From an uncultured Candidatus Saccharibacteria bacterium (lineage in GTDB: Bacteria > Patescibacteriota > Saccharimonadia > CAILAD01 > BJGX01), in NCBI GenBank assembly GCA_964552475.1, contig CAZKFZ010000003.1, positions 24,078 through 88,077 on the forward strand: DNA of 64,000 nt, given 5' to 3'. A model generated the notes under the pieces. It was not told the DNA's origin. It ran no database searches and saw only the letters and a program-made list of their open reading frames with translations. This document shows positions 1 through 64,000 of this stretch, one piece after another (positions within the stretch are counted from its first letter, which is position 1; every line of letters begins with the position of its first letter). The position numbers and the translations under genes are program-made.

Positions 1-114
1 TCAAACATATCTTATAGCAGGAATACTGTTTCTAGAAATAACAACAATGATGGTGTTTATAGCGCGCTATATTCAAATTTTTTAACTAAGCATAATTCTA
101 GGTGTATTTAGTTA

Positions 115-486
115 CTACCTGTCTTTCATATGTTTGGCATTTTTTAACGCTATTTCCTGGTTTAATTTAGATAGTTTGTTTTGTAAATCTTCAATTCTAA
201 AAGTTTGCCTAAATACCAAATATATCAAAAATATTATTGCTGTAATTTGCAACACATCATAAAGACTAAGTGGTGTACTCTGAATAAGTTTGCTTTGGTC
301 TAGATAGTTGAATATCTGTTGATTAAACAATATTCCCAAAGTAAGGATTGCCCAGAATATCAATAGTATTACCAACCCCCTAGTACTAATTTTACTTCTC
401 TTGTAGTTGTCATATATTCTAATGATAAATAGTAATAGTATTGGTAGGCATAAGATTATTAAGATATTATATTTAGTAAGCCACAT
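115..486 (-). CDS. small hydrophobic membrane protein, function unknown
   Basis: 123-aa ORF with 3-4 predicted TM helices; no recognisable motif. Confidence 0.35.
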   Translation of the reverse strand: MWLTKYNILIILCLPILLLFIIRIYDNYKRSKISTRGLVILLIFWAILTLGILFNQQIFNYLDQSKLIQSTPLSLYDVLQITAIIFLIYLVFRQTFRIEDLQNKLSKLNQEIALKNAKHMKDR

Positions 487-487
487 A

Positions 488-1189
488 CTATACCTCTCTC
501 AATTTTTGGCGAATTAAGTTTTTTATTATCCTCAAAGCATTAATATTGTTTTGCCCTTTTTTCAATGAATAATCTGTATAAATCGCCTCGATGGGTACTT
601 CGGCAATTTTAAGGTTGTTTTGCTTGGCTCGCCAAACAATCTCCGAACAAAACTCAAAACCATTACTACGGATCTCTATTTGCTCAATTGCTTTACGAGA
701 AAAAGCCTTCAAACCAGATTGAGAATCAGTAACGGCTACCCCAAACAATATCCTAGTAACGGTATTTAATAGCTTGTTGCCAAGTATTCTGTGTGCTGGC
801 ATACCCTTGGTATTTAGTAGTCTGCTACCTATTACTAAGTCGTAATCGTCACCTATTAGCTTTTTAATGACGTTCATTAAGTCTTTGGGTGAGTGTTGGC
901 CGTCGGCATCTATAGAAACCGCGAAGTCGTAGTTGTTTCTTTTTGCATATTCTAGACCAGTTCTGGTTGCTGCGCCGCTACCCATATTTACAAGGTGGCT
1001 AACAATTAAAACTGGTAGGTTTCTAATGTTCTCTTCAGTGTCGTCGGAAGAGCCATCATTTATCAAGAGTATGTCTAGTTTATGCTTTTTGCCAACATTG
1101 GTTTCATTAATAATATTTTGTAATACATTGTGTATTACTTTTCCTTCGTTATATGAAGGTATTATAATAATCCCTTTTCCACTCATCAT
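488..1189 (-). CDS. GT2 glycosyltransferase (dolichyl-phosphate mannose synthase / GtrB / ArnC-like)
   Basis: N-terminal 'IIIPSYNEG' and 'LLINDGSSDDT' GT-A / DXD-type signature; 233 aa; start overlaps the downstream small membrane gene. Confidence 0.75.
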   Translation of the reverse strand: MMSGKGIIIIPSYNEGKVIHNVLQNIINETNVGKKHKLDILLINDGSSDDTEENIRNLPVLIVSHLVNMGSGAATRTGLEYAKRNNYDFAVSIDADGQHSPKDLMNVIKKLIGDDYDLVIGSRLLNTKGMPAHRILGNKLLNTVTRILFGVAVTDSQSGLKAFSRKAIEQIEIRSNGFEFCSEIVWRAKQNNLKIAEVPIEAIYTDYSLKKGQNNINALRIIKNLIRQKLREV

Positions 1190-1542
1190 TTTTGTGCTAT
1201 TAGCATTGCGCCTACAAAAACTACCGCAATACCTATTAAGTTTATTGTTGTTATCTTTTCGTGAAAAAATACACTAGCTATTATTGTTGAAAAAACTAAC
1301 GCTAAGCCTGTCATGCTAGCTTGTACTACAAAGAAGTTATTCTTTGAAAGTGATAGCAAATATACTGCGGTAGCAACTATATAAATTATACCTCCTATCC
1401 AGATGCCGGGATTTGTAATAATATTTGTAATAATATTTTGAACACCGCCAGAGAATAAGGCCTCAGACTTCATTGATTTATTCCAGAATGACTGTGCTGT
1501 CACCAGTAATATAGCGGTTATGGGTATTAGTAAATAATTCAT
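1186..1542 (-). CDS. small 4-TM membrane protein, GtrA/ArnE-like (putative lipid-linked sugar flippase partner of the GT2)
   Basis: 118 aa, four hydrophobic helices; 4-bp overlap with the GT2 gene, matching the known GtrA-GtrB / ArnE-ArnC pairing. Inference from size, topology and context only. Confidence 0.4.
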   Translation of the reverse strand: MNYLLIPITAILLVTAQSFWNKSMKSEALFSGGVQNIITNIITNPGIWIGGIIYIVATAVYLLSLSKNNFFVVQASMTGLALVFSTIIASVFFHEKITTINLIGIAVVFVGAMLIAQK

Positions 1543-1554
1543 GTTTATATTATT

Positions 1555-2640
1555 TCACTGAACTAGCTCGGTGTACAGTTTTAATATCTTATTAGTGTTG
1601 TCCCCGCCAATTTTGTCTACAAAAGTATCGAATTCGCCTTCGATTGCTTTGTGGATCGCTAGCGCTAGTGATTTACTTTTACCATTTTTAAATATCAAAC
1701 ACTTGCCGCTTATAACCTCGGGTAGAGAGCCGGCATTACTAACAATAATATTCTTATTTAGCATACAAGCTTGATATGCGCTGTAGCCAAAGCCCTCTGT
1801 AAGTGAAGGTACTATTACGCAATAGCTAGCTAAGATTAAGCTCTTGAGCTTATCCTGGTTTTGGGACTCTAGAATATTGATTCTTTTACTTAGTTTGTAC
1901 TGCTTAACTAACTCTACGAACCGCTCTCTTTCATCTAAAGGATCGTTTGATAAAACAAAAGTGAATTCAATATCGTTATTAAGTGATTTATCTAACTCTC
2001 TAATCGCATCTAACAGAACAAAAACACCTTTGGTTTTACCGGGGCGACCGTAATATAAAAAAGTTTGCTTATTATATTGGTTTATATTGCTACTGTTTTT
2101 CCAGTAACTAAAATTATTAAAAACTGGATAGATAACTTTTATTTTATCAGCCTTAATATTGCCATTAATCATATCCTTTTTGCTTGCTTTTGAAATTGCA
2201 ATAAATTGGTCGTATTGCTTATGAAAAACCCACCACTCAAAATACTTAAAAGCTTTTGCACGTAACGGGCTATCAACCAACCCCCATTTACTACCTAGAT
2301 ATTCATAGGCCATAAAAACACAGGGTTTGTTGAATTTTTTTGCACCCTTAAGTGCTCTTGGTGCTGCAGTGTATTGGGCTGTCTGTATAATATCCGCCCA
2401 AGTGATATGTTTGTATAAATCCTTTTTATTAGGTATAGGATGGCCAAATAAAGAAACCCATTGACATGAGTAAATTTCGATACCCTTGTATTTGTGAAAA
2501 CCATTTACACCCCCAGAGTTGCTAGTCACAACCCTTACCTCTTTATGGTGTTCTACTAAAGAGACTGCGAGATCTAAAAGAAGTTTTTCACCTCCACCAA
2601 TATGTGGGTAAAAATGTTCGGTTATAAATAATATTCTCAT
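1555..2640 (-). CDS. GT4 (GT-B fold) glycosyltransferase
   Basis: N-term 'MRILFITEHFYPHIGGGEKLL' and C-term 'EGFGYSAYQACMLNKNIIVSNAGSLPEVI' (E-X7-E GT4 motif region). Confidence 0.75.
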   Translation of the reverse strand: MRILFITEHFYPHIGGGEKLLLDLAVSLVEHHKEVRVVTSNSGGVNGFHKYKGIEIYSCQWVSLFGHPIPNKKDLYKHITWADIIQTAQYTAAPRALKGAKKFNKPCVFMAYEYLGSKWGLVDSPLRAKAFKYFEWWVFHKQYDQFIAISKASKKDMINGNIKADKIKVIYPVFNNFSYWKNSSNINQYNKQTFLYYGRPGKTKGVFVLLDAIRELDKSLNNDIEFTFVLSNDPLDERERFVELVKQYKLSKRINILESQNQDKLKSLILASYCVIVPSLTEGFGYSAYQACMLNKNIIVSNAGSLPEVISGKCLIFKNGKSKSLALAIHKAIEGEFDTFVDKIGGDNTNKILKLYTELVQ

Positions 2641-2668
2641 GTCATAAAGTAGTGTATATTAATTAAGT

Positions 2669-3268
2669 ATGAAAATAAAATCTACTCAAGAAGAAGAATA
2701 CGCCAATTACTTAATTAAGGCACAGGATATTGGCTGGAAAAACAAAATCGATGTTCAGATGCCTTATAGAAGAAATTTACAAAAATTGTCTCTAGGTAAA
2801 ACTTTAGATATTGGTTGTGGTATCGGCAGAAATTTGAAAGTACTGCAGGGGGGTAGTGTTGGGATAGATCATAACAAATTCATGATAAAACACCTCAATA
2901 ACCTTGGTTATAAAACCTACACCGCTAGTAGTTTCAAAAAGTCAGAGCTCGCAAAATTGTCCTCTTTCGATTCTTTACTCTTTGCACACATAATTGAACA
3001 TTTAACTTTAGTAGAGTCAGAAAAGATGATAAAGGAATACTTGAAGTATTTAAAAGTGGGTGGTAGAGTTGTTGTAATTTGCCCTCAGAAAAAGGGTTTT
3101 TCTAAAGATACAACTCATATAAAATTTCACACAAGAGAAACTATTACTAGTCTTCTTACAAAACTAGGTTTGAATGTAGTAAAAAAACAGTCTTTTCCTT
3201 TTCCTGAGATTTTCGGGGCGGTATTTGCTCCAAACGAGTACTGGGTAGTTGCTAAAAAAATTAGGTAG
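2669..3268 (+). CDS. class I SAM-dependent methyltransferase
   Basis: '[11 protein letters not shown]' glycine-rich SAM-binding motif I; 199 aa; sits inside the polysaccharide gene cluster. Confidence 0.6.
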
Positions 3269-4121
3269 ATAACTTTTCTAAATACTCGCCGTAACCGCTT
3301 TTCTTAAGTGGTTCGGCAATCTTTTGTAGTTGAGCCTTATCTATAAAACCCTGGTTGAAGGCTACTTCTTCTATACAACCAATCTTGAGGCCAGTGCGTT
3401 TTTCTATAACATGTATGTACTCTGCAGCATCCATCATAGAGGTGAATGTACCTGTATCTAGCCAGGCCGAGCCACGATCCATAATCTGTACTTTTAGCTT
3501 ACCGCGCTTAAGATACTCTTCGTTTACCGTAGTAATCTCTAGCTCTCCTCTGTCGCTAGGTTTAATATTCTTGGCAATCTCAACCACATCGTTGTCGTAA
3601 AAATATAGCCCCACAACTGCAAAGTTACTTTTGGGTTTGGTAGGTTTTTCTTCAATACTTAGGGCTTTGTTTGAACCATCAAACTCCACTACCCCATAAC
3701 GCTCTGGGTCAGACACCTGGTAAGCGAAGATTACGCCGCCGTCTGGGTCTACACATTCGGTTAAACTATCGCTAAAGCCTTGGCCGTGAAAGATGTTGTC
3801 GCCTAGTACTAAAGCTACTTTGTCACTACCAATAAAATCCTCACCAATAATAAAGGCTTGGGCTAAGCCGTCTGGGTTAGGTTGAGCAGCGTACTCGAGG
3901 TTGATGCCTAGGTCGCTACCGTCGCCCAACAACCGCTTAAACCCATCTTGCTCGTGTGGGGTGGTAATAACCAAAATATCGCGTATACCGGCCATCATAA
4001 GAGTGCTAAGGGGGTAATAGATCATTGGCTTATCATAAATAGGCATTAGTTGCTTACTAATACCTTTGGTAATTGGGTATAGGCGTGTGCCAGACCCACC
4101 AGCTAAAATTATTCCTTTAAT
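3261..4121 (-). CDS. rmlA: glucose-1-phosphate thymidylyltransferase RmlA
   Basis: Strong RmlA-like sequence throughout. The listed ORF starts at an internal Met; the in-frame upstream extension encodes the canonical '[18 protein letters not shown]' N-terminus with no ATG/GTG/TTG. Putative ATT start at 4119-4121, preceded by AAAAGGAG at 4130-4137. Confidence 0.8.
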
Positions 4122-4204
4122 AACATTACTCCTTTTAAATACTTGGCTATTATACTATCTGTTGGTTAGTAAGTAAAAAGCCAGGCGGTTAGGCCTGGCT
4201 TGTT

Positions 4205-5047
4205 TTAAATATTTACATACTCTTTTAGGGCATCTCGCCACATACGGCGGTTATAGTGCAGCTCGCGGTCTACGTAGCTACAGTCTAATGCTGTGTAGTG
4301 TGGTCTAGTAGCAATAGCGCTAGTATCTTTACCGGCATAGTACTGCTGGGTAGTTACTGGCGCTACCTTGCAATCTAGGCCAGCGATTTCAAACACCGCT
4401 TCTGCGAGTGTTGCCCAGTTAATAGGTTCTCCTCTATTACAGAAGTGGTAAATACCGCACCTTGGCTTAGTCTGCACTAGATACTTACAAAATTGTGCAA
4501 GATCTATAGCGTAAGTGGGCAAACCCCACTGATCGTTAACAACCGATACTTCATTAAGCTCTTTGCCTAGGCGAAGCATGGTACGAACAAAGTTGTTGCC
4601 GTCGCCATATACCCACGAGGTGCGAACCACGTAGTGGCTATCAACGCCGAGGGCGTATTGCTCACCAGCTTGTTTGGTGGTGCCGTAGACGTTTAGCGGA
4701 TTCACCGCGTCGTCTGGCTTGTAGCCAGTCTTGGCTTTACCATCAAACACGTAGTCGGTACTAATGTAGATGTAGGTGGCTCGATTCTTTGAGCACGCTA
4801 TAGCGATGTTTAGAGAACCATCGGCATTTACTCGCTTCGCGTCGTCGCGATGAGTTTCTGCACCGTCTACATTGGTATAGGCTGCGGCGTTAATTACTAC
4901 ATCGGGCTTGTGAGCGGCAACTATTCCAGCTACTCTCACAGCATCGGTAATATCTACCTGGGTGTGGTCGTAAAAGATCGCCTCAGGCATAACATTTTGT
5001 AATGCCCTACCTAGTTGTCCGTTGGCGCCAAATACGAGTACTGTCAT
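4205..5047 (-). CDS. rmlD: dTDP-4-dehydrorhamnose reductase RmlD
   Basis: 'MTVLVFGANGQLGRAL' Rossmann N-terminus; 280 aa; 4-bp overlap (ATGA) with rmlC. Confidence 0.85.
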   Translation of the reverse strand: MTVLVFGANGQLGRALQNVMPEAIFYDHTQVDITDAVRVAGIVAAHKPDVVINAAAYTNVDGAETHRDDAKRVNADGSLNIAIACSKNRATYIYISTDYVFDGKAKTGYKPDDAVNPLNVYGTTKQAGEQYALGVDSHYVVRTSWVYGDGNNFVRTMLRLGKELNEVSVVNDQWGLPTYAIDLAQFCKYLVQTKPRCGIYHFCNRGEPINWATLAEAVFEIAGLDCKVAPVTTQQYYAGKDTSAIATRPHYTALDCSYVDRELHYNRRMWRDALKEYVNI

Positions 5048-5592
5048 TTGCGTAGCTCACTCAGGTTAGGGTTGTTCTTATCCTTATCAGAAATAATCAT
5101 ACCTTCACCCTTAGCGATCGGCCACTCAATACCTAACTCGGGATCGAGCGGGTTGAGTGCTAACCCTTGCATATTGGGTGACCACTCTAGTTCAAAGTAG
5201 TATAAGTAAACCGAAGGTTCCTTACTGACTGATTGAAAAGAGTTGCCAAGACCCTTTGATACAAATAAACCCTGTCCTCTACGAAGGGTAAAGCCTTGCC
5301 ACTCACCAAAGGTTGGTGAATCAATACGTAGATCGACAATTACCGCATAAACCGTGCCGTTAGCTACAGCCACATATTTGTGGGCGAACTCAGCGTGAAT
5401 GCCTCGCAAAGCACCTTGTACGGTCCATGGTGCGTTTACTTGTGGTCTTTCGCCAAGACTAGGCAAACCAGCCTCAACAAAATCAGACTCACGATAAAAT
5501 TCCATCACCGAGCCACGATCGTCCTCAAAAAGCTTCATGTCTAGAGACCACAAACCCTCAATTTGGGTTGTACTAACTCTTAGATTACCCAT
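5044..5592 (-). CDS. rmlC: dTDP-4-dehydrorhamnose 3,5-epimerase RmlC
   Basis: 182-aa cupin with 'RGIHAEF' (RGLHxQ-type) motif; positioned between rmlB and rmlD. Confidence 0.85.
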   Translation of the reverse strand: MGNLRVSTTQIEGLWSLDMKLFEDDRGSVMEFYRESDFVEAGLPSLGERPQVNAPWTVQGALRGIHAEFAHKYVAVANGTVYAVIVDLRIDSPTFGEWQGFTLRRGQGLFVSKGLGNSFQSVSKEPSVYLYYFELEWSPNMQGLALNPLDPELGIEWPIAKGEGMIISDKDKNNPNLSELRK

Positions 5593-5664
5593 GTTCCCTT
5601 CTCCTCTTTTGGTAAGGTACTAATAGAGTATTATACTTATTTTTTGTTATAAGTCAATATTTTG

Positions 5665-6699
<1,035 letters not shown>

Positions 6700-6798
6700 T
6701 TAATTCAAAATACCCTTACGCTTGGTTAAAATTACTATAAAGTATATAATTAATCATGAAATTATATCTGTGACACAATTTTAATGTAAGGAAAATTA

Positions 6799-8538
6799 AT
6801 GCAAAGACTCACAAGTCTATCGAGGGGTAAGAAAATCTTAGCTACTCTACTTGGTATAGGGATACTATTATTTGTTGTTCTGGCAATTTTGCGAGTTGCT
6901 TATTTTGGCCGAATTTACCCTGGAGTAACAGCCAATGGAGTTTATTTGGGTGGTTTGACAGCTCAAGAGGCAATGCAAGAACTAAATAGTCAAACCTCTA
7001 GTTACTCAACTAAAGCAATCGAGATAATATTACCACAAGAAAAATCTAACCTTAGTGCCGAACAAATTGGAGTTATTTATAACAACTCAGATGCAGTATC
7101 ACAAGCCGTTAATGTAGGTCGTGAAGGTTGGATGGTAGATAGAATGGTCGCTCAATTTGTAAGTTTATTGGGACAGGCTCCAGACATTACAAGTGTAAGT
7201 TATGACACTCAAAAGCTTGGTAATGTATTGGTAGATATTAACTCTAGGGTATCTAAGCCAGTAGAAAACGCAAAATTTAATATTGAGAACGAGGAGATTA
7301 AAACGCAAGAAAGTATAAAAGGCAGACGTGTAGACTTTGCACTCTCACCACAAGCTCTGGCTAATCATTTTGGTAGACTACAAAATAAATTATTTGTTTT
7401 ACCATTGATGAATGCTGAACCCCAGATAAGTTCACAGGCACTACAGAGCCAACAAAACATTATTGCGCCCTTTGCCAAACAGCCACTTACGCTAACGTAT
7501 GGCGATAAAACTTGGTCGGCCGACATCAATACTATTGTAGGATGGTTGTCGCTACCTAGCTCTAATCAGCCAGTAAGAAATGATATCTTAAATAAAAACT
7601 ACTCTATACGAAAAAGTACCAATAATAATATGGTGTTTTATGATAGAAAAGCTGTAGCTGGTTTTGTTGCTTCACTCGCAGGAGATATAAATGTGGAACC
7701 TATAGATGCAACCCTCACCATTAGTGGTGAACGTGCCACGGTTTTTAAACAAAGTCGCGATGGCAAAAATCTAGATGTAGAAAAGTCTACTGATGAAGTT
7801 ATGAAGCAGCTAGGTTCTAGTACACCTACTGGTGTGCCGTTGGTTGTCGCTACTACTAAGGCCGATGTTAGTGATGACAATATTGAAAAACTAGGTATAA
7901 AAGAGCTTATCTCTGAAGGTGTATCGTACTTTCCGGGTTCTTCAGCTAATAGAATCCAAAACATAAGGGTGGGAACTAGCCGTTTTAATGGCATACTTAT
8001 AAAACCTGGTGAAGTGTTTTCGTTTAATAAATACCTAGGGGAGGTAAGTGCAGCCACTGGCTATGCTGAAGGTATTGTAATACTTGAAAATAAAGAAGAA
8101 AAACAATATGGTGGTGGTCTTTGCCAGGTTTCTAGTACGGCATATAGAGCTGCTTTGCTCGCTGGCCTACCAATTATATCGCGCACTAATCATGCCTTTG
8201 CAGTAAGTTATTATACCGAACCTTTTGGTGTGCCTGGTGTAGATGCAACTATTTATCTGCCCAACCCTGATATGCAGTTTAAAAATGATACTGGGCACCA
8301 TATACTTATTCAAACAGTTTTATCGGGAACAACACTTAGGTTTAAGTTTTATGGCACCAAAACAAAAACAGGTGTTATACGCGGACCTTTCTTTCTGAGT
8401 GGTAGCCAAGACCATACCCAACCGTCCCAAACAGTTTTTTATAGAGATGTACTAGACTTGGCCGGCAACGTTACAAAAACTGACACCACCACAACCTATT
8501 ACAAATCTTCGCTTGATTTCCCTCTGGTAGTAAATTAA
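6799..8538 (+). CDS. VanW-family protein with N-terminal membrane anchor
   Basis: N-terminal TM helix; C-terminal 'YGGGLCQVSSTAYRAAL' matches the VanW-domain signature. Confidence 0.7.
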   Translation: MQRLTSLSRGKKILATLLGIGILLFVVLAILRVAYFGRIYPGVTANGVYLGGLTAQEAMQELNSQTSSYSTKAIEIILPQEKSNLSAEQIGVIYNNSDAVSQAVNVGREGWMVDRMVAQFVSLLGQAPDITSVSYDTQKLGNVLVDINSRVSKPVENAKFNIENEEIKTQESIKGRRVDFALSPQALANHFGRLQNKLFVLPLMNAEPQISSQALQSQQNIIAPFAKQPLTLTYGDKTWSADINTIVGWLSLPSSNQPVRNDILNKNYSIRKSTNNNMVFYDRKAVAGFVASLAGDINVEPIDATLTISGERATVFKQSRDGKNLDVEKSTDEVMKQLGSSTPTGVPLVVATTKADVSDDNIEKLGIKELISEGVSYFPGSSANRIQNIRVGTSRFNGILIKPGEVFSFNKYLGEVSAATGYAEGIVILENKEEKQYGGGLCQVSSTAYRAALLAGLPIISRTNHAFAVSYYTEPFGVPGVDATIYLPNPDMQFKNDTGHHILIQTVLSGTTLRFKFYGTKTKTGVIRGPFFLSGSQDHTQPSQTVFYRDVLDLAGNVTKTDTTTTYYKSSLDFPLVVN

Positions 8539-9930
8539 TTATTTACCAATACAAAAATTAGCAAAGACATGGTCTATAACTTCTTGTGTAACATCTTCGC
8601 CGGTTAGTTGATTACATATAGATATAGCATTTTGATACTCAACCAAGATAATGTCTGTAGGGGTTTTGTTCTCTAATTGATTCTTAATAGTCTCTAGTTG
8701 TTTTTTTAGATTAGTAATTAAAACAATTTGTCGTTTAGTGAGAACACTTAAGTTTTCGTTGGTAGTATTTTTGAGTGTAGCTTTATAGATTAAGTCTTTT
8801 AGTTTGTCTAAACCTATGTTTTTTTCTGCTGAGATATTTATGGTTGGGGTGCTTTTTAGGTTTATCGGTAGCTTAGGGCTAGGTTTTTTTAGATCTGATT
8901 TAGTAAACACTACTAGGCTGTTTTGGTGATTAATATCATCTTGTATTTTGTTCTTACTTAAGTAGTTGAGGGTATCTTGTATCTTACCGGGCTCAACCAA
9001 AATAAGTACAAGGTTGTTATTTTTCACTTCTATCTTGGTACGTTCAATACCAATATTCTCTATTTCATCGCGCGAATTGCGAAGCCCCGCGGTGTCGGTG
9101 ACTTGACAGGTAACTCCTTTAATATTTACACTCTCAGTTATTGTATCGCGAGTGGTGCCTGCAGTTTGGGTTACAATTGAGCGATCATAACCTAGTAAGG
9201 CGTTTAGTAGGGTAGATTTGCCAGCATTTGGTAAGCCTACTAAAGCTACTGTAAAGCCATTACGAACTATCGAAAGCCTCTCGCTACCACTAAGTATTTT
9301 GTTGGTTTTGTTAATAATTTTATTTAGAGCATCTAGCTCTTGGGTGGTTGAGTTTTCGTCGATATCTTCTTCAGAAAAATCTAAGCTTGCAGTAGTATGA
9401 GCGGCTAAGTTTAATATTGAATTCTTGATACCTTTTATGTCTTTAGTGAGTTCGCCTGCGAGCTGTTTACTGGCCAGTCGCATCATCTGTTCGTTGCCAC
9501 TAGATATTAGCTCTCCTACCGCTTCGGCCTGTGTCAGATCTAGTTTGCCAGCCAAAAAAGCACGTTTAGTAAACTCTCCTGGTGTAGCCAAAATAGCACC
9601 ACTGCTTAGTAAAAGATCTATGGTTTTTTGGGTGATTACTGGTGATCCGTGAAGATGTAGCTCTACTACATCTTCCCCTGTGTAAGAGTTGGGTGTTGGC
9701 ATATATACCATTAGAGCTTGGTCGAGTTTAGTTTCGCCATCCACTAGCCATCCAAGGTTAAGTTCGCGTGGTTTTAAAGTCACTTTACTGGTTGGTCGCC
9801 AAACATTATTAGCAATATTAAGAGCTTGTGGGCCAGAAAGGCGCACAATACTAATAGCTGCCGCGCCATTGGCGGTAGCAACTGCAACAATAGTAGTTTC
9901 ATTTAGATTTTTTTTCATTTTCGTAAACAC
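8539..9930 (-). CDS. mnmE: tRNA modification GTPase MnmE (TrmE)
   Basis: G-domain 'GLPNAGKSTLLNALLG', 'DTAGLR'; invariant C-terminal 'CIGK' tetrapeptide. Confidence 0.9.
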   Translation of the reverse strand: MFTKMKKNLNETTIVAVATANGAAAISIVRLSGPQALNIANNVWRPTSKVTLKPRELNLGWLVDGETKLDQALMVYMPTPNSYTGEDVVELHLHGSPVITQKTIDLLLSSGAILATPGEFTKRAFLAGKLDLTQAEAVGELISSGNEQMMRLASKQLAGELTKDIKGIKNSILNLAAHTTASLDFSEEDIDENSTTQELDALNKIINKTNKILSGSERLSIVRNGFTVALVGLPNAGKSTLLNALLGYDRSIVTQTAGTTRDTITESVNIKGVTCQVTDTAGLRNSRDEIENIGIERTKIEVKNNNLVLILVEPGKIQDTLNYLSKNKIQDDINHQNSLVVFTKSDLKKPSPKLPINLKSTPTINISAEKNIGLDKLKDLIYKATLKNTTNENLSVLTKRQIVLITNLKKQLETIKNQLENKTPTDIILVEYQNAISICNQLTGEDVTQEVIDHVFANFCIGK

Positions 9931-9982
9931 ATGTCTAGAATTTAATAGCTTGAGCGTAGTATAGAGTTATAAATTCTGATAT

Positions 9983-10423
9983 TTAGGATTTTTTGATAAC
10001 TATAGATCTGTTAGGATCTTCTCCAATACTTTCCGTTACTAGCTCTGGAGTATCGGCAAGTACCATATGGGCTTGTCTTCTCTCGAACGCATTCATAGCT
10101 GGCAGTGTTTTGGGGTGGCCATAGGCTAATACCTCGGCAGCAGCCTCTTCGGCAATTCGCTTAACCTTTTCTATGCGCTCTTTTTTATAGCCCGCTACAT
10201 CGATAGCAACAAACTTACTATCTGGGTATTTACGTCGTCTTAGGGTGTTAAATATATATTGCAGGGCACGTAAGTTATCACCACGTTTACCAATTATTAA
10301 GGCGTGGTCGTCGGTAGTTACCTCTAGCATATTATTAGCTTCGTCGGCCTGGCAAGTTGCGCTTATACCAAGCTTGGCAAGTAATTCTTCTAGTAATGCT
10401 TGAGAATTACTAAGATCTGTCAT
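9983..10423 (-). CDS. jag: Jag/KhpB-like RNA-binding protein (KH + R3H domains)
   Basis: 'IIGKRGDNLRALQYI' KH motif and R3H-like C-terminus; conserved position downstream of yidC. Confidence 0.75.
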   Translation of the reverse strand: MTDLSNSQALLEELLAKLGISATCQADEANNMLEVTTDDHALIIGKRGDNLRALQYIFNTLRRRKYPDSKFVAIDVAGYKKERIEKVKRIAEEAAAEVLAYGHPKTLPAMNAFERRQAHMVLADTPELVTESIGEDPNRSIVIKKS

Positions 10424-11223
10424 TTTTTAGCTTTCTTTTTCTTTGTTTTTTTGGGAGCTTCAATGTTTTTAGATACAATCTTAACTTCTTCCATCTCCTC
10501 TACCTCACCGCGCATTATTATGTACTGTTGGCCAATCGTCATAACATTTGTAACAGTCCAATATAGTGGTAGTGCAGCTGGTAGATTCCAGGCAATAAAG
10601 GTGGTAACGAATGGGAATAAATAATTCATCATAGCTGTAGCTTGAGCTTGAGAATCTTTGGTGTCGGTTTTTTTAGGAGCTATCATTTTTACTTGAATGT
10701 ATTGAGTAATACCAGCCATTAGAGCCAATACGATACTTGGTGCGGCCATATTCACTATTCCAAACAATGTGGGGTTAAAACTACTTGGATTTTGGATAAT
10801 ACTTTGTATGTAAGGTAAGTTTTTTACCGGAGCGTATAGAAGACCGGCAATTGCAGCTGGATCGTGTGTACTTTTTTGAAAAACAAAGTATAAAGCTATT
10901 AGAAAAGGAAACTGTAATAGGGCTGGTAGGCAGGCAGAGAAAGGGCTAATTTCTTTTTCTTTGTATAGCTCCATAAGTAGTTGTGATTCTTTTTGCTTAT
11001 CACCACCGGCTTGTTTTTTTAACTTAGCAATATCTGGTGCCAAGGCTTGCATTTTTTTCTGGCTATGGAGTTGTTTGGCAGTAAGTGGCCATAAAGCCAA
11101 TCTAATAATAATCGTTAGGAGTATTACACTTACACCAAAATCGTGCCCAGGAATAACACCGTATATAAAAAACAGTAGATTCATTAAGGGTTGGACAAAA
11201 ATAGTGGTTAAAATTTCAATCAT
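10420..11223 (-). CDS. yidC: membrane protein insertase YidC (short Gram-positive type)
   Basis: Polytopic, 267 aa, with 'LPLYWTVTN' YidC/Oxa1 motif and Lys-rich tail; synteny with yidD-rnpA-rpmH. Confidence 0.85.
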   Translation of the reverse strand: MIEILTTIFVQPLMNLLFFIYGVIPGHDFGVSVILLTIIIRLALWPLTAKQLHSQKKMQALAPDIAKLKKQAGGDKQKESQLLMELYKEKEISPFSACLPALLQFPFLIALYFVFQKSTHDPAAIAGLLYAPVKNLPYIQSIIQNPSSFNPTLFGIVNMAAPSIVLALMAGITQYIQVKMIAPKKTDTKDSQAQATAMMNYLFPFVTTFIAWNLPAALPLYWTVTNVMTIGQQYIIMRGEVEEMEEVKIVSKNIEAPKKTKKKKAKK

Positions 11224-11483
11224 TATATACTTCCTTGTTTTTTATTGGTTTTAAAACTCATATCAACACTAGGCTCAACCAAAGGATTACACTTAACGAT
11301 TCTTTTAGTGCCAAGCCAAATACCTTTTAAAGATCCGTTATGTTTAATGGCGAGTTTAGTGTATTCACTGCAGCTCGGGTAGTGGCGACAGTAGCCATAG
11401 GGGTATCTAGACTTAAGAAGACCGTGATCGGGCGAAAGTGTTTTTTGATAAGCCGTAATTGATGTAATAAGTATATTTTTCAT
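11223..11483 (-). CDS. yidD: membrane protein insertion efficiency factor YidD
   Basis: 'YPYGYCRHYPSCSEYTKLAI...GTKRIVKCNPL' YidD signature. Confidence 0.8.
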   Translation of the reverse strand: MKNILITSITAYQKTLSPDHGLLKSRYPYGYCRHYPSCSEYTKLAIKHNGSLKGIWLGTKRIVKCNPLVEPSVDMSFKTNKKQGSI

Positions 11484-11493
11484 TATTATTTAA

Positions 11494-11844
11494 CTAATTA
11501 TTACTACCCACTATTTTTAAGCTATTTAAGCCTGTAAGTAGTATAGTTTCAAGTTGTTTTGGGTTTAAGTCTTCAAGGTTACTCTTGGCTGTAATTATTA
11601 TAGTATATCCAGTGTCAATACGTGATAGATTGAGCCGGATAATTTCGTAAATTCTTCTTCTCGCTCTATTTCGTTCTACGGCTTTTTTTGAAACTTTTTT
11701 TGGTACCACTACAGCAAATCTACTAACAGGTGATTTACTTGGCAGTGCCTTAATATACAAACTACTATGGTTGTAGCTTTTACCAAATTTATAAGTCTTA
11801 GAAAAATCAGTAGCTTTACGCAAACGAAAGCCACGAGCGATCAT
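11494..11844 (-). CDS. rnpA: RNase P protein component
   Basis: 116-aa basic protein with RnpA-like 'RNRARRRI' region; sits between yidD and rpmH. Confidence 0.8.
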   Translation of the reverse strand: MIARGFRLRKATDFSKTYKFGKSYNHSSLYIKALPSKSPVSRFAVVVPKKVSKKAVERNRARRRIYEIIRLNLSRIDTGYTIIITAKSNLEDLNPKQLETILLTGLNSLKIVGSNN

Positions 11845-11851
11845 TAAAAAA

Positions 11852-11989
11852 CTACCCCGCTACTCGGGCACGGCCTTTTAGGCGGCGGCGTTTTAATATG
11901 TTTCGGCCAGCCTTAGTAGACATTCTAGAAATAAAGCCATGTACTCGGGCACGGCGACGCTTTTTGGGCTGGTAAGTTTGTTTACTCAT
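11852..11989 (-). CDS. rpmH: 50S ribosomal protein L34
   Basis: Manual minus-strand translation gives [45 protein letters not shown] (45 aa); absent from the ORF track because it is under 60 aa; canonical position next to rnpA and dnaA. Confidence 0.85.
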
Positions 11990-12144
11990 AACTCAATATA
12001 TTACAGCTAATATAAGCTTAAGTCAAGATATCCACCTTATTTATCCACAACCAAACCAGATTGGTAATGTTTTTGGTCTGTGTTCGGTTGTGGAAAACTT
12101 TTTTAGGCAGTAGTATAGTAAGTAATCTAAAGGGTGAGAAATAA
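11990..12144. promoter_or_regulatory. rpmH-dnaA intergenic region with DnaA boxes (dnaA promoter / oriC-associated)
   Basis: Consensus DnaA box TTATCCACA at 12041-12049; reverse-orientation box TGTGGAAAA at 12089-12097; near-box ATATCCACC at 12028-12036. Confidence 0.55.
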
Positions 12145-13536
12145 GTGGATAATAAAAATGTAGAGTTGTGGCAAACAGCTCTAGGTCAGTTAGAATTAAG
12201 TGTTTCTCCAGCTAATTATAATACCTGGATAAAAACACTCGAACTTGGCGGTGTAAAACCTCCTATAGCTACTATTTTCGCACCTAATTTTATGGCTAAA
12301 AACTATGTCGAAAACAAGTTTTACACCAACATATTAGAAGTAATTTCGCAGATTAACCCACAAATTACTCAGTTAAAATTCTCGGTTAGTCAAAATAGTA
12401 ATAACAAAAAAGATAAATACGCCAACAGTATTTTTACTATAAAACCAGAAGATACTAAGAGTATAAAAAACAACAAAAACACCCAAGCTAGTACACCAGT
12501 AAGTTCTATTAAGCCCGCTCAGACTGGAATACAAGCTGGGTACACATTTGAAACTTTTATAGTTGGTTCAAGCAATCGTTTAGCATTCTCAGCTGCCCAA
12601 TTGGTAGTAGAAAAACCTGGAATTGCCTACAACCCACTATTTTTATATGGCCCAGCAGGAGTGGGTAAAACTCATTTAATGTGGGCTATTAGAAACGAAA
12701 TAGCTAAACTTCAACCAAGTATTACCGCACAATACATTACTAGTGAAACATTTACTAATGAATATGTAAACGCTATTCGTCGTGGTGAAGAATTTAGTAA
12801 TAAATACCGAGAAGTAGATTTGTTATTTGTAGATGATATGCAGTTTATTGCTGGAAAAGAAAAAACTCAAGAAGAGTTTTTCCACACTTTTAATGCTTTA
12901 CATCAAAATTCCAAACAAATTGTACTGTGTTCTGATAGACCACCAAAAGAAATACCAACCCTAGAAGAACGATTACGTTCCCGTTTTGAGTGGGGTATGG
13001 TGGCCGATATAAACCCACCAGATTTAGAAACAAGAATAGCAATAGTTTTAAACAAAGCAGCTAGACAAGATATAAAATTAGATGATCAAGTAGCTGAGTA
13101 TATTGCTCAATCTGTAGAAAAAAACATCCGTGAATTAGAAGGCGCACTTACTAAAATAATAGTTCATTGCAAGGCTAATAATACCGATATAACTATTGAG
13201 GTAGCAAAAGAGGTATTTGGTGAAATATCAGGTAAAAAACCACAACTTAGTGCAGATAGCGTAGTAGATAAAACGGCCCGTTTTTACAATCTCAACTCGG
13301 CTGATATTTTAGGTGTTAAGCGCGACAAAGAAATAGTTTTACCTCGCCAAGTAGTGATGTATTTACTAAGAAGTAAATTAAATTTAAGTTATCCAAGAAT
13401 TGCCACACAACTAGGTGGTAAAGATCATACCACTATTATGCACGGTACTAAAAAAATAGAAAAATTATTAAATAGTGATATTGAGTTTAAAAAAGAAATA
13501 GAAGAACTTAATGAATTTATAGATTCAACTAGGTAA
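12145..13536 (+). CDS. dnaA: chromosomal replication initiator DnaA
   Basis: AAA+ Walker A 'GPAGVGKTHL', Walker B 'LLFVDDMQF'; C-terminal 'VVMYLLR...TTIMHG' DNA-binding domain. Confidence 0.92.
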   Translation: MDNKNVELWQTALGQLELSVSPANYNTWIKTLELGGVKPPIATIFAPNFMAKNYVENKFYTNILEVISQINPQITQLKFSVSQNSNNKKDKYANSIFTIKPEDTKSIKNNKNTQASTPVSSIKPAQTGIQAGYTFETFIVGSSNRLAFSAAQLVVEKPGIAYNPLFLYGPAGVGKTHLMWAIRNEIAKLQPSITAQYITSETFTNEYVNAIRRGEEFSNKYREVDLLFVDDMQFIAGKEKTQEEFFHTFNALHQNSKQIVLCSDRPPKEIPTLEERLRSRFEWGMVADINPPDLETRIAIVLNKAARQDIKLDDQVAEYIAQSVEKNIRELEGALTKIIVHCKANNTDITIEVAKEVFGEISGKKPQLSADSVVDKTARFYNLNSADILGVKRDKEIVLPRQVVMYLLRSKLNLSYPRIATQLGGKDHTTIMHGTKKIEKLLNSDIEFKKEIEELNEFIDSTR

Positions 13537-13823
13537 TAATTAAGTATGTGGAAAACTATGTGTATAACTTGTGAAAACTATGTGTATAGAGTGTATAAAT
13601 ATACACAATATCTACACAATTTATTATTAAGGCTACTTCATGGTGGTGGAGAAGTGTTATTTATACAGAGTTTATACCTACGCTACTCACACCTTTGTGC
13701 ACACACTAAACGCTCGATATTTCGCTTGTTTAGAGGGAAAAATATTGGTTATCCTACCTATCCACATAGCCTAATACTATTACTACTAAATAATACGAAT
13801 AAATATGATAAGATAGAAAACAT
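13537..13823. promoter_or_regulatory. dnaA-dnaN intergenic DnaA-box cluster and AT-rich unwinding element (candidate oriC)
   Basis: TGTGGAAAA at 13547-13555; repeated 'GAAAACTATGTGTATA'; TATCCACAT at 13759-13767; strongly AT-rich stretch 13770-13823 immediately before dnaN. Confidence 0.55.
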
Positions 13824-14924
13824 ATGAAACTCTCTGTATTACAAAACAATTTAAACAAAGCACTTAGTGTAACTAGTAGAATTATTCAAAACAATAATAG
13901 TCTTCCTGTACTTAGTAATATACTATTACAAACTAGTGATGGTCGTTTAGAACTTCAAGCTACCAATTTAGAATTAGCAATTTCTTATAAAATAGGTGCC
14001 AAAATAGAAAAATCAGGTAGCCTTAGTGTACCTGCTAGGTTACTAAGTGACCTCATACATAGCCTACCGAATGATAAAATTCAATTAGTTAAAGAAAAAG
14101 ACAATTTAAACATACATACTAGTCAGTTAAACTCTATAATAAATGGAATTTCTGCAACAGAGTTTCCAAAAATACCCAAGGTAAAAACTTTACAACAGTT
14201 TAATGTAGCTACAGAAGACTTTATAAAAGGTTTAGAATATGTACTAACTTCAGTTAGTTTAGATGAGTCCAGACCAGTTCTTACAGGGGTGTATTGTAGA
14301 TTTAAAAATTCGGTCCTTACTTTTGCAGCAACCGATAGTTATAGATTAGCTCAATTTAGTATTACTGGTCTTAAAATTAATGATCTTGAAATTATCATTC
14401 CATATAAAACTATTCAAGAACTTATACGTATTATTAAAGCCGAAGAAGTTAAAGATTTAGAAGTTGGTATTACAAAGACCGAAATAGTGTTTTCTACTAA
14501 AAATTTCACTCTTACATCTCAACTTATAGATGGAAGTTATCCAGATTACTCCAAAATAATACCTAAAAGTTCCGCAACATCTTTAGTAGTAGATAAAGAC
14601 GAACTACTAAGTAGTTTAAAAATCGCAAGTCTATTCTCGCGTGAGAACGCTAACACCATCACTTTATCTGTATCTAAAAATAATCTTACTATTCAATCCC
14701 AAGGTTCTCAGGTAGGTACTAACGAATCCACTATACTAGTGAAATCTAGTGGATCAGATCAAGAGATAAATTTAAACGCTCGATATTTAATAGATACTAT
14801 CTCGGTTATTACTGAAAAAACTATTAATATTTCATTAAACGATAAATTAGATCCATGTATAGTTTCTGGTGGTAATAAAAAATCTCCCAACAATTTCCAT
14901 ATTATTATGCCCTTAAGGAGTTAA
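13824..14924 (+). CDS. dnaN: DNA polymerase III beta sliding clamp
   Basis: 366 aa; conserved position after dnaA; beta-clamp-like three-domain layout. Confidence 0.9.
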   Translation: MKLSVLQNNLNKALSVTSRIIQNNNSLPVLSNILLQTSDGRLELQATNLELAISYKIGAKIEKSGSLSVPARLLSDLIHSLPNDKIQLVKEKDNLNIHTSQLNSIINGISATEFPKIPKVKTLQQFNVATEDFIKGLEYVLTSVSLDESRPVLTGVYCRFKNSVLTFAATDSYRLAQFSITGLKINDLEIIIPYKTIQELIRIIKAEEVKDLEVGITKTEIVFSTKNFTLTSQLIDGSYPDYSKIIPKSSATSLVVDKDELLSSLKIASLFSRENANTITLSVSKNNLTIQSQGSQVGTNESTILVKSSGSDQEINLNARYLIDTISVITEKTINISLNDKLDPCIVSGGNKKSPNNFHIIMPLRS

Positions 14925-14938
14925 GGGGTAGTAATAAG

Positions 14939-15991
14939 ATGATTACTCATCTTAGTTTGAGGCAGTTTAGAAATCACTCTAAACTAGATTTAGATATAAA
15001 CTCTAACTTAATTACAATTACTGGCCCCAACGCATCTGGTAAAACTAACATACTAGAATCCATATATATTAGTTCACTAACAAAGTCCTTTAAGGTGAGT
15101 GATAATAAACTTATACAGCATAATAAAGATTTTTTTACCATCGACCGAATAGATGATGATACTACTATTCATCTAAGATTCATTCAAACCCCACAGAGCC
15201 GTTCTAAATCTTTAAAAATAAAAAACTCACCAAAACCACTATATAGCTTAGTGGGCCGTAACCCAGTTACTCTTTTTGAGCCAAATGATATGTATTTATT
15301 TATAGGTCTACCAAGTGTGCGAAGAAACTACTTAGATAAAATACTCTCACAAGTAGATAAACTATATCTACAAAATTTGCGCAACTATAAAAAAATACTA
15401 CATCACCGTAATAGCTTACTTAAAAGAGCTAAGAAAGAGACTATATCTAATCTATATGATCAACTATTTGTTTTAAATATACAAATAATAGAACCAGGTT
15501 ATTATTTGTCAAAAAAAAGAGCCGAGTTTATAAAAAACATACAAGGTAGTATTAATAACTATTACCATTCTATTAGTGGTGAAAATAAAAAAGTAGTTAC
15601 CAAATTCATAGCCAGTGCCAAATCACCTCAAGAATTACTTAGTAATATAGAATTGGCTCTAAATATAGATATTGCTAGTGGATTTTCTACGGTAGGTCCA
15701 CATAAAGAAGATTTTAATATTGTTATGGATAGTTATAATCTAGCCGATTCAGCATCACGAGGAGAGCTTAGGAGTTTAGTATTAGCATGTAAGCTATCAG
15801 AGTTAGATTATATAGAAAAATCAATTTCTAAGCGTCCTACTCTTCTATTAGACGATGTTCTAAGTGAGTTAGACAACAAGCGCCAAAAATTTTTACTTAA
15901 TAATTTAGATAAGCAACAGACTTTTATTACTACTACACACCTACCTAGTCATTTAGGCCTAGATTTTCAACATATAGAGTTACCATTATGA
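14939..15991 (+). CDS. recF: DNA replication/repair protein RecF
   Basis: Walker A 'ITGPNASGKTNILESI'; SMC-like signature region 'LLLDDVLSELD'. Confidence 0.85.
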   Translation: MITHLSLRQFRNHSKLDLDINSNLITITGPNASGKTNILESIYISSLTKSFKVSDNKLIQHNKDFFTIDRIDDDTTIHLRFIQTPQSRSKSLKIKNSPKPLYSLVGRNPVTLFEPNDMYLFIGLPSVRRNYLDKILSQVDKLYLQNLRNYKKILHHRNSLLKRAKKETISNLYDQLFVLNIQIIEPGYYLSKKRAEFIKNIQGSINNYYHSISGENKKVVTKFIASAKSPQELLSNIELALNIDIASGFSTVGPHKEDFNIVMDSYNLADSASRGELRSLVLACKLSELDYIEKSISKRPTLLLDDVLSELDNKRQKFLLNNLDKQQTFITTTHLPSHLGLDFQHIELPL

Positions 15992-16266
15992 GTTTAGAAC
16001 CAATTAAAAAATCAATACCTAACACAAGGTATATAAAAGAAGAAAATGTTCTTAAACAAATTAAACAAATTGTTTTAGATGTTACAGGTGTAGAGGTGGG
16101 TGTTCGGTCGCCACATAATCATAAAATTGTATTAATAGTAAATAACTCTTCGGCTGCTAGTGAAATAAACCTTAAACAACAAGAATTATTAAATAAGGTT
16201 AATGATTATTTTTTAAAAACAAAAAATATAGTAATAATAGATAAAATAACTATTCAGCAAATATAG
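15988..16266 (+). CDS. small protein downstream of recF (DUF721-like, by position)
   Basis: 92 aa, start overlaps the recF stop; the call rests on position only. Confidence 0.35.
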   Translation: MSLEPIKKSIPNTRYIKEENVLKQIKQIVLDVTGVEVGVRSPHNHKIVLIVNNSSAASEINLKQQELLNKVNDYFLKTKNIVIIDKITIQQI

Positions 16267-16269
16267 AGA

Positions 16270-17073
16270 TTATTTATCTAGAGGTATACCATCGCCACCG
16301 TAGTCATCTAGGTATATTTTAGAATTACTAGGTATTTTATTACTATCTATATATTTAGCCAAAGTAGGGTTATCGGCAGTCAACACATAAGTATTTCTAT
16401 CTATACCAGTACTATTTAGAAAGTCAGTTACAGTCTTTGCTGTGGCTTTTATTTCACTATCAGGATAAGGAGGTGTTAAGCCCATGTAAAACAGATTTTT
16501 TACCACAACTATAGTATTACTTTTACCATTACTATCAACTATTTTGCCACTTTTTATAACATAATTATCTGTGCTATAAGGTAAGAAGTTTAATATTGTT
16601 TTATTAGTTGGAGTCGGGTCAGTATCTTCAAGTTGTTGTTTTTTCTGATCTTCAGTTAAATTAGAGTATGGTATATATTTTGTTTTAAATTGTATCTTAA
16701 TATCTTTCAACTGCTCACCTTTTACTGATGATATTTTATTGATTGTAATTATATAAACATAATTATTTTTTAATGCATTAAAATTAATAACTAAGTCTTT
16801 ATTGTTAATATTAATGCTTCTAACTAAATCTTTTTCAGCATTTATATCACTTAGAGTTACGCTTTTTAAATCTATTTCCTTATTGAAAGTTAATATCATT
16901 TTATTAGCAGATGTTGGAACTAAGTTATTAGTATTAGGGTTAGTACTTTCTAATTTGAATACACTATTAGACTTATTATTTGAGTACAATAAAGCAATAG
17001 CAAAAACTATAAAGGTAATTATTATTATAATAATAATTACAGTGAAATATTTATTTTTTAGTAAATTATTCAT
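16270..17073 (-). CDS. bitopic membrane protein, possible VirB8/PrgL-like T4SS component
   Basis: Short N-terminal tail, single TM ('FTVIIIIIIITFIVFAIALLY') and roughly 230-aa extracytoplasmic domain; lies after the hydrolase gene as prgL does. Inference from topology and synteny only. Confidence 0.35.
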   Translation of the reverse strand: MNNLLKNKYFTVIIIIIIITFIVFAIALLYSNNKSNSVFKLESTNPNTNNLVPTSANKMILTFNKEIDLKSVTLSDINAEKDLVRSININNKDLVINFNALKNNYVYIITINKISSVKGEQLKDIKIQFKTKYIPYSNLTEDQKKQQLEDTDPTPTNKTILNFLPYSTDNYVIKSGKIVDSNGKSNTIVVVKNLFYMGLTPPYPDSEIKATAKTVTDFLNSTGIDRNTYVLTADNPTLAKYIDSNKIPSNSKIYLDDYGGDGIPLDK

Positions 17074-18218
17074 TACTCAACCCTCATAAATCCAGTTAGA
17101 TATCTAGCATTAACACTATGGGTGGATTGTTTTACCTGATCACTTTCGTTACCACCTATAGTAGTGAAGTTACCAGCTCCGTCATATTCGGTTACAATAT
17201 TTACATGACTAGGATAAGGCATTAAACCTTCTTTATAAATAGCCACGTCACCTGGCTGAGGTTCAAAACCCGCCTCACCTTTCGGGTGGTAGAAGTTGTT
17301 TGTTCTAGCATAATCCAGTATTGCTTGGGCCGAGGCTATCGTTCCATTACCACCACCTACGGTTAATGGTTTTCCAGCTTCTCTAAATATATAACTAACA
17401 AAGTATGCACACCAAGGTGGGTTACCACCACCAGTATATTTAGAAATATCTTGTTCACCACTATTCCAAGACTCTAACTCATCTCGAGCAACACTTACAA
17501 CTGAACTATTTTTATTAATAACAGGACTGTCACATTTGCCCTCACCTATATCAGTGTCTGTAGAAGTAGATGGGTTATTTGGACTACCATTATTAGTTAT
17601 TCCTGCGGCTTGTAAATATCTATCAAATTCAGGTGCTTCATTATATCTAAGTACAATATCTTGACCAGCCCCAGCCGCAATATCGTCTATTACACTTTGA
17701 GCATATTGCCTTGGAGTAATTACGTTATTACCAACTATAGTGTCTAATAATGACGGGTCATCAATGGCAGCAGGATAAAAATGGCTAAGTGCAAGTTTAA
17801 AGATATCGTTACCTAAATCTCTAAATTTTTTCTCATACTCTATTTTTGCTACTGCATCTTGTATAGGCCCAGGTGCATCTTTGGCTCTAGCGTAAGGTAT
17901 GGCTGGTGGGTATGCTTGTTTCACACTATTCCAGGTACTATCTATATACTGATATCTTCCGGATGCCGAAGAGCCACCAGCATCAGCAATATAATCTCCA
18001 CTACCAGAACTTTCATTAAAAGCAATTACTTGTAAAAACCTATCTACATCACCACCTGTTGCGGTTGACGAAGATTCACCTACGCAGTCGGTAGGGTCGT
18101 AAAACGGTCTTTTTTCTATCTCTTTTCTTTGTTGGTTGGTAAGTGCAGAAGATTTAAAAGGTACTAGTAAGAAAACTAGTACTAGTATTATTGAAATTTT
18201 TCTAAACATACTTATCAT
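17073..18218 (-). CDS. secreted bifunctional peptidoglycan hydrolase (lysozyme-like + CHAP), PrgK/VirB1-like
   Basis: Start placed at the internal Met of signal peptide 'MISMFRKISIILVLVFLLVPFKSSA'. Central 'SGRYQYIDSTWNSV' resembles the transglycosylase-like 'G-x-YQF...TW' motif. C-terminal CHAP features: 'PPWCAYFVSYIF' Cys and 'PSHVNIV' His. Confidence 0.6.
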   Translation of the reverse strand: MISMFRKISIILVLVFLLVPFKSSALTNQQRKEIEKRPFYDPTDCVGESSSTATGGDVDRFLQVIAFNESSGSGDYIADAGGSSASGRYQYIDSTWNSVKQAYPPAIPYARAKDAPGPIQDAVAKIEYEKKFRDLGNDIFKLALSHFYPAAIDDPSLLDTIVGNNVITPRQYAQSVIDDIAAGAGQDIVLRYNEAPEFDRYLQAAGITNNGSPNNPSTSTDTDIGEGKCDSPVINKNSSVVSVARDELESWNSGEQDISKYTGGGNPPWCAYFVSYIFREAGKPLTVGGGNGTIASAQAILDYARTNNFYHPKGEAGFEPQPGDVAIYKEGLMPYPSHVNIVTEYDGAGNFTTIGGNESDQVKQSTHSVNARYLTGFMRVE

Positions 18219-18220
18219 TG

Positions 18221-21200
18221 TTAATTTCCTGTTACTGACCAGTGCCAGGCCTCTGAAGGTAGGTTTTTTAATCCATATTCTTGGGCATGTTGTACCATCC
18301 AATTAAAACAAGGTGAGCCTCCGAAATTAAACGCCGAACCACCATTACAATTGAAGTCTATTGCTAATCCTTTTTCATGATTCGATGACCCTGGTTCAGC
18401 GGTAGGTGGATTACAGCTACCACCGCTACAATTTTGGTTATACAAATCAACCTGTTCTTCATAAGACCTAAATCCACCTCCACCCATTATTATTCCGGCG
18501 GCCTGTGCATCTTTTAGTAGTTTATTGAGTTGACTAGCTAAAGATACATTTATATCTATTACACCCCCGGCAGGTGCGGCTACGTCACAAACCATTATTT
18601 TATTTGCAGAAACACCGCCAGGACCATAGGTTTGAGCAACACCATTTACTAAGTTTGGACCTGTACTAGTAGTAATGCCGGGTTCATTTGGGCAAGGCGT
18701 TCCACTAGTGTCTGCATCAGCATTTGGTTCACCACCTATCGGTCCTGTTGGGGTTGATGTTTTAGCATAAATACTTTGGTTATCTTCATCACTACTTAGA
18801 GATACCATTTGGTCGAGTAAAGTATTGTAGTAAGTGTACATTCTATATCGTATAGGTAGTTTATTTTCTTCAATATTAAAGTCTTGTGCTTGTTCTAGTA
18901 TTATTTTACAATCATAAAACTTCATAAATTCACCATCTGCGTCATTGTCGGCTCGATCAACCCTATTTACAGGTGTGACATTACCATTTGCATCTTTAAA
19001 AACTCCTCTATGCCATTCCGGGAAGAATACAAACCACTGAACAGCATTAGCATTAGGATACTTTGCCCTAATGCTAGCTTTTAGTGCCTCGTCATTTAGC
19101 TCATTAAATTTCTTTGATTTAAGTTTGAAATATTGTGAGGTTGGTATCTTTTTCTTAAAACACTCATCATAATGTGTGAGTTTTACTCTATCGTTCTCTG
19201 TGCCTGTGGCGCCACTCTTAATATCTTCAATAACCTTTGCATTATCTAACATATCAAAACTATTAAAATCCTGAGGAGGTATACCGGCGGTATCAATTTT
19301 TAGATATTGGTCACCATTAATACTTGCAGCAAAGGCTTTGTTGTGTTGACCAAATCCGTAGTACAGAGCCGAGCTATGTATGTTTGCCAAAGATCTTAAC
19401 GGGTTTAGAACTTCTTTAAATAATGAACTTGCAGTCTTCATTGCAGTTTTTGGTGTAATGGTATTTTGGGCAATAATACTACGTGCTGATCTGATGTTTT
19501 CACTAGCAAATAATCTATAACCTATACCGTTTTCTTTCTCTTCATTACGACGAGTGTTTTCACTATCTAGAGCTACTTGTCTTGCTTCCACTTCAGTTAA
19601 AAATCTACCACCTATCCTCAAGAAATAATCATTCATAAGTTGTCTAAAACCAGCCGCCTGCCTATTGTAGTTGTCTGGTCCCGACTCTAACCCACTTACT
19701 GCTGTGACCGACCCTGTTCGTACATAAGAAGTAATAATTTCTTTTAGACCAAAATCTTCTATACTATTAAAAACACCCTGTGAGTTATTAACAATCGCAA
19801 GCTTTAATAATTGATAACTTGGTTGAATAAGTTCATCACCAAGTAATAACAGTGTCTTATTGTTATCTGTTAAAAAAGTACAGGATAGTAATAATAAATC
19901 TACAGATGGATCATCGGTTAAATCTGTTTGTCTGGCATTATAAGCTCTAGTAGATGTAGCTTCAGGATTTTGTTCTACTCCACGCAGTTCATTATAAACA
20001 TCGAGCTGATACGAAGTACTACTAGACCAATTATCTTGTTGAGCAATAGTTGCATTATTTTCTACATTACTAAGTTGGTCGGCATTGCGAGTATCGGCCA
20101 TTGTTAATACTTTTATAGCACCACGCTCGGTACTAGCTAACCTACTTTCTATTGCTTTTCTTGCATTACTTGCAGCAGCTTCACTACGAGGTGTATTACC
20201 TAGGTCTAAAAAAGCATATGTAAATGGACATATAGTATTTGCAATACCAGCCCTTACTAAGTTTTTTTCTACAGAGCTTGTTTGTGGCGTATACGAATCT
20301 CTTTCGGGAATGTTTAAATACTTACCTACCGATATATCGTAAGGACTAGTGCCGTCAGCCATATCTTCATACATTTTATTTATACCAGCCACTAGATCTT
20401 GTTTATTTTCTTTAAAAGGTATTTTATTGTCAGGGTTAGTATTATTATATGCTGTCACAGCATCTCTATAGTTGTTTTGAAACTCGGTTATTTGACCTTG
20501 ATAAGATGAAAAGTCTATTGTTTCTTCGGTAGTTGGGGTTATTCTACCGATTGTTTTGTTAAAAACATAGCGATTCACCTCATCTCTACTACCTCTAAAT
20601 TCTTCAGTATCTTTTTTGCCAGCATAGTCTAGATGGATATTTGCTAATTGATTTATTTCTCTAGTAACAGGTTGGCGAGCCATCATATTAAATATTGGAT
20701 ATTGTTTTTGGATACAATAGCTAGCAGCTTGGTTAGAACCCAACTGATTTAAAGGTATTACTTCTCTTGTTCTTTTATTAAAAACTTCTTTTGGTACATA
20801 TCTAGTTTTACCTTCAGAATTTATTTTGAGTTGGAGTCTAAGCTCATACACGCAACCAGCATTATCTAAGGTTTGATACCGCGCTTGTCGCCAGTCTATT
20901 TGTGATAACCTATCTAACGTTGTGCCTGGTTCAATAGTTGATGGGTTAGCGGCAACTGCAGTATTTGGGCCTTTATAATCTACCTCTCCAGTATAGGAAA
21001 GGGCTCTTATACTTGCTTCTAAAGCACCTTTACTGAAAGCCTGTGCAACATCTATACCAAACTCACGAATCTTTGAATTTGTTAAGACTGCCTTAACAGC
21101 ATCCCATGGGTTTTGAATAAGATAGACGATAATAAAAATTGGCACCATAGCGATAGCTAGAATACCGAAAGCAATAGCCACAAAAGCCATTTTGTGTTTT

Positions 21201-21679
21201 GATACTTCTTCACCAACTTTTGCTCCAATCTGAGCACCAGCAGTTCCTCCAAGCGCTGCCCCTGCTGCTGCTCCAGCTCCTTTAAGTGCTGTGTTTGATA
21301 ATTGTCCTTCACGCTGAGCTTTTTTTTCTGGCGACTCCTTGTCTATTTTATCTACGGCTTTTAGGGCTTTGTCGGTACCTCCACCACCCTTCCCGCCGGA
21401 GGCGGCTTTATCAATAGCTTTATTCGCTATTTTATTAACCTTTTGACCACCAGTATCATCTTTTTGTATACCACTACCACCCATACCTTCCATACCTTTA
21501 GGTAGTCCTTCGGTTGGGCTCAGTCCAGATCCAGTAATAGCTTTTGGTCCGCCATCTTGTTTACCTTTCTCTTTTGAAAGTGGGCTTACGGGTAAATCGG
21601 ATGCACCAGCAAGGCCACTAGGCTTAGCAGCCTTGTTGTTTGTGTCATCGTCTGGTAATTTTGTTGCGGTTGCAGGCAT
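18221..21679 (-). CDS. giant (1152 aa) membrane-anchored protein with C-terminal M15 (VanY-like) peptidase domain
   Basis: Gly/Ala/Lys-rich disordered N-terminus, one TM helix ('MAFVAIAFGILAIAMVPIFIIVYLI'), about 900-aa extracytoplasmic region. C-terminal 'GGGFRSYEEQ', 'SNHEKGLAIDF' and 'EAWHWS' match the M15 Zn D,D/L,D-peptidase motifs. Confidence 0.6.
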   Translation of the reverse strand: MPATATKLPDDDTNNKAAKPSGLAGASDLPVSPLSKEKGKQDGGPKAITGSGLSPTEGLPKGMEGMGGSGIQKDDTGGQKVNKIANKAIDKAASGGKGGGGTDKALKAVDKIDKESPEKKAQREGQLSNTALKGAGAAAGAALGGTAGAQIGAKVGEEVSKHKMAFVAIAFGILAIAMVPIFIIVYLIQNPWDAVKAVLTNSKIREFGIDVAQAFSKGALEASIRALSYTGEVDYKGPNTAVAANPSTIEPGTTLDRLSQIDWRQARYQTLDNAGCVYELRLQLKINSEGKTRYVPKEVFNKRTREVIPLNQLGSNQAASYCIQKQYPIFNMMARQPVTREINQLANIHLDYAGKKDTEEFRGSRDEVNRYVFNKTIGRITPTTEETIDFSSYQGQITEFQNNYRDAVTAYNNTNPDNKIPFKENKQDLVAGINKMYEDMADGTSPYDISVGKYLNIPERDSYTPQTSSVEKNLVRAGIANTICPFTYAFLDLGNTPRSEAAASNARKAIESRLASTERGAIKVLTMADTRNADQLSNVENNATIAQQDNWSSSTSYQLDVYNELRGVEQNPEATSTRAYNARQTDLTDDPSVDLLLLSCTFLTDNNKTLLLLGDELIQPSYQLLKLAIVNNSQGVFNSIEDFGLKEIITSYVRTGSVTAVSGLESGPDNYNRQAAGFRQLMNDYFLRIGGRFLTEVEARQVALDSENTRRNEEKENGIGYRLFASENIRSARSIIAQNTITPKTAMKTASSLFKEVLNPLRSLANIHSSALYYGFGQHNKAFAASINGDQYLKIDTAGIPPQDFNSFDMLDNAKVIEDIKSGATGTENDRVKLTHYDECFKKKIPTSQYFKLKSKKFNELNDEALKASIRAKYPNANAVQWFVFFPEWHRGVFKDANGNVTPVNRVDRADNDADGEFMKFYDCKIILEQAQDFNIEENKLPIRYRMYTYYNTLLDQMVSLSSDEDNQSIYAKTSTPTGPIGGEPNADADTSGTPCPNEPGITTSTGPNLVNGVAQTYGPGGVSANKIMVCDVAAPAGGVIDINVSLASQLNKLLKDAQAAGIIMGGGGFRSYEEQVDLYNQNCSGGSCNPPTAEPGSSNHEKGLAIDFNCNGGSAFNFGGSPCFNWMVQHAQEYGLKNLPSEAWHWSVTGN

Positions 21680-21739
21680 TTATAATAAAAACTCTTATAC
21701 TTAAAAATTATAGCAGATTTATCTATACAATTACTAAAT

Positions 21740-23605
21740 CTACCCAGTTACTTCTTCTACAGAAATGTCTTTACTATCATTCGCACTCGTTACTGCCATA
21801 CTTTCACTTATTAAGTCTTGTGGGTTGGTAGTAATAAGCTCGGTTTCCGTTGGGCTAGCTATAATATGAAGTATTATGTGGCTTAAACCAGCAAAAAATA
21901 ACCCTTCACCCACAGGGAACTGACTAAGTCTTTTCTTCTCTTCACTAGTAAGCTTGAATGTCTCAGCCACCACATCAACAGCCGCTGGATTTTGTTTAAG
22001 TAAAAGCTGCAAACTAGAGTTGTTTACAATTGCTCGGCCTAATCTAGTACCTAAGAAATCTTCGACATCTTGTGAAATAGTCGTAAGACCCAAGAAATAT
22101 TTTCGAGCACGTTTTGCAATAGAAAACATAAACATAGCTGAGTCTTGGTACTGCATAAGTTGCCATGCCTCATCTATAATAAGTACCCGTTTTTTCTTCT
22201 CAGACTTTACTCTGTTCCAGACATAATTAAGCACAATATACATACCTATGGGCCGCAATTCGTCTTCCAAATCTCGAATATTAAATACTACAAACGGATT
22301 ATTTAGATTTACATTACTTTGCTGAGAAAATATGCCAGAAAAAGTACCCTCGGTAAATCTACGAAGTCGTGCAGCCAGTGCTGGGCCATTTCCACCCATT
22401 TCGTTTAAGTTATTATATAGATCTAACATTACTGGAGGCTCAGCGGTATGAGTAAGTGGGTCGTTAGTAATGCCTTTTTGGGCGTAAGTATTAATGAGCG
22501 CAATGTCTAGATCAGATTCTTCTGTGGGTGAAAGCTCACCCATCATTAGTCTAAGTAGACCATGGAGCATTATGATGTTTGCTCGCAGAGCATTATCGGC
22601 TTCGTCTGAGTCTATAGCTGTAGGGATATCAAAAGGGTTCACATGGCTATCACTAGTTAGACTAAGCTGTAAAAAGCTACCACCTACAGCATCGCATAGT
22701 GTTCTATATTCGTTTTCTGGGTCTATTACAATTATTTCGGTACCAAACATCAAAGAACGCAAAGCTTCAAGTTTTACAGCAAAAGACTTACCAGCACCAG
22801 ACTTGGCAAATACCACCATGTTGGCATTTTCTAAACTAAATCTATCAAATAATACCAAGCCGTTATTGTGACGGTTAATACCATAAAGAATTCCCTCCTC
22901 ATTGCTAAGGTTGGCGGTGGTGAATGGGAAAGTAGTAGAAATTGCGCCGGTGTCCATATTGCGTTTCACACCTAGTAGGTCGCTACCTAGTGGTAGAGTT
23001 GAGGTAAAACCTTGTTCCATCTGTATAGTAGCCGGCTTTGTATATATAAGACTTGTACCCAAAACTGACTCTATTTTTTTTACTAACTCCTCAAGCTCCT
23101 CAAGTGTTGTTCCATAAATCGTTACGTACAAACCAAGCCTAAAAAACCTATCTTCACCTACCTGTAATTTATCACGCAATTCTTCGGCATCACTTAAAGA
23201 TGCTTCAAGAGCTGGGTCTCTAACTTTACCTTTTTCGGCATTTATAGATTGATTAGCTTCTAGTTGACCAACTTTTTTCTTAAGATTATCTAGTACTACC
23301 CTACTCTCAACCGGTTCTATTGCTAGGCTTATATCTATTATTTCGTCCATATTTATAAGAGGACTAAGCCAACCAGTAAATAAGCTCCTAGGATAAGCAT
23401 ATACAAATAATGTTCTGGCAAAGCGCGAGCCGATACGTATATAATTCGCTTCTATTTGTATAGAGCTAGGTGCTATTACGTCACGAAGTGTTACAACACC
23501 CTGGCGATATATTTGTTGAGCTTGTTGTTGAGCATTGGCATTGGCTTGTTGTTGGGGTGTAAGAGTTGGGGTTGTCGGTTGTGCTGGTTTTTTACCAAAT
23601 ATCAT
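21740..23605 (-). CDS. VirB4/TraC/PrgJ-family T4SS ATPase
   Basis: Walker A 'AKSGAGKSF', Walker B 'VLIIDEAWQL'; N-terminal 'RTLFVYAYPRSLFTGWLSPLI' VirB4-domain motif; Q-rich N-terminal tail. Confidence 0.85.
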   Translation of the reverse strand: MIFGKKPAQPTTPTLTPQQQANANAQQQAQQIYRQGVVTLRDVIAPSSIQIEANYIRIGSRFARTLFVYAYPRSLFTGWLSPLINMDEIIDISLAIEPVESRVVLDNLKKKVGQLEANQSINAEKGKVRDPALEASLSDAEELRDKLQVGEDRFFRLGLYVTIYGTTLEELEELVKKIESVLGTSLIYTKPATIQMEQGFTSTLPLGSDLLGVKRNMDTGAISTTFPFTTANLSNEEGILYGINRHNNGLVLFDRFSLENANMVVFAKSGAGKSFAVKLEALRSLMFGTEIIVIDPENEYRTLCDAVGGSFLQLSLTSDSHVNPFDIPTAIDSDEADNALRANIIMLHGLLRLMMGELSPTEESDLDIALINTYAQKGITNDPLTHTAEPPVMLDLYNNLNEMGGNGPALAARLRRFTEGTFSGIFSQQSNVNLNNPFVVFNIRDLEDELRPIGMYIVLNYVWNRVKSEKKKRVLIIDEAWQLMQYQDSAMFMFSIAKRARKYFLGLTTISQDVEDFLGTRLGRAIVNNSSLQLLLKQNPAAVDVVAETFKLTSEEKKRLSQFPVGEGLFFAGLSHIILHIIASPTETELITTNPQDLISESMAVTSANDSKDISVEEVTG

Positions 23606-23606
23606 T

Positions 23607-24488
23607 TTACTTTTGCCCTCCAGCTATATTAGGGGGTTGGGGATTGCTAGGTTGACTTGGTTGTGCGGGATTAGAGTTAGTTTGTCTATTTGCAGCCGAG
23701 TATAGATCGTCTGGGACTGGTTCTTTAGGTTTTTGGCTTGGTATTTTGGCCAGACCATCTTTTCTTAGGACTGCCGGAGTACTCATGTCAGCTATATCAG
23801 TAAGTGATTGGTTTTGGCTTTCTGCTACATTATAGGAGTTGTAAAACAACTCTATAACTTCTTGTGTGTTGAGTATAACTGTCCTTACACCTATCTGCGC
23901 CAAGCCTTGAGCTACCTGGTTAGTCCTCTGCAATAAATCATTCTTGCGTTGTTCGTACTCTCCACTCGTTTGAGTAACCTCAGCCGAGTCACTAGATGCT
24001 CCACGTAATTTAGTGAATATATTCGCTTTAGTTACAACATTTACATAGTATGGAACAACCACGTAAAAGCGTTTTTCCATAATATTTACTTCGTTTAGGA
24101 GACTTTTTATATTGGTAACGTAGTCATCCATTAGATCGGCTAGTAATGGATTAGGTTGATCACTTTGTATTACCTCTAGCTTACTTAGGTAATTATCTAA
24201 ATCTATCTTGCGTGACTGTATTACTATTTGAATAGGAAAATGCAAACCGTTTAGGAAACCCTGAAAAGCAAACTCAATAGCTTCTTTCTCGTCTGGGCTT
24301 TTAAGATCGAAATTAGTTGGAGAACATAGTATTACGGCCCGTAAACTACCATCACGCATCACCACGATACCATCTCTTATTTCTGAAAAAGGCAAATGAC
24401 TTTGAGTGCTCATCTGCTTGTTTTGTTCTTTTTTTGGTGGAGTGACCGAGTTTACGTATTCACGCTGTTGGGGGGTAATCTGTGCCAT
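23607..24488 (-). CDS. hypothetical protein translationally coupled to VirB4 (T4SS-associated)
   Basis: 293 aa, Pro/Gln-rich C-terminus; stop and the VirB4 start are in TAAAATG coupling arrangement. Confidence 0.4.
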   Translation of the reverse strand: MAQITPQQREYVNSVTPPKKEQNKQMSTQSHLPFSEIRDGIVVMRDGSLRAVILCSPTNFDLKSPDEKEAIEFAFQGFLNGLHFPIQIVIQSRKIDLDNYLSKLEVIQSDQPNPLLADLMDDYVTNIKSLLNEVNIMEKRFYVVVPYYVNVVTKANIFTKLRGASSDSAEVTQTSGEYEQRKNDLLQRTNQVAQGLAQIGVRTVILNTQEVIELFYNSYNVAESQNQSLTDIADMSTPAVLRKDGLAKIPSQKPKEPVPDDLYSAANRQTNSNPAQPSQPSNPQPPNIAGGQK

Positions 24489-24573
24489 TTTTGTATATAA
24501 TAACCTATTTTGCTTAAGCTTTATTATAACAGCTTAAGTACTATAATAAAGCCACTTCAAAAACTTGTTATTT

Positions 24574-25416
24574 TTACTGCCGTACTTGCGCACTAGTACC
24601 TGGCGAAAGTTGTTGAGTTTGTTGGTTAGCTCTGGTTGCTACTTGTTGAATAGTAAGACTACTACCTTGCATTGCAACCTGACTAGCAGCTGGGTTTATA
24701 GTTTGTAATTGTTGCGGCACTTGGTTTACAGAAGGTTGACTATTGTTTGGTTTTCGTAAAGCTTGTCGAACTTGGGTGGCTGCATTTTGGCGCGAATCTT
24801 CCTTGGCGTTTTGTAGTAGTTTTTCAACCGTATTAGCTCTTTGACTAGTTTCATCTAAAACATCATCTTTTGGTGTAATTAACCTATGAGCGGTGTCTAT
24901 AGTATTATTAGAGCTTTCTTCTGTACCAACTTGTTGAGGGCCAATAATTCGTTTGGCATAAATAGATGCTTCATTATCTCCTTCGTGTAATTGTACACTT
25001 GGGTCTTTAAAGTTACCACGCGTATCTATAATAGACGCAAGCTGTTTAAGTTGACCAACCGAAACAGATTGATCTTTCTCTAGATTTTCTTTGGGTTTTT
25101 CTACATCTTTTACAATAACCTCTTTTTTATCATCTTTTATCCAGGTGCGAGTTCTAGGTACAACTAAGAATCTAAAAAACGCCACCATATAGTCTTCAAA
25201 AGGTACTCCTTCACGCGACCCAAACCCAAGTAAAAGGAAAAAACCTGTTACCGGAAAAGCAAATATAAGAGCGACTATTATAGAAAAGCTAAATATACGC
25301 CACATTAAAAATCCCCACATCAGCGCAATTATTACGTATATAAATTGCTTTACTGAGAGCGGCCCTAGTATTTTATCTTCGGTCTCTACATTTTGTGGTA
25401 CTTTGTATTCACCCAT
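24574..25416 (-). CDS. VirB3/PrgI-like small membrane protein with Gln-rich C-terminal tail
   Basis: N-terminal hairpin of two TM helices ('FIYVIIALMWGFLMWRIFSFSIIVALIFAFPVTGFFLLLGF'); sits between the VirB6-like and VirB4 genes as prgI does. Confidence 0.4.
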   Translation of the reverse strand: MGEYKVPQNVETEDKILGPLSVKQFIYVIIALMWGFLMWRIFSFSIIVALIFAFPVTGFFLLLGFGSREGVPFEDYMVAFFRFLVVPRTRTWIKDDKKEVIVKDVEKPKENLEKDQSVSVGQLKQLASIIDTRGNFKDPSVQLHEGDNEASIYAKRIIGPQQVGTEESSNNTIDTAHRLITPKDDVLDETSQRANTVEKLLQNAKEDSRQNAATQVRQALRKPNNSQPSVNQVPQQLQTINPAASQVAMQGSSLTIQQVATRANQQTQQLSPGTSAQVRQ

Positions 25417-25460
25417 ATATATTAATTATAACAATCTCATTATTTTAAGCATAATTATTA

Positions 25461-27710
25461 TTATGGTCTCACAACTCTGTTATTATTAAGATTTGCATGA
25501 GCTACACTTTGGTGAACTGTAGGAGATGAGTTAGGATTGAGCCTCTGTTGTTTAGCAACTTCTCCAGCGTGCATTTGGTCGTAAGCAATTCTTTTATGAT
25601 GAATATCCAGAGGAACTCCAGTAGGCGCCGGAGGTGTGGCACTATCGTTTGCAACCTGTCTTGTTGTTGCTTCATATAGGTTAGTATAAGCAATTCGTTC
25701 TCTATCAGCCGGTGTAACGCCTGCTGCTTGACCACCATCGGTTCTTGCTTGTTTTTCTACATCCCATGCAATCACCGATTCTTGGTATGTTCTTCCACCT
25801 GTCTCGTGAGCTATCTTATCAAAATCTGCTCTTTGTTTGGCGTTTAGTGGTGGTAAACCAGCATCAAAACCTTGTTTGCCTTCAACTAACTTGTCTCTGT
25901 ATGCTTTCTGAAGTACTTTCTTGGCAACCTTGGCATCTGGTGTTGATTCACCATTCTTTGTTTGACGCGATAAAGCAATTTGATCATCAACATCCATAAG
26001 GCCAATATCTTTTTTCTTCGCCTCTTCAACTTTGTCATCGGTTCTGAGTTTATTTTGCTTAAAACTTCTTCCTAGCTTCGTATTGCTACCACGAAAAGCC
26101 GCACTAGCACCCTCAAACCCCTTAGATTTTAGCTCAGCAAGCTTGCCTTCTTGACCACTCTTCTTCACAGCACCTTTACCAGCGCCAATTGCAGCTTTAC
26201 CCACTCCTGTATTTGCAACAGCTTTACCTGCTGCTCCCATAATATCACCACTAAGTTTGAGCGTTTTTGGAACCAAAGCAAGTATAAGAACAGGTACAAA
26301 TATAGCAATCAAATTAGTTAAGAAGTTCGCCACAGCACCCTGGAATCCTCCAGAATCAAACAAACCATTTTGTAAAAGATTTACAAATATAGCTCCTATA
26401 GCAAACAAAAGATTTACCAATAAGAACATAATAGATAGCTTTATCATGTACTTCCACCACTGCTTAAAGAACTTCTCGGTGTTTGGTAATACCCAAGCAG
26501 CAAAAGCTATCGGAGCAAACAAAACCAACCCAACTAGTGCTAAGTAACGTAGCATTAAATAGAAGAAAGCAATTATCGCCACTATTAGGCCTATTATTTC
26601 GGCAATTTGTAGCATTACAAACTGCCCAATTGTCTGGAATATACCACCTGCAGAAGGATTGACACCGCAAGTTGGTACAAAAAGGCAAGCAAAAGCTTCG
26701 CCTGGTGTTGGAGGAGCACCACCTGTGCCACCTGGAACATTAAAGCTTTGCAGTAAAAACTGAGGTAGTGTACTACCTAAGATATTTCCCAAATCTAAAA
26801 TAACTTGACATATGAGTAATGAAAACTGCGTAAGTATAATTGCCGCTATTAACTTGGGCAAGGTCTTTTTAATAGTATAGTTATCTAAACCTGGTATTGC
26901 CACAAAATTAGCAATAATGATAAATAGAAATATTAGTATATAAAAAGAATTAGCTAGAGTAATCATGGCGTTTACACCATCCTTTAGCTCTACTTGAACA
27001 CTTGAGGCGCCAGAATTACCAACTAAAACAGGGTTCTCTAATAATCCTGTCATTGTATCAATAGTAGTACCTAGTGCCTCAACTAAAAAGTTCTGTACCG
27101 GACAAACTATAAAAGTTAAAGGGCTATTAAGAGTGTCCTCACAAGCATCTAGAGCTTCTTCTTCGCTAGCTTTAGCATCTAGAGCTTCTAATAGATCATC
27201 TGTGAGAAAACGAGGTGCCGCTCCTGTATATCTTGCTTCAACATCAGTACCCTGAAAATCATCATAATCACCACCATCCCATGGAAAACAATCAGTGGGC
27301 TTAACTACAGAACAAAATGTTTTGTCTGGGTCTGAGTTGTTTTCACCACCTTTAAAAGCTCTATCATAATTACGAAAGTTAGATAGACCTATTTGGTCTC
27401 CCCCACTAGCAAACGGATTAGTCACACTAAAACTTTGCCTAAGCTTGGCTACAATAACTCCATCTACTAAACCAAAAGAAATATAATCACCCGTATTCTC
27501 TACATAAGAAGGGTATCCAGTCACTTCACTCCAATATGGATCGTATTTGTATACCTCATCACCACAATCAAGCTCACCAGATGAATTAAACGAGAAAGTA
27601 TCATCACCACCACAAGCTGCATGAGCTTTGTTGGTAAATATAATCATACTAAAAAAAACAATAACCAACGACAGAATTGGTAAAAGCAAAATACGGGAGA
27701 GCTTTTTCAT
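25461..27710 (-). CDS. VirB6/TrbL/PrgH-like polytopic membrane protein
   Basis: Signal peptide, about 240-aa Cys-containing extracellular domain, 5-6 TM helices, about 280-aa charged C-terminal domain; first gene of the minus-strand T4SS-like operon. Confidence 0.5.
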   Translation of the reverse strand: MKKLSRILLLPILSLVIVFFSMIIFTNKAHAACGGDDTFSFNSSGELDCGDEVYKYDPYWSEVTGYPSYVENTGDYISFGLVDGVIVAKLRQSFSVTNPFASGGDQIGLSNFRNYDRAFKGGENNSDPDKTFCSVVKPTDCFPWDGGDYDDFQGTDVEARYTGAAPRFLTDDLLEALDAKASEEEALDACEDTLNSPLTFIVCPVQNFLVEALGTTIDTMTGLLENPVLVGNSGASSVQVELKDGVNAMITLANSFYILIFLFIIIANFVAIPGLDNYTIKKTLPKLIAAIILTQFSLLICQVILDLGNILGSTLPQFLLQSFNVPGGTGGAPPTPGEAFACLFVPTCGVNPSAGGIFQTIGQFVMLQIAEIIGLIVAIIAFFYLMLRYLALVGLVLFAPIAFAAWVLPNTEKFFKQWWKYMIKLSIMFLLVNLLFAIGAIFVNLLQNGLFDSGGFQGAVANFLTNLIAIFVPVLILALVPKTLKLSGDIMGAAGKAVANTGVGKAAIGAGKGAVKKSGQEGKLAELKSKGFEGASAAFRGSNTKLGRSFKQNKLRTDDKVEEAKKKDIGLMDVDDQIALSRQTKNGESTPDAKVAKKVLQKAYRDKLVEGKQGFDAGLPPLNAKQRADFDKIAHETGGRTYQESVIAWDVEKQARTDGGQAAGVTPADRERIAYTNLYEATTRQVANDSATPPAPTGVPLDIHHKRIAYDQMHAGEVAKQQRLNPNSSPTVHQSVAHANLNNNRVVRP

Positions 27711-27801
27711 AACACTTATGTTACACTAAATAACTTACAAATTATAGACCTTAAAGACAGGCCTTATCGCTTTAAACATAACAAGTGATATAATACATAG
27801 C

Positions 27802-28395
27802 ATGCAATTTATTTACAGACCACTACTTGCTGCCCAGTGTGGAATACTAGACAATCTACCTAATGGATCTAACTTGTGCCAAAACGGTCTATCCCTTAAT
27901 GATGTTATTAGTCTGTTGGCTGGCTATATTGTGACCCTGATAGGTCTTATTTTAGCAGTTGTTATATTATATTGCGCTGTCGAGATTGTTACCTCGGGTG
28001 GTAGCCAAGAGCGAATAAAGTCGGCCAAAAATCGTCTTACCCAAGCTGCCATTAGCTTGGGCTTACTAATATCTTTTAGAGCAATAATTGCGGTCTTTGG
28101 TATAGATGGTGGTAATACCGGTGCGGGCGCCCCAACACTGTTTAATGGCGTAGATGAGTTTAGTCTTGAGGGTGTAGAGAAGTTAATTGCTAATGCTGCA
28201 CAGATACTTATGATGGCAGTAGGCGCATTTTCGGTAATATTTATAGTGGTTGGTGCGGTACAATATATTACTTCGGCTGGCAACGAACAAAGCGTAGCAA
28301 ACGCCAAGAGGACAATTACCTACGCTGTAAGCGGGCTTATACTCGCACTTTCTACGGTCGCAATCATTACGTTTATTAATACTCAGTTTTTTTAA
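27802..28395 (+). CDS. VirB2/TrbC-like pilin-family protein carrying two tandem pilin modules
   Basis: Two internal copies of the module shared with the three downstream paralogs: hydrophobic helix, 'SGGSQERIKSAKNR' / 'SAGNEQSVANAKRT' loop, second hydrophobic helix. Confidence 0.5.
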   Translation: MQFIYRPLLAAQCGILDNLPNGSNLCQNGLSLNDVISLLAGYIVTLIGLILAVVILYCAVEIVTSGGSQERIKSAKNRLTQAAISLGLLISFRAIIAVFGIDGGNTGAGAPTLFNGVDEFSLEGVEKLIANAAQILMMAVGAFSVIFIVVGAVQYITSAGNEQSVANAKRTITYAVSGLILALSTVAIITFINTQFF

Positions 28396-28439
28396 GTAAC
28401 CTTGCCAAAACCTTAGCGTAAGAGTTAATATATTATCAA

Positions 28440-28730
28440 ATGAAGTTACTTAGTATATTATTACTAGCAGATTTTGAAGCTCCTCCTGGACTAGGTGGGC
28501 CAGCAACCTTTGGTGATTTAGTAGGTAAGGTAACAAACACACTACTTCTTATTGCTGGTGCTGTTGCCGTGATAGTAATTGTGGTAGGTGGAATACAATA
28601 CACACTATCGGCTGGTGATGAGAAGCGTACGAAAACTGCCAAAGATACTATTACTAATGCCGTTATTGGCCTAGTAATAGCTATAATGGCCTTTGCGATA
28701 GTAAACTTTGTACTTGGTACGTTTAAATAA
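28440..28730 (+). CDS. VirB2/TrbC-like pilin paralog
   Basis: 'VVGGIQYTLSAGDEKRTKTAKDTITNAVIGLVIAIMAFAIVNFVLG'; two hydrophobic helices with a short charged loop. Confidence 0.5.
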   Translation: MKLLSILLLADFEAPPGLGGPATFGDLVGKVTNTLLLIAGAVAVIVIVVGGIQYTLSAGDEKRTKTAKDTITNAVIGLVIAIMAFAIVNFVLGTFK

Positions 28731-28818
28731 GAAAACTATTGTCACTTGTTGCAAAAAAACTACCTTGCGGTATCATAAGAAGTAAGCTAAAATATCTAGT
28801 AAATGCTTTATAAATAAT

Positions 28819-29196
28819 ATGGAGAATAAAATGACATTATCTAAAAAAACGCAAAGACTAGCAATTGTAACAGGTAGTAGTGTAGTTGCATTGGTCCCAA
28901 CAGTAGCGTTGGCAGCCGACACTACTCAAGATGCTGTAGATGCCGTACAGCCCGCCTCGGCCGCTACTGGCGACCTGCAAAGCAATATTAAAAACATTAT
29001 TAACGCCATGCTCTTAGTTATTGGTATTGTGGCAGTAATAATGCTAATTGTGGGCGGTTTTAGATATGTAATAAGTAATGGCAACGAAAAGGCTGTTACT
29101 GGTGCCAAAGACACTATACTATATGCAATTATTGGTATTGTTGTAGCTCTACTTTCATTTGCTATTGTAAACTTTGTGCTTGGTCAGTTTAGTTAA
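28819..29196 (+). CDS. VirB2/TrbC-like pilin paralog
   Basis: Signal-like N-terminus plus 'IVGGFRYVISNGNEKAVTGAKDTILYAIIGIVVALLSFAIVNFVLG'. Confidence 0.5.
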   Translation: MENKMTLSKKTQRLAIVTGSSVVALVPTVALAADTTQDAVDAVQPASAATGDLQSNIKNIINAMLLVIGIVAVIMLIVGGFRYVISNGNEKAVTGAKDTILYAIIGIVVALLSFAIVNFVLGQFS

Positions 29197-29228
29197 AAAA
29201 TAATTCAAGGGGTGTAAGTTAAACAATT

Positions 29229-29582
29229 ATGAGAACTAAAATTAAAACACTTTCTGCAATAACTACGGGGTATGTAGTTCTTGCGGCTACTAGAGTCTAT
29301 GCAGTTTCTAACCCCGCTCAAACGGGCGCCAACAAAGCTAAAGACCCAAGCCAACCCACCGATTTACTTGCAAATGTTAAGCTTATTACTAATACCCTTC
29401 TGCTTGGAATAGGTGTAATATCTGTCATTATGATAGTTATCGGTGGTATACGTTACGCGACCTCTGGTGGTGACGAAAAAGGCACAAAAGGCGCCAAAGA
29501 CACTATTTTATATGCCGTTATTGGCCTTGTGGTGGCGCTTCTTGCATTTGCTATAGTTAACTTTGTACTAGAAATTTTCTAA
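29229..29582 (+). CDS. VirB2/TrbC-like pilin paralog
   Basis: 'VIGGIRYATSGGDEKGTKGAKDTILYAVIGLVVALLAFAIVNFVL'. Confidence 0.5.
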   Translation: MRTKIKTLSAITTGYVVLAATRVYAVSNPAQTGANKAKDPSQPTDLLANVKLITNTLLLGIGVISVIMIVIGGIRYATSGGDEKGTKGAKDTILYAVIGLVVALLAFAIVNFVLEIF

Positions 29583-29647
29583 TCTAAAGTAACATATTTA
29601 TATATTACTCACTGGTTTAAAACTTCCATTACAGCTAAAATAAACAT

Positions 29648-30970
29648 ATGCGTAATAGATATATTAAGCTATTAGCTTTAATAATTAGTTCTATAGCTCT
29701 ATTTTTTGCTATCTATATAATCACTCAAAGACCATATAGTACTAGCCTTAGCGACTACAAAACTAGTGTACTCTACCCAACCTCGCCAATTACGCTATCT
29801 CTTTGGTTACCTTCCGATGAACAAGGTAACCTTGAGTATGTTGTTGATCAATACCAAAAAGTTCATCCTAATGTGAAGGTTGGTATTGAGTATGTAGATA
29901 TAAATAACTACCAAGCCAAGGTGTTACAAGCAATTTATGAGAATAAATTACCAGATTTATTAGTATTTAGAGATGATAGCTTACCTCTATATAAAAATAG
30001 CCTTCAACCCGCACCAGCCAGTGTATTCACTCCCGATCAATTTAGCTCAACTTTTGCAGATTTTGCCACCAAACAACTTGTGGTTGGCAACAGTATATAT
30101 GGCGCACCCCTAGGTATAGCTACCCTTGGTTTAATTTATAATCAAAACAGGTTTGATCAAGCCAAGATTACTTCACCTCCGACCAATTGGGTAGAGTTTG
30201 ATGCAGTAAATGATAAATTACGACAAAAAACCGACCAAACACTTTATGAGTCTGGTGTAGCTCTCGGTAGCCCAACCGTTCATAGCTACCCAGATATTAT
30301 AAGTGTACTAATGATGCAAAACGGCGCAACAATGACCAACCAACCACCTACCAAAGCAACCTTTGAGTTGCCAGACTCTACCGGCTACTACTCTAGTGCC
30401 AAGGCGCTAGCCTATTATGCAAGTTTTGCCCAACCAACCAAAGCCAACTACTCGTGGAGCGATAGCTTGGGTGATAGTGTAAGTGCGTTTGCCCAAAACA
30501 AAACAGCTACAATTATTGATTACCCTATGGCTGCTAAAACTGTGACCGAGCAAAACCCTACTATGCCCATTAGATTTTCAACCCTACCACAAACTAACTC
30601 CAACAAACCAATAAACTACGGCACATTCTTGATAGGTTCTGTATCAAAAACTACCAAAACACCCAACATTGCATGGGATTTTTGGGGTTTTACTACCACC
30701 AAACAAGCCCAAAGAGACTTTTCTACTAAGAGCTACTGGCCAGCTAGCCGTAAAGATCTTGTAGCTGAACAAACAAACAACAATATACTGAGTCCTTTCG
30801 CTAAACAAATTTCTACCGCACAAGATTGGTATAAAGGGCTTAACCTCGTTACCAACGCAGATTTTCGCGAGATGCTATCAACTTACCTATCTGGCTTAGA
30901 TGCTCAAATAGTTGTAAATAATGCATCCGCTAAAGTTACTACCTCTATAGAGCAAGCCAACTCAAAATAA
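29648..30970 (+). CDS. membrane-anchored extracellular solute-binding-protein-like protein
   Basis: N-terminal TM anchor; 440 aa; overall resemblance to ABC-type sugar-binding proteins. Weak call from composition only. Confidence 0.35.
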   Translation: MRNRYIKLLALIISSIALFFAIYIITQRPYSTSLSDYKTSVLYPTSPITLSLWLPSDEQGNLEYVVDQYQKVHPNVKVGIEYVDINNYQAKVLQAIYENKLPDLLVFRDDSLPLYKNSLQPAPASVFTPDQFSSTFADFATKQLVVGNSIYGAPLGIATLGLIYNQNRFDQAKITSPPTNWVEFDAVNDKLRQKTDQTLYESGVALGSPTVHSYPDIISVLMMQNGATMTNQPPTKATFELPDSTGYYSSAKALAYYASFAQPTKANYSWSDSLGDSVSAFAQNKTATIIDYPMAAKTVTEQNPTMPIRFSTLPQTNSNKPINYGTFLIGSVSKTTKTPNIAWDFWGFTTTKQAQRDFSTKSYWPASRKDLVAEQTNNNILSPFAKQISTAQDWYKGLNLVTNADFREMLSTYLSGLDAQIVVNNASAKVTTSIEQANSK

Positions 30971-30984
30971 CTAGTTTGTAATCT

Positions 30985-31011
30985 AAAAAACCCGGCATTT
31001 GCGGGTTTTTT
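30985..31011. terminator. bidirectional rho-independent terminator
   Basis: AAAAAACCCGGCATTTGCGGGTTTTTT hairpin with flanking A/T runs between convergent genes. Confidence 0.7.
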
Positions 31012-31030
31012 AGATGGTCTTCACTAAGTA

Positions 31031-31465
31031 TTAAACGGGTTTTACTTTTATCTTCTTAACCTTGTCTTCAGGGACAACTTTTGGAATCTCTATAGTTAGT
31101 ACGCCATTATTTAGACCAGCATTAGCTTTATCGGCTACTGTAGAGGTAGGTAAAATAACCGACCTACTAAAACTACCCCAAAAACACTCTTGTACATAGT
31201 AGCTGTCTTTAGAGATAGTAGTAGATTCTTTTCTGTCGCCACGAATAGTAACTACATCTTCTGAGATAGCTACATCGATATCTTCGGGTTTTACACCAGC
31301 GATTGGCGCTTTTATTACAATAGTGTCTTTGGTTTGGTAAACATCAACCGCAAGTTGGCCTTCAAACTCTTCTTCGTTCATCCATTCTTCGTTGGGAGTT
31401 TGCTCTTCTTCTAAAAAGTCGTCTGCAAGAATTTCTTCGTCAACCTGGTTCTTATTTCGTGCCAT
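31031..31465 (-). CDS. Hsp20/alpha-crystallin small heat-shock protein
   Basis: 'GVLTIEIPK' and 'IKAPIAGVKPEDIDV' alpha-crystallin-domain motifs; 144 aa. Confidence 0.85.
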   Translation of the reverse strand: MARNKNQVDEEILADDFLEEEQTPNEEWMNEEEFEGQLAVDVYQTKDTIVIKAPIAGVKPEDIDVAISEDVVTIRGDRKESTTISKDSYYVQECFWGSFSRSVILPTSTVADKANAGLNNGVLTIEIPKVVPEDKVKKIKVKPV

Positions 31466-31557
31466 AAAATTACTCCTTATGTTTGCTCTTTTCTTTCTTG
31501 CTATTTATTATATCCAGGTAGAGTAAAGAGTGCAAGTTAATAGATAGATTTTAGAAA

Positions 31558-32217
31558 ATGATAATAGAAAAACTAGTTAGTATTATTAGTCAAAACGAAT
31601 GTTTGGTTTGTTGCAAGCCTGGCAAAATGGTGTGCACAGATTGTTGGCAGACCGAGTTTAAGTATCGCAAACCGGCTTGTTTTATGTGTAATGCACTTTC
31701 GCCAAACGGCCAAACCTGCCAGCGCTGTCGACGCAAATCTAGTTTAAACGGCGTGATCACTAACTTCCGTATGTCGGGCTACATGCAAGAGCTAATTTAT
31801 CAGCTCAAATATTATGGGTCAAGAGACACAGCTAGGTTTTTGTCTCATCACATTACTATCAATTCCCTACCTACAAAAATCGATACAATTACATATGTAC
31901 CAGCTACAGGTAAAAGTTTGCGACGACGAGGCTATAACCAAGCTCAAATACTTGCAAGAGAAGTCTCAAAACATACAAAAATACCCCTTCAACCCATCCT
32001 GTTAAGACTTCACCATACCGATCAAATTGGATTAGGCAGAATACAACGTTTTGAGTCTGTCAAAGGTAATTTTATACCACGCCGAAATATCACCGGTAAA
32101 AATGTACTAATAGTTGATGATGTTATTACAACAGGTGCCACACTTAATGAGTGCGCAAAAGTATTGAAGGCTAGTGGAGCTAAAAGTATATGGGGCTTAG
32201 CTGTCGCGAAGAAGTGA
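31558..32217 (+). CDS. comFC: ComF-family phosphoribosyltransferase (ComFC-like)
   Basis: N-terminal CxxC...CxxC zinc ribbon; C-terminal PRTase motif 'VLIVDDVITTGATL'. Confidence 0.75.
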   Translation: MIIEKLVSIISQNECLVCCKPGKMVCTDCWQTEFKYRKPACFMCNALSPNGQTCQRCRRKSSLNGVITNFRMSGYMQELIYQLKYYGSRDTARFLSHHITINSLPTKIDTITYVPATGKSLRRRGYNQAQILAREVSKHTKIPLQPILLRLHHTDQIGLGRIQRFESVKGNFIPRRNITGKNVLIVDDVITTGATLNECAKVLKASGAKSIWGLAVAKK

Positions 32218-32286
32218 TTACTTTTATTTACAAACAAAAATAAAAAAGGCAAGAAATTCTTGCCTTAGGTTATTGCAGTTACTATT

Positions 32287-32586
32287 TTATTCTAGCAACT
32301 CCTTCTCACTTAAATACTCTACGGGATCTATGCCTATTTCTGGCAAGAAGCTAAACAAAAAGCCAATAGCCTCATCATAATCTAGATCATTATCTACTAT
32401 GTCGCTAGTAGCCTCCTCGGTCAACACATCCTTACAGGCTTCTAGTAACATACCGACTGTTGGTTCTCCTGGCTCGCTGTCGGCTTGGTGTGGTTCTAGC
32501 TCTGGCATCATTAATCCTTTTTTAGTTAATGTCTCTAGGTTGAATATAGCCATTGCGTAGCAAGAAGTCAATTGCCAACCAACCAC
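32287..32586 (-). CDS. small acidic hypothetical protein
   Basis: ORF only; its 5' end overlaps the NUDIX gene, so the real start is probably internal. Confidence 0.25.
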   Translation of the reverse strand: MVGWQLTSCYAMAIFNLETLTKKGLMMPELEPHQADSEPGEPTVGMLLEACKDVLTEEATSDIVDNDLDYDEAIGFLFSFLPEIGIDPVEYLSEKELLE

Positions 32587-33088
32587 ACTCGGCGTGACTA
32601 GTATTGCCAGTTCTTAATACAGTCTCTACATATTCGCGCAGAGGTATGGTTTCTACCTGAATACTTTCGGTGTCATCTAAAGATTGTTCGTGGTCTGGCT
32701 TGCAACCAACCGCCAAATAGTAGTTGGCATTACCTTCGGCGTATGGCATCCAGGCCATGTTCTCACCAAGAGTAATAATTTTACCTGCTACATAACCAGT
32801 CTCTTCGCGCAGCTCTCTAGCAGCGCTAGTGGTAGAGTCCTCGCCCGGGTCTACAATACCAAAAACCATCTCCCGAAGTACCCGTTCTGGCCCAGGACGA
32901 AAACTAGTAGCAGTAATTACTTGCATGTCGTCGGTTAGAGCAAACACGCCTATCCAGCCGTGCTCTAGGTACCAAATGTCAAAGTCGTGAATTGTTCCAT
33001 TGGGTAATTTAAACGTTTTAGTAAGAAAGGTTTTGTATGCGCCTTTAAAGCTTACTACTTTGAGTTTCTCCCACGGTTTTGCTTTCAC
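32522..33088 (-). CDS. NUDIX hydrolase (ADP-ribose pyrophosphatase-like)
   Basis: Nudix box 'GIVDPGEDSTTSAARELREETGY'. Confidence 0.75.
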   Translation of the reverse strand: MKAKPWEKLKVVSFKGAYKTFLTKTFKLPNGTIHDFDIWYLEHGWIGVFALTDDMQVITATSFRPGPERVLREMVFGIVDPGEDSTTSAARELREETGYVAGKIITLGENMAWMPYAEGNANYYLAVGCKPDHEQSLDDTESIQVETIPLREYVETVLRTGNTSHAECGWLAIDFLLRNGYIQPRDIN

Positions 33089-33134
33089 AGCAATACTCTA
33101 CTATATTTTATGCAATAAATCAACGTTTGTATTA

Positions 33135-33527
33135 TTACTGATTTGGGCCAGCAAATTTTTCTGGCATATTCTCTACTTGGCTATCCACCTCTTCTTCTTT
33201 CAAAATAGTCTCGGGTGGCATATGTGGTGCGGCGTATTGTACTATTCTACCCTTTCGCTCTGTAACAATACCGTGAGTCTCTTTTTCGCCTTCAATATGT
33301 AATACCACTGGTTTACCGCCAGCTTTTTGTGCTGCACGTAGCGCGTAGCCTTCTGCAGCTCTTTTGCCTTCTTTGCTAGAGTCGGTAAGGTATACTTGCC
33401 GGTCTCTTGGGCCTTCATGCCGACTCTCGTTTTTTACTCCAGTTTCACTAGCCGAGCGCAACCCAGACTTGCGAATAGCTGGTAAGTGCTCTGATGAAGT
33501 TCCGTGATGAAATAATTCTGGAGGCAT
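33135..33527 (-). CDS. Tpt1/KptA-like protein, C-terminal (NAD-binding) lobe only
   Basis: 'LFHHGTSSEHLPAIRKSGL' and 'RQVYLT' align with E. coli KptA 'LYHGTASRFLDEIKKQGL' and 'HYVHLS'. The N-terminal RNA-binding lobe with the 'VLRH' catalytic motif is absent. Confidence 0.5.
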   Translation of the reverse strand: MPPELFHHGTSSEHLPAIRKSGLRSASETGVKNESRHEGPRDRQVYLTDSSKEGKRAAEGYALRAAQKAGGKPVVLHIEGEKETHGIVTERKGRIVQYAAPHMPPETILKEEEVDSQVENMPEKFAGPNQ

Positions 33528-33623
33528 AATGCTATTATATCAAATGAAAAAGTTAAACAAACTCACTTGGTAAAAAGCCAACAATCAGGTATAATTACTC
33601 AGTTAGTTACCACAAGCCAATAC

Positions 33624-33718
<95 letters not shown>

Positions 33719-33913
33719 GTTTATGTTTCGCCATTTGGCGAAAGAAAAACAATAGAGAAAAATGTATGATTTGAAGCCGAGCGCGAGGGTGCGGCGTACG
33801 AGGAGCGCAGACCAAAAACTAGATTGTAAATTGTGTTTTTGGCGAGCACCACAGGTAGAAGTCCGTCAGTTGACGGACGCTATCCCGACCGACACTAGTT
33901 TTTAATATATAGC

Positions 33914-34273
33914 ATGTCAGAACCAACTCCACCAACTAATGACGATAGTAGAAGCTATCTACCTACTAAAGATGAGTTTTTACTGCCTTCTTCTCAACGA
34001 GAGCAAGCTATTCACAAAAGAATAGATGAAGAGTTAGAAGCCACAAAACCCGTTTACCAGTATTCAATGTGGTTTGAGAGGCCAGATGGTAGTAAAGTTG
34101 AATTTAGATTTAGTCGCAAGCCCGATGGAAACATGATAGTAGCGTCGTTTGGTGAAGATGGAGTGAGAGAAACTATTATTGCAAATAACCTAGTGGACGA
34201 TGAAGAAGGCATGCAAATTTTTACTGATAATTTTACCAAAGGTCTCAAGTACAAGCAAATAGATAGACCATAA
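33914..34273 (+). CDS. hypothetical protein
   Basis: 119-aa ORF between two tRNA-Ser genes; no motif recognised. Confidence 0.3.
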   Translation: MSEPTPPTNDDSRSYLPTKDEFLLPSSQREQAIHKRIDEELEATKPVYQYSMWFERPDGSKVEFRFSRKPDGNMIVASFGEDGVRETIIANNLVDDEEGMQIFTDNFTKGLKYKQIDRP

Positions 34274-34333
34274 TAGTCTTTAGTGTTGTGTTCTGAAAAA
34301 CTTCAGAGCACAAATCTGTAGACAATAAACCTG

Positions 34334-34422
34334 GAGAGGTGCCCGAGTGGTTGAAGGGAACAGTCTTGAAAACTGTCAGGCTCGCAAGGGTCTCGTGGGT
34401 TCGAATCCCACCCTCTCCGCCA
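34334..34422 (+). tRNA. tRNA-Ser (TGA), CCA encoded
   Basis: Anticodon loop 'CTTGAAA', long variable arm, 'GGTTCGAATCC' T-arm, 3' CCA. Confidence 0.85.
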
Positions 34423-34457
34423 TTTTCTGTGGCTCAGTGTTTGCTGGGCAAAAGAAA

Positions 34458-35114
34458 ATGGTCAAAACTATAATAATTGGAAAATCAGTTGAAAACCAAG
34501 ATATACTAGCACACCTATTTAATGGTGAGCCGAGTAATAGTCAACGGTCTGTTTTAATAATCGCTGGCGTACATGGTAATGAGATAGAAGGAGTATGGTT
34601 AGCAGAGGCAATTTGTAACAACTTACAAACTAATACTACTTCTCAAGACATCAGCGTGATACCAATACTTAATCCTGATGGTGTTAAAGCCAACACTAGG
34701 CACAACCACAATGGTGTAGACCTAAATCGAAATATGGCAACCAAAGACTGGGTTTCAACTCCACTACAACCCAAGTACAAACCCGGTAAAGTCAAAAATA
34801 GTGAGCCAGAGACACAAGCCCTTATTAATTTTGTAGAAGATACCAATCCAAAACTAATCATAAGCCTGCATTCATATAAAACCCCTATGCTCAACATAAA
34901 TGGTGACTGTAAAGCTATTGCTGAGAAAATCGCCTCTGAAGCAAAACTAGACGTAAAAGAATCTATTGGGTATGATACGCCGGGTTGTTTAGGAACATAC
35001 TATGGGCTAGAAAGAAATATACCAGTCATTACCTACGAGCTTTTTCGTGGTGACACAAAAAATAATGTTATTGAACATAATTTAAGCGCTATTATTAACG
35101 CCATTTGTAAATAA
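34458..35114 (+). CDS. M14-family zinc carboxypeptidase-like protein (AstE/AspA / MpaA-like)
   Basis: 'IIAGVHGNEIEG' zinc-ligand motif. Start moved to the ATG at 34458 because the listed ORF start overlaps tRNA-Ser. Confidence 0.55.
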   Translation: MVKTIIIGKSVENQDILAHLFNGEPSNSQRSVLIIAGVHGNEIEGVWLAEAICNNLQTNTTSQDISVIPILNPDGVKANTRHNHNGVDLNRNMATKDWVSTPLQPKYKPGKVKNSEPETQALINFVEDTNPKLIISLHSYKTPMLNINGDCKAIAEKIASEAKLDVKESIGYDTPGCLGTYYGLERNIPVITYELFRGDTKNNVIEHNLSAIINAICK

Positions 35115-35236
35115 CTCTTATCAATCTACTTATCACTATTTATTTGGGTTATTATTTAATCTGTAATACCGAAACTTAAACACACTATTTCACAACATTA
35201 TCTATATAAAGCAATTCCTGTGAAATATACCCACAC

Positions 35237-36145
35237 TTACCTATATTTCACAAACATAAGCTGGTTGAGCCGTTCTGAGTATTCTGTCGCTTTGTTGTTC
35301 TCTCCGGTAATTTTATACAAGCTTATAAGTTCTTTATTAGCATCTATATTACTACTATCTAAGGCTATCCCTTGCTCGGCTTTAGCTATTGCATCGCTAA
35401 TCTCCCCTCTAGCCGAAGCGAGTCGCGACAAGACAAGCCAGTCCCCTACCGTCTTGTCTTTAATAGCCAAAAGTTTAGTTTCGCCGGGCTTATACACTTG
35501 GTTGTTAATAAGATAATATGCAACCTGCCTATCGCTAAGAGTTGATTGTGGTGTGGTGCCTAAAGCCTCAGCTTGGGTACCACCCAACATATAACAACTA
35601 GCAACCGCTGCCTTTGCACTAGCGCTGTCTAGATTTTGCTTAGTAGCTTTTGTGGCGGCTTCGCATCCTGCTGTAGTATTGCCTAAGTTGAAATGGGTGT
35701 TGGCAAGACCCACCAAGCCCTCATCGTTCTCTCCTTCTTTCAGTGAAAGGTTGAAAAAATCCTTGGCTTTTGAGTAGTTTTGGGCTCTAAGCGATAAGTT
35801 GCCCAACGCTACATAATTGGGGTCTACCAACCCATCTTTATAGGTTGTAACAGCTTTGTTTACATCTCCCCTACCCAACCAATATTGCGCCATGGCCTCT
35901 GTTGCGCGAGGATCTTTTAAGCCTATTAAATAAGCTTGGCTTAGCAAACCATATCTTTGGTTGTCGTCTTGTTCTAACTTAGCCTGGTTTAATAATCTAT
36001 CTACTACACTCAGTTTCCAGGCGGTGATATTTGGTGTAAAAAGCGCTATAAGTAAACCAAATAGTAATATAAAACCACCTGCTACTAAGAAAAAATTGAG
36101 CTTATTTTTTGTTGATTTCTTCAATAGATGCCTCAAGAGATGCAA
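35237..36145 (-). CDS. TPR-repeat protein with N-terminal membrane anchor
   Basis: N-terminal TM helix followed by repeated 'A..Y.LG.....A...Y' TPR-like units. Confidence 0.5.
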   Translation of the reverse strand: MHLLRHLLKKSTKNKLNFFLVAGGFILLFGLLIALFTPNITAWKLSVVDRLLNQAKLEQDDNQRYGLLSQAYLIGLKDPRATEAMAQYWLGRGDVNKAVTTYKDGLVDPNYVALGNLSLRAQNYSKAKDFFNLSLKEGENDEGLVGLANTHFNLGNTTAGCEAATKATKQNLDSASAKAAVASCYMLGGTQAEALGTTPQSTLSDRQVAYYLINNQVYKPGETKLLAIKDKTVGDWLVLSRLASARGEISDAIAKAEQGIALDSSNIDANKELISLYKITGENNKATEYSERLNQLMFVKYR

Positions 36146-38534
36146 TTTCGCTAATTGCAGTTTCTAATCTTTGCTTCTCCCCTTTTACAACTTGCTCTGG
36201 AGCGTTGTCTACAAAAGACTTATTGGCTAGTTTTGCCTCACTAAGCCTTACTAGATTTTGCTTGGCAGCCAGCTCTTTTTGAAGTTTAGCTAGCTTGGTA
36301 AGCTCTTCATCTTTTTGCTTTGAAGCTAAGACATTAATAATCTCACCCTCAAAAACCTTCGCCTCTTTGCCAACAGGTTTTAATAATGTATTCGGCCATT
36401 GTTCGTTTATTAAGATTGATTTCTGCCAAGGTAACTCTTGCCAAATGGTTTCGGTAACAAACGGTGCGAAGGGGTGGAGAAGTCTAAGTACAGTATCTAG
36501 GCTATAGGCCAACATCGCGGGGTTGGTAGTTTGTTTAGAATACTCCAAGTACTGGTCGGCTAATTTGTCCCAAAGCAAAGAGTAGACTGATTGACCAGCT
36601 TCTGAGTAACGATACTTTTCTATAGATTGAGTAGTTTTACTGATAGCCTCGTTTATTTGCTCGGCCATCCAGTGATCGGCAGGCGATATCAATTCTGGAG
36701 TTAGTAGGGTAGTAATGTTATCTGTCTTGGTTAGAATATAGCGAGACACATTCCAGAGTTTGTTACAAAAGTTACGATATCCTTTAATTTTATCAGCACT
36801 AATTTTACCGTCATTACCTGGTGTAATACCAATACTCAAGGCTAATCTAAGCGCATCAGTACCATATTCGGCAGTTATCTTCATAGGATCGTCATAATTG
36901 CCCTTGCTCTTTGAAAGTTTTTGTCCTTGTTCATCTGTTACCATACCCCAAAGATAAACATCCTCAAAAGGTACCTTACCAGTTTTGTAAAGACCAAACA
37001 TTATCATTCGAGTTACCCATTTGTGTAAAATGTCTCTAGCAGTAGCCATGAGGGTAGTAGGGTAGAACTGGTCATAGTCGCCTGTGCCCATAAGCGTGGC
37101 GTAGGGCCATTGCCCAGAAGAAAACCAAGTGTCGAAAGTATCGGTCTCGACTCTATAATTACCTTCACCGTAATACTTTCTAGCTTCCTCTTCGGTGAGT
37201 GCTACTAGGTGAGAGCCTTTGCTGGGGTCGGTACTAGTTTTGTAGTAAACAGGTATACGAATACCCCACCAACCCGGTCTAGAAATACACCAGTCGTGCT
37301 CGTTTTGTAACCAGTTAAGGGCAATACTTTTAAATCTTGCAGGATAAAAGTGCACCTTGTCTTGCTCAATTGCCTGTATTACTGGCCTGTTTAGCTCGGT
37401 GACTCGCAAGAACCACTGCTCAGATATTAAAGGCTCTATAACAGTTTTGCATCTGTCGTGCACTGCTACAGCGTGAGTTATCGGAGCTGTCTCTACAAGC
37501 TTTCCGGCCTTATCAAGAGCTTTTACAACCTGAGCTCTGGCATTGTCTACACTCAAGCCATTATATTCGCTAGGTGAGTTAATTAATTTACCTTCAAAAT
37601 CTACTACAGATATTTCTGGTAAATTGTGGCGCTGACCAATATCGTAGTCGGCCATATCATGACCTGGTGTAACTTTTAGCGCACCGGTACCATCTTGAAT
37701 ACTTACGTGGTCATCGGCAATTATCGGAATTTCTCGATTGATTAGAGGTATAGTGGCGGTTTTACCCACTAGTTTGGTGTAGCGCCCATCTTTAGGGTTT
37801 ACAGCAACGGCGCTATCGGCAAAAATTGTCTCTGGTCGAGTGGTGGCAATCTTTATAGAGCCGTAATCAAGTGTATACATGGCATCTTCACGCTCTACTC
37901 GGTCTGTTTCAATATCGGCAAATGCGGCTTGGCAACGTGTGCACCAGTTTACAATACGATTACCTCTATAAATATAGCCATCGTCGTAGAGTTGTTGAAA
38001 GGTTTGGTGCACTACACCAATTACGTCTTTGTCTAGGGTGAACTTAAGCTTACTCCAGTCGGCCGAGAAACCCATGGATTGCATTTGCTCTAAAATAGTG
38101 TGTTGCTGAGCAAGTACAAATTTTTCTACCTGCTGGTAAAACTTCTCTGGGCCAAGATCAAAGCGGGTTTTGCCGTTCTTTTCTAACTCTCGTTCGTAAA
38201 CCACTTGTGTCTCTATACCGGCATGATCTGTACCTGGTAGCCATAGTGTGGGCCGACCTTGCATTCTGGCATAGCGAGTAGCTATATCTTCTACCACATA
38301 CATTAGGTGGCCAGCATGTAGTGAACCATTGGCATTCGGTGGAGGCATAATAATACAAAACGGCTCCTTTGTAGAACTGGTTTTTGCGGCAAAAGCTTTG
38401 TGTTTATCCCAAAGACTATAGATTTTAGCCTCATTATCTGAAGGATTATAGGTTTTAGGTATCTCATTTGAAATCATACCTGTAATTGTAGCATTTTTTA
38501 TCTTATAATTGCGAGATGTTTTATTTGACACCAA
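36102..38534 (-). CDS. valS: valine--tRNA ligase
   Basis: HIGH motif 'PNANGSLHAGH', KMSKS motif 'KLSKSKGN'; C-terminal coiled coil typical of ValRS. Confidence 0.88.
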   Translation of the reverse strand: MVSNKTSRNYKIKNATITGMISNEIPKTYNPSDNEAKIYSLWDKHKAFAAKTSSTKEPFCIIMPPPNANGSLHAGHLMYVVEDIATRYARMQGRPTLWLPGTDHAGIETQVVYERELEKNGKTRFDLGPEKFYQQVEKFVLAQQHTILEQMQSMGFSADWSKLKFTLDKDVIGVVHQTFQQLYDDGYIYRGNRIVNWCTRCQAAFADIETDRVEREDAMYTLDYGSIKIATTRPETIFADSAVAVNPKDGRYTKLVGKTATIPLINREIPIIADDHVSIQDGTGALKVTPGHDMADYDIGQRHNLPEISVVDFEGKLINSPSEYNGLSVDNARAQVVKALDKAGKLVETAPITHAVAVHDRCKTVIEPLISEQWFLRVTELNRPVIQAIEQDKVHFYPARFKSIALNWLQNEHDWCISRPGWWGIRIPVYYKTSTDPSKGSHLVALTEEEARKYYGEGNYRVETDTFDTWFSSGQWPYATLMGTGDYDQFYPTTLMATARDILHKWVTRMIMFGLYKTGKVPFEDVYLWGMVTDEQGQKLSKSKGNYDDPMKITAEYGTDALRLALSIGITPGNDGKISADKIKGYRNFCNKLWNVSRYILTKTDNITTLLTPELISPADHWMAEQINEAISKTTQSIEKYRYSEAGQSVYSLLWDKLADQYLEYSKQTTNPAMLAYSLDTVLRLLHPFAPFVTETIWQELPWQKSILINEQWPNTLLKPVGKEAKVFEGEIINVLASKQKDEELTKLAKLQKELAAKQNLVRLSEAKLANKSFVDNAPEQVVKGEKQRLETAISEIASLEASIEEINKK

Positions 38535-38600
38535 CGCTTATGCTCAGGTAATATATAGATAACTTTTATTAAGATTGAAAACGGGGGAGAGTAAGCAGGA

Positions 38601-39659
38601 GTGGTGATGAAAGACATTTACAGTCCATTAGAAATAGATGAGCAATGGGACCAACGCGCTCCTATGGTAGAAGGTGATGCTTTTGATGCTATGGTTCAAA
38701 TGGCTCCAGACGATGCCAGCGGGGGAGGAGTAGCAACTATGGAGCCAACAGCAAGTAATGCTGTAGAGCAACCAATAGCAACTACCACCGCTCCAGTAGA
38801 ACCCGCCCAAGGTGCCGATGGTATGATGCCAACTCCCGATGTTGCCGCCGTAAACACTCCCGAACAATCCTCAGACACTCTACCACCAGCTTCTGCAGAA
38901 GTGAGCACTGAAGCCACCACACCAACAGTTGCCGAAGCACCACCTACCGACGACCAATCCGTAGCAAGCTTAGAAGGACAACAAGTAGCTACCGAAGAAG
39001 ACCCTACACAGCCACCACAAATTATTCCAGAGCCACAACCATTACCAGAGGTACCAACAGATGCCGAGCCAAGCATTGAAACACCAGAGGCCCCAGCCGG
39101 AGATGCTGCACCAGAGGATGTGCAGCCAGAAGACGCTATGCCGCACACTGTTCCACCTATTGAAGAATATCAACCAGATCCTGGCAATGAACGACCTACA
39201 ACACCAGATGCCGATAAGGCCCCAGCCTCAGAAGGTGATGCCGATTCTACACCGGCACCTGCCGAAGATGTAAAAAAACTAGACCAAGCTGTAGCCGAGC
39301 TACCCACCTCACCCACTAACCTGGTTGTTGAGAAAGAAGATACTGAGGATAAAGATGCTGACGATGATGACAAAGAAGGTGAAAGACTCGTAGCGGGTGT
39401 AGACGACAAGGAAGATGGAGACATAGAAAAAGGTAAAGACAAGAAGCCTGATGCACATCGTAAGCAAGCTGTTGAAGCTTTAGAAAGTAACATTGCCGAT
39501 CTAAAGAGAGAAGTTAAAGAAAAAGAAAAATTAAAAAGAGATCACGAAGACAGAAGAGCCGAGGAAGAACGAAAGATTAGTGATTTGCAGGCCGAGATAG
39601 ATTTCAAAAAGAGCGAAATAGCCGCTTTTGAGAACGCCAAAGCTGCTCTTACTGAATAG
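38601..39659 (+). CDS. acidic Pro/Ala/Glu/Thr-rich low-complexity protein with C-terminal coiled coil
   Basis: 352 aa, strongly acidic, with repetitive 'PAPAEDV', 'PEDVQPEDA' units, then a Lys/Glu-rich coiled coil. The region is visibly more GC-rich than its surroundings. Confidence 0.4.
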   Translation: MVMKDIYSPLEIDEQWDQRAPMVEGDAFDAMVQMAPDDASGGGVATMEPTASNAVEQPIATTTAPVEPAQGADGMMPTPDVAAVNTPEQSSDTLPPASAEVSTEATTPTVAEAPPTDDQSVASLEGQQVATEEDPTQPPQIIPEPQPLPEVPTDAEPSIETPEAPAGDAAPEDVQPEDAMPHTVPPIEEYQPDPGNERPTTPDADKAPASEGDADSTPAPAEDVKKLDQAVAELPTSPTNLVVEKEDTEDKDADDDDKEGERLVAGVDDKEDGDIEKGKDKKPDAHRKQAVEALESNIADLKREVKEKEKLKRDHEDRRAEEERKISDLQAEIDFKKSEIAAFENAKAALTE

Positions 39660-39869
39660 TCAGAATAGTTTTTCTAACATAAAAGCCCGATTCACACATC
39701 GGGTTTTTGTTATATAGATATATCAACATTTGTAACCAACACCTAGTATTATATGTTAATATTTATTGACAAAACTAATATAATTTGTTAGTATTATTAA
39801 TGGCAACCGTACTTCAAACCAGAGGAGGTGATGACTATGAGGACAGCCTAGTGAAAGGGCGTCTTCAAA

Positions 39870-40106
39870 ATGGCAACCAGCCATGTCATCAGCACCGACC
39901 ACATTCACCTAAGCCCCAAGCGGGCTGCACGAGCTTCTGCTAAAAAGGTAGAACAGTACCGTCGTCTTATGGAAGAAGGTAGAGAGTTCCCGCCAGTAGT
40001 TTTGATTGAACTGCCCAACGGCACCTACGATCTACGTGATGGTCGACATCGCTACCTGGCCGCCCAAGCTGCCGGATTTTCTTTTGTTGATGCTGTAGTG
40101 CGATAA
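39870..40106 (+). CDS. small ParB/sulfiredoxin-like nuclease-domain protein
   Basis: 'DLRDGRHRYLAAQAAGF' matches the ParB N-terminal 'DG.HR..A' box; 78 aa. Confidence 0.5.
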   Translation: MATSHVISTDHIHLSPKRAARASAKKVEQYRRLMEEGREFPPVVLIELPNGTYDLRDGRHRYLAAQAAGFSFVDAVVR

Positions 40107-40112
40107 TTTGAA

Positions 40113-40139
40113 AGCCCCCAAACAAATTGTTTGGGGGCT
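40113..40139. terminator. bidirectional rho-independent terminator
   Basis: AGCCCCCAAACAAATTGTTTGGGGGCT hairpin between convergent genes. Confidence 0.7.
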
Positions 40140-40152
40140 GATATTTATATAA

Positions 40153-41184
40153 TTAGTCTTCCAAGCTGGAGTCGACCGTAAGATCGTTGGGCGGTATAAA
40201 CATATCCTTTTTAGCCATTTGCAGCGCCATAGCACCTATCATTGCAGCATTGTCGGTACAAAGTACTGGCGGAACAAAAATCGACTTAGGTAGCACCTGG
40301 CGCATTTGTTGGCGTAACAAATTGTTGCAAGCAACTCCGCCACCCACCACAATGCTAGCTGGTTGAAAGCGTGCATTGGCTTTGAGAGTATTTTGCACCA
40401 AAGCCTCAACAACTACCTTTTGAAAACTAGCAGCGATATCCGCAACAGTTTGTTTGTCTAACTTATAGCTCTTTTTATGATTGAGCTTAGCCGGGTTTGT
40501 ACCAGCAATTTCTTGTACTTGTCTTAGCACAGCTGTCTTTAGCCCAGAAAAGCTAAAGTCTAAACTTTCTTTACCAAGCTTAGCAATTGGAAATTTATAA
40601 GCACTGTCATCGCCATTTTCGGCCGCTTTAGATATTGCTGGCCCGCCTGGGTAGGGTAGTCCTAGTAACTTTGCTACTTTGTCAAAAGCTTCGCCGGCCG
40701 CGTCATCTAGAGTTTCGCCCAGTATTTCGCGCGATAAATCTTCTTTGTAGAGCGAGAGAGTAGTGTGTCCGCCAGATACAGTAAGGGCCAAGAAGGGGAA
40801 CCTAGGTTTATTTTCTGTTAAAAACGCTGCAAAGCCATGCGCCCAAATATGGTTTACACCTATAAGCGGTTTATTCTTGGTGATAGCCAAGGTTTTGGCG
40901 GCGAGTACCCCAATTAGCAGAGAACCAATTAAGCCTGGCCCTTGAGTAACGGCAATAGCATCGATACTACTCCAGCTAGACCTGGCCACACTTAGAGCCT
41001 GCTCTATTACCGGAACAATTACTTCTATATGCGAGCGAGCCGCAACTTCTGGCACTACACCACCATATTTGGCGTGAATATCTACTTGGCTAGAAATAAT
41101 ATTACTTAGTATTTTGTTGTTTTGCACAACTGCTGCGGCAGTTTCGTCACAACTAGATTCAATAGCTAGAATTTTCATTACCAT
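40153..41184 (-). CDS. tsaD: tRNA N6-adenosine threonylcarbamoyltransferase TsaD
   Basis: 'MKILAIESSCDETAAAVV' Kae1/TsaD N-terminus; 'GVNHIWAH' metal-binding motif. Confidence 0.88.
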   Translation of the reverse strand: MVMKILAIESSCDETAAAVVQNNKILSNIISSQVDIHAKYGGVVPEVAARSHIEVIVPVIEQALSVARSSWSSIDAIAVTQGPGLIGSLLIGVLAAKTLAITKNKPLIGVNHIWAHGFAAFLTENKPRFPFLALTVSGGHTTLSLYKEDLSREILGETLDDAAGEAFDKVAKLLGLPYPGGPAISKAAENGDDSAYKFPIAKLGKESLDFSFSGLKTAVLRQVQEIAGTNPAKLNHKKSYKLDKQTVADIAASFQKVVVEALVQNTLKANARFQPASIVVGGGVACNNLLRQQMRQVLPKSIFVPPVLCTDNAAMIGAMALQMAKKDMFIPPNDLTVDSSLED

Positions 41185-41234
41185 ATCTTACCACAGAAAT
41201 TAAAATGCCCCTCGCAGTGAGGGGCAAAGAATAA

Positions 41235-41534
41235 CTATCTGGGCTCTTCAGGTAATGGACGACCATTAGAATCAATACAATGGACAGAGCTCGGGTCGAT
41301 AGACTCATAGCCATCAGACTCATACGAGCTACCTTCACAGAAATCACCATTAGAGTTGGTGTAATCAAAGTGATAACTAGTATTAACACCGGGAGGATCG
41401 GTATTGGTAATTGTGATGCCGTACTTTTCTTCGAGCTGTGAGCGAACTTCTTCTTGCTCGCTAGCACTTGGCGCACAGCCCAACAGTAACAAAATTGAAA
41501 GCATAACAGTTGACAGAAGTACTGGTATTCGCAT
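41235..41534 (-). CDS. putative lipoprotein
   Basis: Internal Met gives 'MRIPVLLSTVMLSILLLLGCAPS', a lipobox signal peptide; a second overlapping ORF (41159-41476) was judged spurious. Confidence 0.4.
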   Translation of the reverse strand: MRIPVLLSTVMLSILLLLGCAPSASEQEEVRSQLEEKYGITITNTDPPGVNTSYHFDYTNSNGDFCEGSSYESDGYESIDPSSVHCIDSNGRPLPEEPR

Positions 41535-41655
41535 CGAGACCACCGTGGTTTCTAATAAGGAGCAATTCGACAGTATTATATACATAAACAAAGAATGTGT
41601 CAATAATAGCCCACAAAAGAAAATCCCCCAGACACAAATGTGTCTGGGGGAACTG

Positions 41656-41728
41656 TGGGCCTGGAGGGAATCGAACCCTCGACCAAGGCATTATGAGTGC
41701 CACGCTCTAACCATTGAGCTACAGGCCC
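41656..41728 (-). tRNA. tRNA with CAT anticodon (elongator Met or lysidine-modified Ile2)
   Basis: Minus-strand GGGCCTGTAGCTCAATGGTTAGAGCGTGGCACTCATAATGCC...GGTTCGATTCCCTCCAGGCCCA; the anticodon stem-loop resembles E. coli ileX; CCA not encoded. Confidence 0.8.
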
Positions 41729-41732
41729 TACG

Positions 41733-41807
41733 TGTCCGAAGAGAGATTTGAACTCTCGACCCCTTCCTTGTAAGGGAAGTGCTCTGGCCCAACTGAGCTA
41801 TTCGGAC
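41733..41807 (-). tRNA. tRNA-Val (TAC)
   Basis: Minus-strand GTCCGAATAGCTCAGTTGGGCCAGAGCACTTCCCTTACAAGGAAG...GAGAGTTCAAATCTCTCTTCGGACA; 4 nt from the neighbouring tRNA. Confidence 0.8.
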
Positions 41808-42049
41808 GGGAGAATAGGGAGGAGCAAATTCCCTATTCGGTGCAGGTTGAAAGCCTACGGGAAGAGCATGGAGCGCCTAGCCTTGATACACAAGACACCT
41901 GCCATAATTGCCAACCATCGGACTCCATGATTAACCCCGTTTGACTGGGTAAAAATTTGCATTACGCATAATTTGTAATACTTGTTTTTACCCCTGCCTA
42001 CGTTGTTTTTCGCGCAGCTCACACGACTATCAAAACAACGCCTGCATCG

Positions 42050-42134
42050 TGCCGGTGGCGGGACTCGAACCCGCACGCTCTGTTAAGAGCACCGGGACCT
42101 AAACCCGGCGCGTCTGCCATTCCGCCACACCGGC
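42050..42134 (-). tRNA. tRNA-Leu (TAG)
   Basis: Minus-strand GCCGGTGTGGCGGAATGGCAGACGCGCCGGGTTTAGGTCCCGG...GCGGGTTCGAGTCCCGCCACCGGCA with long variable arm. Confidence 0.8.
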
Positions 42135-42146
42135 TGGTGTAATTCG

Positions 42147-42219
42147 CGCCCACGGCAGGATTCGAACCTGCGACCATGTCATTAGAAGTGACGTGCTCTA
42201 TCCACTGAGCTACGCGGGC
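42147..42219 (-). tRNA. tRNA-Arg (TCT)
   Basis: Minus-strand GCCCGCGTAGCTCAGTGGATAGAGCACGTCACTTCTAATGAC...GCAGGTTCGAATCCTGCCGTGGGCG. Confidence 0.8.
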
Positions 42220-42228
42220 TGAGTAAAG

Positions 42229-42360
42229 TTAGCTAAATACCGAAGCCAGGCAAAGAATTGAGAAACCGAATGCCCAAAATGCTGCAAAGCCGTGTTCCTC
42301 TCTTACAACGCTAACCACAAACATGACGCCGTAAAAAATAACTAGTGAGACTACGAACAT
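42229..42360 (-). CDS. candidate 43-aa hydrophobic micro-protein inside the tRNA cluster
   Basis: ATG preceded by AAAAGGAGAAC (SD, about 8-nt spacing); translation MFVVSLVIFYGVMFVVSVVREEHGFAAFWAFGFSILCLASVFS; below the ORF-track size cutoff. Confidence 0.3.
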   Translation of the reverse strand: MFVVSLVIFYGVMFVVSVVREEHGFAAFWAFGFSILCLASVFS

Positions 42361-42384
42361 CTATGTTCTCCTTTTGTATGTAAG

Positions 42385-42467
42385 TGCCCGGAGCGGGACT
42401 CGAACCCGCACGGTCTTTCGACCCGGGGGGTTTAAGCCCCCTGCGTCTGCCATTCCGCCACCCGGGC
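42385..42467 (-). tRNA. tRNA-Leu (TAA)
   Basis: Minus-strand GCCCGGGTGGCGGAATGGCAGACGCAGGGGGCTTAAACCCCC...GCGGGTTCGAGTCCCGCTCCGGGCA; closely resembles E. coli leuZ. Confidence 0.8.
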
Positions 42468-42797
42468 CGGTGTTAAATAACTACTATCTCATCGACAGGC
42501 AACCAACCCATCCAGTCGGTAGAGTGGGCGATTACCAACACGGCTTCTACGTCACCTAGAGCCACACAGTTGTTAGTGTGTAGATTGATAGTAAAGTGTG
42601 GGCCGTTATCGAAAATGCGATTTTTCGTGCGTTGACTAGCCGACTCGTGGGGTTTTAGCTCCACGACTCCTCCCTTAAACTTCAGTTGGCTTTTCACCTC
42701 TTCTCCATATTTTGGGGTGCAATAACGCTCACTATAATAACAAATATATTAATATTTGTCAATACTTTTTTAAGATGTAGCACTACAAAATGGTACA

Positions 42798-43760
42798 ATG
42801 TATGTTATGCAATTACCTAGTAACTGGAACAGTTCTATACAAAGTCGTAACGGCCATGTATTACAATCGGCTGAGTGGGCCAACTTTCAAACCTCTATAG
42901 GGCGGCAGCCATATTTTTCTATTAATAAAGACTGGTATTGGATAGCTTACAATCGCCAAGTAACAGGCTTGCACTATCTACTTGCTACCTATAATCCAGC
43001 TATAGAAAAAGATCCAGTCAAAGCATTGGAGTCATTACGTGTACAAGGTGGTGATCTTAAGTGTGATTTTGTGCGAGTTGAACCTACCGGCAATGTAACA
43101 AAACAAGATCTCGAGTCGCTTGGTGCGCACAAACTAGCTGATGTTCAACCCTCACACACGCTCGTGCTAGACCTAACTCGTTCAGAAGAAGATTTGCGAC
43201 ACGATTTGCAATCGGGCCATCGCAATCGTATAAATACTGGCGAAAAAAGGGGAGTGAGGGTATATAAAACAGTTGATCTTAAAACTGTACCGGTATTTCT
43301 AAGGCTAATGCATGATACCGCCGACCACTCCAAAATCACCAATCACCCAGACTGGTATTACGAGAAAATGGCTAAAAACTTAATAGAACAAGGTGTTGCC
43401 TGTTTTTACGTAGCGACTGTTGAAGAAAATCCTGCTAGTGTTTCGTTGGTGTTTGATTGGGGCAATACTCGCTACTATGCACACACCGGAAACGACCAAG
43501 TGTTAAATAGACAATATAAAGCGGCTGTATCTTGTGCGTGGCAAATGATACTAGATGCCAAGGCAGAAGGTAAAAAACATTTCGACTTCTGGGGTATTGC
43601 TCCACCAGAAGAACCAAACCACCCTTGGGCAGGTATTTCGGCTTTCAAACACGGATTTGGCGGTAGTGTGGTAAGTAACATAGGTACATATGATTTAGTT
43701 ATAAACAAATCAAAATACGCCATGTACAATGCATACAGAAAACTTAAAGGTCGCAAATGA
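42798..43760 (+). CDS. FemAB-family peptidoglycan bridge aminoacyltransferase (FemX/MurM-like), paralog 1
   Basis: N-terminal 'LQSAEWANFQ' and C-terminal 'FKHGFGG' FemAB-family motifs; 320 aa. Confidence 0.65.
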   Translation: MYVMQLPSNWNSSIQSRNGHVLQSAEWANFQTSIGRQPYFSINKDWYWIAYNRQVTGLHYLLATYNPAIEKDPVKALESLRVQGGDLKCDFVRVEPTGNVTKQDLESLGAHKLADVQPSHTLVLDLTRSEEDLRHDLQSGHRNRINTGEKRGVRVYKTVDLKTVPVFLRLMHDTADHSKITNHPDWYYEKMAKNLIEQGVACFYVATVEENPASVSLVFDWGNTRYYAHTGNDQVLNRQYKAAVSCAWQMILDAKAEGKKHFDFWGIAPPEEPNHPWAGISAFKHGFGGSVVSNIGTYDLVINKSKYAMYNAYRKLKGRK

Positions 43761-44827
43761 TACGCCAAGCAACATCAGACGAAATTGCCACGTGGGATAA
43801 TCTGGTGCTACAAAACCCAGATGGTGGGCATATCTTGCAGTCTTACGAGTGGAGTAAGTTCAAAAAAACGGTTGGTTGGGAACCAAACTTTTTAGTTTTT
43901 GAGCAGGCAGGATTTTTACTTTACTTTTGTTTGTCTCAAAAATCAGCTAGCTTCTTGGGTAATATCTACTATTGCGCCAAAGGCCCAGGATTATTTGGTG
44001 GTGGCCATGCCAATAAGGTCTCAAAAGGTAGGTTTGAAGAGTTTTGTAATGATATAAAAACGTATATTGAAAGACTAGACTCTAAGGCAATACTCATTAA
44101 ACTCGAGCCCGAGCTGTTTGAAGACGAGATAGATCTTGTAGATTTAGGACTAAAAAAAAGTGGTGCCGATTTGCAGTTTAAGGCAACTATTCTGGTTGAT
44201 CTAAAACCTACCGAAGAAGAAATTATTGCTAGTTTTAAACAAAAGACTCGCTACAACATTAGGTTGGCTGAGCGAAAAGGCGTAAAGGTAGAGAGGCGAG
44301 AGGCTAACTCACAAAATCTTAATATAATGTATGAGCTAATGGTGGCCACCCAAGAAAGAGCTGGATTCTTCTTACGAAAAAAAGACTATTTTATAGGTTA
44401 TTGGAGTGAGTTAGCTAAGGCTGGAATGGGGCAAATATTATTTGCTACTCACGAGGACAAGGTGTTGGCCGGTATTTATATTACACGTTTTGGTGCAAAC
44501 AGCTACTACAAAGACGGAGGGTCGTTTCTTATTAAACGCAACCTAATGGCGCCATACCTTTTGCAATGGGAGGCAATGCGTTGGGCTAAAGAGCAAGGTG
44601 CTACCAAATACGATCTTGTAGCTGTTCCACCCAAAGCGGAGCTAGACAACCCTAGCCATCCACAGTCTGGCCTGTATCAATTCAAGAGAGGTTTTAATGA
44701 AGAAGTTACCGAGTTTGTAGGTTGCTGGGATTTGCCGGTGTCAGACAAGAAGTTTAAAATTTGGCTACGCCAAGAACGTAAATTTATTGGTCTATACAAG
44801 AAGATGACTAAAAATCTTTTCTGGTAA
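43757..44827 (+). CDS. FemAB-family peptidoglycan bridge aminoacyltransferase, paralog 2
   Basis: N-terminal 'ILQSYEWSKFK', 'FKRGFNEE'; 4-bp overlap with paralog 1. Confidence 0.65.
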   Translation: MIRQATSDEIATWDNLVLQNPDGGHILQSYEWSKFKKTVGWEPNFLVFEQAGFLLYFCLSQKSASFLGNIYYCAKGPGLFGGGHANKVSKGRFEEFCNDIKTYIERLDSKAILIKLEPELFEDEIDLVDLGLKKSGADLQFKATILVDLKPTEEEIIASFKQKTRYNIRLAERKGVKVERREANSQNLNIMYELMVATQERAGFFLRKKDYFIGYWSELAKAGMGQILFATHEDKVLAGIYITRFGANSYYKDGGSFLIKRNLMAPYLLQWEAMRWAKEQGATKYDLVAVPPKAELDNPSHPQSGLYQFKRGFNEEVTEFVGCWDLPVSDKKFKIWLRQERKFIGLYKKMTKNLFW

Positions 44828-44831
44828 AACT

Positions 44832-46112
44832 TTAGTAAGGGTTTCTGTAAGGAAAGTTAGTATACTTAGAATTATTGTTTTTGTTGAGAATACCATCGAT
44901 CATTTCATCTAGAGTTTTAAACACATTGGCGGCATGTTTTTCACCATGGTAGCGTCGAAGGGCAAACTGACTTCTGGCGGCATTTTTTTTGGCGTTGGCG
45001 TAAAAAACACTCTGCCAAATATCTGGAATATCACTAGCAAATAGATAAGTGGCATCATCAGACTTATGAGTTATTTCACCGTTTTGGGTATTTGCTAAGT
45101 TTAGTCTCTCGGGTCGCTCAAGTATAACTGTTTCGATTATTTTGCCTGCGTGCGTGCGTAATTTAATAAGTAGCGCCAAATAGGGAATAGGGCTAGAATC
45201 AGAATCTAGGCTAGACCTGTATAACTCGGTGCTCACCACCGAACCGTTGTCGTTACAAGCATCGGTAACTTCTTTTATAAATCTTAGCCTATCTTGGTCT
45301 AGCACAAACTCTACTTCATTTATCCGCTCACCACTCGATCGTCTTGACCCCTTTGGTGTGCTAACTGGCAAGTGATCTTCTCCGGCTTCCGGCAGTCCAT
45401 CTACCCACTCAAAAAAAGCTCGTTTTTGTTCTTCACCAGATAAATTTAGTACCTCATCAATAGTTATAGGGGGGCGTTTTGACTCACGATTTTCTTGGTA
45501 GTTATTATGTTGTTGCTGACCATTATCTTGTGTATTCAAGTCTAGTAGCTCTAGTAGTTTTTGCTGAGCATATCTCGACACCTTAAGTCTCTCTGGTGTA
45601 AGAAGTTCACCAGATTTTGGTCGGTGTACCAAATCACGCAAGCCATTAATCGATAATCTAAAAACGTGGTCGTCGCTACTTTCTTGTGAGTGATGAGGTA
45701 CACTTTCTGTGCTAGTTAGCTGTTTATCTAAGCGTGCTGCAACAATACCTAGAACATATACTCGCTCTAGTTGACTTAGTCCCAGGTGGGGTAGTGAGTG
45801 AACAAACTTGGGGTCATGTACAGCTTCGCTAAGGTCTATATTGTGTCTATCTAAGACATCTCTTACTCTCGAGGCTATTTGAGCGGCTTCAGACTCATTG
45901 ACGTTAATATCCTCAGGACTTTTTAGATATTCATCGGCTTTAATAGCTTCATAAAGAGGTGTTCCTTGTAAATTTTCTGGCAAGTCATCTTCTAAATAAC
46001 CTCTTTTATCCAGGTTCTTTACAGTATCCCCAAGCTTAGGTACTTGGCTAAGGTGTAGGTTTGTTTCTTCATCCTCAAAAGGTGGTCGGTAGGTCTCGTC
46101 ACTAAAATCCAT
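44832..46112 (-). CDS. acidic hypothetical protein
   Basis: 426-aa ORF, no recognisable motif. Confidence 0.35.
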   Translation of the reverse strand: MDFSDETYRPPFEDEETNLHLSQVPKLGDTVKNLDKRGYLEDDLPENLQGTPLYEAIKADEYLKSPEDINVNESEAAQIASRVRDVLDRHNIDLSEAVHDPKFVHSLPHLGLSQLERVYVLGIVAARLDKQLTSTESVPHHSQESSDDHVFRLSINGLRDLVHRPKSGELLTPERLKVSRYAQQKLLELLDLNTQDNGQQQHNNYQENRESKRPPITIDEVLNLSGEEQKRAFFEWVDGLPEAGEDHLPVSTPKGSRRSSGERINEVEFVLDQDRLRFIKEVTDACNDNGSVVSTELYRSSLDSDSSPIPYLALLIKLRTHAGKIIETVILERPERLNLANTQNGEITHKSDDATYLFASDIPDIWQSVFYANAKKNAARSQFALRRYHGEKHAANVFKTLDEMIDGILNKNNNSKYTNFPYRNPY

Positions 46113-46180
46113 ATAGATATTCTAGCATAAGTATAATAGTTATATGTAATTAAAAACCCCGATATTACTATCGGGGTTTA

Positions 46181-46489
46181 TCAATTGGTTTGCCTAGCTC
46201 CTCCAATATAATTTCTACAAAGTGCGCAACTGATATTGTGTATAAGAACGCTATCAATAAATGGTTTGCCATGCTTGAGGGCGTTATCAATACAGACTCG
46301 ATTTACTAAACACTCAGTTGAGTGAAACTCGTCATAGTCTGCTCGATGATCTGCTAAAATAGTCTCATCGAATGGATCTACCATAGTTACTGCTTGGCCT
46401 GGTATCTCGGTAGATTCTGTAGGTACAAGGCGAAACAGGCCATGTAAACGCCCTAAAAAATCTTCGTAAGTTACTACTTTGGCAGGCAA
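46181..46489 (-). CDS. hypothetical protein
   Basis: 102-aa ORF with several Cys/His residues; no motif recognised. Confidence 0.3.
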   Translation of the reverse strand: MPAKVVTYEDFLGRLHGLFRLVPTESTEIPGQAVTMVDPFDETILADHRADYDEFHSTECLVNRVCIDNALKHGKPFIDSVLIHNISCALCRNYIGGARQTN

Positions 46490-46600
46490 AGTATCTCTCT
46501 TTCTATCTTTACTATAAAGTTGGGTGCAATGATGTCAATATTTTACAACAGAACACACAAATATGCAAATAAAATGCCCTAGATAACTCTAGGGCAAATA

Positions 46601-47146
46601 TTATCGTGTAGGTGGCAGCCCGTACTGAGCTAAGCTACTGTTCTTATAGCCTGGCTCATTACTCACCTCGTTTGCAACACCTAGCCATGCTGGCAACTCA
46701 AAGGTAAATATTTCTGGACGTACTTCTTTAAGCCAACTTAGAAGAGAGGTCTCATCTTGGGTATCATCGGTAGCGAGCTCTACTAGCCACTCAGCCTCAA
46801 TAGTGACAAGCCCATCTAGATTGTCATGGTACTTGTCTAGCTCAAGCTTAACCCCACTTGGGTTATAGAATGTCCATCGGGTTTTTCTAAGCCTGTAAGC
46901 CGATAACACTACAAGCTCATCGTAGAGCCACTTTGGAATTTCAACTTCTTCTTCTACTCTAGCAACATCACCATCAGATTTTTTAGTTACTGTATAGTTT
47001 CTGCCTGCACTTCTAATGCGAAACCCACCTTTTCGAGTACTAATATAGTTTTGCTCTATTTCTTGAATACTGGCATTTAGTATCTGACCAAATGTCGTGA
47101 AACCAGGTAAAACCCATTTACGTTCTACCTCGATAGTTTGGGGCAA
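46601..47146 (-). CDS. CYTH-like (triphosphate tunnel metalloenzyme) domain protein
   Basis: N-terminal 'IEVERKWVL' matches the CYTH ExExK signature; 181 aa. Confidence 0.5.
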   Translation of the reverse strand: MPQTIEVERKWVLPGFTTFGQILNASIQEIEQNYISTRKGGFRIRSAGRNYTVTKKSDGDVARVEEEVEIPKWLYDELVVLSAYRLRKTRWTFYNPSGVKLELDKYHDNLDGLVTIEAEWLVELATDDTQDETSLLSWLKEVRPEIFTFELPAWLGVANEVSNEPGYKNSSLAQYGLPPTR

Positions 47147-47260
47147 GACATCTCCTTAAAAGGTAGTAGGCCAACAACAGGTTAGCACGGACCAGTTTTG
47201 GCGTCTAGTCAAAACATTTTAACTAAAAGTAAAACCCCAGAATCTCTCCCGGGGTAAATG

Positions 47261-47926
47261 TTATTTTGATTTAAACTTATCGAGCAACCCAGCCATCCCA
47301 AAATGTAGCTTCTGTTGATATTGGGCATCCTCAAGCGCATGGTGCGTGAAGTCGCCACCCGGAACTATGATCGGTGGCAACTTGTTCTTACTAGTCTTTG
47401 ACCAATCCCACTCGCCAGTTAGCGGCAAGGCAAGCGACTTGAGATCAAACGGGGCTATCCCAAATGGGTTGTCCATACCGGCCTTTGCAAAATACATATC
47501 GACAAAGGCGAAGTCAAACGCTGCGTTGAAGGCTGTGAAAACCACTGGCTTACCATGCTTTTGCATCAATTCACTAAGCCATTCTGCAAATTCCCGCATT
47601 ACCTGCTCAAAGTTCGGCGCCTCTTGAAGCAGTCGTTCACGTGGTAGCCCATGAGTTTCGCAAAACTCCCGTTGGCCTAGCACAAAGTCTTCACTGATCG
47701 GACGAATCTCAGAATAATACGACTCGCCAGTTGGGCTCTGGGCACCGATCGACAGCATTGAGCCATGCCCTGCCTTGCCATCGGCCTCAATATCTACATC
47801 GACGTACAGTTGTGGCGCGGCCAGCACAATCTCGCGCCCGCGTTCGTATAAGCGAGCACGCTCGCCTTCAATGCTGTCATGCACTCCAAATTCTGACGGT
47901 TCATTCATATTACTAGTATAGCTCAT
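47261..47926 (-). CDS. DEDDh-family 3'-5' exonuclease (DnaQ-like); first gene of the GC-rich island
   Basis: Exo I 'VDVDIEADG', Exo II 'FNAAFDFAFVD', Exo III 'HHALEDAQY'; GC content clearly above the window background. Confidence 0.7.
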   Translation of the reverse strand: MSYTSNMNEPSEFGVHDSIEGERARLYERGREIVLAAPQLYVDVDIEADGKAGHGSMLSIGAQSPTGESYYSEIRPISEDFVLGQREFCETHGLPRERLLQEAPNFEQVMREFAEWLSELMQKHGKPVVFTAFNAAFDFAFVDMYFAKAGMDNPFGIAPFDLKSLALPLTGEWDWSKTSKNKLPPIIVPGGDFTHHALEDAQYQQKLHFGMAGLLDKFKSK

Positions 47927-48048
47927 GTTGTCTCCTTATGTAGAGGTCAAGGTGCCTTCTGGGAGCGGTTCCCAACCAAAACTCTTGATTACTCTCAAGA
48001 ACTTTGGTTGGGGGAGCTTTTTTATAGGAGCTCCCAAAACCTATTAAG

Positions 48049-48291
48049 TTAGCACCTGTCTGAGTGTATGAAACAGCCACCAACTGCAGTGTCGCAGCCA
48101 CCAGGGCACTGCCTCCCAGCAGCTACTTCGCGAGCTATATAGTCATTCTCTTCTCGCTTTCGCTGGGCAGCCCGCGCGTAATCTCCGCGCGCTTCGGCAG
48201 CTTGCCACTCATAAGCTTCTGCCCTAAGTCTCGCAGCTCTGGCCTTGCCTTCTAGCTCTGCAGCTCGTGCTTCTGCTTCGTAATCGCGCAA
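48049..48291 (-). CDS. small coiled-coil protein with C-terminal Cys-rich zinc-knuckle motif
   Basis: TTG start; Ala/Arg/Glu-rich helix then 'CPGGCDTAVGGCFIHSDRC'; preceded by island leader motif copy 2. Confidence 0.4.
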   Translation of the reverse strand: MRDYEAEARAAELEGKARAARLRAEAYEWQAAEARGDYARAAQRKREENDYIAREVAAGRQCPGGCDTAVGGCFIHSDRC

Positions 48292-48568
48292 CTCTATTCC
48301 TTTGTCTAGGCACTACCGTGTATTAACGGCCTGGGACACTCCCAGCCAAAATACTCGAATGCTTTCAAGAACTTTGGTTGGGAGGGAGCCGGCTTACAAT
48401 AGCCGACTCCCTCGGTAAGACAGATCTACCAAAAGATCGCGCGCAGAGCGACGAACTCTAGATAGCTAATTAGCGCGAGTACAGCCAAAATGGTGAGGGT
48501 GGTGAGTCGCTGTGTTGTGATGGGCTTCATTGCTTTCTCCTATGATGTGTAGTGAAGGGTAGTTGAGA

Positions 48569-49093
48569 CTAGCAGCTACTGGCATGTACAAAACATCCGC
48601 CAACATCGGTGTCGCAACCGCCCTTACATTTCATGCGCCCACCTATCATCTGTTGGGTAGCTATGCGACGCCTACGCTCGGCTTCATGTGCCTCGGATCG
48701 CTGTCTTGCTTGACGGTTGTTCAGACCCGGATAGAATCCGCTGGGAGCATCAAGCCATTCTACACTCTCATAATCTATCTCTTCTTTAGGTTGATCATCG
48801 TGTTGGAAGGCTTTGCTTGTTGGCATTTTCGTAGGAATGCCCACCTTCTTCTTAGACTCTTGCGTAGTTGTTTGCGTGTTTTGCCACACAACCACTCGTC
48901 TTTTGCATACCGGGCATTTTACTGCCAGAAATTTTTCTCGCGTCACGTAGGTATCGGCTTGATCAACCTCGATCTTACTACCGCATTTTTCGCAGGTTAC
49001 TCGCTTGGGCCATTTCAAATGCTTGGTACCCGTTTCGATGATTCTCAATTTAATCTCCTTGTAGAGGTGCAAACCTGGGAACTTCCCAGCCAA
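48569..49093 (-). CDS. zinc-ribbon protein with the same C-terminal Cys-rich motif
   Basis: 'CEKCGSKIEV...CPVCKRRV' zinc ribbon; C-terminal 'CKGGCDTDVGGCFVHASSC'. The true start is probably the TTG downstream of the conserved 'CACCTCTACAAGGAG' element, not the listed ATG. Confidence 0.4.
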   Translation of the reverse strand: MAGKFPGLHLYKEIKLRIIETGTKHLKWPKRVTCEKCGSKIEVDQADTYVTREKFLAVKCPVCKRRVVVWQNTQTTTQESKKKVGIPTKMPTSKAFQHDDQPKEEIDYESVEWLDAPSGFYPGLNNRQARQRSEAHEAERRRRIATQQMIGGRMKCKGGCDTDVGGCFVHASSC

Positions 49094-49164
49094 AACTCTC
49101 GAATAATCAAGGGCTCTGGTTGTGAGGAGCTTTTAGCAGGAGCTCCTTGAAACCTGTTTAAGGT

Positions 49165-49497
49165 CTATTGCAACTTTCTAATCACTTCTTCTACAGTAAG
49201 TCTCACAATTTCTTCTAGCTGCGCCTTGGTAATAACTCTTCTCTCTTTGGTCGTTTCTTCGGGCTTTGGACCTAGCCAAACATGATCTCGAGTGCTAGTG
49301 CAATTTTTACGACCACTAGTGTTGCATGTGTTACACCAAGTAGGTGGGTAGGTATAGTCTGGATCCATACTTTCGCGTACAGTATACCAACCAGTACGAA
49401 CTTGTTCAGTATGAGTAACTGTGTGGTAAGACATCTGCCTCCTTGTGTAGGTGCGGACTGATTTCGTCGTTTTCGACTCTTCAGGGCGAGTACACAC
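49165..49497 (-). CDS. hypothetical small protein (GC island)
   Basis: 110-aa ORF preceded by the conserved 'CACCTACACAAGGAGG' ribosome-binding element. Confidence 0.35.
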   Translation of the reverse strand: MCTRPEESKTTKSVRTYTRRQMSYHTVTHTEQVRTGWYTVRESMDPDYTYPPTWCNTCNTSGRKNCTSTRDHVWLGPKPEETTKERRVITKAQLEEIVRLTVEEVIRKLQ

Positions 49498-49548
49498 TCG
49501 CCGATCAAGGGGAGGTTTTGAAAGGACCTCCCTGAAACCTTTCTCGAC

Positions 49549-50142
49549 TTAGCCGAGACTTGTCAGGTCTGCGAGCACTTGCTGAAACACCCGTTCGGCC
49601 TTGCGGTCAATATTGGGCTCGGCAGCGATGAAGTTGTGACGTGGGTGGGCGCTCCACACTTTTCGAGTTGACAGTTCGAGTTTCGTGGCCTCCTCGAGCG
49701 ACTCCATGCGGTCGGCGTTGCCCTGCGTGCCGTAGTTCGCAGGATTGCCGGTCGCCAGAGACTCTAGGTGGTAGATAGCGCAGTAGCGTTGCAAGGTCAT
49801 ATCCAGATCTACCCCGTAGGTCTCTGTATACTCCCTTACACCGCCTTCTAGGTAAGCTGCTCCGTCCAGAACACCTCTATCAAGCACTAGAAGTTCTTTG
49901 CCGGTTCGCTCAGCCTCGGCCAACCAGAAGTTTTCTAGCCGTAGTTGAAGCTCGAGAATGGCACCCTGAAAGTGGTGTCGCCAAGTAGGGCTGTACTCAA
50001 TCTCGCGCCCTGGTACCGGGTAGCCACCTGCGAGTAGAATGGTGGCAGACTCAGGCACAAAGGCGGCATTTGGTAGCGCGCTTCGCAAGTGATCTATTAC
50101 ACTGCTTTTTCCAGCACAAGGTCCACCAGTTAGTACCAGCAT
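49549..50142 (-). CDS. P-loop NTPase / small kinase-like protein (AAA_28 / NadR-C-like)
   Basis: N-terminal Walker A 'LVLTGGPCAGKSS'; 197 aa; 'LVLDRG' Walker-B-like. Confidence 0.5.
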   Translation of the reverse strand: MLVLTGGPCAGKSSVIDHLRSALPNAAFVPESATILLAGGYPVPGREIEYSPTWRHHFQGAILELQLRLENFWLAEAERTGKELLVLDRGVLDGAAYLEGGVREYTETYGVDLDMTLQRYCAIYHLESLATGNPANYGTQGNADRMESLEEATKLELSTRKVWSAHPRHNFIAAEPNIDRKAERVFQQVLADLTSLG

Positions 50143-50444
50143 GGGTGTAGGTATGGTTATTCCTCCAGTTGTAGGTGCTACCGTCCGGACTATCCGGCTC
50201 GGCTACCTGGCAGTGATCACATTGTGCCAGGATACCGAGTCGGAAAGCTATAGAGGCTTTATACTTACTACCACCTACGTGCTTAGTATGTGTGTTTAGT
50301 AGCTATGTATCTAGTCAATTTATTTTGAGTTAAGGTTCTTTAACTTTCGCCCTGCGTTTACTGTAGGTGGGCTCATCAGGACTGGTACTCACCAGTCGAG
50401 TTAGTGGGAGCCTTTAGCAGGAGCTCCCTGAAACCTGTCACGTC

Positions 50445-50720
50445 TCAGTTGATGCGACGCTCAGACTTGTTGCGAGAACCTACCGGCACCGTTGCTGAGC
50501 AGTTCGGGCAGATCACCACCGCCAGCTCCTCAGTAACCCGGTACTTTACTCGGTCTTCGTCTCGACCGTGCCCAGGGTCGGGGTCGAAGTAGCGGATGTA
50601 GCTGTGGTTCACCCAGCTAACCAAGTCTACCTTGTGGTCCACTTCAACCACCGATCTGCAGTTATGGCAGGCGTGTTGGCGTCGATCGTGGTGGGCATTC
50701 TGTTGGTGGACTATACGCAT
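50445..50720 (-). CDS. small zinc-ribbon protein (GC island)
   Basis: 'CHNC...CPNC' four-Cys arrangement; His-rich N-terminus; preceded by palindromic leader copy 4. Confidence 0.4.
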   Translation of the reverse strand: MRIVHQQNAHHDRRQHACHNCRSVVEVDHKVDLVSWVNHSYIRYFDPDPGHGRDEDRVKYRVTEELAVVICPNCSATVPVGSRNKSERRIN

Positions 50721-50854
50721 GTTGCTCTCCCTGGTGTCGAGGTGCTACACTCCGCTTGCGCGGGTGCCTAGGAACGGTTCCCAGCCAAAACTCTCGATAG
50801 TTCAAGGGCTTTGGTTGGGAGGGAGTTGGTTTTTAGGCCAACCCCCTCAGGAGG

Positions 50855-51175
50855 TCAGTCGAAGTACCTCTCGTTGCTGCGAAAGCTACTGAAGACTGGG
50901 ATCGAGCACCTACCGCTTCGGTTGCCACACCCCCAGTTGTTGACGTAGAGATATCCTTCCGGCACTTGGCGCCACCCGTCAAAATCATCTTCGGGGTAGC
51001 GCTCCATGTCCTTCCTCATCTCTATTTCCTTCAGCCGCTCTAGCTCTTCTACTGTCTTGGGGAGTGTTTTTGAGTCGTGGACGAAGACCATCCGCTCGCG
51101 CCTTGCTCTTTCGAGAGACACGTAGTGGTTCTCTTTGTTCATCACCCCTGCGGCGATACATCCTGCTGAACCCAT
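50855..51175 (-). CDS. hypothetical small protein (GC island)
   Basis: 106-aa ORF preceded by 'CACCTCGACACCAAGGAGAAAAG'. Confidence 0.35.
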   Translation of the reverse strand: MGSAGCIAAGVMNKENHYVSLERARRERMVFVHDSKTLPKTVEELERLKEIEMRKDMERYPEDDFDGWRQVPEGYLYVNNWGCGNRSGRCSIPVFSSFRSNERYFD

Positions 51176-51339
51176 TTTCTTTTCTCCTTGGTGTCGAGGT
51201 GCGTCTCAAGAGCTTTTCTTGAGCCTGCAGTAGTATACATTAATATCTATAAATAGTCAATATATATAACGACAAAATAAACACTAACAGATATAAATAA
51301 GTTTATATATTGTCGAAATAAAATCGTCATAATACAATA

Positions 51340-52143
51340 TTGTGCTATAATTGCAGTATGGAAACCGATACCCTTAAGGAATTAGGCTTGAGCGAATCAC
51401 AGGCTAAAATGTATTTACTCTTAATGCAGTATGGTAGTCTCACTCCACCCGAGGCAGCCAAACAGGCTGGCGAAACACGTACCACTACCTACTCAATACT
51501 CGAAAGACTTGAGACACTTGGCTTGGCAAATAAAAAGACTGGAGTTAAAAAAGTAACTTATAGCCCCACCAACCCAGCCGCGCTCGAAAAACTTGCTGAA
51601 GCTAAATACCAGCAGTCGGCCGAGCTAAAACAAAAAATAGCCAGTAATATGGCTCGCTATATGACATATTTTTATACCTACCAAGAACAACCAGGGGTAA
51701 GATTTTTCCAAGGTAAAGATGGCATTATTAAGATGTACGAAGACCAGTTGCGTACCAAGAAAAATATCTATTTTTTGCGTTCAGAAAGCGATGTAAATGT
51801 AATGGGTAAAACTATTTATAAGGTCATAGAAAATCGTCACAAGCTGGGTATTAAGGTCTACGGTATTGAGGCTGGTGAAGCTGACAATGTTGAGTTTTCA
51901 CGCCAAAACGACCTTAGGCTAGGCCGAAAGATATCTTTTTACCCTACTGGTATGTATAGTGCGCCGGTTAATTTTTATACCTATGGCACCAAAACCGCTT
52001 TAATATCTTATGGTGAAGAAGTGATAGGTACTATTATAGAGTCGCCCCAGATAGCCCAAGCCTTCCGGCAAATCCACACCATGCTCAAAATAGCCGTAGA
52101 TTCATTAAGTGATCGTCCTAAAAAGGGTAAACTAGAGATATGA
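51340..52143 (+). CDS. TrmB-family HTH transcriptional regulator
   Basis: 'LGLSESQAKMYLLLMQYGSLTPPEAAKQAGETRTTTYSILERL' TrmB-type wHTH; likely real start is the downstream Met (METDTLK...). Confidence 0.55.
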   Translation: MCYNCSMETDTLKELGLSESQAKMYLLLMQYGSLTPPEAAKQAGETRTTTYSILERLETLGLANKKTGVKKVTYSPTNPAALEKLAEAKYQQSAELKQKIASNMARYMTYFYTYQEQPGVRFFQGKDGIIKMYEDQLRTKKNIYFLRSESDVNVMGKTIYKVIENRHKLGIKVYGIEAGEADNVEFSRQNDLRLGRKISFYPTGMYSAPVNFYTYGTKTALISYGEEVIGTIIESPQIAQAFRQIHTMLKIAVDSLSDRPKKGKLEI

Positions 52144-53513
52144 ACGAAAAAAACTTGAAATCAATTTTTAAGGCCTACGACATAAGAGGCTTATCACCTC
52201 AAGAGTTGAGCCCAACAGTTGCAAATGCTATTGGTCAAGCATTTGCAATATATTCTCCCAAAGGAAAAATAGCCGTAGGTCGCGACATGCGAAAAGATTC
52301 TGGAAAGCTCGCAGATGCCCTGGTTGCTGGTTTGGCAAAACAGGGTAGAGAAGTGATAGATTTGGGGCTAATTACCTCTGATATGATCTATTTTGCGGTG
52401 GGTAAATTAAAACTTGCTGGTGGCGCGATGATTACAGCTAGCCACAACCCCGGTCAGTACGACGGAATTAAGCTTACTGGTAAAAATGTTGTGCCAATTG
52501 GTATAGACTCTGGACTACTCAAAATAGAAAAAGAAGTTGCTAGCGGACACTTTAAAAAAATCTGCGATACTGGTTGTAAGACTGGGCAAATTACTAAACA
52601 AGATATTACCCGTCAATGGGTAGAACACGCCCTAGGAACTATTGGCGATACAACTTTATCGCTTTCTATAGCAACCGATACGGGCAATGGCATGGCATCA
52701 ATTGTTTTACCACATCTCAAAACACTTACCCACCTCAGTATAGAAAGTCTGTACACCGAGTTAGATGGCAACTTTCCCAACCACCCCGCCAACCCGCTCG
52801 AGCCTAACAATACTAAATCGTTGCGAAAACTTGTAGAGAAAAACAAATTAGACTGTGGTTTGGCGTTTGATGGCGATGGAGATAGAGCATTTGTAATAGA
52901 TGACCAAGGCAATCTATTGAGTGCTAGTGTACTTGGCGCGATCATTGCCAAGGACATACTAGAGGAAAGCCCCGGCGAGACTATCTTATACAGTGCCACT
53001 ACTTCAGATATTGTGCCAGCCACTATTGAAAGTTTTGGTGGTCACTCGGTACGCACAAGGGTGGGGCACAGTTTTATTAAAGCCGAGATGAAAAAACACC
53101 ATGCTGTTTTTGCTTGTGAACATTCCGGACATTTTTACTTCGCCAACAACTACAATGCCGATAGCGGGCTCATAGCTGCACTAAAAATTCTCGAGATTAT
53201 TACTAAGTATCAAAAACCACTTTCTGAGATAGCCGCACCGTTTGCGAGTATGTTTGTGAATTCAGGCGAGCTCAACTTTACTAGCGATGACCCCAAAGCT
53301 TCTTTAAAATTACTAGAGCGCCATTTCTACAACGGTGAGTCAGACTATCTAGATGGTCTGACTGTGCGTTACCACAACTGGTGGTTTAATGCTCGCCCAA
53401 GCAATACCGAACCTTTCTTACGAGTAAATATAGAGGCCGATTCTGTTGAGATACTTAAAGCCTATCAAAAAGAGATTAACAATATTTTAAAGCCAAAGCC
53501 AAACAAAAAATAG
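52140..53513 (+). CDS. phosphomannomutase/phosphoglucomutase (alpha-D-phosphohexomutase)
   Basis: Active-site loop 'ITASHNPGQYDGIKL'; metal-binding 'FDGDGDR'. Confidence 0.85.
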   Translation: MNEKNLKSIFKAYDIRGLSPQELSPTVANAIGQAFAIYSPKGKIAVGRDMRKDSGKLADALVAGLAKQGREVIDLGLITSDMIYFAVGKLKLAGGAMITASHNPGQYDGIKLTGKNVVPIGIDSGLLKIEKEVASGHFKKICDTGCKTGQITKQDITRQWVEHALGTIGDTTLSLSIATDTGNGMASIVLPHLKTLTHLSIESLYTELDGNFPNHPANPLEPNNTKSLRKLVEKNKLDCGLAFDGDGDRAFVIDDQGNLLSASVLGAIIAKDILEESPGETILYSATTSDIVPATIESFGGHSVRTRVGHSFIKAEMKKHHAVFACEHSGHFYFANNYNADSGLIAALKILEIITKYQKPLSEIAAPFASMFVNSGELNFTSDDPKASLKLLERHFYNGESDYLDGLTVRYHNWWFNARPSNTEPFLRVNIEADSVEILKAYQKEINNILKPKPNKK

Positions 53514-53555
53514 AGCGGTTATTTGTTGAGTGAATTTTTTAAGTATAATTAAGGA

Positions 53556-54410
53556 ATGATAAAAGCTTCAGATACCGACAAGCGTCTCAAAAACTCCATA
53601 TTAGATTTGCTAGAGTATCTGGCTAAGTATAAGACGTCGCTGAGTGATAGCGAAATCCTACATTTATTACCGGTAAGAGCCAGTAGTGCTGGAGTGAGCT
53701 CTCATTTAAGAAATTTAGTAGATGTTGGTAAGGTAAAGAAGCTCAAAGACGGAAGCTTTGGCATAGCCAAGCAAAAGTACCCAAGCCACCACAGACTACC
53801 TGCCAAACCAAGCAGTATTCAATTGTCTAAAAAAACCAAGCGAATTATAAGGTGGGCTAGGTTAGTACCATTTATTCAATCAGTTGCAATTGTTAGTACA
53901 GATACGCTTTCTGTGCAATCTCACGCACAGAACAACCCAAGACTAATATTTATAACTCTGCCCGGAAGAATTTATTTATCCAAGGATATTATAAGAAGGT
54001 TGTTTTATCACAATAAGGATACAAAAACCGACCCAGCAACTCAACAAACAGAATACGCCAATAGTTGCCGTGATATATTCTACTCTACAGCCGGCGTCCG
54101 TTTTAGTGAAAAAATGGGCAGTAGCGATCAAGAAAGGGTGTTGTGGTTTGCTCTTGCTAAGCCCATCTATGGTCAAACTACCTGGCAAACGGTTCTTCAA
54201 AATGACAGATATATTTTTAGTCATTTACCAAACTACCCTTGGGGAGAAAGACAAAATAAGATAAATGTAGGCATGAGTCGCTGGTTAGACAAAATAGACA
54301 ACACCCTCTACCGTAGCTACTTAAAAGAAACCGCATTATTAGGTAAATATCAAGACGCTGACTCATTTTTGCGTATTCGCCCCGATGTGTTTATTGCTAA
54401 AGAAAACTAA
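53556..54410 (+). CDS. hypothetical protein with N-terminal winged-helix-like region
   Basis: 284-aa ORF; no catalytic motif recognised. Confidence 0.35.
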   Translation: MIKASDTDKRLKNSILDLLEYLAKYKTSLSDSEILHLLPVRASSAGVSSHLRNLVDVGKVKKLKDGSFGIAKQKYPSHHRLPAKPSSIQLSKKTKRIIRWARLVPFIQSVAIVSTDTLSVQSHAQNNPRLIFITLPGRIYLSKDIIRRLFYHNKDTKTDPATQQTEYANSCRDIFYSTAGVRFSEKMGSSDQERVLWFALAKPIYGQTTWQTVLQNDRYIFSHLPNYPWGERQNKINVGMSRWLDKIDNTLYRSYLKETALLGKYQDADSFLRIRPDVFIAKEN

Positions 54411-54430
54411 ATAAATATTGTAAAAAAGTA

Positions 54431-54459
54431 TTGACACCAATGTGCTTATGTGATATTAT
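54431..54459 (+). promoter_or_regulatory. sigma70-type promoter with extended -10
   Basis: TTGACA (54431-54436), 17-nt spacer, TGaTATTAT (54451-54459). Confidence 0.6.
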
Positions 54460-54466
54460 GTATATC

Positions 54467-54975
54467 TACCTTGGCGAAAGCCTTGGTGCACCATCTACAG
54501 GTCAACCCCATATAGTTAATATTTGGTAAAGGAGACACACGTGGTCCCACCCGGCTAGTTAGCCTCATCTACGGATGGGGCACGGGATATCCCGAAAACG
54601 CATACCGCCTCACACACATGAAGAGTCCAACCCATCCAATTTAGCTAATATTCGGGGAGCCATGATCCGAATTGAGAGACTTTAGCCCTAGCGTAAGTGT
54701 TACATGAAACACAAAAACTTACCCTAGGGCGCCCCGGTTCTTGAAGCGCTTCGAGAAGTACGCGTTTTCAAGAACAACCTGCGGCGGAGCCGCCGGAGAC
54801 CGTTTGGCCACAACTACATAAATTAGTGGTTCAAACAGGGTGAGCAGTAAAGGTTTGGTAGAGATATTGCACCTACATGGTCGCAAAGACTCACCATCAC
54901 AACCAGAAAACTGTGCCCACAGTGTCTTCGGCGGCCCCCGCCGCCTCCACACCCTCTAGTGAAGAGGGTGTTTTC
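54467..54975 (+). ncRNA. candidate structured non-coding RNA of about 510 nt, identity unresolved
   Basis: Strong promoter upstream, no plus-strand ORF of 60 aa or more, GC-rich internal hairpins (e.g. GGCGGCCCCCGCCGCC), terminal hairpin CACCCTCTAGTGAAGAGGGTG plus T-run at 54949-54974. GC above the local background. Confidence 0.3.
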
Positions 54976-54989
54976 AATTACAAAAGTTC

Positions 54990-55018
54990 TTGACACAGGC
55001 TATTTACACCAGTAGAAT
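54990..55018 (+). promoter_or_regulatory. groESL promoter
   Basis: TTGACA (54990-54995), 17-nt spacer, TAGAAT (55013-55018). Confidence 0.65.
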
Positions 55019-55023
55019 ACTTA

Positions 55024-55050
55024 TTAGCACTCTAAGTATGTGAGTGCTAA
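55024..55050 (+). promoter_or_regulatory. CIRCE element (HrcA operator)
   Basis: Perfect TTAGCACTC-N9-GAGTGCTAA immediately after the -10. Confidence 0.9.
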
Positions 55051-55150
55051 TGCTTAAAGATATTTTGTAGTGCGAGGTTTGGCCGATAACATAGGTTTAT
55101 CGCTATCGCTCGCACAATAAGAACATTAACCAAAATAGGAGAAAAAGCTT

Positions 55151-55420
55151 ATGAACATCAACCCATTAGGCGACCGTGTTGTTTTGCAACAAATAGAGTC
55201 AGAAGAAACCACTAAGTCTGGTATTATATTGCCCGACAGCGCCAAAGAAAAACCCGAACAAGGCAAGGTAGTGGCGGTTGGTAGCGATGTAAAAGAAGTA
55301 AAAGTTGGCGATACTGTGCTCTATAGTAAGTATGGCCCAACTGAAGTAAAAGTAGACGACCAAGACTACATGATAGTAAAAGAAGAAGATGTCTTGGCGA
55401 CAATTAAGGAGAAAAAATAG
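55151..55420 (+). CDS. groES: co-chaperonin GroES
   Basis: 89 aa, '[10 protein letters not shown]...[14 protein letters not shown]' GroES signature. Confidence 0.92.
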
Positions 55421-57061
<1,641 letters not shown>

Positions 57062-57200
57062 TGAAGTATTTCTTCTTGGCGCAATGCAGCGTTGCTAACT
57101 CTAGTGCTCCCTCGGTGTAGGCCCACTACACCTCGGTTCACGCTTCGTTAAGCGCCTTGCCTTGCACTCAAGCGATAAATACTTTTCAAACTTAGTATAA

Positions 57201-57229
57201 AAAAGACCCCTATTAACGGGGTCTTTTTT
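57201..57229 (+). terminator. rho-independent terminator after groEL
   Basis: AAAAGACCCCTATTAACGGGGTCTTTTTT. Confidence 0.75.
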
Positions 57230-57309
57230 ATTACCCAACTATATAGACAAATAGCACATTTACTTGTTACAATTACTTACACTTTTGTACCCAACAGAAC
57301 AGGCGAGAT

Positions 57310-57747
57310 ATGTCGGTAGATCATAAGGTGATGGGGGGATTGGCACGAGATGCAGCCAAAGCTGAAGCTCAGCGAGCCAATACCGGTCTACAACCTGGTT
57401 TAGTAGTTAGAGCTAGAGTAATGGCACCTTTTGTGAAAAAAGGTAGTAATGCCGTCACTCCAGCAATTCTATTGCTACCCTTAGATCGTGGTGGCATATG
57501 GAGAGCAGTAGCTTGTACTTTCAGCCCTAACTATACCAACAACACACCTAGGCCAATGTTAAACGATTGGCAACAGCTGGGTTTACCACGCAGAACTTAT
57601 CTTTGGGCAAGAGGTTTTGCCGAGGTTCATGACTGTGAAATACTCGATCACTACGGTGTGATTACCTCTCGTGATGCTGAATTAGTTGTAAGGGCTTGTA
57701 ACTTGGTAGATTCGCCAGCCCAAAGGCTACGCAGTGCTGTAGCTTAA
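57310..57747 (+). CDS. hypothetical protein
   Basis: 145-aa ORF; moderately GC-rich; followed by terminator variant 1. Confidence 0.3.
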   Translation: MSVDHKVMGGLARDAAKAEAQRANTGLQPGLVVRARVMAPFVKKGSNAVTPAILLLPLDRGGIWRAVACTFSPNYTNNTPRPMLNDWQQLGLPRRTYLWARGFAEVHDCEILDHYGVITSRDAELVVRACNLVDSPAQRLRSAVA

Positions 57748-57843
57748 ATAACCTTACCCTATCTGTCGATGGGGTATTTTATTTGCAAAATAAATATTTT
57801 TTGCTACAATTATTAACCATCCGAACCTTAAAAATGGAGTAAT

Positions 57844-58638
57844 ATGTCTAGCGCCCAAGAACTACTAGACGAAGCAGACCAGTTTTTTCAGGTTGGGAGA
57901 TTTGATAGAGCGATAGATCGCTACACCACATCTCACAAGGCCTTTCAAGAACTTGGCGATGAATACATGGCTAATGTTTGCTTAAACTCACTCGGCTTGT
58001 CTATGGTATACGAAAATCATATCAAAGAAGGTATTGAGGCTCTTATGCGAGCTCGTGAAGCTTGGATAAGACAAAGACGTGTAACCGAGCAGGGCAAAGC
58101 AGAACGTGACCTAGGAACGGCTTATATGCTTGATGGTAGCTATTTTAAAGCCGAATATTGGCTTGTAAAGAGTAGAGATATTCTTGGTTTTAGCAACCAT
58201 ACCGACGAAAGAGGCCTTACCGAGGCAAAGCTCGGTAGAGTATATAGCTTAGACGGCGAGTTCGATCTGGTAGATGCTTGTTTTGATGAAGCATTTAACC
58301 TGATAGCGCAGGCAGGGTCAAATGACGCTATCTGTTTGGCGAATATCGACAACGCCTTTGCTTGTATGGAGAGAATGCAGTGGGGGCACATGCACAACCA
58401 CCTAGAATTAGCCTGGCAGATAGCCGAACAGGCTAAGGATCGGCTGGTTCGACAACGATTGTTGTTGATAGCTTTGAGGGTGCGTTGGCAGATTAATCAG
58501 CGAGATTGGCATTTGGCAAGGAAAATATATACCACTAAGTTTAGTAACGAGCTAGATAGACTTACACCTAATGCTGCCGAAGTATTAAACCGTGAGGTGG
58601 GGGCAAGCGAGATATCTAGCGTATTACTTCTAGCTTAA
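57844..58638 (+). CDS. helical-repeat (TPR-like) hypothetical protein
   Basis: 264 aa; repeated amphipathic helix pairs; followed by terminator variant 2. Confidence 0.35.
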   Translation: MSSAQELLDEADQFFQVGRFDRAIDRYTTSHKAFQELGDEYMANVCLNSLGLSMVYENHIKEGIEALMRAREAWIRQRRVTEQGKAERDLGTAYMLDGSYFKAEYWLVKSRDILGFSNHTDERGLTEAKLGRVYSLDGEFDLVDACFDEAFNLIAQAGSNDAICLANIDNAFACMERMQWGHMHNHLELAWQIAEQAKDRLVRQRLLLIALRVRWQINQRDWHLARKIYTTKFSNELDRLTPNAAEVLNREVGASEISSVLLLA

Positions 58639-59073
58639 AACCAACATTTGTCCCTATCTGTACAACAGATGGGGATTTTTACTTGTGAAACATATGTTTT
58701 AATAAATAATGTCAATAAAATCGTACATAATAATAACCATTTTACAGGTATGAAACAATAATTATCTATAAAAATATCAAAAAACATGACAAAAAGTATT
58801 GACAAAAGTAATAATATTTGATACAATACTTGGCGAACCTTTGAAGAGGGCAAACCGACTTGAAGGTCACACATTGACAAAGCAAGATTCTAAATAGATA
58901 TAAGACGGACATATGTGGCGGTGCTGCATAGACCGGTTTACTAAAATAATAGTTAGACCGGCGTGTGCAGTACCGCAGTACCCAACTAAGAGAAATACAT
59001 AGTAGCTAAATGGCGACTATGCTGATGTGTCGAACCAAGTAAGCACATCTGCCCCAAGGAGGGGTATCAACAC

Positions 59074-60054
59074 ATGTCCACCGAAACGACCACGCCCAAC
59101 ACCGACCGCGCCGAGGAGATCAAGGCCAAGAAGCGCAGCGACGCCGCCAAGAAGGCGGCTGCTACGCGACGCCGCAACGCCGCCAAGAAGGCTGCCGAGC
59201 AGGCCGCCGTCAAAGCCACCACCGCGGTGACGCCAACGGTGCCCAACAAGGCCATCCCCGCCGCCCCCATGGGCAGCGCCAAGGCCGATGAGATCTACAG
59301 CGATCTCGCGGGCATGCTCAAGCGCATGGTCGCCGACACGGCCACCGTTCTGCCGGTTCTCGACGAGAGCAAGCAGAAGTGGCTCGAGGGCATCCTGAGC
59401 GTCGACACCGACAACCAGGCCGCCGTCGTCGGCAAGGCGAGCGACATCCGGGCCGCCCACCGCATCTTCCAAGGAGTCAAGGCGCGCGTTGCGCTCATGG
59501 CTCAGGTCACCGAGGTGGCCACCCACGAGGATGCCGTCTCCATCGAGGTGACGGTGGCAGAGGAGCTGGGCAAGGCTATGGCCGACCCCAACTACCTCGC
59601 CGACCCCCGGCACCGCGAGACCGTCGGCAAGGCGGTGCGCAAGGCGCGCTCGCAGCTCAAGATCATCGCCGATTCGGAAGTTCTTCGTGTCGGTGTGAGC
59701 TGGGCCAACACCTACCTGAACGGTGGGTGGGCGAACGTGCTCAACCAGGGGTGGATGCGGGAGAAGATCGAGGACTACATCGCGATGAGCGATGAGGCCC
59801 TCTACCCTTCCCTGCGCCGAGCTGGTGAGCGCAAGAGCCTCGGCCTGTCGCTGAAGAGCCTGTTTGCCGGAATGGTGAGCCAGCTCAAGGCGCCCGGCGA
59901 GAACAAGATGACCCAGTCCGACAAGGAGTGGGTTGCCGAACTCTCGCCGATGGTCGAGCAGCTCCAGACGGTGATTGACGCGGCTCAGGCCGTGCTCGAC
60001 ATCCAGAAGGAGCGCAAGGCCGCTGCCGAGGCCAAGGCCGCAGTCACCGAGTAG
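59074..60054 (+). CDS. very GC-rich (about 65-70%) foreign-looking gene; Ala/Lys-rich histone-like N-terminus
   Basis: 326 aa; N-terminal 'AKKRSDAAKKAAATRRRNAAKKAAEQAAVKA' AKKA-type repeats; codon usage GC3-dominated, unlike every neighbouring gene; GGAGG SD upstream. Confidence 0.5.
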   Translation: MSTETTTPNTDRAEEIKAKKRSDAAKKAAATRRRNAAKKAAEQAAVKATTAVTPTVPNKAIPAAPMGSAKADEIYSDLAGMLKRMVADTATVLPVLDESKQKWLEGILSVDTDNQAAVVGKASDIRAAHRIFQGVKARVALMAQVTEVATHEDAVSIEVTVAEELGKAMADPNYLADPRHRETVGKAVRKARSQLKIIADSEVLRVGVSWANTYLNGGWANVLNQGWMREKIEDYIAMSDEALYPSLRRAGERKSLGLSLKSLFAGMVSQLKAPGENKMTQSDKEWVAELSPMVEQLQTVIDAAQAVLDIQKERKAAAEAKAAVTE

Positions 60055-60382
60055 TCTTGTCTACTCAACCCGGTTTTAGGAAGCGAAGTGTCCAAAAGCA
60101 CTTCAACCGGGTAAAACTAACGCCGCGATGATCGGCAAAACCTAAAATTTCATCACCTCCCCTCGTGGGGGCCAGTAGCTGGGGTAATTTGAACCCAAAG
60201 ATCCCTTTTGGATCTGCTACTGGCCCCCTGGGGCCCGCAAATAGAGAGAGAATCTTGCTTTGTCTCTTTCCCAGAAGCTTTATAGCTATAAAGCTTGTGA
60301 GGAAGAAACACACCCCATCTAAAACGGGGTGTTTTTGTTTTTTAGTTATTTACTTTGACTACAAGGTACCAAAGGCAGTATA

Positions 60383-60991
60383 ATGCTTATTGAAATTGTA
60401 CCTACCGACACCCAAGGGCTAAAAAAGCCGAAAGGGGTACTCAAAACTATGGAGGTAGCGGGGAGTATAGCGTTTCCGGCCGATCATATTAGAATTACAC
60501 CCAACACGCTGGCAGAGCTAGTGGCTCTCTCTACGGCAGATGTAGCACGAATGATATGGCGAATCCGCCACAATAACGGTGGTTTACTTTATAGAGGAGT
60601 ACGCAATAAAGGTCTTAAATACTGCATTAGGTTGGTTGATCGTTACGATATAGACCAGCCAGAACTTATCCCGCTAAAGGTAGAAAATAGCTGGCGATAT
60701 ATTCTAAGAGTAATTTTTATGCCTCTAGAAAATAGGCTAGCTGACCAGTCGAACGATCCAACAGAGAGAGATCAAACCAAGTGTAATCTACTCATTAGAG
60801 TAATAAACAGAAAATACCCCAACTGGCCAGAAGTTCTTATGAACCACCCAGAGTATGTCGGTCTAAATGAACAATCATTAACCACTATGAGTCATGAATA
60901 TCTTCAGGCTATGCTGAGAGAGCTCAACACTATGAGTGAGCTTGGAGTTAGGTTTCCGACAATTGGAGAATTTGACTCCCCCGCTTGTTAA
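60383..60991 (+). CDS. hypothetical protein
   Basis: 202-aa ORF; no motif recognised. Confidence 0.35.
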   Translation: MLIEIVPTDTQGLKKPKGVLKTMEVAGSIAFPADHIRITPNTLAELVALSTADVARMIWRIRHNNGGLLYRGVRNKGLKYCIRLVDRYDIDQPELIPLKVENSWRYILRVIFMPLENRLADQSNDPTERDQTKCNLLIRVINRKYPNWPEVLMNHPEYVGLNEQSLTTMSHEYLQAMLRELNTMSELGVRFPTIGEFDSPAC

Positions 60992-61020
60992 CGATTCAAG
61001 ATAACCTAAAATTGTTAGCG

Positions 61021-61052
61021 GTCTAAAAAAGCAAACTTAGACCGCTTTTTTA
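61021..61052 (+). terminator. rho-independent terminator
   Basis: GGTCTAAAAAAGCAAACTTAGACC hairpin followed by a T-run. Confidence 0.7.
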
Positions 61053-61071
61053 ATTCTGATATACTAAGGTT

Positions 61072-62133
61072 ATGACTAATAACGCTTATGCTAATCTAGA
61101 TAAGATAGACAGCAAAAATATTTTTGACGTAATAGATGCACAACCCAATCAGTTACGCCAAAACTATGCCGATAGCATGCGCGAAGATATAACTATTGAA
61201 GATGGTGTGGGTATTGAAAATGTAGTGTTTGTAGGTATGGGTGGTTCTGCCCTGGCAGGATCGATTGCACAAAATTGGCTCAGTGCTCGCACTACCGTGC
61301 CATTAGAAGTAGTTAGAGGCGATAAATTGCCTGGCTATGTAAATAACCGAACTTTAGTATTTATTTCTAGCTATTCTGGCAACACAGTAGAAACTTTGGC
61401 TGCACTAGAGCAGGCTTACAAGCTCAACGCTCAAATAATTGCTATGGGTAGGGGAGGAAAACTAGCAAGACTAAGTATTAGTTCGAGTCTAACCTTTTTA
61501 AGATTGCCAGAGGTGAGCCAACCTAGACTAGCGGTATTTGCTTGTCTTAGAGCACTAAGCTGCGTGTTAGACGACATGGACCTAGTAAATGCTACAGATC
61601 TGCGTCGTGAACTGCAAGATGCTGCCGACTATCTAGATACTGCCAAGCTGGGCTGGGGGCTAGATGCTACACAAGACAACCTAGCAAAGCACATTGCCGC
61701 TAAACTAAAAGACAAGCCGGTAATTATCTACACTAGTCCACTTCTAGAAAGCTCAGGTTATAAATGGAAAATAGACATTAATGAGAATGCTAAACAGATG
61801 GCATTTAGTAATACATTTTCAGAGCTCAATCACAATGAAATGCAAGGCTGGGTAGAGAAGATAGATGCCGAGTTTGCAAGCATTTTATTATACTCAGACT
61901 TTGACAGCACTAGCACAAAAGCTAGAATTGTGGTTACCGAGAAAGTTTTAGATAAGTATGGATATCAACCAATTAAGGTAGAGGCAAGCGGCAGTAATCA
62001 TATTCAACAGCTCTTATACTCCATTCTACTTGGTGATTTTGTTAGTGCATACCTTGCAATACTCAATAACGTCGATCCAACGCCGGTTGCTATTGTGGAG
62101 CAATTTAAAAAACAACTTAGACTTCAAACATAA
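61072..62133 (+). CDS. SIS-domain bifunctional phosphoglucose/phosphomannose isomerase-family protein
   Basis: 'VVFVGMGGSALAGSI' SIS phosphosugar-binding motif; 353 aa. Confidence 0.6.
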   Translation: MTNNAYANLDKIDSKNIFDVIDAQPNQLRQNYADSMREDITIEDGVGIENVVFVGMGGSALAGSIAQNWLSARTTVPLEVVRGDKLPGYVNNRTLVFISSYSGNTVETLAALEQAYKLNAQIIAMGRGGKLARLSISSSLTFLRLPEVSQPRLAVFACLRALSCVLDDMDLVNATDLRRELQDAADYLDTAKLGWGLDATQDNLAKHIAAKLKDKPVIIYTSPLLESSGYKWKIDINENAKQMAFSNTFSELNHNEMQGWVEKIDAEFASILLYSDFDSTSTKARIVVTEKVLDKYGYQPIKVEASGSNHIQQLLYSILLGDFVSAYLAILNNVDPTPVAIVEQFKKQLRLQT

Positions 62134-62294
62134 CGTTTTTTACAAAAATACCAACATTACGACTTGTTTGTTAACCTGATATTTACAAATAAAGACTTTA
62201 TTTAGTTGCAATTTATTACAAATTATGATAAAAATAGGGTGCTCGCTACGATTTTGTAGCTTGTACTTTACTACCTATCAAAAGGCATTTTGCG

Positions 62295-62879
62295 ATGACT
62301 CTCAATCCTTCTAGAAAGATAGAGGAAATCTTAATTGTAGTAGATGTGCCCAATATGAATTGGATGCTTCGCAATGTAGTTGGTACAGATAAGCCGAGTA
62401 ATGATCAGCTTATTCAGTACGAGATTCTTAAGAAGTACTTTGAGGCGTTATTTTCCTCTGCCACAGTTACGGCAACGGCATTTATTAATGCTCGTGAAAA
62501 CAATTGGTCTTCAATGCTTGGGTGGGCCAAGGGTCTTAAAGATTCTGGCTGGAACGTATTTGTAAAGCCTAAGCTCGAAAAGACCGATATTGACGAAGCA
62601 ATTATTGAGCACATTCAAATGCATTGCGACAATCCTGCGCTAGATCTAAAGACGGTGGTAGTGGTATCGCACGACACCAAGCGATTTAGTAGCTTGCTAG
62701 AGTCTATCGCTGCTACTGGTGTAAGAGCTATGTATGTAGCCTTTACAGAACTACTAAGTCCCAAGCCTGGCCCTGGCGTAGAGGTGTTGGATATTCGGGA
62801 TATCCCGAATATTACCGCCACGCCCTTGCCAGATGAGCTTAGGTATGAAAAGCTGCCCTTAGAGGGTCGTTACATTTAA
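62295..62879 (+). CDS. NYN/LabA-like domain protein
   Basis: 'ILIVVDVPNMNWM' and 'VVVVSHDTKRFSSLLESIAATGVRAMYVA' resemble NYN (PF01936) core motifs. Confidence 0.45.
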   Translation: MTLNPSRKIEEILIVVDVPNMNWMLRNVVGTDKPSNDQLIQYEILKKYFEALFSSATVTATAFINARENNWSSMLGWAKGLKDSGWNVFVKPKLEKTDIDEAIIEHIQMHCDNPALDLKTVVVVSHDTKRFSSLLESIAATGVRAMYVAFTELLSPKPGPGVEVLDIRDIPNITATPLPDELRYEKLPLEGRYI

Positions 62880-62980
62880 TCAATCCCCCGATTCTAATCT
62901 TTTGGAGTCGGGTTTTTAATTTACTAGAGATAAATACATATACAACATATAATTAACATAGCGTAAAAGAATATATTTCT

Positions 62981-63072
<92 letters not shown>

Positions 63073-63254
63073 ATATAGCTAAGACGTTAGTCTTAGCTAT
63101 ATCTTTATAGATATACATAAGATACTTTAGATTTAATGTAATGAAGCAGTAATATCGTAACAACAACCAACTTATTTAGTTGTATAAGTTACTCAAATAT
63201 GTTATTATAATCGGGCTCTACTTTTCGACATATTACAGCAAAGTGAGGAAATTC

Positions 63255-63758
63255 GTGTCAAAAATAGACGTTCTTTCTACCGGTGGAACATTCGATAAAG
63301 CCTATGGCAGTGGCGCTGGAGTGCGAGACTTCTCTTTCCCAGAAGTTTCGGCTGTTGAAGAAATTGCTACTCGGCTAGGTATTCAAAACATATCAGTGAC
63401 TTATAAGTCAGCAGAGGCAATGGATAGTCTTGATATGACAGAACGTGATCGAAACGATATCGCAGATTGGTGTACCAATGAGTCTCGAGAGCGCTGTGTG
63501 GTGATTCATGGTACAGACACCATGATAGAAACGGCTAGAGTTATTGCCGAGTCGTGTTCACACACCGTTGTGATTCTTACTGGGGCTTTGCAACCTGCTC
63601 GTATGCGCAACACCGATGCCGAGTTTAATCTAGGTGGCGCGCTTATTGCCGCACAAATCTGTCTACCTGGTGTATATATTGTTATGAGTGGTACAATCTT
63701 TAGATGGAATGAATGCCAGAAAAACCCAGTTACTGGACACTTTGAGCCTCTAACATAA
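63255..63758 (+). CDS. L-asparaginase-family N-terminal-domain protein
   Basis: 'LSTGGTFDK' (TGGTI-type) and 'IHGTDTM' asparaginase motifs. Start moved to GTG 63255 (SD GAGG 6 nt upstream). Only about 167 aa, i.e. the N-domain alone. Confidence 0.5.
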   Translation: MSKIDVLSTGGTFDKAYGSGAGVRDFSFPEVSAVEEIATRLGIQNISVTYKSAEAMDSLDMTERDRNDIADWCTNESRERCVVIHGTDTMIETARVIAESCSHTVVILTGALQPARMRNTDAEFNLGGALIAAQICLPGVYIVMSGTIFRWNECQKNPVTGHFEPLT

Positions 63759-63862
63759 CAAAAAGCCCAAACTTTACAATGAGTCGTTATAAACTCTTAA
63801 AAAGTTTGGGCGATTTTTATAACTAGATTTTTAAATCAAATTAGAGCATAATTGAAACTACT

Positions 63863-64000
63863 TATGCAAAACGACGATCAACCGCAAAGCGTAGAATCGA
63901 CTGGCACTACAGAACCAGCTTTTAACCCTAGTATTCCTGGTGTAGACCAACCAGCATCAACCAATGGAGTAGAGTTGGTGGGCAAAACTGCCGATCAAAA
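63863..64000 (+). CDS. 5' end of a hypothetical gene (runs off the window)
   Basis: Open frame from ATG 63863 to the window end. Confidence 0.25.

Follow-up and report, generated by a model that had tools for sequence, protein, structure and literature searches.

A Cys4-His tail shared by two small Saccharibacteria proteins and the punctuated gene cluster that encodes it

Saccharibacteria live as epibionts, are ultrasmall and have reduced genomes, in which most small proteins are uncharacterised. Two neighbouring genes of an uncultured Candidatus Saccharibacteria bacterium, termed A and B here, encode proteins that differ in length and architecture and end in a similar cysteine-rich sequence. 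What is this shared ending, which organisms use it, and what may it contribute to the cell? We address these questions for the window, i.e., the whole 64-kb stretch of DNA that was analysed, and for related loci (numbered L001 onwards) and proteins in public collections.

Two genuine genes and their common C-terminal module

Genes A and B belong to a cluster on the minus strand (Table 1). A product identical to that of A (100%) is present in public assemblies (P0003). For B, the original prediction had given a 174-residue protein (48569-49093, minus strand), a length that had to be revised. The upstream codon, TTG 49093, falls within a leader hairpin that is repeated in the cluster, and the orthologue of B at L021, a 139-residue fusion protein, starts with GTG behind the SD sequence GAGGTG and reads MRIIETGTEHL at its N-terminus. 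Read from TTG 49048, B likewise begins with MRIIETG. Since the listed start lies inside the hairpin and the L021 orthologue starts identically, TTG 49048 is almost certainly the true start, and the resulting 159-residue protein is in line with the SD sequence in front of it and with the length that gene callers assign to B in further assemblies of this organism. One public record (P0001) contains only a 106-residue fragment of B.

Table 1. Features of the A/B cluster and its surroundings (positions counted from the first nucleotide of the window)
Feature	Position	Strand	Remarks
Leader hairpin	47970-48012	minus	between A and the DEDD exonuclease gene
Gene A	48049-48291	minus	ORF of 80 aa; TTG start behind SD AAGGAA
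Tail of A	48052-48108	minus	C62-P-G-G-C66-D67-T-A-V-G-G-C73-F-I-H76-S-D-R-C80; C80 is the last residue
Leader hairpin	48340-48382	minus	directly upstream of A; CCCAACCAAAG..CTTGA..TCGAG..TTTTGGCTGGGA
Gene B, revised start	48569-49048	minus	159 aa; TTG 49048, SD AAGGAG
Tail of B	48572-48628	minus	C141-K-G-G-C-D-T-D-V-G-G-C-F-V-H155-A-S-S-C159
Zinc ribbon of B	48884-49003	minus	residues 16-55; C19, C22, C45, C48
Leader hairpin	49084-49124	minus	upstream of B; contains TTG 49093
Type III hammerhead 1	49458-49508	minus	between the AAA_28 gene and the 89-aa gene; slot held by hairpins elsewhere
Type III hammerhead 2	50341-50403	minus	between the 91-aa ribbon gene and AAA_28; long stem II loop; stem/core parse
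Stand-alone MRI-type ribbon paralogue	50445-50720	minus	91 aa, without tail; ribbon HMM 101 bits; phrog_2834 E 1.3e-4
Leader hairpin	50779-50819	minus	upstream of the stand-alone 91-aa ribbon gene
TrmB-family regulator	51340-52143	plus	PF01978 E 1.5e-12; divergent from the minus-strand A/B cluster

A and B are genuine protein-coding genes under strong purifying selection. Comparison of A with five orthologues yields pS values of 0.5-0.9 and pN values of 0.1-0.3, with synonymous sites near saturation, and comparison of B with the L021 fusion yields a pS of 0.87 and a pN of 0.24, with similar figures across the ribbon, the A-like segment and the tail. This selection analysis rules out that A and B are spurious ORFs; and as B is selected at the protein level, a 195-residue antisense ORF is a shadow ORF.

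The C-termini of the two proteins (CPGGCDTAVGGCFIHSDRC in A and CKGGCDTDVGGCFVHASSC in B) are identical at 13 of 19 residues, and BLASTP aligns residues 18-80 of A with residues 127-174 of the longer B listing at E 4e-10. Both results bear out the earlier claim that A and B are paralogous in a C-terminal module. Moreover, a profile of the tail recovers the B product at E 5.8e-13 among 1.84e9 proteins searched, and the likeness is thus not due to chance. The proposal that the proteins also share the helix preceding the tail held up less well, since robust homology spans roughly the last 30 residues and the helical regions can only be aligned loosely. In the DNA encoding the two tails most third-codon positions differ, which identifies A and B as old paralogues that were kept by selection on the protein, rather than the outcome of a recent duplication. 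A six-frame regex search of the 64-kb window finds the motif in these two ORFs only.

The module, (V/I)-x-x-G-R-M-C-P-G-G-C-D-x-x-V-G-G-C-h-x-H-[AS]-D-x-C-COOH, has a length of some 25 residues and was previously unclassified. The motif had earlier not been recognised as a named domain, in agreement with the absence of any tail match in Pfam, NCBIfam, PHROGs, PADLOC and the PDB. The A protein as a whole has zero matches in the first four of these collections, and neither the tail profile nor B matches a PDB chain in sequence searches. For 11 family members searched against Pfam at E<=1 there are zero matches to the tail; B is matched within its ribbon alone (residues 9-67), and other members give stray matches that are weak (E>=0.016) and do not recur.

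A small Saccharibacteria family and its conserved neighbours

The family defined by the tail is tiny and lineage-restricted. A tail-only profile searched against 1.84 billion representative proteins returns nine clusters at E<=1e-3, all with proteins of 54-159 residues, including proteins of 54, 58, 64, 82, 88 and 94 residues whose N-termini are unrelated to that of A. Approximately 18-22 clusters at 90% identity are found among 5.8 billion proteins, and a 42-column profile (word-index search of 5.8 billion sequences, E<=10) retrieves 18 clusters, all of them small stand-alone proteins, and no other domain architecture bearing the tail. The motif forms the extreme C-terminus in every family member found. 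Its consensus is C-x3(4)-C-D-x4-G-G-C-x2-H-x3-C, with an invariant C, G-C-D, G-C, H and terminal C; across 18 members from six diverged subgroups, four cysteines, one histidine, one aspartate and two glycines are invariant.

While B has a single true relative (P0002), A has about a dozen 80-residue relatives with 64-85% identity. The named source genomes are MAGs assigned to Candidatus Saccharibacteria, Saccharimonadia or Patescibacteria, and a metagenome scan with a closer profile yields three loci. Paralogue pairs recur, as L026 carries two tail genes in tandem (52 and 94 residues). Within a small clade of Saccharibacteria, the tail gene is stably maintained and mostly present in one copy. 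A cysteine-rich 62-residue protein of L007, which ends in C-x2-H-x4-C, was considered as a divergent member and was not detected by a local HMM.

What precedes the tail in B is an MRI-type zinc ribbon, a disordered linker and an A-like helix. Two ribbons had been described for the longer protein; the ribbon itself is well founded, but there is one rather than two, formed by C19-x2-C22 and C45-x2-C48. These two CxxC knuckles sit on beta hairpins (AF2 strands 16-18, 25-27, 41-44 and 51-55, pLDDT 75-88), and the domain matches phrog_2834 at E 1.8e-6 and a local ribbon HMM at 73.5 bits, as well as Zn_Ribbon_TF, DUF7560, S27e and others in Pfam, all below gathering scores. The tail does not belong to this class: in place of two CxxC or CPxCG knuckles it has C-x3-C and C-x2-H-x3-C, and no ribbon HMM touches it.

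Apart from the stand-alone paralogue in the window, a local HMM detects a ribbon gene immediately beside the tail gene at three loci (L007, L014 and L020), and the ribbon is fused to the tail in B and in L021/L022. At L007, the orthologue of B has the ribbon and no tail, and ends in a different, acidic C-terminus. Adjacency combined with fusion, a Rosetta-stone pattern, suggests that the ribbon and tail proteins act together, and they probably share a complex or a target. Within +/-6 kb of the tail gene, no ribbon gene was found in L001, L005, L009, L011, L012, L015 and L018, which make up about half of the lineages.

The other conserved neighbour is the TrmB-family regulator. Its orthologue (approximately 290 bits) is encoded upstream of the tail gene, in divergent orientation and at a distance of 0.2-3.1 kb, at all loci with enough upstream DNA (the window, L001-5, L007, L009, L011, L012, L015-17, L026 and L027) except L018, where no TrmB gene is found near the tail gene. 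The genes between TrmB and the tail gene are not mutually homologous across loci, and those on the outer side vary as well (PGI, a 303-residue ORF, the exonuclease or a 112-residue ORF). The TrmB-like regulator probably controls the tail gene, yet the adjacency could instead reflect synteny inherited within one clade. The exonuclease next to A had been put forward as a common partner of the two proteins. This suggestion is not borne out, because the exonuclease flanks the tail gene solely in the window and in its closest relative, L007, and other neighbours take its place in L001, L005, L012, L015 and L021. The conserved associations of the tail gene are thus with the TrmB-like regulator and the MRI-type ribbon protein, and the exonuclease is no conserved partner.

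Hammerheads and hairpins between the cistrons

The minus strand encodes all genes between position 51175 or so and a T-tract terminator at 47234-47255, and a promoter-like site (TTGACT-17-TATACT, 51260-51232) lies upstream of this cluster. Every intergenic gap contains a GC hairpin followed by either a type III hammerhead or a conserved hairpin of about 18 bp.

The hammerheads have the core CUGANGA...GAAA, an AUC or CUC site (NUH), closed stems I and II and an open stem III, as is characteristic of type III. Hammerhead 1 matches RF00008 over the full model and with a complete core at 32.5 bits (E 2.6e-4), below the gathering score of 48.5, and the hammerheads of related loci reach 35.6-43.5 bits, all under the same threshold. 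Hammerhead 2, for which Rfam reports nothing at E<=10, has an orthologous copy in L007 (3343-3404). A pattern that covers only the core and imposes no pairing finds 13 distinct sites in the window and the loci, and 13/13 form three stems. In an alignment of 15 hammerheads, including hammerhead 2, 15/18 pairs are compensatory and 97.6% of the cells are paired, a percentage inflated by the fact that part of the set was picked by a script that requires stems; the covariation score is 0.85, compared to 0.26 for shuffled and about 0.1 for slid alignments. Hammerheads also occur outside phage contexts here, beside tmRNA and upstream of the groES region. A hammerhead-like element with an extra U after A9, which Rfam does not recognise, is situated upstream of the A orthologue in L001.

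The long hairpin is present in four copies in the window, all within the A/B cluster (fold z-scores of -3.6 to -6.1), and in ten copies in six genomes. Eight of the ten are located directly 5' of a tail-protein gene, among them both tail genes of the window and both of L026. Covariation of the hairpins is modest: 82.8% of the cells are paired, four pairs carry compensatory changes, and the observed score is also attained by 10 of 500 shuffles. The hairpin is a candidate for an alternative processing site, possibly of the RNase III type. The integron attC reading of the palindromes was discarded, as the R'/R'' consensus is unmet by eye and no integrase was seen.

Multiple hammerheads that flank single genes are known from prophages, where cleavage of a polycistronic RNA at these sites was proposed to yield mRNAs of gene length (Perreault et al. 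2011, PMC3088659). The alternation of hammerheads and hairpins between the cistrons suggests that ribozyme-based processing of mRNA is routine in this lineage, and this punctuation is arguably of wider interest than the tail itself. A literature search that paired Saccharibacteria with TrmB or with hammerhead returned nothing relevant.

Possible functions of the tail

AF2 predicts A (11-sequence alignment, mean pLDDT 80) as an Ala/Arg/Glu-rich hairpin of two helices, 4-35 and 38-57, which are connected by the conserved turn R35-G36-D37. The tail that follows is modelled with a beta-bridge between residues 61 and 67 and a short helix at 72-76 (pLDDT 58-73). In the model of B, the linker (58-80) is disordered and the helix 111-131 is predicted with a pLDDT of about 90; the packing of the tail on the ribbon, at which this model was aimed, comes with a pTM of 0.32 and tail pLDDT values of 50-56. 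The models thus lend weak support to a picture of the tail as a knuckle joined to a short helix.

On the basis of sequence and model, the reading that we favour, with about an even chance of being correct, regards the tail as a metal-binding knuckle, by default for zinc, that ends a helical adaptor. Adaptor and ribbon protein would jointly act on a common partner, and the adaptor would be expressed from a unit divergent from TrmB. The CPGGC turn would form one knuckle and provide two thiolates, the C-x2-H at the start of the short helix would supply the other two ligands, and the invariant terminal cysteine may serve as a fifth ligand or as an alternative one. As a lead, the same turn is a proven metal-cluster-ligating geometry in [FeFe]-hydrogenases (PMC11406978). 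The knuckle would cap the Ala-rich antiparallel helical hairpin in A and be tethered to the MRI-type zinc ribbon in B. The tail gene would probably be under the control of the TrmB-like regulator and be transcribed within the same-strand cluster, the cistrons of which would be separated by self-cleaving hammerheads or by the conserved long hairpin. The five invariant potential ligands, which are more than one structural zinc needs, speak against this reading.

It is also conceivable, but rather unlikely, that the tail binds an Fe-S cluster by three cysteines and the histidine or by four cysteines, possibly bridging two chains, and that the proteins are small redox or iron sensors. Four cysteines, a histidine and an invariant aspartate within 19 residues would suit such a role. 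Furthermore, the CPGGC turn ligates a metal cluster in the P3 motif of [FeFe]-hydrogenases, ExMxCPGGCxxGxGQ (PMC11406978); the tail matches this H-cluster motif locally at M-x-C-P-G-G-C, and both cysteines of the motif ligate the [4Fe-4S] subcluster (PMC11406978). The parallel is a lead; it shows that a turn of this kind can offer a metal centre two thiolates, and no more than that. The gene for one family member (P0016) adjoins genes for NrdR, ribonucleotide reductase and a thioredoxin-fold-like 84-residue ORF. However, the spacing C-x3-C-x6-C-x2-H-x3-C fits none of the known Fe-S signatures tested, Pfam and NCBIfam yield zero matches to Fe-S families, the likeness to hydrogenases covers just 6-7 residues, and no conserved assembly genes are located nearby. 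A literature search for the string "CPGGC" returned the hydrogenase P3 motif and unrelated sequences, and nothing else.

The position of most copies of the long hairpin directly 5' of a tail gene raises a further possibility, which we consider unlikely: the tail proteins may bind this RNA hairpin in the leaders of their own and neighbouring mRNAs, and thereby autoregulate expression or control processing. The sequence of the outer stem and an A-C mismatch are kept in spite of saturated synonymous sites, and the helices are rich in arginine. Yet the association is purely correlative, and the charges of A balance out, as about 15 acidic residues face 14 basic ones. The tail genes of L005 lack the hairpin, the slot is taken by a hammerhead-like variant in L001, L009 and L011, and the exonuclease and ribbon genes are preceded by the hairpin as well. 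Finally, the hairpin could just as well serve as a site for processing of the RNase III type or as an operator in the DNA.

A different explanation concerns the origin of the block around B, which consists of the ribbon gene, the AAA_28 gene, the 89-residue gene, B, the exonuclease gene and a CYTH-like gene. Relative to L001, the window and L007 contain an extra 2.5 kb or so (ribbon, AAA_28 ATPase, 89-residue gene and B) inserted between TrmB and A. Such a block might represent mobile or phage cargo, with B as an accessory function, e.g., in anti-defence. Its GC content is 0.50 compared to about 0.40, the ribbon, exonuclease and CYTH-like genes have PHROG matches, PADLOC gives an exonuclease-effector match at E 1e-32, and hammerhead-flanked genes are typical of prophages (PMC3088659). 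Nevertheless, relatives of the tail are absent from 2.9 million viral contigs, tblastn finds zero matches to B across 50,697 phage genomes, neither an integrase nor phage structural genes were seen among the genes of the cluster, L007 has the block in a syntenic position, and the hammerheads also occur in non-phage contexts. Taken together, a cargo origin has a slim chance.

Similarly slim are the prospects of a composite scheme, according to which the proteins are Saccharibacteria-restricted metal or redox mini-regulators. Together with the MRI-type ribbon, they would bind the leader hairpin 5' of their own genes and control the processing or translation of the TrmB-divergent operon punctuated by hammerheads and hairpins. 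If so, they would form a small post-transcriptional circuit to which no described system corresponds.

Two more readings are very improbable. A and B could be RiPP precursors, i.e., a helical leader with a cysteine-rich core cross-linked by a maturase, given their small size, their cysteine-rich extreme C-terminus and a content of Cys, Asp, Thr and Ser in the core that is reminiscent of thioether-forming ranthipeptides; but the called neighbours within +/-6 kb include, at every locus, no gene for a radical SAM protein, YcaO, a lanthipeptide synthetase or a peptidase/exporter, NCBIfam precursor families give zero matches, the core of B lies behind a folded 55-residue zinc ribbon, and conservation of the core is at least as high as that of the leader. 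Alternatively, the AF2 helical hairpin of A, its conserved RGD turn and its C-terminal cysteine module call to mind a DksA/TraR-like factor that would insert a coiled-coil hairpin with an acidic tip, backed by a zinc module, into the secondary channel of RNA polymerase; yet some family members lack the hairpin, which is thus dispensable, PF01258 is not matched, and the cysteine spacing differs from C-x2-C-x17-C-x2-C.

A offers a tractable 80-residue entry point, being single-copy, selected and syntenic, and combining a new putative metal site with a fusion partner and an adjacent regulator. If the tail turned out to be redox-active or RNA-binding, the repertoire of zinc-finger and Fe-S modules would gain a new mini-domain. 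In a broader context, it is one of the many lineage-restricted small domains present in metagenomes, and its function is putative.

Among known systems, the tail most readily invites comparison with small Cys/His knuckles and treble-clef-like fingers such as the retroviral CCHC knuckle (C-x2-C-x4-H-x4-C), which likewise comprise some 20 residues with four to five ligands. As in this class, a Gly-rich turn with two cysteines is followed by ligands where a short helix begins (AF2 model), and the element is appended to a helical or ribbon scaffold. In contrast to the CCHC knuckles, the tail has the spacing C-x3-C-x6-C-x2-H-x3-C and an obligatory C-terminal cysteine, and its metal site is putative. 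With the P3 motif of [FeFe]-hydrogenases the tail has M-(x)-C-P-G-G-C and a Gly-rich stretch in common (PMC11406978). Membership in the hydrogenase H-domain was rejected, since the P1 (TSCxPxW) and P2 (MPCxAKK) motifs are missing, the P3 string is partial and the proteins measure 54-159 residues. Rubredoxin-like ribbons (Zn_Ribbon_TF, DUF7560, MJ0042-type; phrog_2834) carry two CxxC knuckles, as do the N-terminus of B and the 91-residue paralogue; in B this likeness is confined to the N-terminal domain, and the tail is no ribbon. DksA/TraR proteins share with A, in outline, a helical hairpin followed by a Cys-rich C-terminal module. At the level of the transcript, the cluster resembles the hammerhead arrays of prophages, where several type III copies are also placed between single small genes on the same strand. 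Unlike those arrays, the elements described here belong to a Saccharibacteria host, alternate with a long hairpin that is not a ribozyme and have further copies beside housekeeping loci.

Type III hammerhead ribozymes

Two type III hammerhead ribozymes lie in the window, and related Saccharibacteria harbour further copies (Table). The hammerhead adjoining the 89-aa gene has a complete core with an AUC cleavage site and contains the stems I (GGCGAGU/ACUCGCC) and II (GUCG/CGAC); it scores 32.5 bits against RF00008, which is below the gathering score. A sequence identical to its 3' half is found in the related locus L021, directly 5' of a B-like gene that fuses the MRI-type zinc ribbon to the Cys4-His tail shared by the products of genes A and B. 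The second hammerhead, next to the stand-alone ribbon gene, features a stem II loop of 16 nt and has a counterpart in the related locus L007 (3343-3404). It was not recognised by Rfam, where its stem I alone drew a spurious 'HIV-1_SD' match.

Type III hammerheads with covariation are common in the intergenic regions of these genomes, also away from tail genes. In L001 one of them is located ~90 nt 5' of the tmRNA gene and has the same orientation, and in three species one sits between a 578-aa gene and groES. The Rfam scores of the hammerheads listed for the six related loci range from 35.6 to 43.5 bits, all below threshold.

Table. Positions of hammerheads, hairpins and small proteins
Feature	Sequence	Positions	Strand	Location or character
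Type III hammerhead	window	49458-49508	-	between AAA_28 gene and 89-aa gene
Type III hammerhead, second	window	50341-50403	-	between 91-aa ribbon gene and AAA_28 gene
Type III hammerheads	L001	2146-2198, 10577-10628		
Type III hammerheads	L009	6293-6345, 7019-7070, 11982-12033		
Type III hammerheads	L011	622-674, 10572-10623		
Type III hammerheads	L007	4245-4295, 5189-5244, 5493-5543		
Type III hammerheads	L015	5512-5568		
Type III hammerheads	L018	5369-5425		
Conserved ~18-bp hairpin	window	47970-48012, 48340-48382, 49084-49124, 50779-50819	-	
Conserved ~18-bp hairpin	L007	5926-5967		
Conserved ~18-bp hairpin	L012	1971-2011		
Conserved ~18-bp hairpin	L026	1202-1244, 1806-1847		
Conserved ~18-bp hairpin	L027	4769-4809		
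Conserved ~18-bp hairpin	L028	409-450		
Small Cys-containing protein, 89 aa	window	49165-49434	-	W-C-N-T-C-x7-C-x5-H; same cluster as A/B
Small Cys-containing protein, 106 aa	window	50855-51175	-	G-C-G-N-R-S-G-R-C; same cluster as A/B
181-aa protein	window	46601-47146	-	N-terminus MPQTIEVERKWVL

A candidate hammerhead-like element was also observed 5' of the orthologue of the 80-aa gene A, at about 5920-5985 of L001 and likewise in L009 and L011. The L001 element, CUGACUC|GGAGAG..CUCUCC CUGACGA U GACCG..CGGUC GAAA GUCAG, was not recognised by Rfam. In all three loci the element carries an extra U after A9 and occupies the slot that is taken by a long hairpin in the window.

A conserved hairpin of about 18 bp

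A hairpin with the consensus CCCAACCAARG..CTYRAG-loop-CTYGAG..TYTTGGCYGGGA recurs in the window and in five related loci, and is flanked by a GC hairpin on one side and a GCACCT..AAGGAG leader on the other. Its stem includes a conserved A-C mismatch as well as an internal loop, covariation is modest, and Rfam yielded no match. In 8 of the 10 copies a tail-protein gene follows directly 3'. The hairpin could serve as a site of the RNase III type, as an RNA to which a protein binds, or as an operator on the DNA.

Gene models and neighbouring genes

The length of the product of gene B, which comprises the ribbon and the tail, differs by source: 174 aa in the ORF list (48569-49093, minus strand), 159 aa according to homology and gene calls in other assemblies, and 106 aa in P0001, an NCBI-sourced call whose start falls inside the ribbon. 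At L007 4196-4591 (plus strand) the ribbon HMM gives two matches, with E values of 0.0048 and 3.7e-6, to neighbouring ORFs that are in different frames. This region appears to be a copy of the stand-alone ribbon gene that has undergone a frameshift, and it is preceded by a hammerhead. Separately, the A relative P0014 (81 aa, from a Logan/ENA contig) diverges beyond residue 30 and has lost the tail, most simply through a frameshift or an assembly error.

The 181-aa protein encoded in the window begins with what appears by eye to be a CYTH-type ExExK signature (MPQTIEVERKWVL). It has no Pfam match at E<=0.01 and matches phrog_6660 (5.7e-10); its homologue in L021, recorded as 'CYTH (weak)', is encoded directly after the B-like fusion gene. 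The DEDD (Rv2179c-like) exonuclease (47261-47926, minus strand) hits PADLOC's 'Effector / Exonuclease' model, PDLC00753, at E 1.1e-32, and a PADLOC scan of ten neighbours detected no other defence-system components. The GC content of 48001-50000 amounts to 0.50 vs about 0.31-0.45 across most of the window; this is also where the small genes rich in Ala, Arg and Gly and the block missing from L001 are found.

Further small ORFs and Cys-containing proteins

The 89-aa and 106-aa Cys-containing proteins have no family match. Between B and A, a 34-codon ORF missing from the ORF list (48426-48530, minus strand) is preceded by a good Shine-Dalgarno sequence, AGGAGA. It codes for a hydrophobic peptide, MKPITTQRLTTLTILAVLALISYLEFVALRAIFW, and possibly specifies a small membrane protein; L007 has no equivalent space.

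L007 in turn contains a 62-aa ORF (5267-5455, plus strand) that has no counterpart in the window, is not detected by the tail HMM and ends in ...KCSVKGCNYPADSGYPNLPLCYDHDYGRC. It resembles the tail in its order of ligands (C, C, C-x2-H, terminal C), whereas its insert is longer.

Follow-up and report, generated by a model that had tools for sequence, protein, structure and literature searches.

A candidate large structured RNA gene beside groESL in Candidatus Saccharibacteria, with collinear conserved islands and exchanged hairpins

The window analysed here, i.e. the whole 64-kb stretch (64,000 nucleotides of the contig CAZKFZ010000003.1) from an uncultured Candidatus Saccharibacteria bacterium, contains, behind the gene for a 284-residue protein, a putative RNA gene having its own promoter and terminator (Table 1), with CIRCE, groES (at position 55151) and groEL following at its 3′ side. 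The promoter, described in the original prediction as a textbook one, matches the consensus at 11 of the 12 positions (TTGACA-17-TATTAT) and carries the TG extension, and the intrinsic terminator is indeed found ahead of a separate groESL promoter and CIRCE. The absence of any plus-strand ORF of 60 or more residues along the ~510 nt and the GC enrichment are equally borne out, the longest ORF inside the unit reaching 39 residues in the plus and 77 residues in the minus strand, and the GC content of positions 54466-54975 being 0.51 vs. 0.406 for the window. It should be pointed out that a 16-nt block of the RNA-gene promoter (AAAAAGTATTGACA.., including the −35 box) is identical to that in the promoter of a tRNA cluster (42772-42757 of the minus strand), which suggests a stable-RNA type of expression for the RNA gene. 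Within the window the RNA is present in a single copy, flanked by no transposase, integrase, reverse transcriptase or repeats. The strong sigma-70 promoter with the extended −10 element would start the RNA, and the intrinsic terminator would end it before the separately regulated groESL.

Table 1 Positions of the candidate RNA gene, its predicted structural parts and the neighbouring features within the window
Feature	Positions	Strand	Description
284-aa protein gene	53556..54410	+	N-terminal winged helix; adjoins the RNA in all lineages
Promoter of the RNA gene	54421..54459	+	A-rich upstream block; −35 TTGACA (54431-54436); 17-nt spacer ending with TG; −10 TATTAT (54454-54459)
RNA body	54466..54975	+	~510 nt; transcription start deduced from the −10 element
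H1, 5′ hairpin	54467..54488	+	GAAA (GNRA) tetraloop; 2x2 internal loop
Island I3	54528..54558	+	SD-like AAAGGAG, GUGG..CCAC, CCACCCGGCUAG; includes the mini-ORF (54541-54558)
H5 and H6	54562..54596	+	H5 GCCUCAUC/GAUGGGGC; H6 CGGG-AUAU-CCCG; kept in lineages A, B and E
C/A-rich linker	54597..54652	+	predicted unpaired; most variable part inside lineage A
Domain H7-H9	54653..54736	+	CGGGG/CCCCG encloses ..AUGAUC.. (I5) and the long hairpin UAGCCCUAG...CUAGGGCGCC (I6)
H10 hairpin	54737..54775	+	GUUCUUGAAGCGC / GCGUUUUCAAGAAC; one compensatory change, U-A to C-G
Second domain	54781..54944	+	long-range helix H11 (19 bp, 54781-54800 with 54924-54944) closes it; holds H12-H16
Island I7	54792-54801	+	GCCGGAGACC; in the second domain
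Island I8	54899-54911	+	ACAACCAGAAAAC; in the second domain; kept in lineages A, E and F
Intrinsic terminator	54949..54975	+	9-bp GC-rich stem (54949-54971), 5-nt loop, UUUU
groES promoter	54990-55018		TTGACA-17-TAGAAT; separate from the RNA-gene promoter
CIRCE	55024-55050		perfect; TTAGCACTC-N9-GAGTGCTAA; between the groES promoter and groES

Concerning the relatives, a genome scan with the window GroEL revealed a single close one, the Candidatus Saccharibacteria MAG L005 (89% identity), all the remaining matches originating from other phyla. Related contigs were retrieved by exact-protein look-ups using the window GroES, the 284-residue protein and their homologues, and it is from contigs reached via GroES and this 28x-residue protein that the RNA family is known. 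The gene order is kept among them—a TrmB-like regulator, phosphoglucomutase (PGM), a protein of 281-303 residues belonging to no Pfam family, groES and groEL—and the RNA, 500-980 nt long, occupies the same site (PGM, winged-helix protein, RNA, groESL) in at least seven Saccharibacteria lineages, an ORF-less segment of 0.5-1.4 kb adjoining the 28x-residue gene in all of them. The lineages are as follows: A (the window, L001, L004 and L085; RNA of 505-510 nt; GroEL 99% identical to that of the window), B (L087 and L090; 814-926 nt; GroEL 97%), C (L213, L233, L214 and L218; 726-874 nt; GroEL 91%), D (L234-L236; ~700 nt), E (L223, L226, L232, L228 and L242; ~790 nt; GroEL 85%), F (L237 and L239; ~925 nt) and G (L248, L254, L255 and L258; ~980 nt), the last one having its RNA upstream, not downstream, of the 303-residue gene. 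The strong promoter, with TTGAC(A/T), is found in all seven lineages, its −10 element being TG-extended in all but lineage G, and the intrinsic terminator is kept in lineages A-F, lineage G exhibiting no clear one. In L256, sharing its GroES with lineage G, the RNA is absent, the order there being HSP20, 397 nt, the 281-residue gene and groES. No comparable gap upstream of groES was seen in four distant loci from the Candidate Phyla Radiation (CPR; L031, L029, L051 and L067), and the RNA in gap A of L005, having no islands in common with the family, was assigned to none of the lineages. The RNA family has thus far been found in one Saccharibacteria clade only, i.e. its range as seen to date is narrow.

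The lineages are tied together by a set of short conserved islands that are collinear across them, the peripheral hairpins in between being freely replaced; BLAST of lineage A against lineage B gave links only at the 5′ end and at one internal island. In the 5′ part, the order starts with the GNRA hairpin and UUGAYGAAG, the latter pairing with CUUCGUC near the 3′ end to give the helix P1, and it continues with AAGGRG, a short hairpin and CCRCCCGRC..AGCC, followed by GGGGYACGGG-N4-CCCGA (island I4, within the H5-H6 region) and ..AUGAUC... The next ones are UAGCCYU, followed by a hairpin whose loop reads GAAAAA(C/G)AAU and by AGGGCGCC, then GCCRGAGACC and ACAAC(G)CCCAGAAA. In shorter form, the conserved islands read AAGGRG..CCRCCCGGC, GGGGYACGGG, ..AUGAUC.., UAGCCCU..AGGGCGCC, GCCRGAGACC and ACAACGCCCAGAAA. 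The purine-rich AAGGRG is the only island present in all seven lineages, CCRCCCGRC being found in lineages A, B, C, E and G. As far as the individual elements are concerned, the hairpin H1 has its counterparts in lineages B (identical), E (GUGA or GAGA loop) and F (GAAA), I5 and I6 occur also in lineages B, E and F, and counterparts of H11 can be read in sequences of lineages B and C. Lineage D has little in common with the others beyond the AGGAGGGG...AGCCCUGUCUG island, which resembles lineage F. Two strings had originally been described as loosely reminiscent of RNase P RNA; one of them, ACCCGGCUAG, is part of a conserved island, whereas the other, AGGGUGAGCAGUAAAGG, is not kept even in the nearest relatives. 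Islands three and four of lineages A and B alone served to build a covariance model, which finds the RNAs of lineage E at the syntenic site (E-values of 1.3e-4, 4e-3 and 0.02 in the 167 kb searched), with nothing else of note. The likeness of island I3 to positions 42660-42700 of the window, located inside a 74-residue ORF and having a fold z of −0.5, was judged to be due to chance; the same applies to the at least 120 GC-rich matches from a metagenome scan with the pattern CCACCCGGC..GGGGNACGGG..CCCG. Among viral contigs, three island patterns yielded two chance matches, the one inspected lying inside a 409-residue ORF, and no true homologues.

With regard to the fold, the minimum free energy of the plus-strand RNA is −188.6 kcal/mol vs. 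−142.9 ± 5.7 kcal/mol for dinucleotide shuffles (z = −7.98), the value for the opposite strand being z = −4.15. The RNAalifold structure based on three lineage A sequences comprises 135 pairs, with 97% of the pair cells occupied by standard base pairs. The predicted fold comprises several domains that long-range helices close, and GNRA loops are frequent (12 of the 37 predicted tetraloops). The same three sequences show ten double-sided pair changes vs. 3.7 ± 1.5 in shuffled alignments (none of 500 reached ten) and 0-1 in slid controls, the helix H9 alone contributing three compensatory and four one-sided changes. Checking covariation with related loci, as originally proposed, gave 10, 10, 19, 10, 11 and 12 compensatory pairs for lineages A, B, C, E, F and G, respectively (72 in total), the slid controls of each lineage giving 0-4, all counted on structures predicted from the very alignments, of 2-4 sequences per lineage, that were used for the counting. 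G-U accounts for 8-13% of pair cells, which fits the plus strand. Since the structures derive from the same small alignments, the counts support a conserved structure, but fall short of its proof; when all lineages were aligned globally by E-INS-i, the noise was too high for a family-wide structure. Across lineages, the helix P1 (GACGAAG-N-AAA/UUU-N′-CUUCGUC) has at its eighth pair N-N′ an A-U in lineage C, a U-A in lineage E and a C-G in lineage G. The RNA of the window is 86-88% identical to those of L001 and L085, against 62-83% for the flanking genes at their third codon positions, which points to purifying selection probably acting on the RNA in lineage A. No open frame is shared, even the 98% identical L213 and L233 having longest minus-strand frames of 189 vs. 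98 residues, and indels of 1-2 nt, i.e. not multiples of three, are scattered across the RNA. Both the fold z of −7.98 and the excess of compensatory changes are what structured non-coding RNAs in general would exhibit; the conserved reading frame that would mark a protein gene or a pseudogene was not found. The original idea of a large structured non-coding RNA with its own promoter and terminator is well supported by the synteny in several lineages, the covariation, the fold z and the absence of a conserved frame.

The RNA has evolved in an unusual way. L213, L214 and L218 of lineage C have flanking genes of 97-100% identity, with 93-100% at third codon positions and 100% identical GroEL proteins, whereas their RNAs are 85-90% identical over 82-96% of the length, whole hairpins having been exchanged with the closing helices retained. 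Comparing L234 from lineage D with L213 from lineage C, the identity of the upstream flank, including the 3′ part of the 28x-residue gene, is 92% as far as the −35 box, and that of the downstream flank 83% from the groES promoter on; the RNA body of 718 nt between them is unalignable, with sharp edges at the promoter and terminator. Compared with lineage A, lineage B has ~400 nt inserted within its 5′ region. Because the body in lineage D is nearly unalignable and L256 lacks the RNA at the site, the RNA may be dispensable or mobile. In summary, the family is one of fast-evolving structured RNAs of 0.5-1 kb.

No match of the RNA to the known classes searched was obtained. A Rfam 15 search of the whole 64-kb window at the gathering score found tRNAs only, and at E ≤ 10 nothing relevant was obtained in segments of 0.6-1.2 kb covering the RNAs of lineages A, B, E and G, that of L005 and the second one of L223, leaving aside noise (12-24 bits) from miRNA and sRNA models that are unrelated. 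There was thus no match to the Rfam 15 covariance models of 6S, SRP, OLE, raiA, GOLLD, ROOL, HEARO and group I/II introns, nor, at E ≤ 10 in lineages A, B, E, G and L005, to those of RNaseP_bact_a/b or the archaeal RNase P RNA. For tmRNA, ARAGORN revealed none in the window or in seven related loci, with no Rfam match either. In RNase P RNA, the P4 pseudoknot is formed by CR-I and CR-V, with the consensus strings GAGGAAAGUCC and ACAGAANNCGGCUUA, respectively. As RNase P RNAs of CPR are often below the Rfam thresholds—lowered thresholds were needed in 10 of the 35 complete CPR genomes, and helices may be extended or missing (Lui et al. 2021; PMC8172020)—the P4-forming sequences were searched for directly; with up to two mismatches for CR-I and up to three for CR-V, both were absent in 11 sequences from all lineages. 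The earlier failure to match RNase P RNA and tmRNA from the letters alone is therefore repeated by Rfam 15, ARAGORN and the CR-I/CR-V search, and the Rfam scan proposed at that time as a check has matched no family (RNase P, tmRNA, 6S, SRP, OLE, raiA or others). These missing matches to Rfam, tmRNA and RNase P signatures leave the RNase P reading unsupported and support the one of a non-coding RNA. A sponge of the CsrB/RsmZ type was rejected, too, no k-mer being repeated beyond z ~5 and none being GGA-like. The RNA family matches no catalogued family of Rfam 15; neither there nor in the literature searched was such an RNA found for CPR, nor was a report of the family itself.

Among known systems, OLE RNA (~610 nt; RF01071; extremophilic Firmicutes) is likewise a large, multi-domain RNA of narrow range with its own transcription unit, and it, too, has long been without a known biochemical function; it is abundant, as the Saccharibacteria RNA would be. 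OLE adjoins oapA and the Saccharibacteria RNA the gene for a winged-helix/nucleotidyltransferase-like protein, both lineage-specific, although the partner of OLE is a membrane protein, which the candidate partner here is not. Rfam scans exhibit no match to OLE in sequence or structure, and OLE is highly conserved, whereas the Saccharibacteria RNA swaps its domains. GOLLD and ROOL (RF01998 and RF03087; 0.5-0.8 kb) are similarly ‘ornate’, GNRA-rich and built with long-range helices, GOLLD also having a variable part, its 5′ half; they are, however, usually found in prophages or beside tRNAs, whereas the Saccharibacteria RNA is chromosomal, with housekeeping genes on either side and no tRNA close by, and has neither a Rfam match nor any viral homologue found. 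Bacterial RNase P RNA (RF00010 and RF00011) is similar in its size range, GNRA loops, strong promoter and the variability of its peripheral helices, and, as in RNase P RNA, a terminal helix connects the 5′ with the 3′ part in lineages C, E and G; the Saccharibacteria RNA differs by lacking the P4 pseudoknot of CR-I/CR-V as well as a covariance-model match, and by a far greater variability. The staphylococcal RNAIII (514 nt), a dual-function RNA encoding delta-haemolysin, is also ~500 nt long, rich in hairpins and fast-diverging between relatives, with a small SD-led ORF in a structured RNA. The mini-ORF of the Saccharibacteria RNA, by contrast, has 5-13 codons and is not present in all lineages, and neither the repeated C-rich loops pairing to target SD sequences nor the quorum-sensing context of RNAIII is seen.

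The neighbouring 284-residue protein has no match in Pfam, NCBIfam, PADLOC, PHROGs or PDB. In its AlphaFold model, the N-terminal winged helix is confident, but the overall pLDDT of 53 is poor; a few of its 227 distant relatives have sub-threshold matches to Pol-beta nucleotidyltransferases. The 28x-residue gene remains beside the RNA also in lineage G, where the order of the two is reversed, and it is unchanged where the RNA has been replaced (L234 vs. L213). The protein is a possible partner of the RNA.

The original prediction saw no plausible SD-led small ORF, a statement contradicted by island I3, where AAGGAG is followed after 6 nt by GUG GUC CCA CCC GGC UAG, i.e. five codons. The spacing from AAGGRG to GUG is 5-6 nt in lineages A and B and 4 nt in lineage C, and CCR CCC GRC, encoding Pro-Pro-Gly/Asp, is in frame in lineages A, B, C and E, the predicted peptides being MVPPG*, MVPPGN*, MVLPPGLVATP* and MIPPDCSSP*. 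PPG and PPD are strong EF-P-dependent stalling motifs. The island might be a real initiation site of a tiny ORF in a dual-function, ribosome-engaging RNA, the ribosomes stalled at Pro-Pro-Gly/Asp sensing EF-P or proline, or being kept on the RNA; we consider this unlikely. Apart from the spacing and the in-frame prolines, it would explain the length differences of +3 nt and the five synonymous third-position changes (GUC/GUU, CCA/CCG, UAG/UAA and UCA/UCG) among nine substitutions, numbers too small for significance. In lineages E and F, however, the SD-to-start spacing is 0 nt and 0-2 nt, respectively; a start codon is missing from lineage G, and the peptides in lineages D and F are unrelated. 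GUGG/CCAC can also form a hairpin, in which the CCA to CCG change would keep the pair (U-A to U-G). With the terminator 400 nt later, no obvious target for regulation by the mini-ORF lies downstream.

The exchanges described above could also mean a hypervariable cassette under diversifying selection, serving, for example, phage defence or the interaction with the host bacterium, or a mobile/selfish element at an intergenic site. For this reading, which is quite unlikely, speak the hairpin domains exchanged between L213, L214 and L218 (RNAs 85-90% identical within flanks of 97-100%), the unalignable 718-nt body with sharp boundaries between flanks of 92% and 83% (L234 vs. L213), the occurrence of the RNA on either side of the 28x-residue gene and its absence in L256, whereas the single copy in the window, the lack of transposase, integrase, reverse transcriptase and flanking repeats, the neighbour protein without a PADLOC match, the viral contigs without true homologues and the purifying rather than diversifying selection in lineage A argue against it. 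That the RNA always adjoins groESL and the gene for the winged-helix/nucleotidyltransferase-like protein, in lineage G with no clear terminator before the 303-residue gene ~300 nt downstream, would fit an RNA acting in cis, as leader or regulator, on groESL (heat shock) or on the latter gene. Such a role is very unlikely in the light of the strong terminator in lineages A-F, the own promoter of groES (TTGACA-17-TAGAAT) with CIRCE, the position shifting relative to both genes between lineages and L256 having both genes without the RNA; a groESL leader in particular was rejected on account of the terminator (54949-54975) and the separate groES promoter/CIRCE, an arrangement kept in relatives. 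A highly divergent RNase P RNA, considered originally, is highly improbable: the lowered thresholds needed for 10 of the 35 complete CPR genomes (PMC8172020), the P1-like terminal helix and the GNRA loops would be compatible with it. So would the CCACCCGG..AGCC string, which resembles that of the RNase P RNA from E. coli. The latter string reads CCACCCGGAGCAAGGCC. Against it stand, in addition to the missing covariance-model match at E ≤ 10 (lineages A, B, E, G and L005) and the absence of CR-I/CR-V, the domain swaps at 100% identical GroEL and the unalignable bodies of lineages C and D, i.e. an excess of variability between near-identical strains that is not housekeeping-like, as well as the empty site in L256 and a length of up to 980 nt. 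Finally, a decaying pseudogene or functionless spacer, to which the spurious ORFs placed there by gene callers (114, 181 and 229 residues in L001, L254 and L231) and the rapid divergence between lineages might point, is extremely improbable, given the consensus promoter in all lineages, the terminator in A-F, the GC content 10 points above the genome, the fold z of −8, the excess of compensatory changes, the lineage A RNA being more conserved than synonymous sites and the open frames not common to near-identical sequences.

Based on the above results, the RNA is rather probably the product of an independently transcribed gene for an abundant, trans-acting structured non-coding RNA and, with its ~510 nt, the shortest known member of an undescribed ‘ornate’ family of 0.5-1 kb. 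The conserved islands would represent its working core binding a partner, so that the RNA would act as a ribonucleoprotein, and the variable hairpins would be scaffolding or under diversifying selection. As the best-conserved island looks like a ribosome-binding site, our first guess for the partner would be the 30S subunit or the translation apparatus, the adjacent winged-helix/nucleotidyltransferase-like protein being the second one; this SD-like island is, however, predicted to be no more than about half unpaired, its accessibility being unremarkable. There is a small chance that the core with its AAGGRG, GUG and Pro-Pro-Gly/Asp captures or stalls ribosomes while the hairpin cassettes are swapped under diversifying selection, which would make the family a new class of large ornate RNAs of episymbiotic CPR bacteria; if true, this would be an RNA-level hypervariable locus without a known counterpart. 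To our knowledge, large structured bacterial RNAs of obscure function are few, i.e. OLE, GOLLD, ROOL, raiA and HEARO. Each of them has led to new biology, RNA-only cages and RNA-guided nucleases among it. With CPR genomes of ~1 Mb, a predicted highly transcribed non-coding sequence of 0.5-1 kb would be costly to keep. The replacement of modules, and once of the whole body, between strains with near-identical neighbour genes offers a test case for the evolution of large RNAs, and this pattern may mark an interaction with phage, the host bacterium or the ribosome.

Concerning the protein encoded by the upstream neighbour of the RNA (284 residues), it has no match in Pfam, NCBIfam, PADLOC or PDB, a winged helix is predicted at its N-terminus, and it evolves fast, its identity being 30-52% where that of GroEL is 85-97%. 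Its 227 distant relatives, approximately 300 residues long, exhibit, in some cases, weak signatures of Pol-beta nucleotidyltransferases. The coordinates of this gene and of the other features are listed in the table.

Features located in the window and in the related loci
Feature	Location	Strand	Remark
284-aa protein gene	window 53556-54410		upstream neighbour of the RNA
Promoter with 16-nt block	window 42757-42772	-	
74-aa ORF	window 42473-42697	-	downstream of this promoter; fold z -0.5
Palindromic hairpin	window 62790-62813		
65-75-nt repeat	window 47969-48034, 48340-48404, 49083-49146, 50778-50841		
GGGAGC..GCTCCCTGAAACCTG motif	same region; additional positions 49125, 49510, 50406		three copies
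80-aa ORF	window 48049-48291	-	within the repeat-bearing gaps
91-aa ORF	window 50445-50720	-	within the repeat-bearing gaps
Upstream region without the RNA	L256 1-3010		
Second stretch of lineage E	L223 1118-1470; L242 1617-1970		
420-nt unit	L005 2145-2596		between the phosphoglucomutase and 296-aa genes

Within the window, the promoter of the RNA shares a 16-nt block (AAAAAGTATTGACA..) with a second promoter, which is followed by the 74-aa ORF and then by a cluster of five tRNA genes. H6 of the RNA (CGGGAUAUCCCGAA) is matched by a palindromic hairpin, UCGGGAUAUCCCGAAUAU, probably a terminator acting in both directions whose likeness to H6 is due to chance. At 48-51 kb, there are four copies of an element approximately 65-75 nt in length, which reads TCCCA(A/G)CCAAAA...TCAAGRRCTTTGGTTGGGAGGGAG and continues into a GC hairpin. 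Both this element and the GGGAGC motif are located in two GC-rich gaps (GC 0.52-0.53), the sole ORFs of which are the two small ones on the minus strand; the repeats may be copies of a leader or terminator sequence, or a small repeat that is mobile.

Among the related loci, L256—a strain lacking the RNA at this site—shares its GroES with lineage G; upstream, T4SS pilin genes, a phosphoribosyltransferase and HSP20 stand where the phosphoglucomutase gene and the RNA are otherwise located. In lineage E, the phosphoglucomutase gene is followed immediately by a second GC-rich stretch without an ORF; this stretch has a terminator at its end, folds more stably than its shuffles (z = -9.0) and has no Rfam match at E<=1. 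It may be a second structured RNA without a known family or a 3' UTR element. The Saccharibacteria MAG L005, the GroEL of which is 89% identical to that of the window, has just 212 nt upstream of groES and carries a promoter-to-terminator unit of 420 nt (fold z = -8.0). None of the conserved islands of the RNA family is present in this unit, nor is there any Rfam match; it could be a family member diverged past recognition, or an unrelated RNA.
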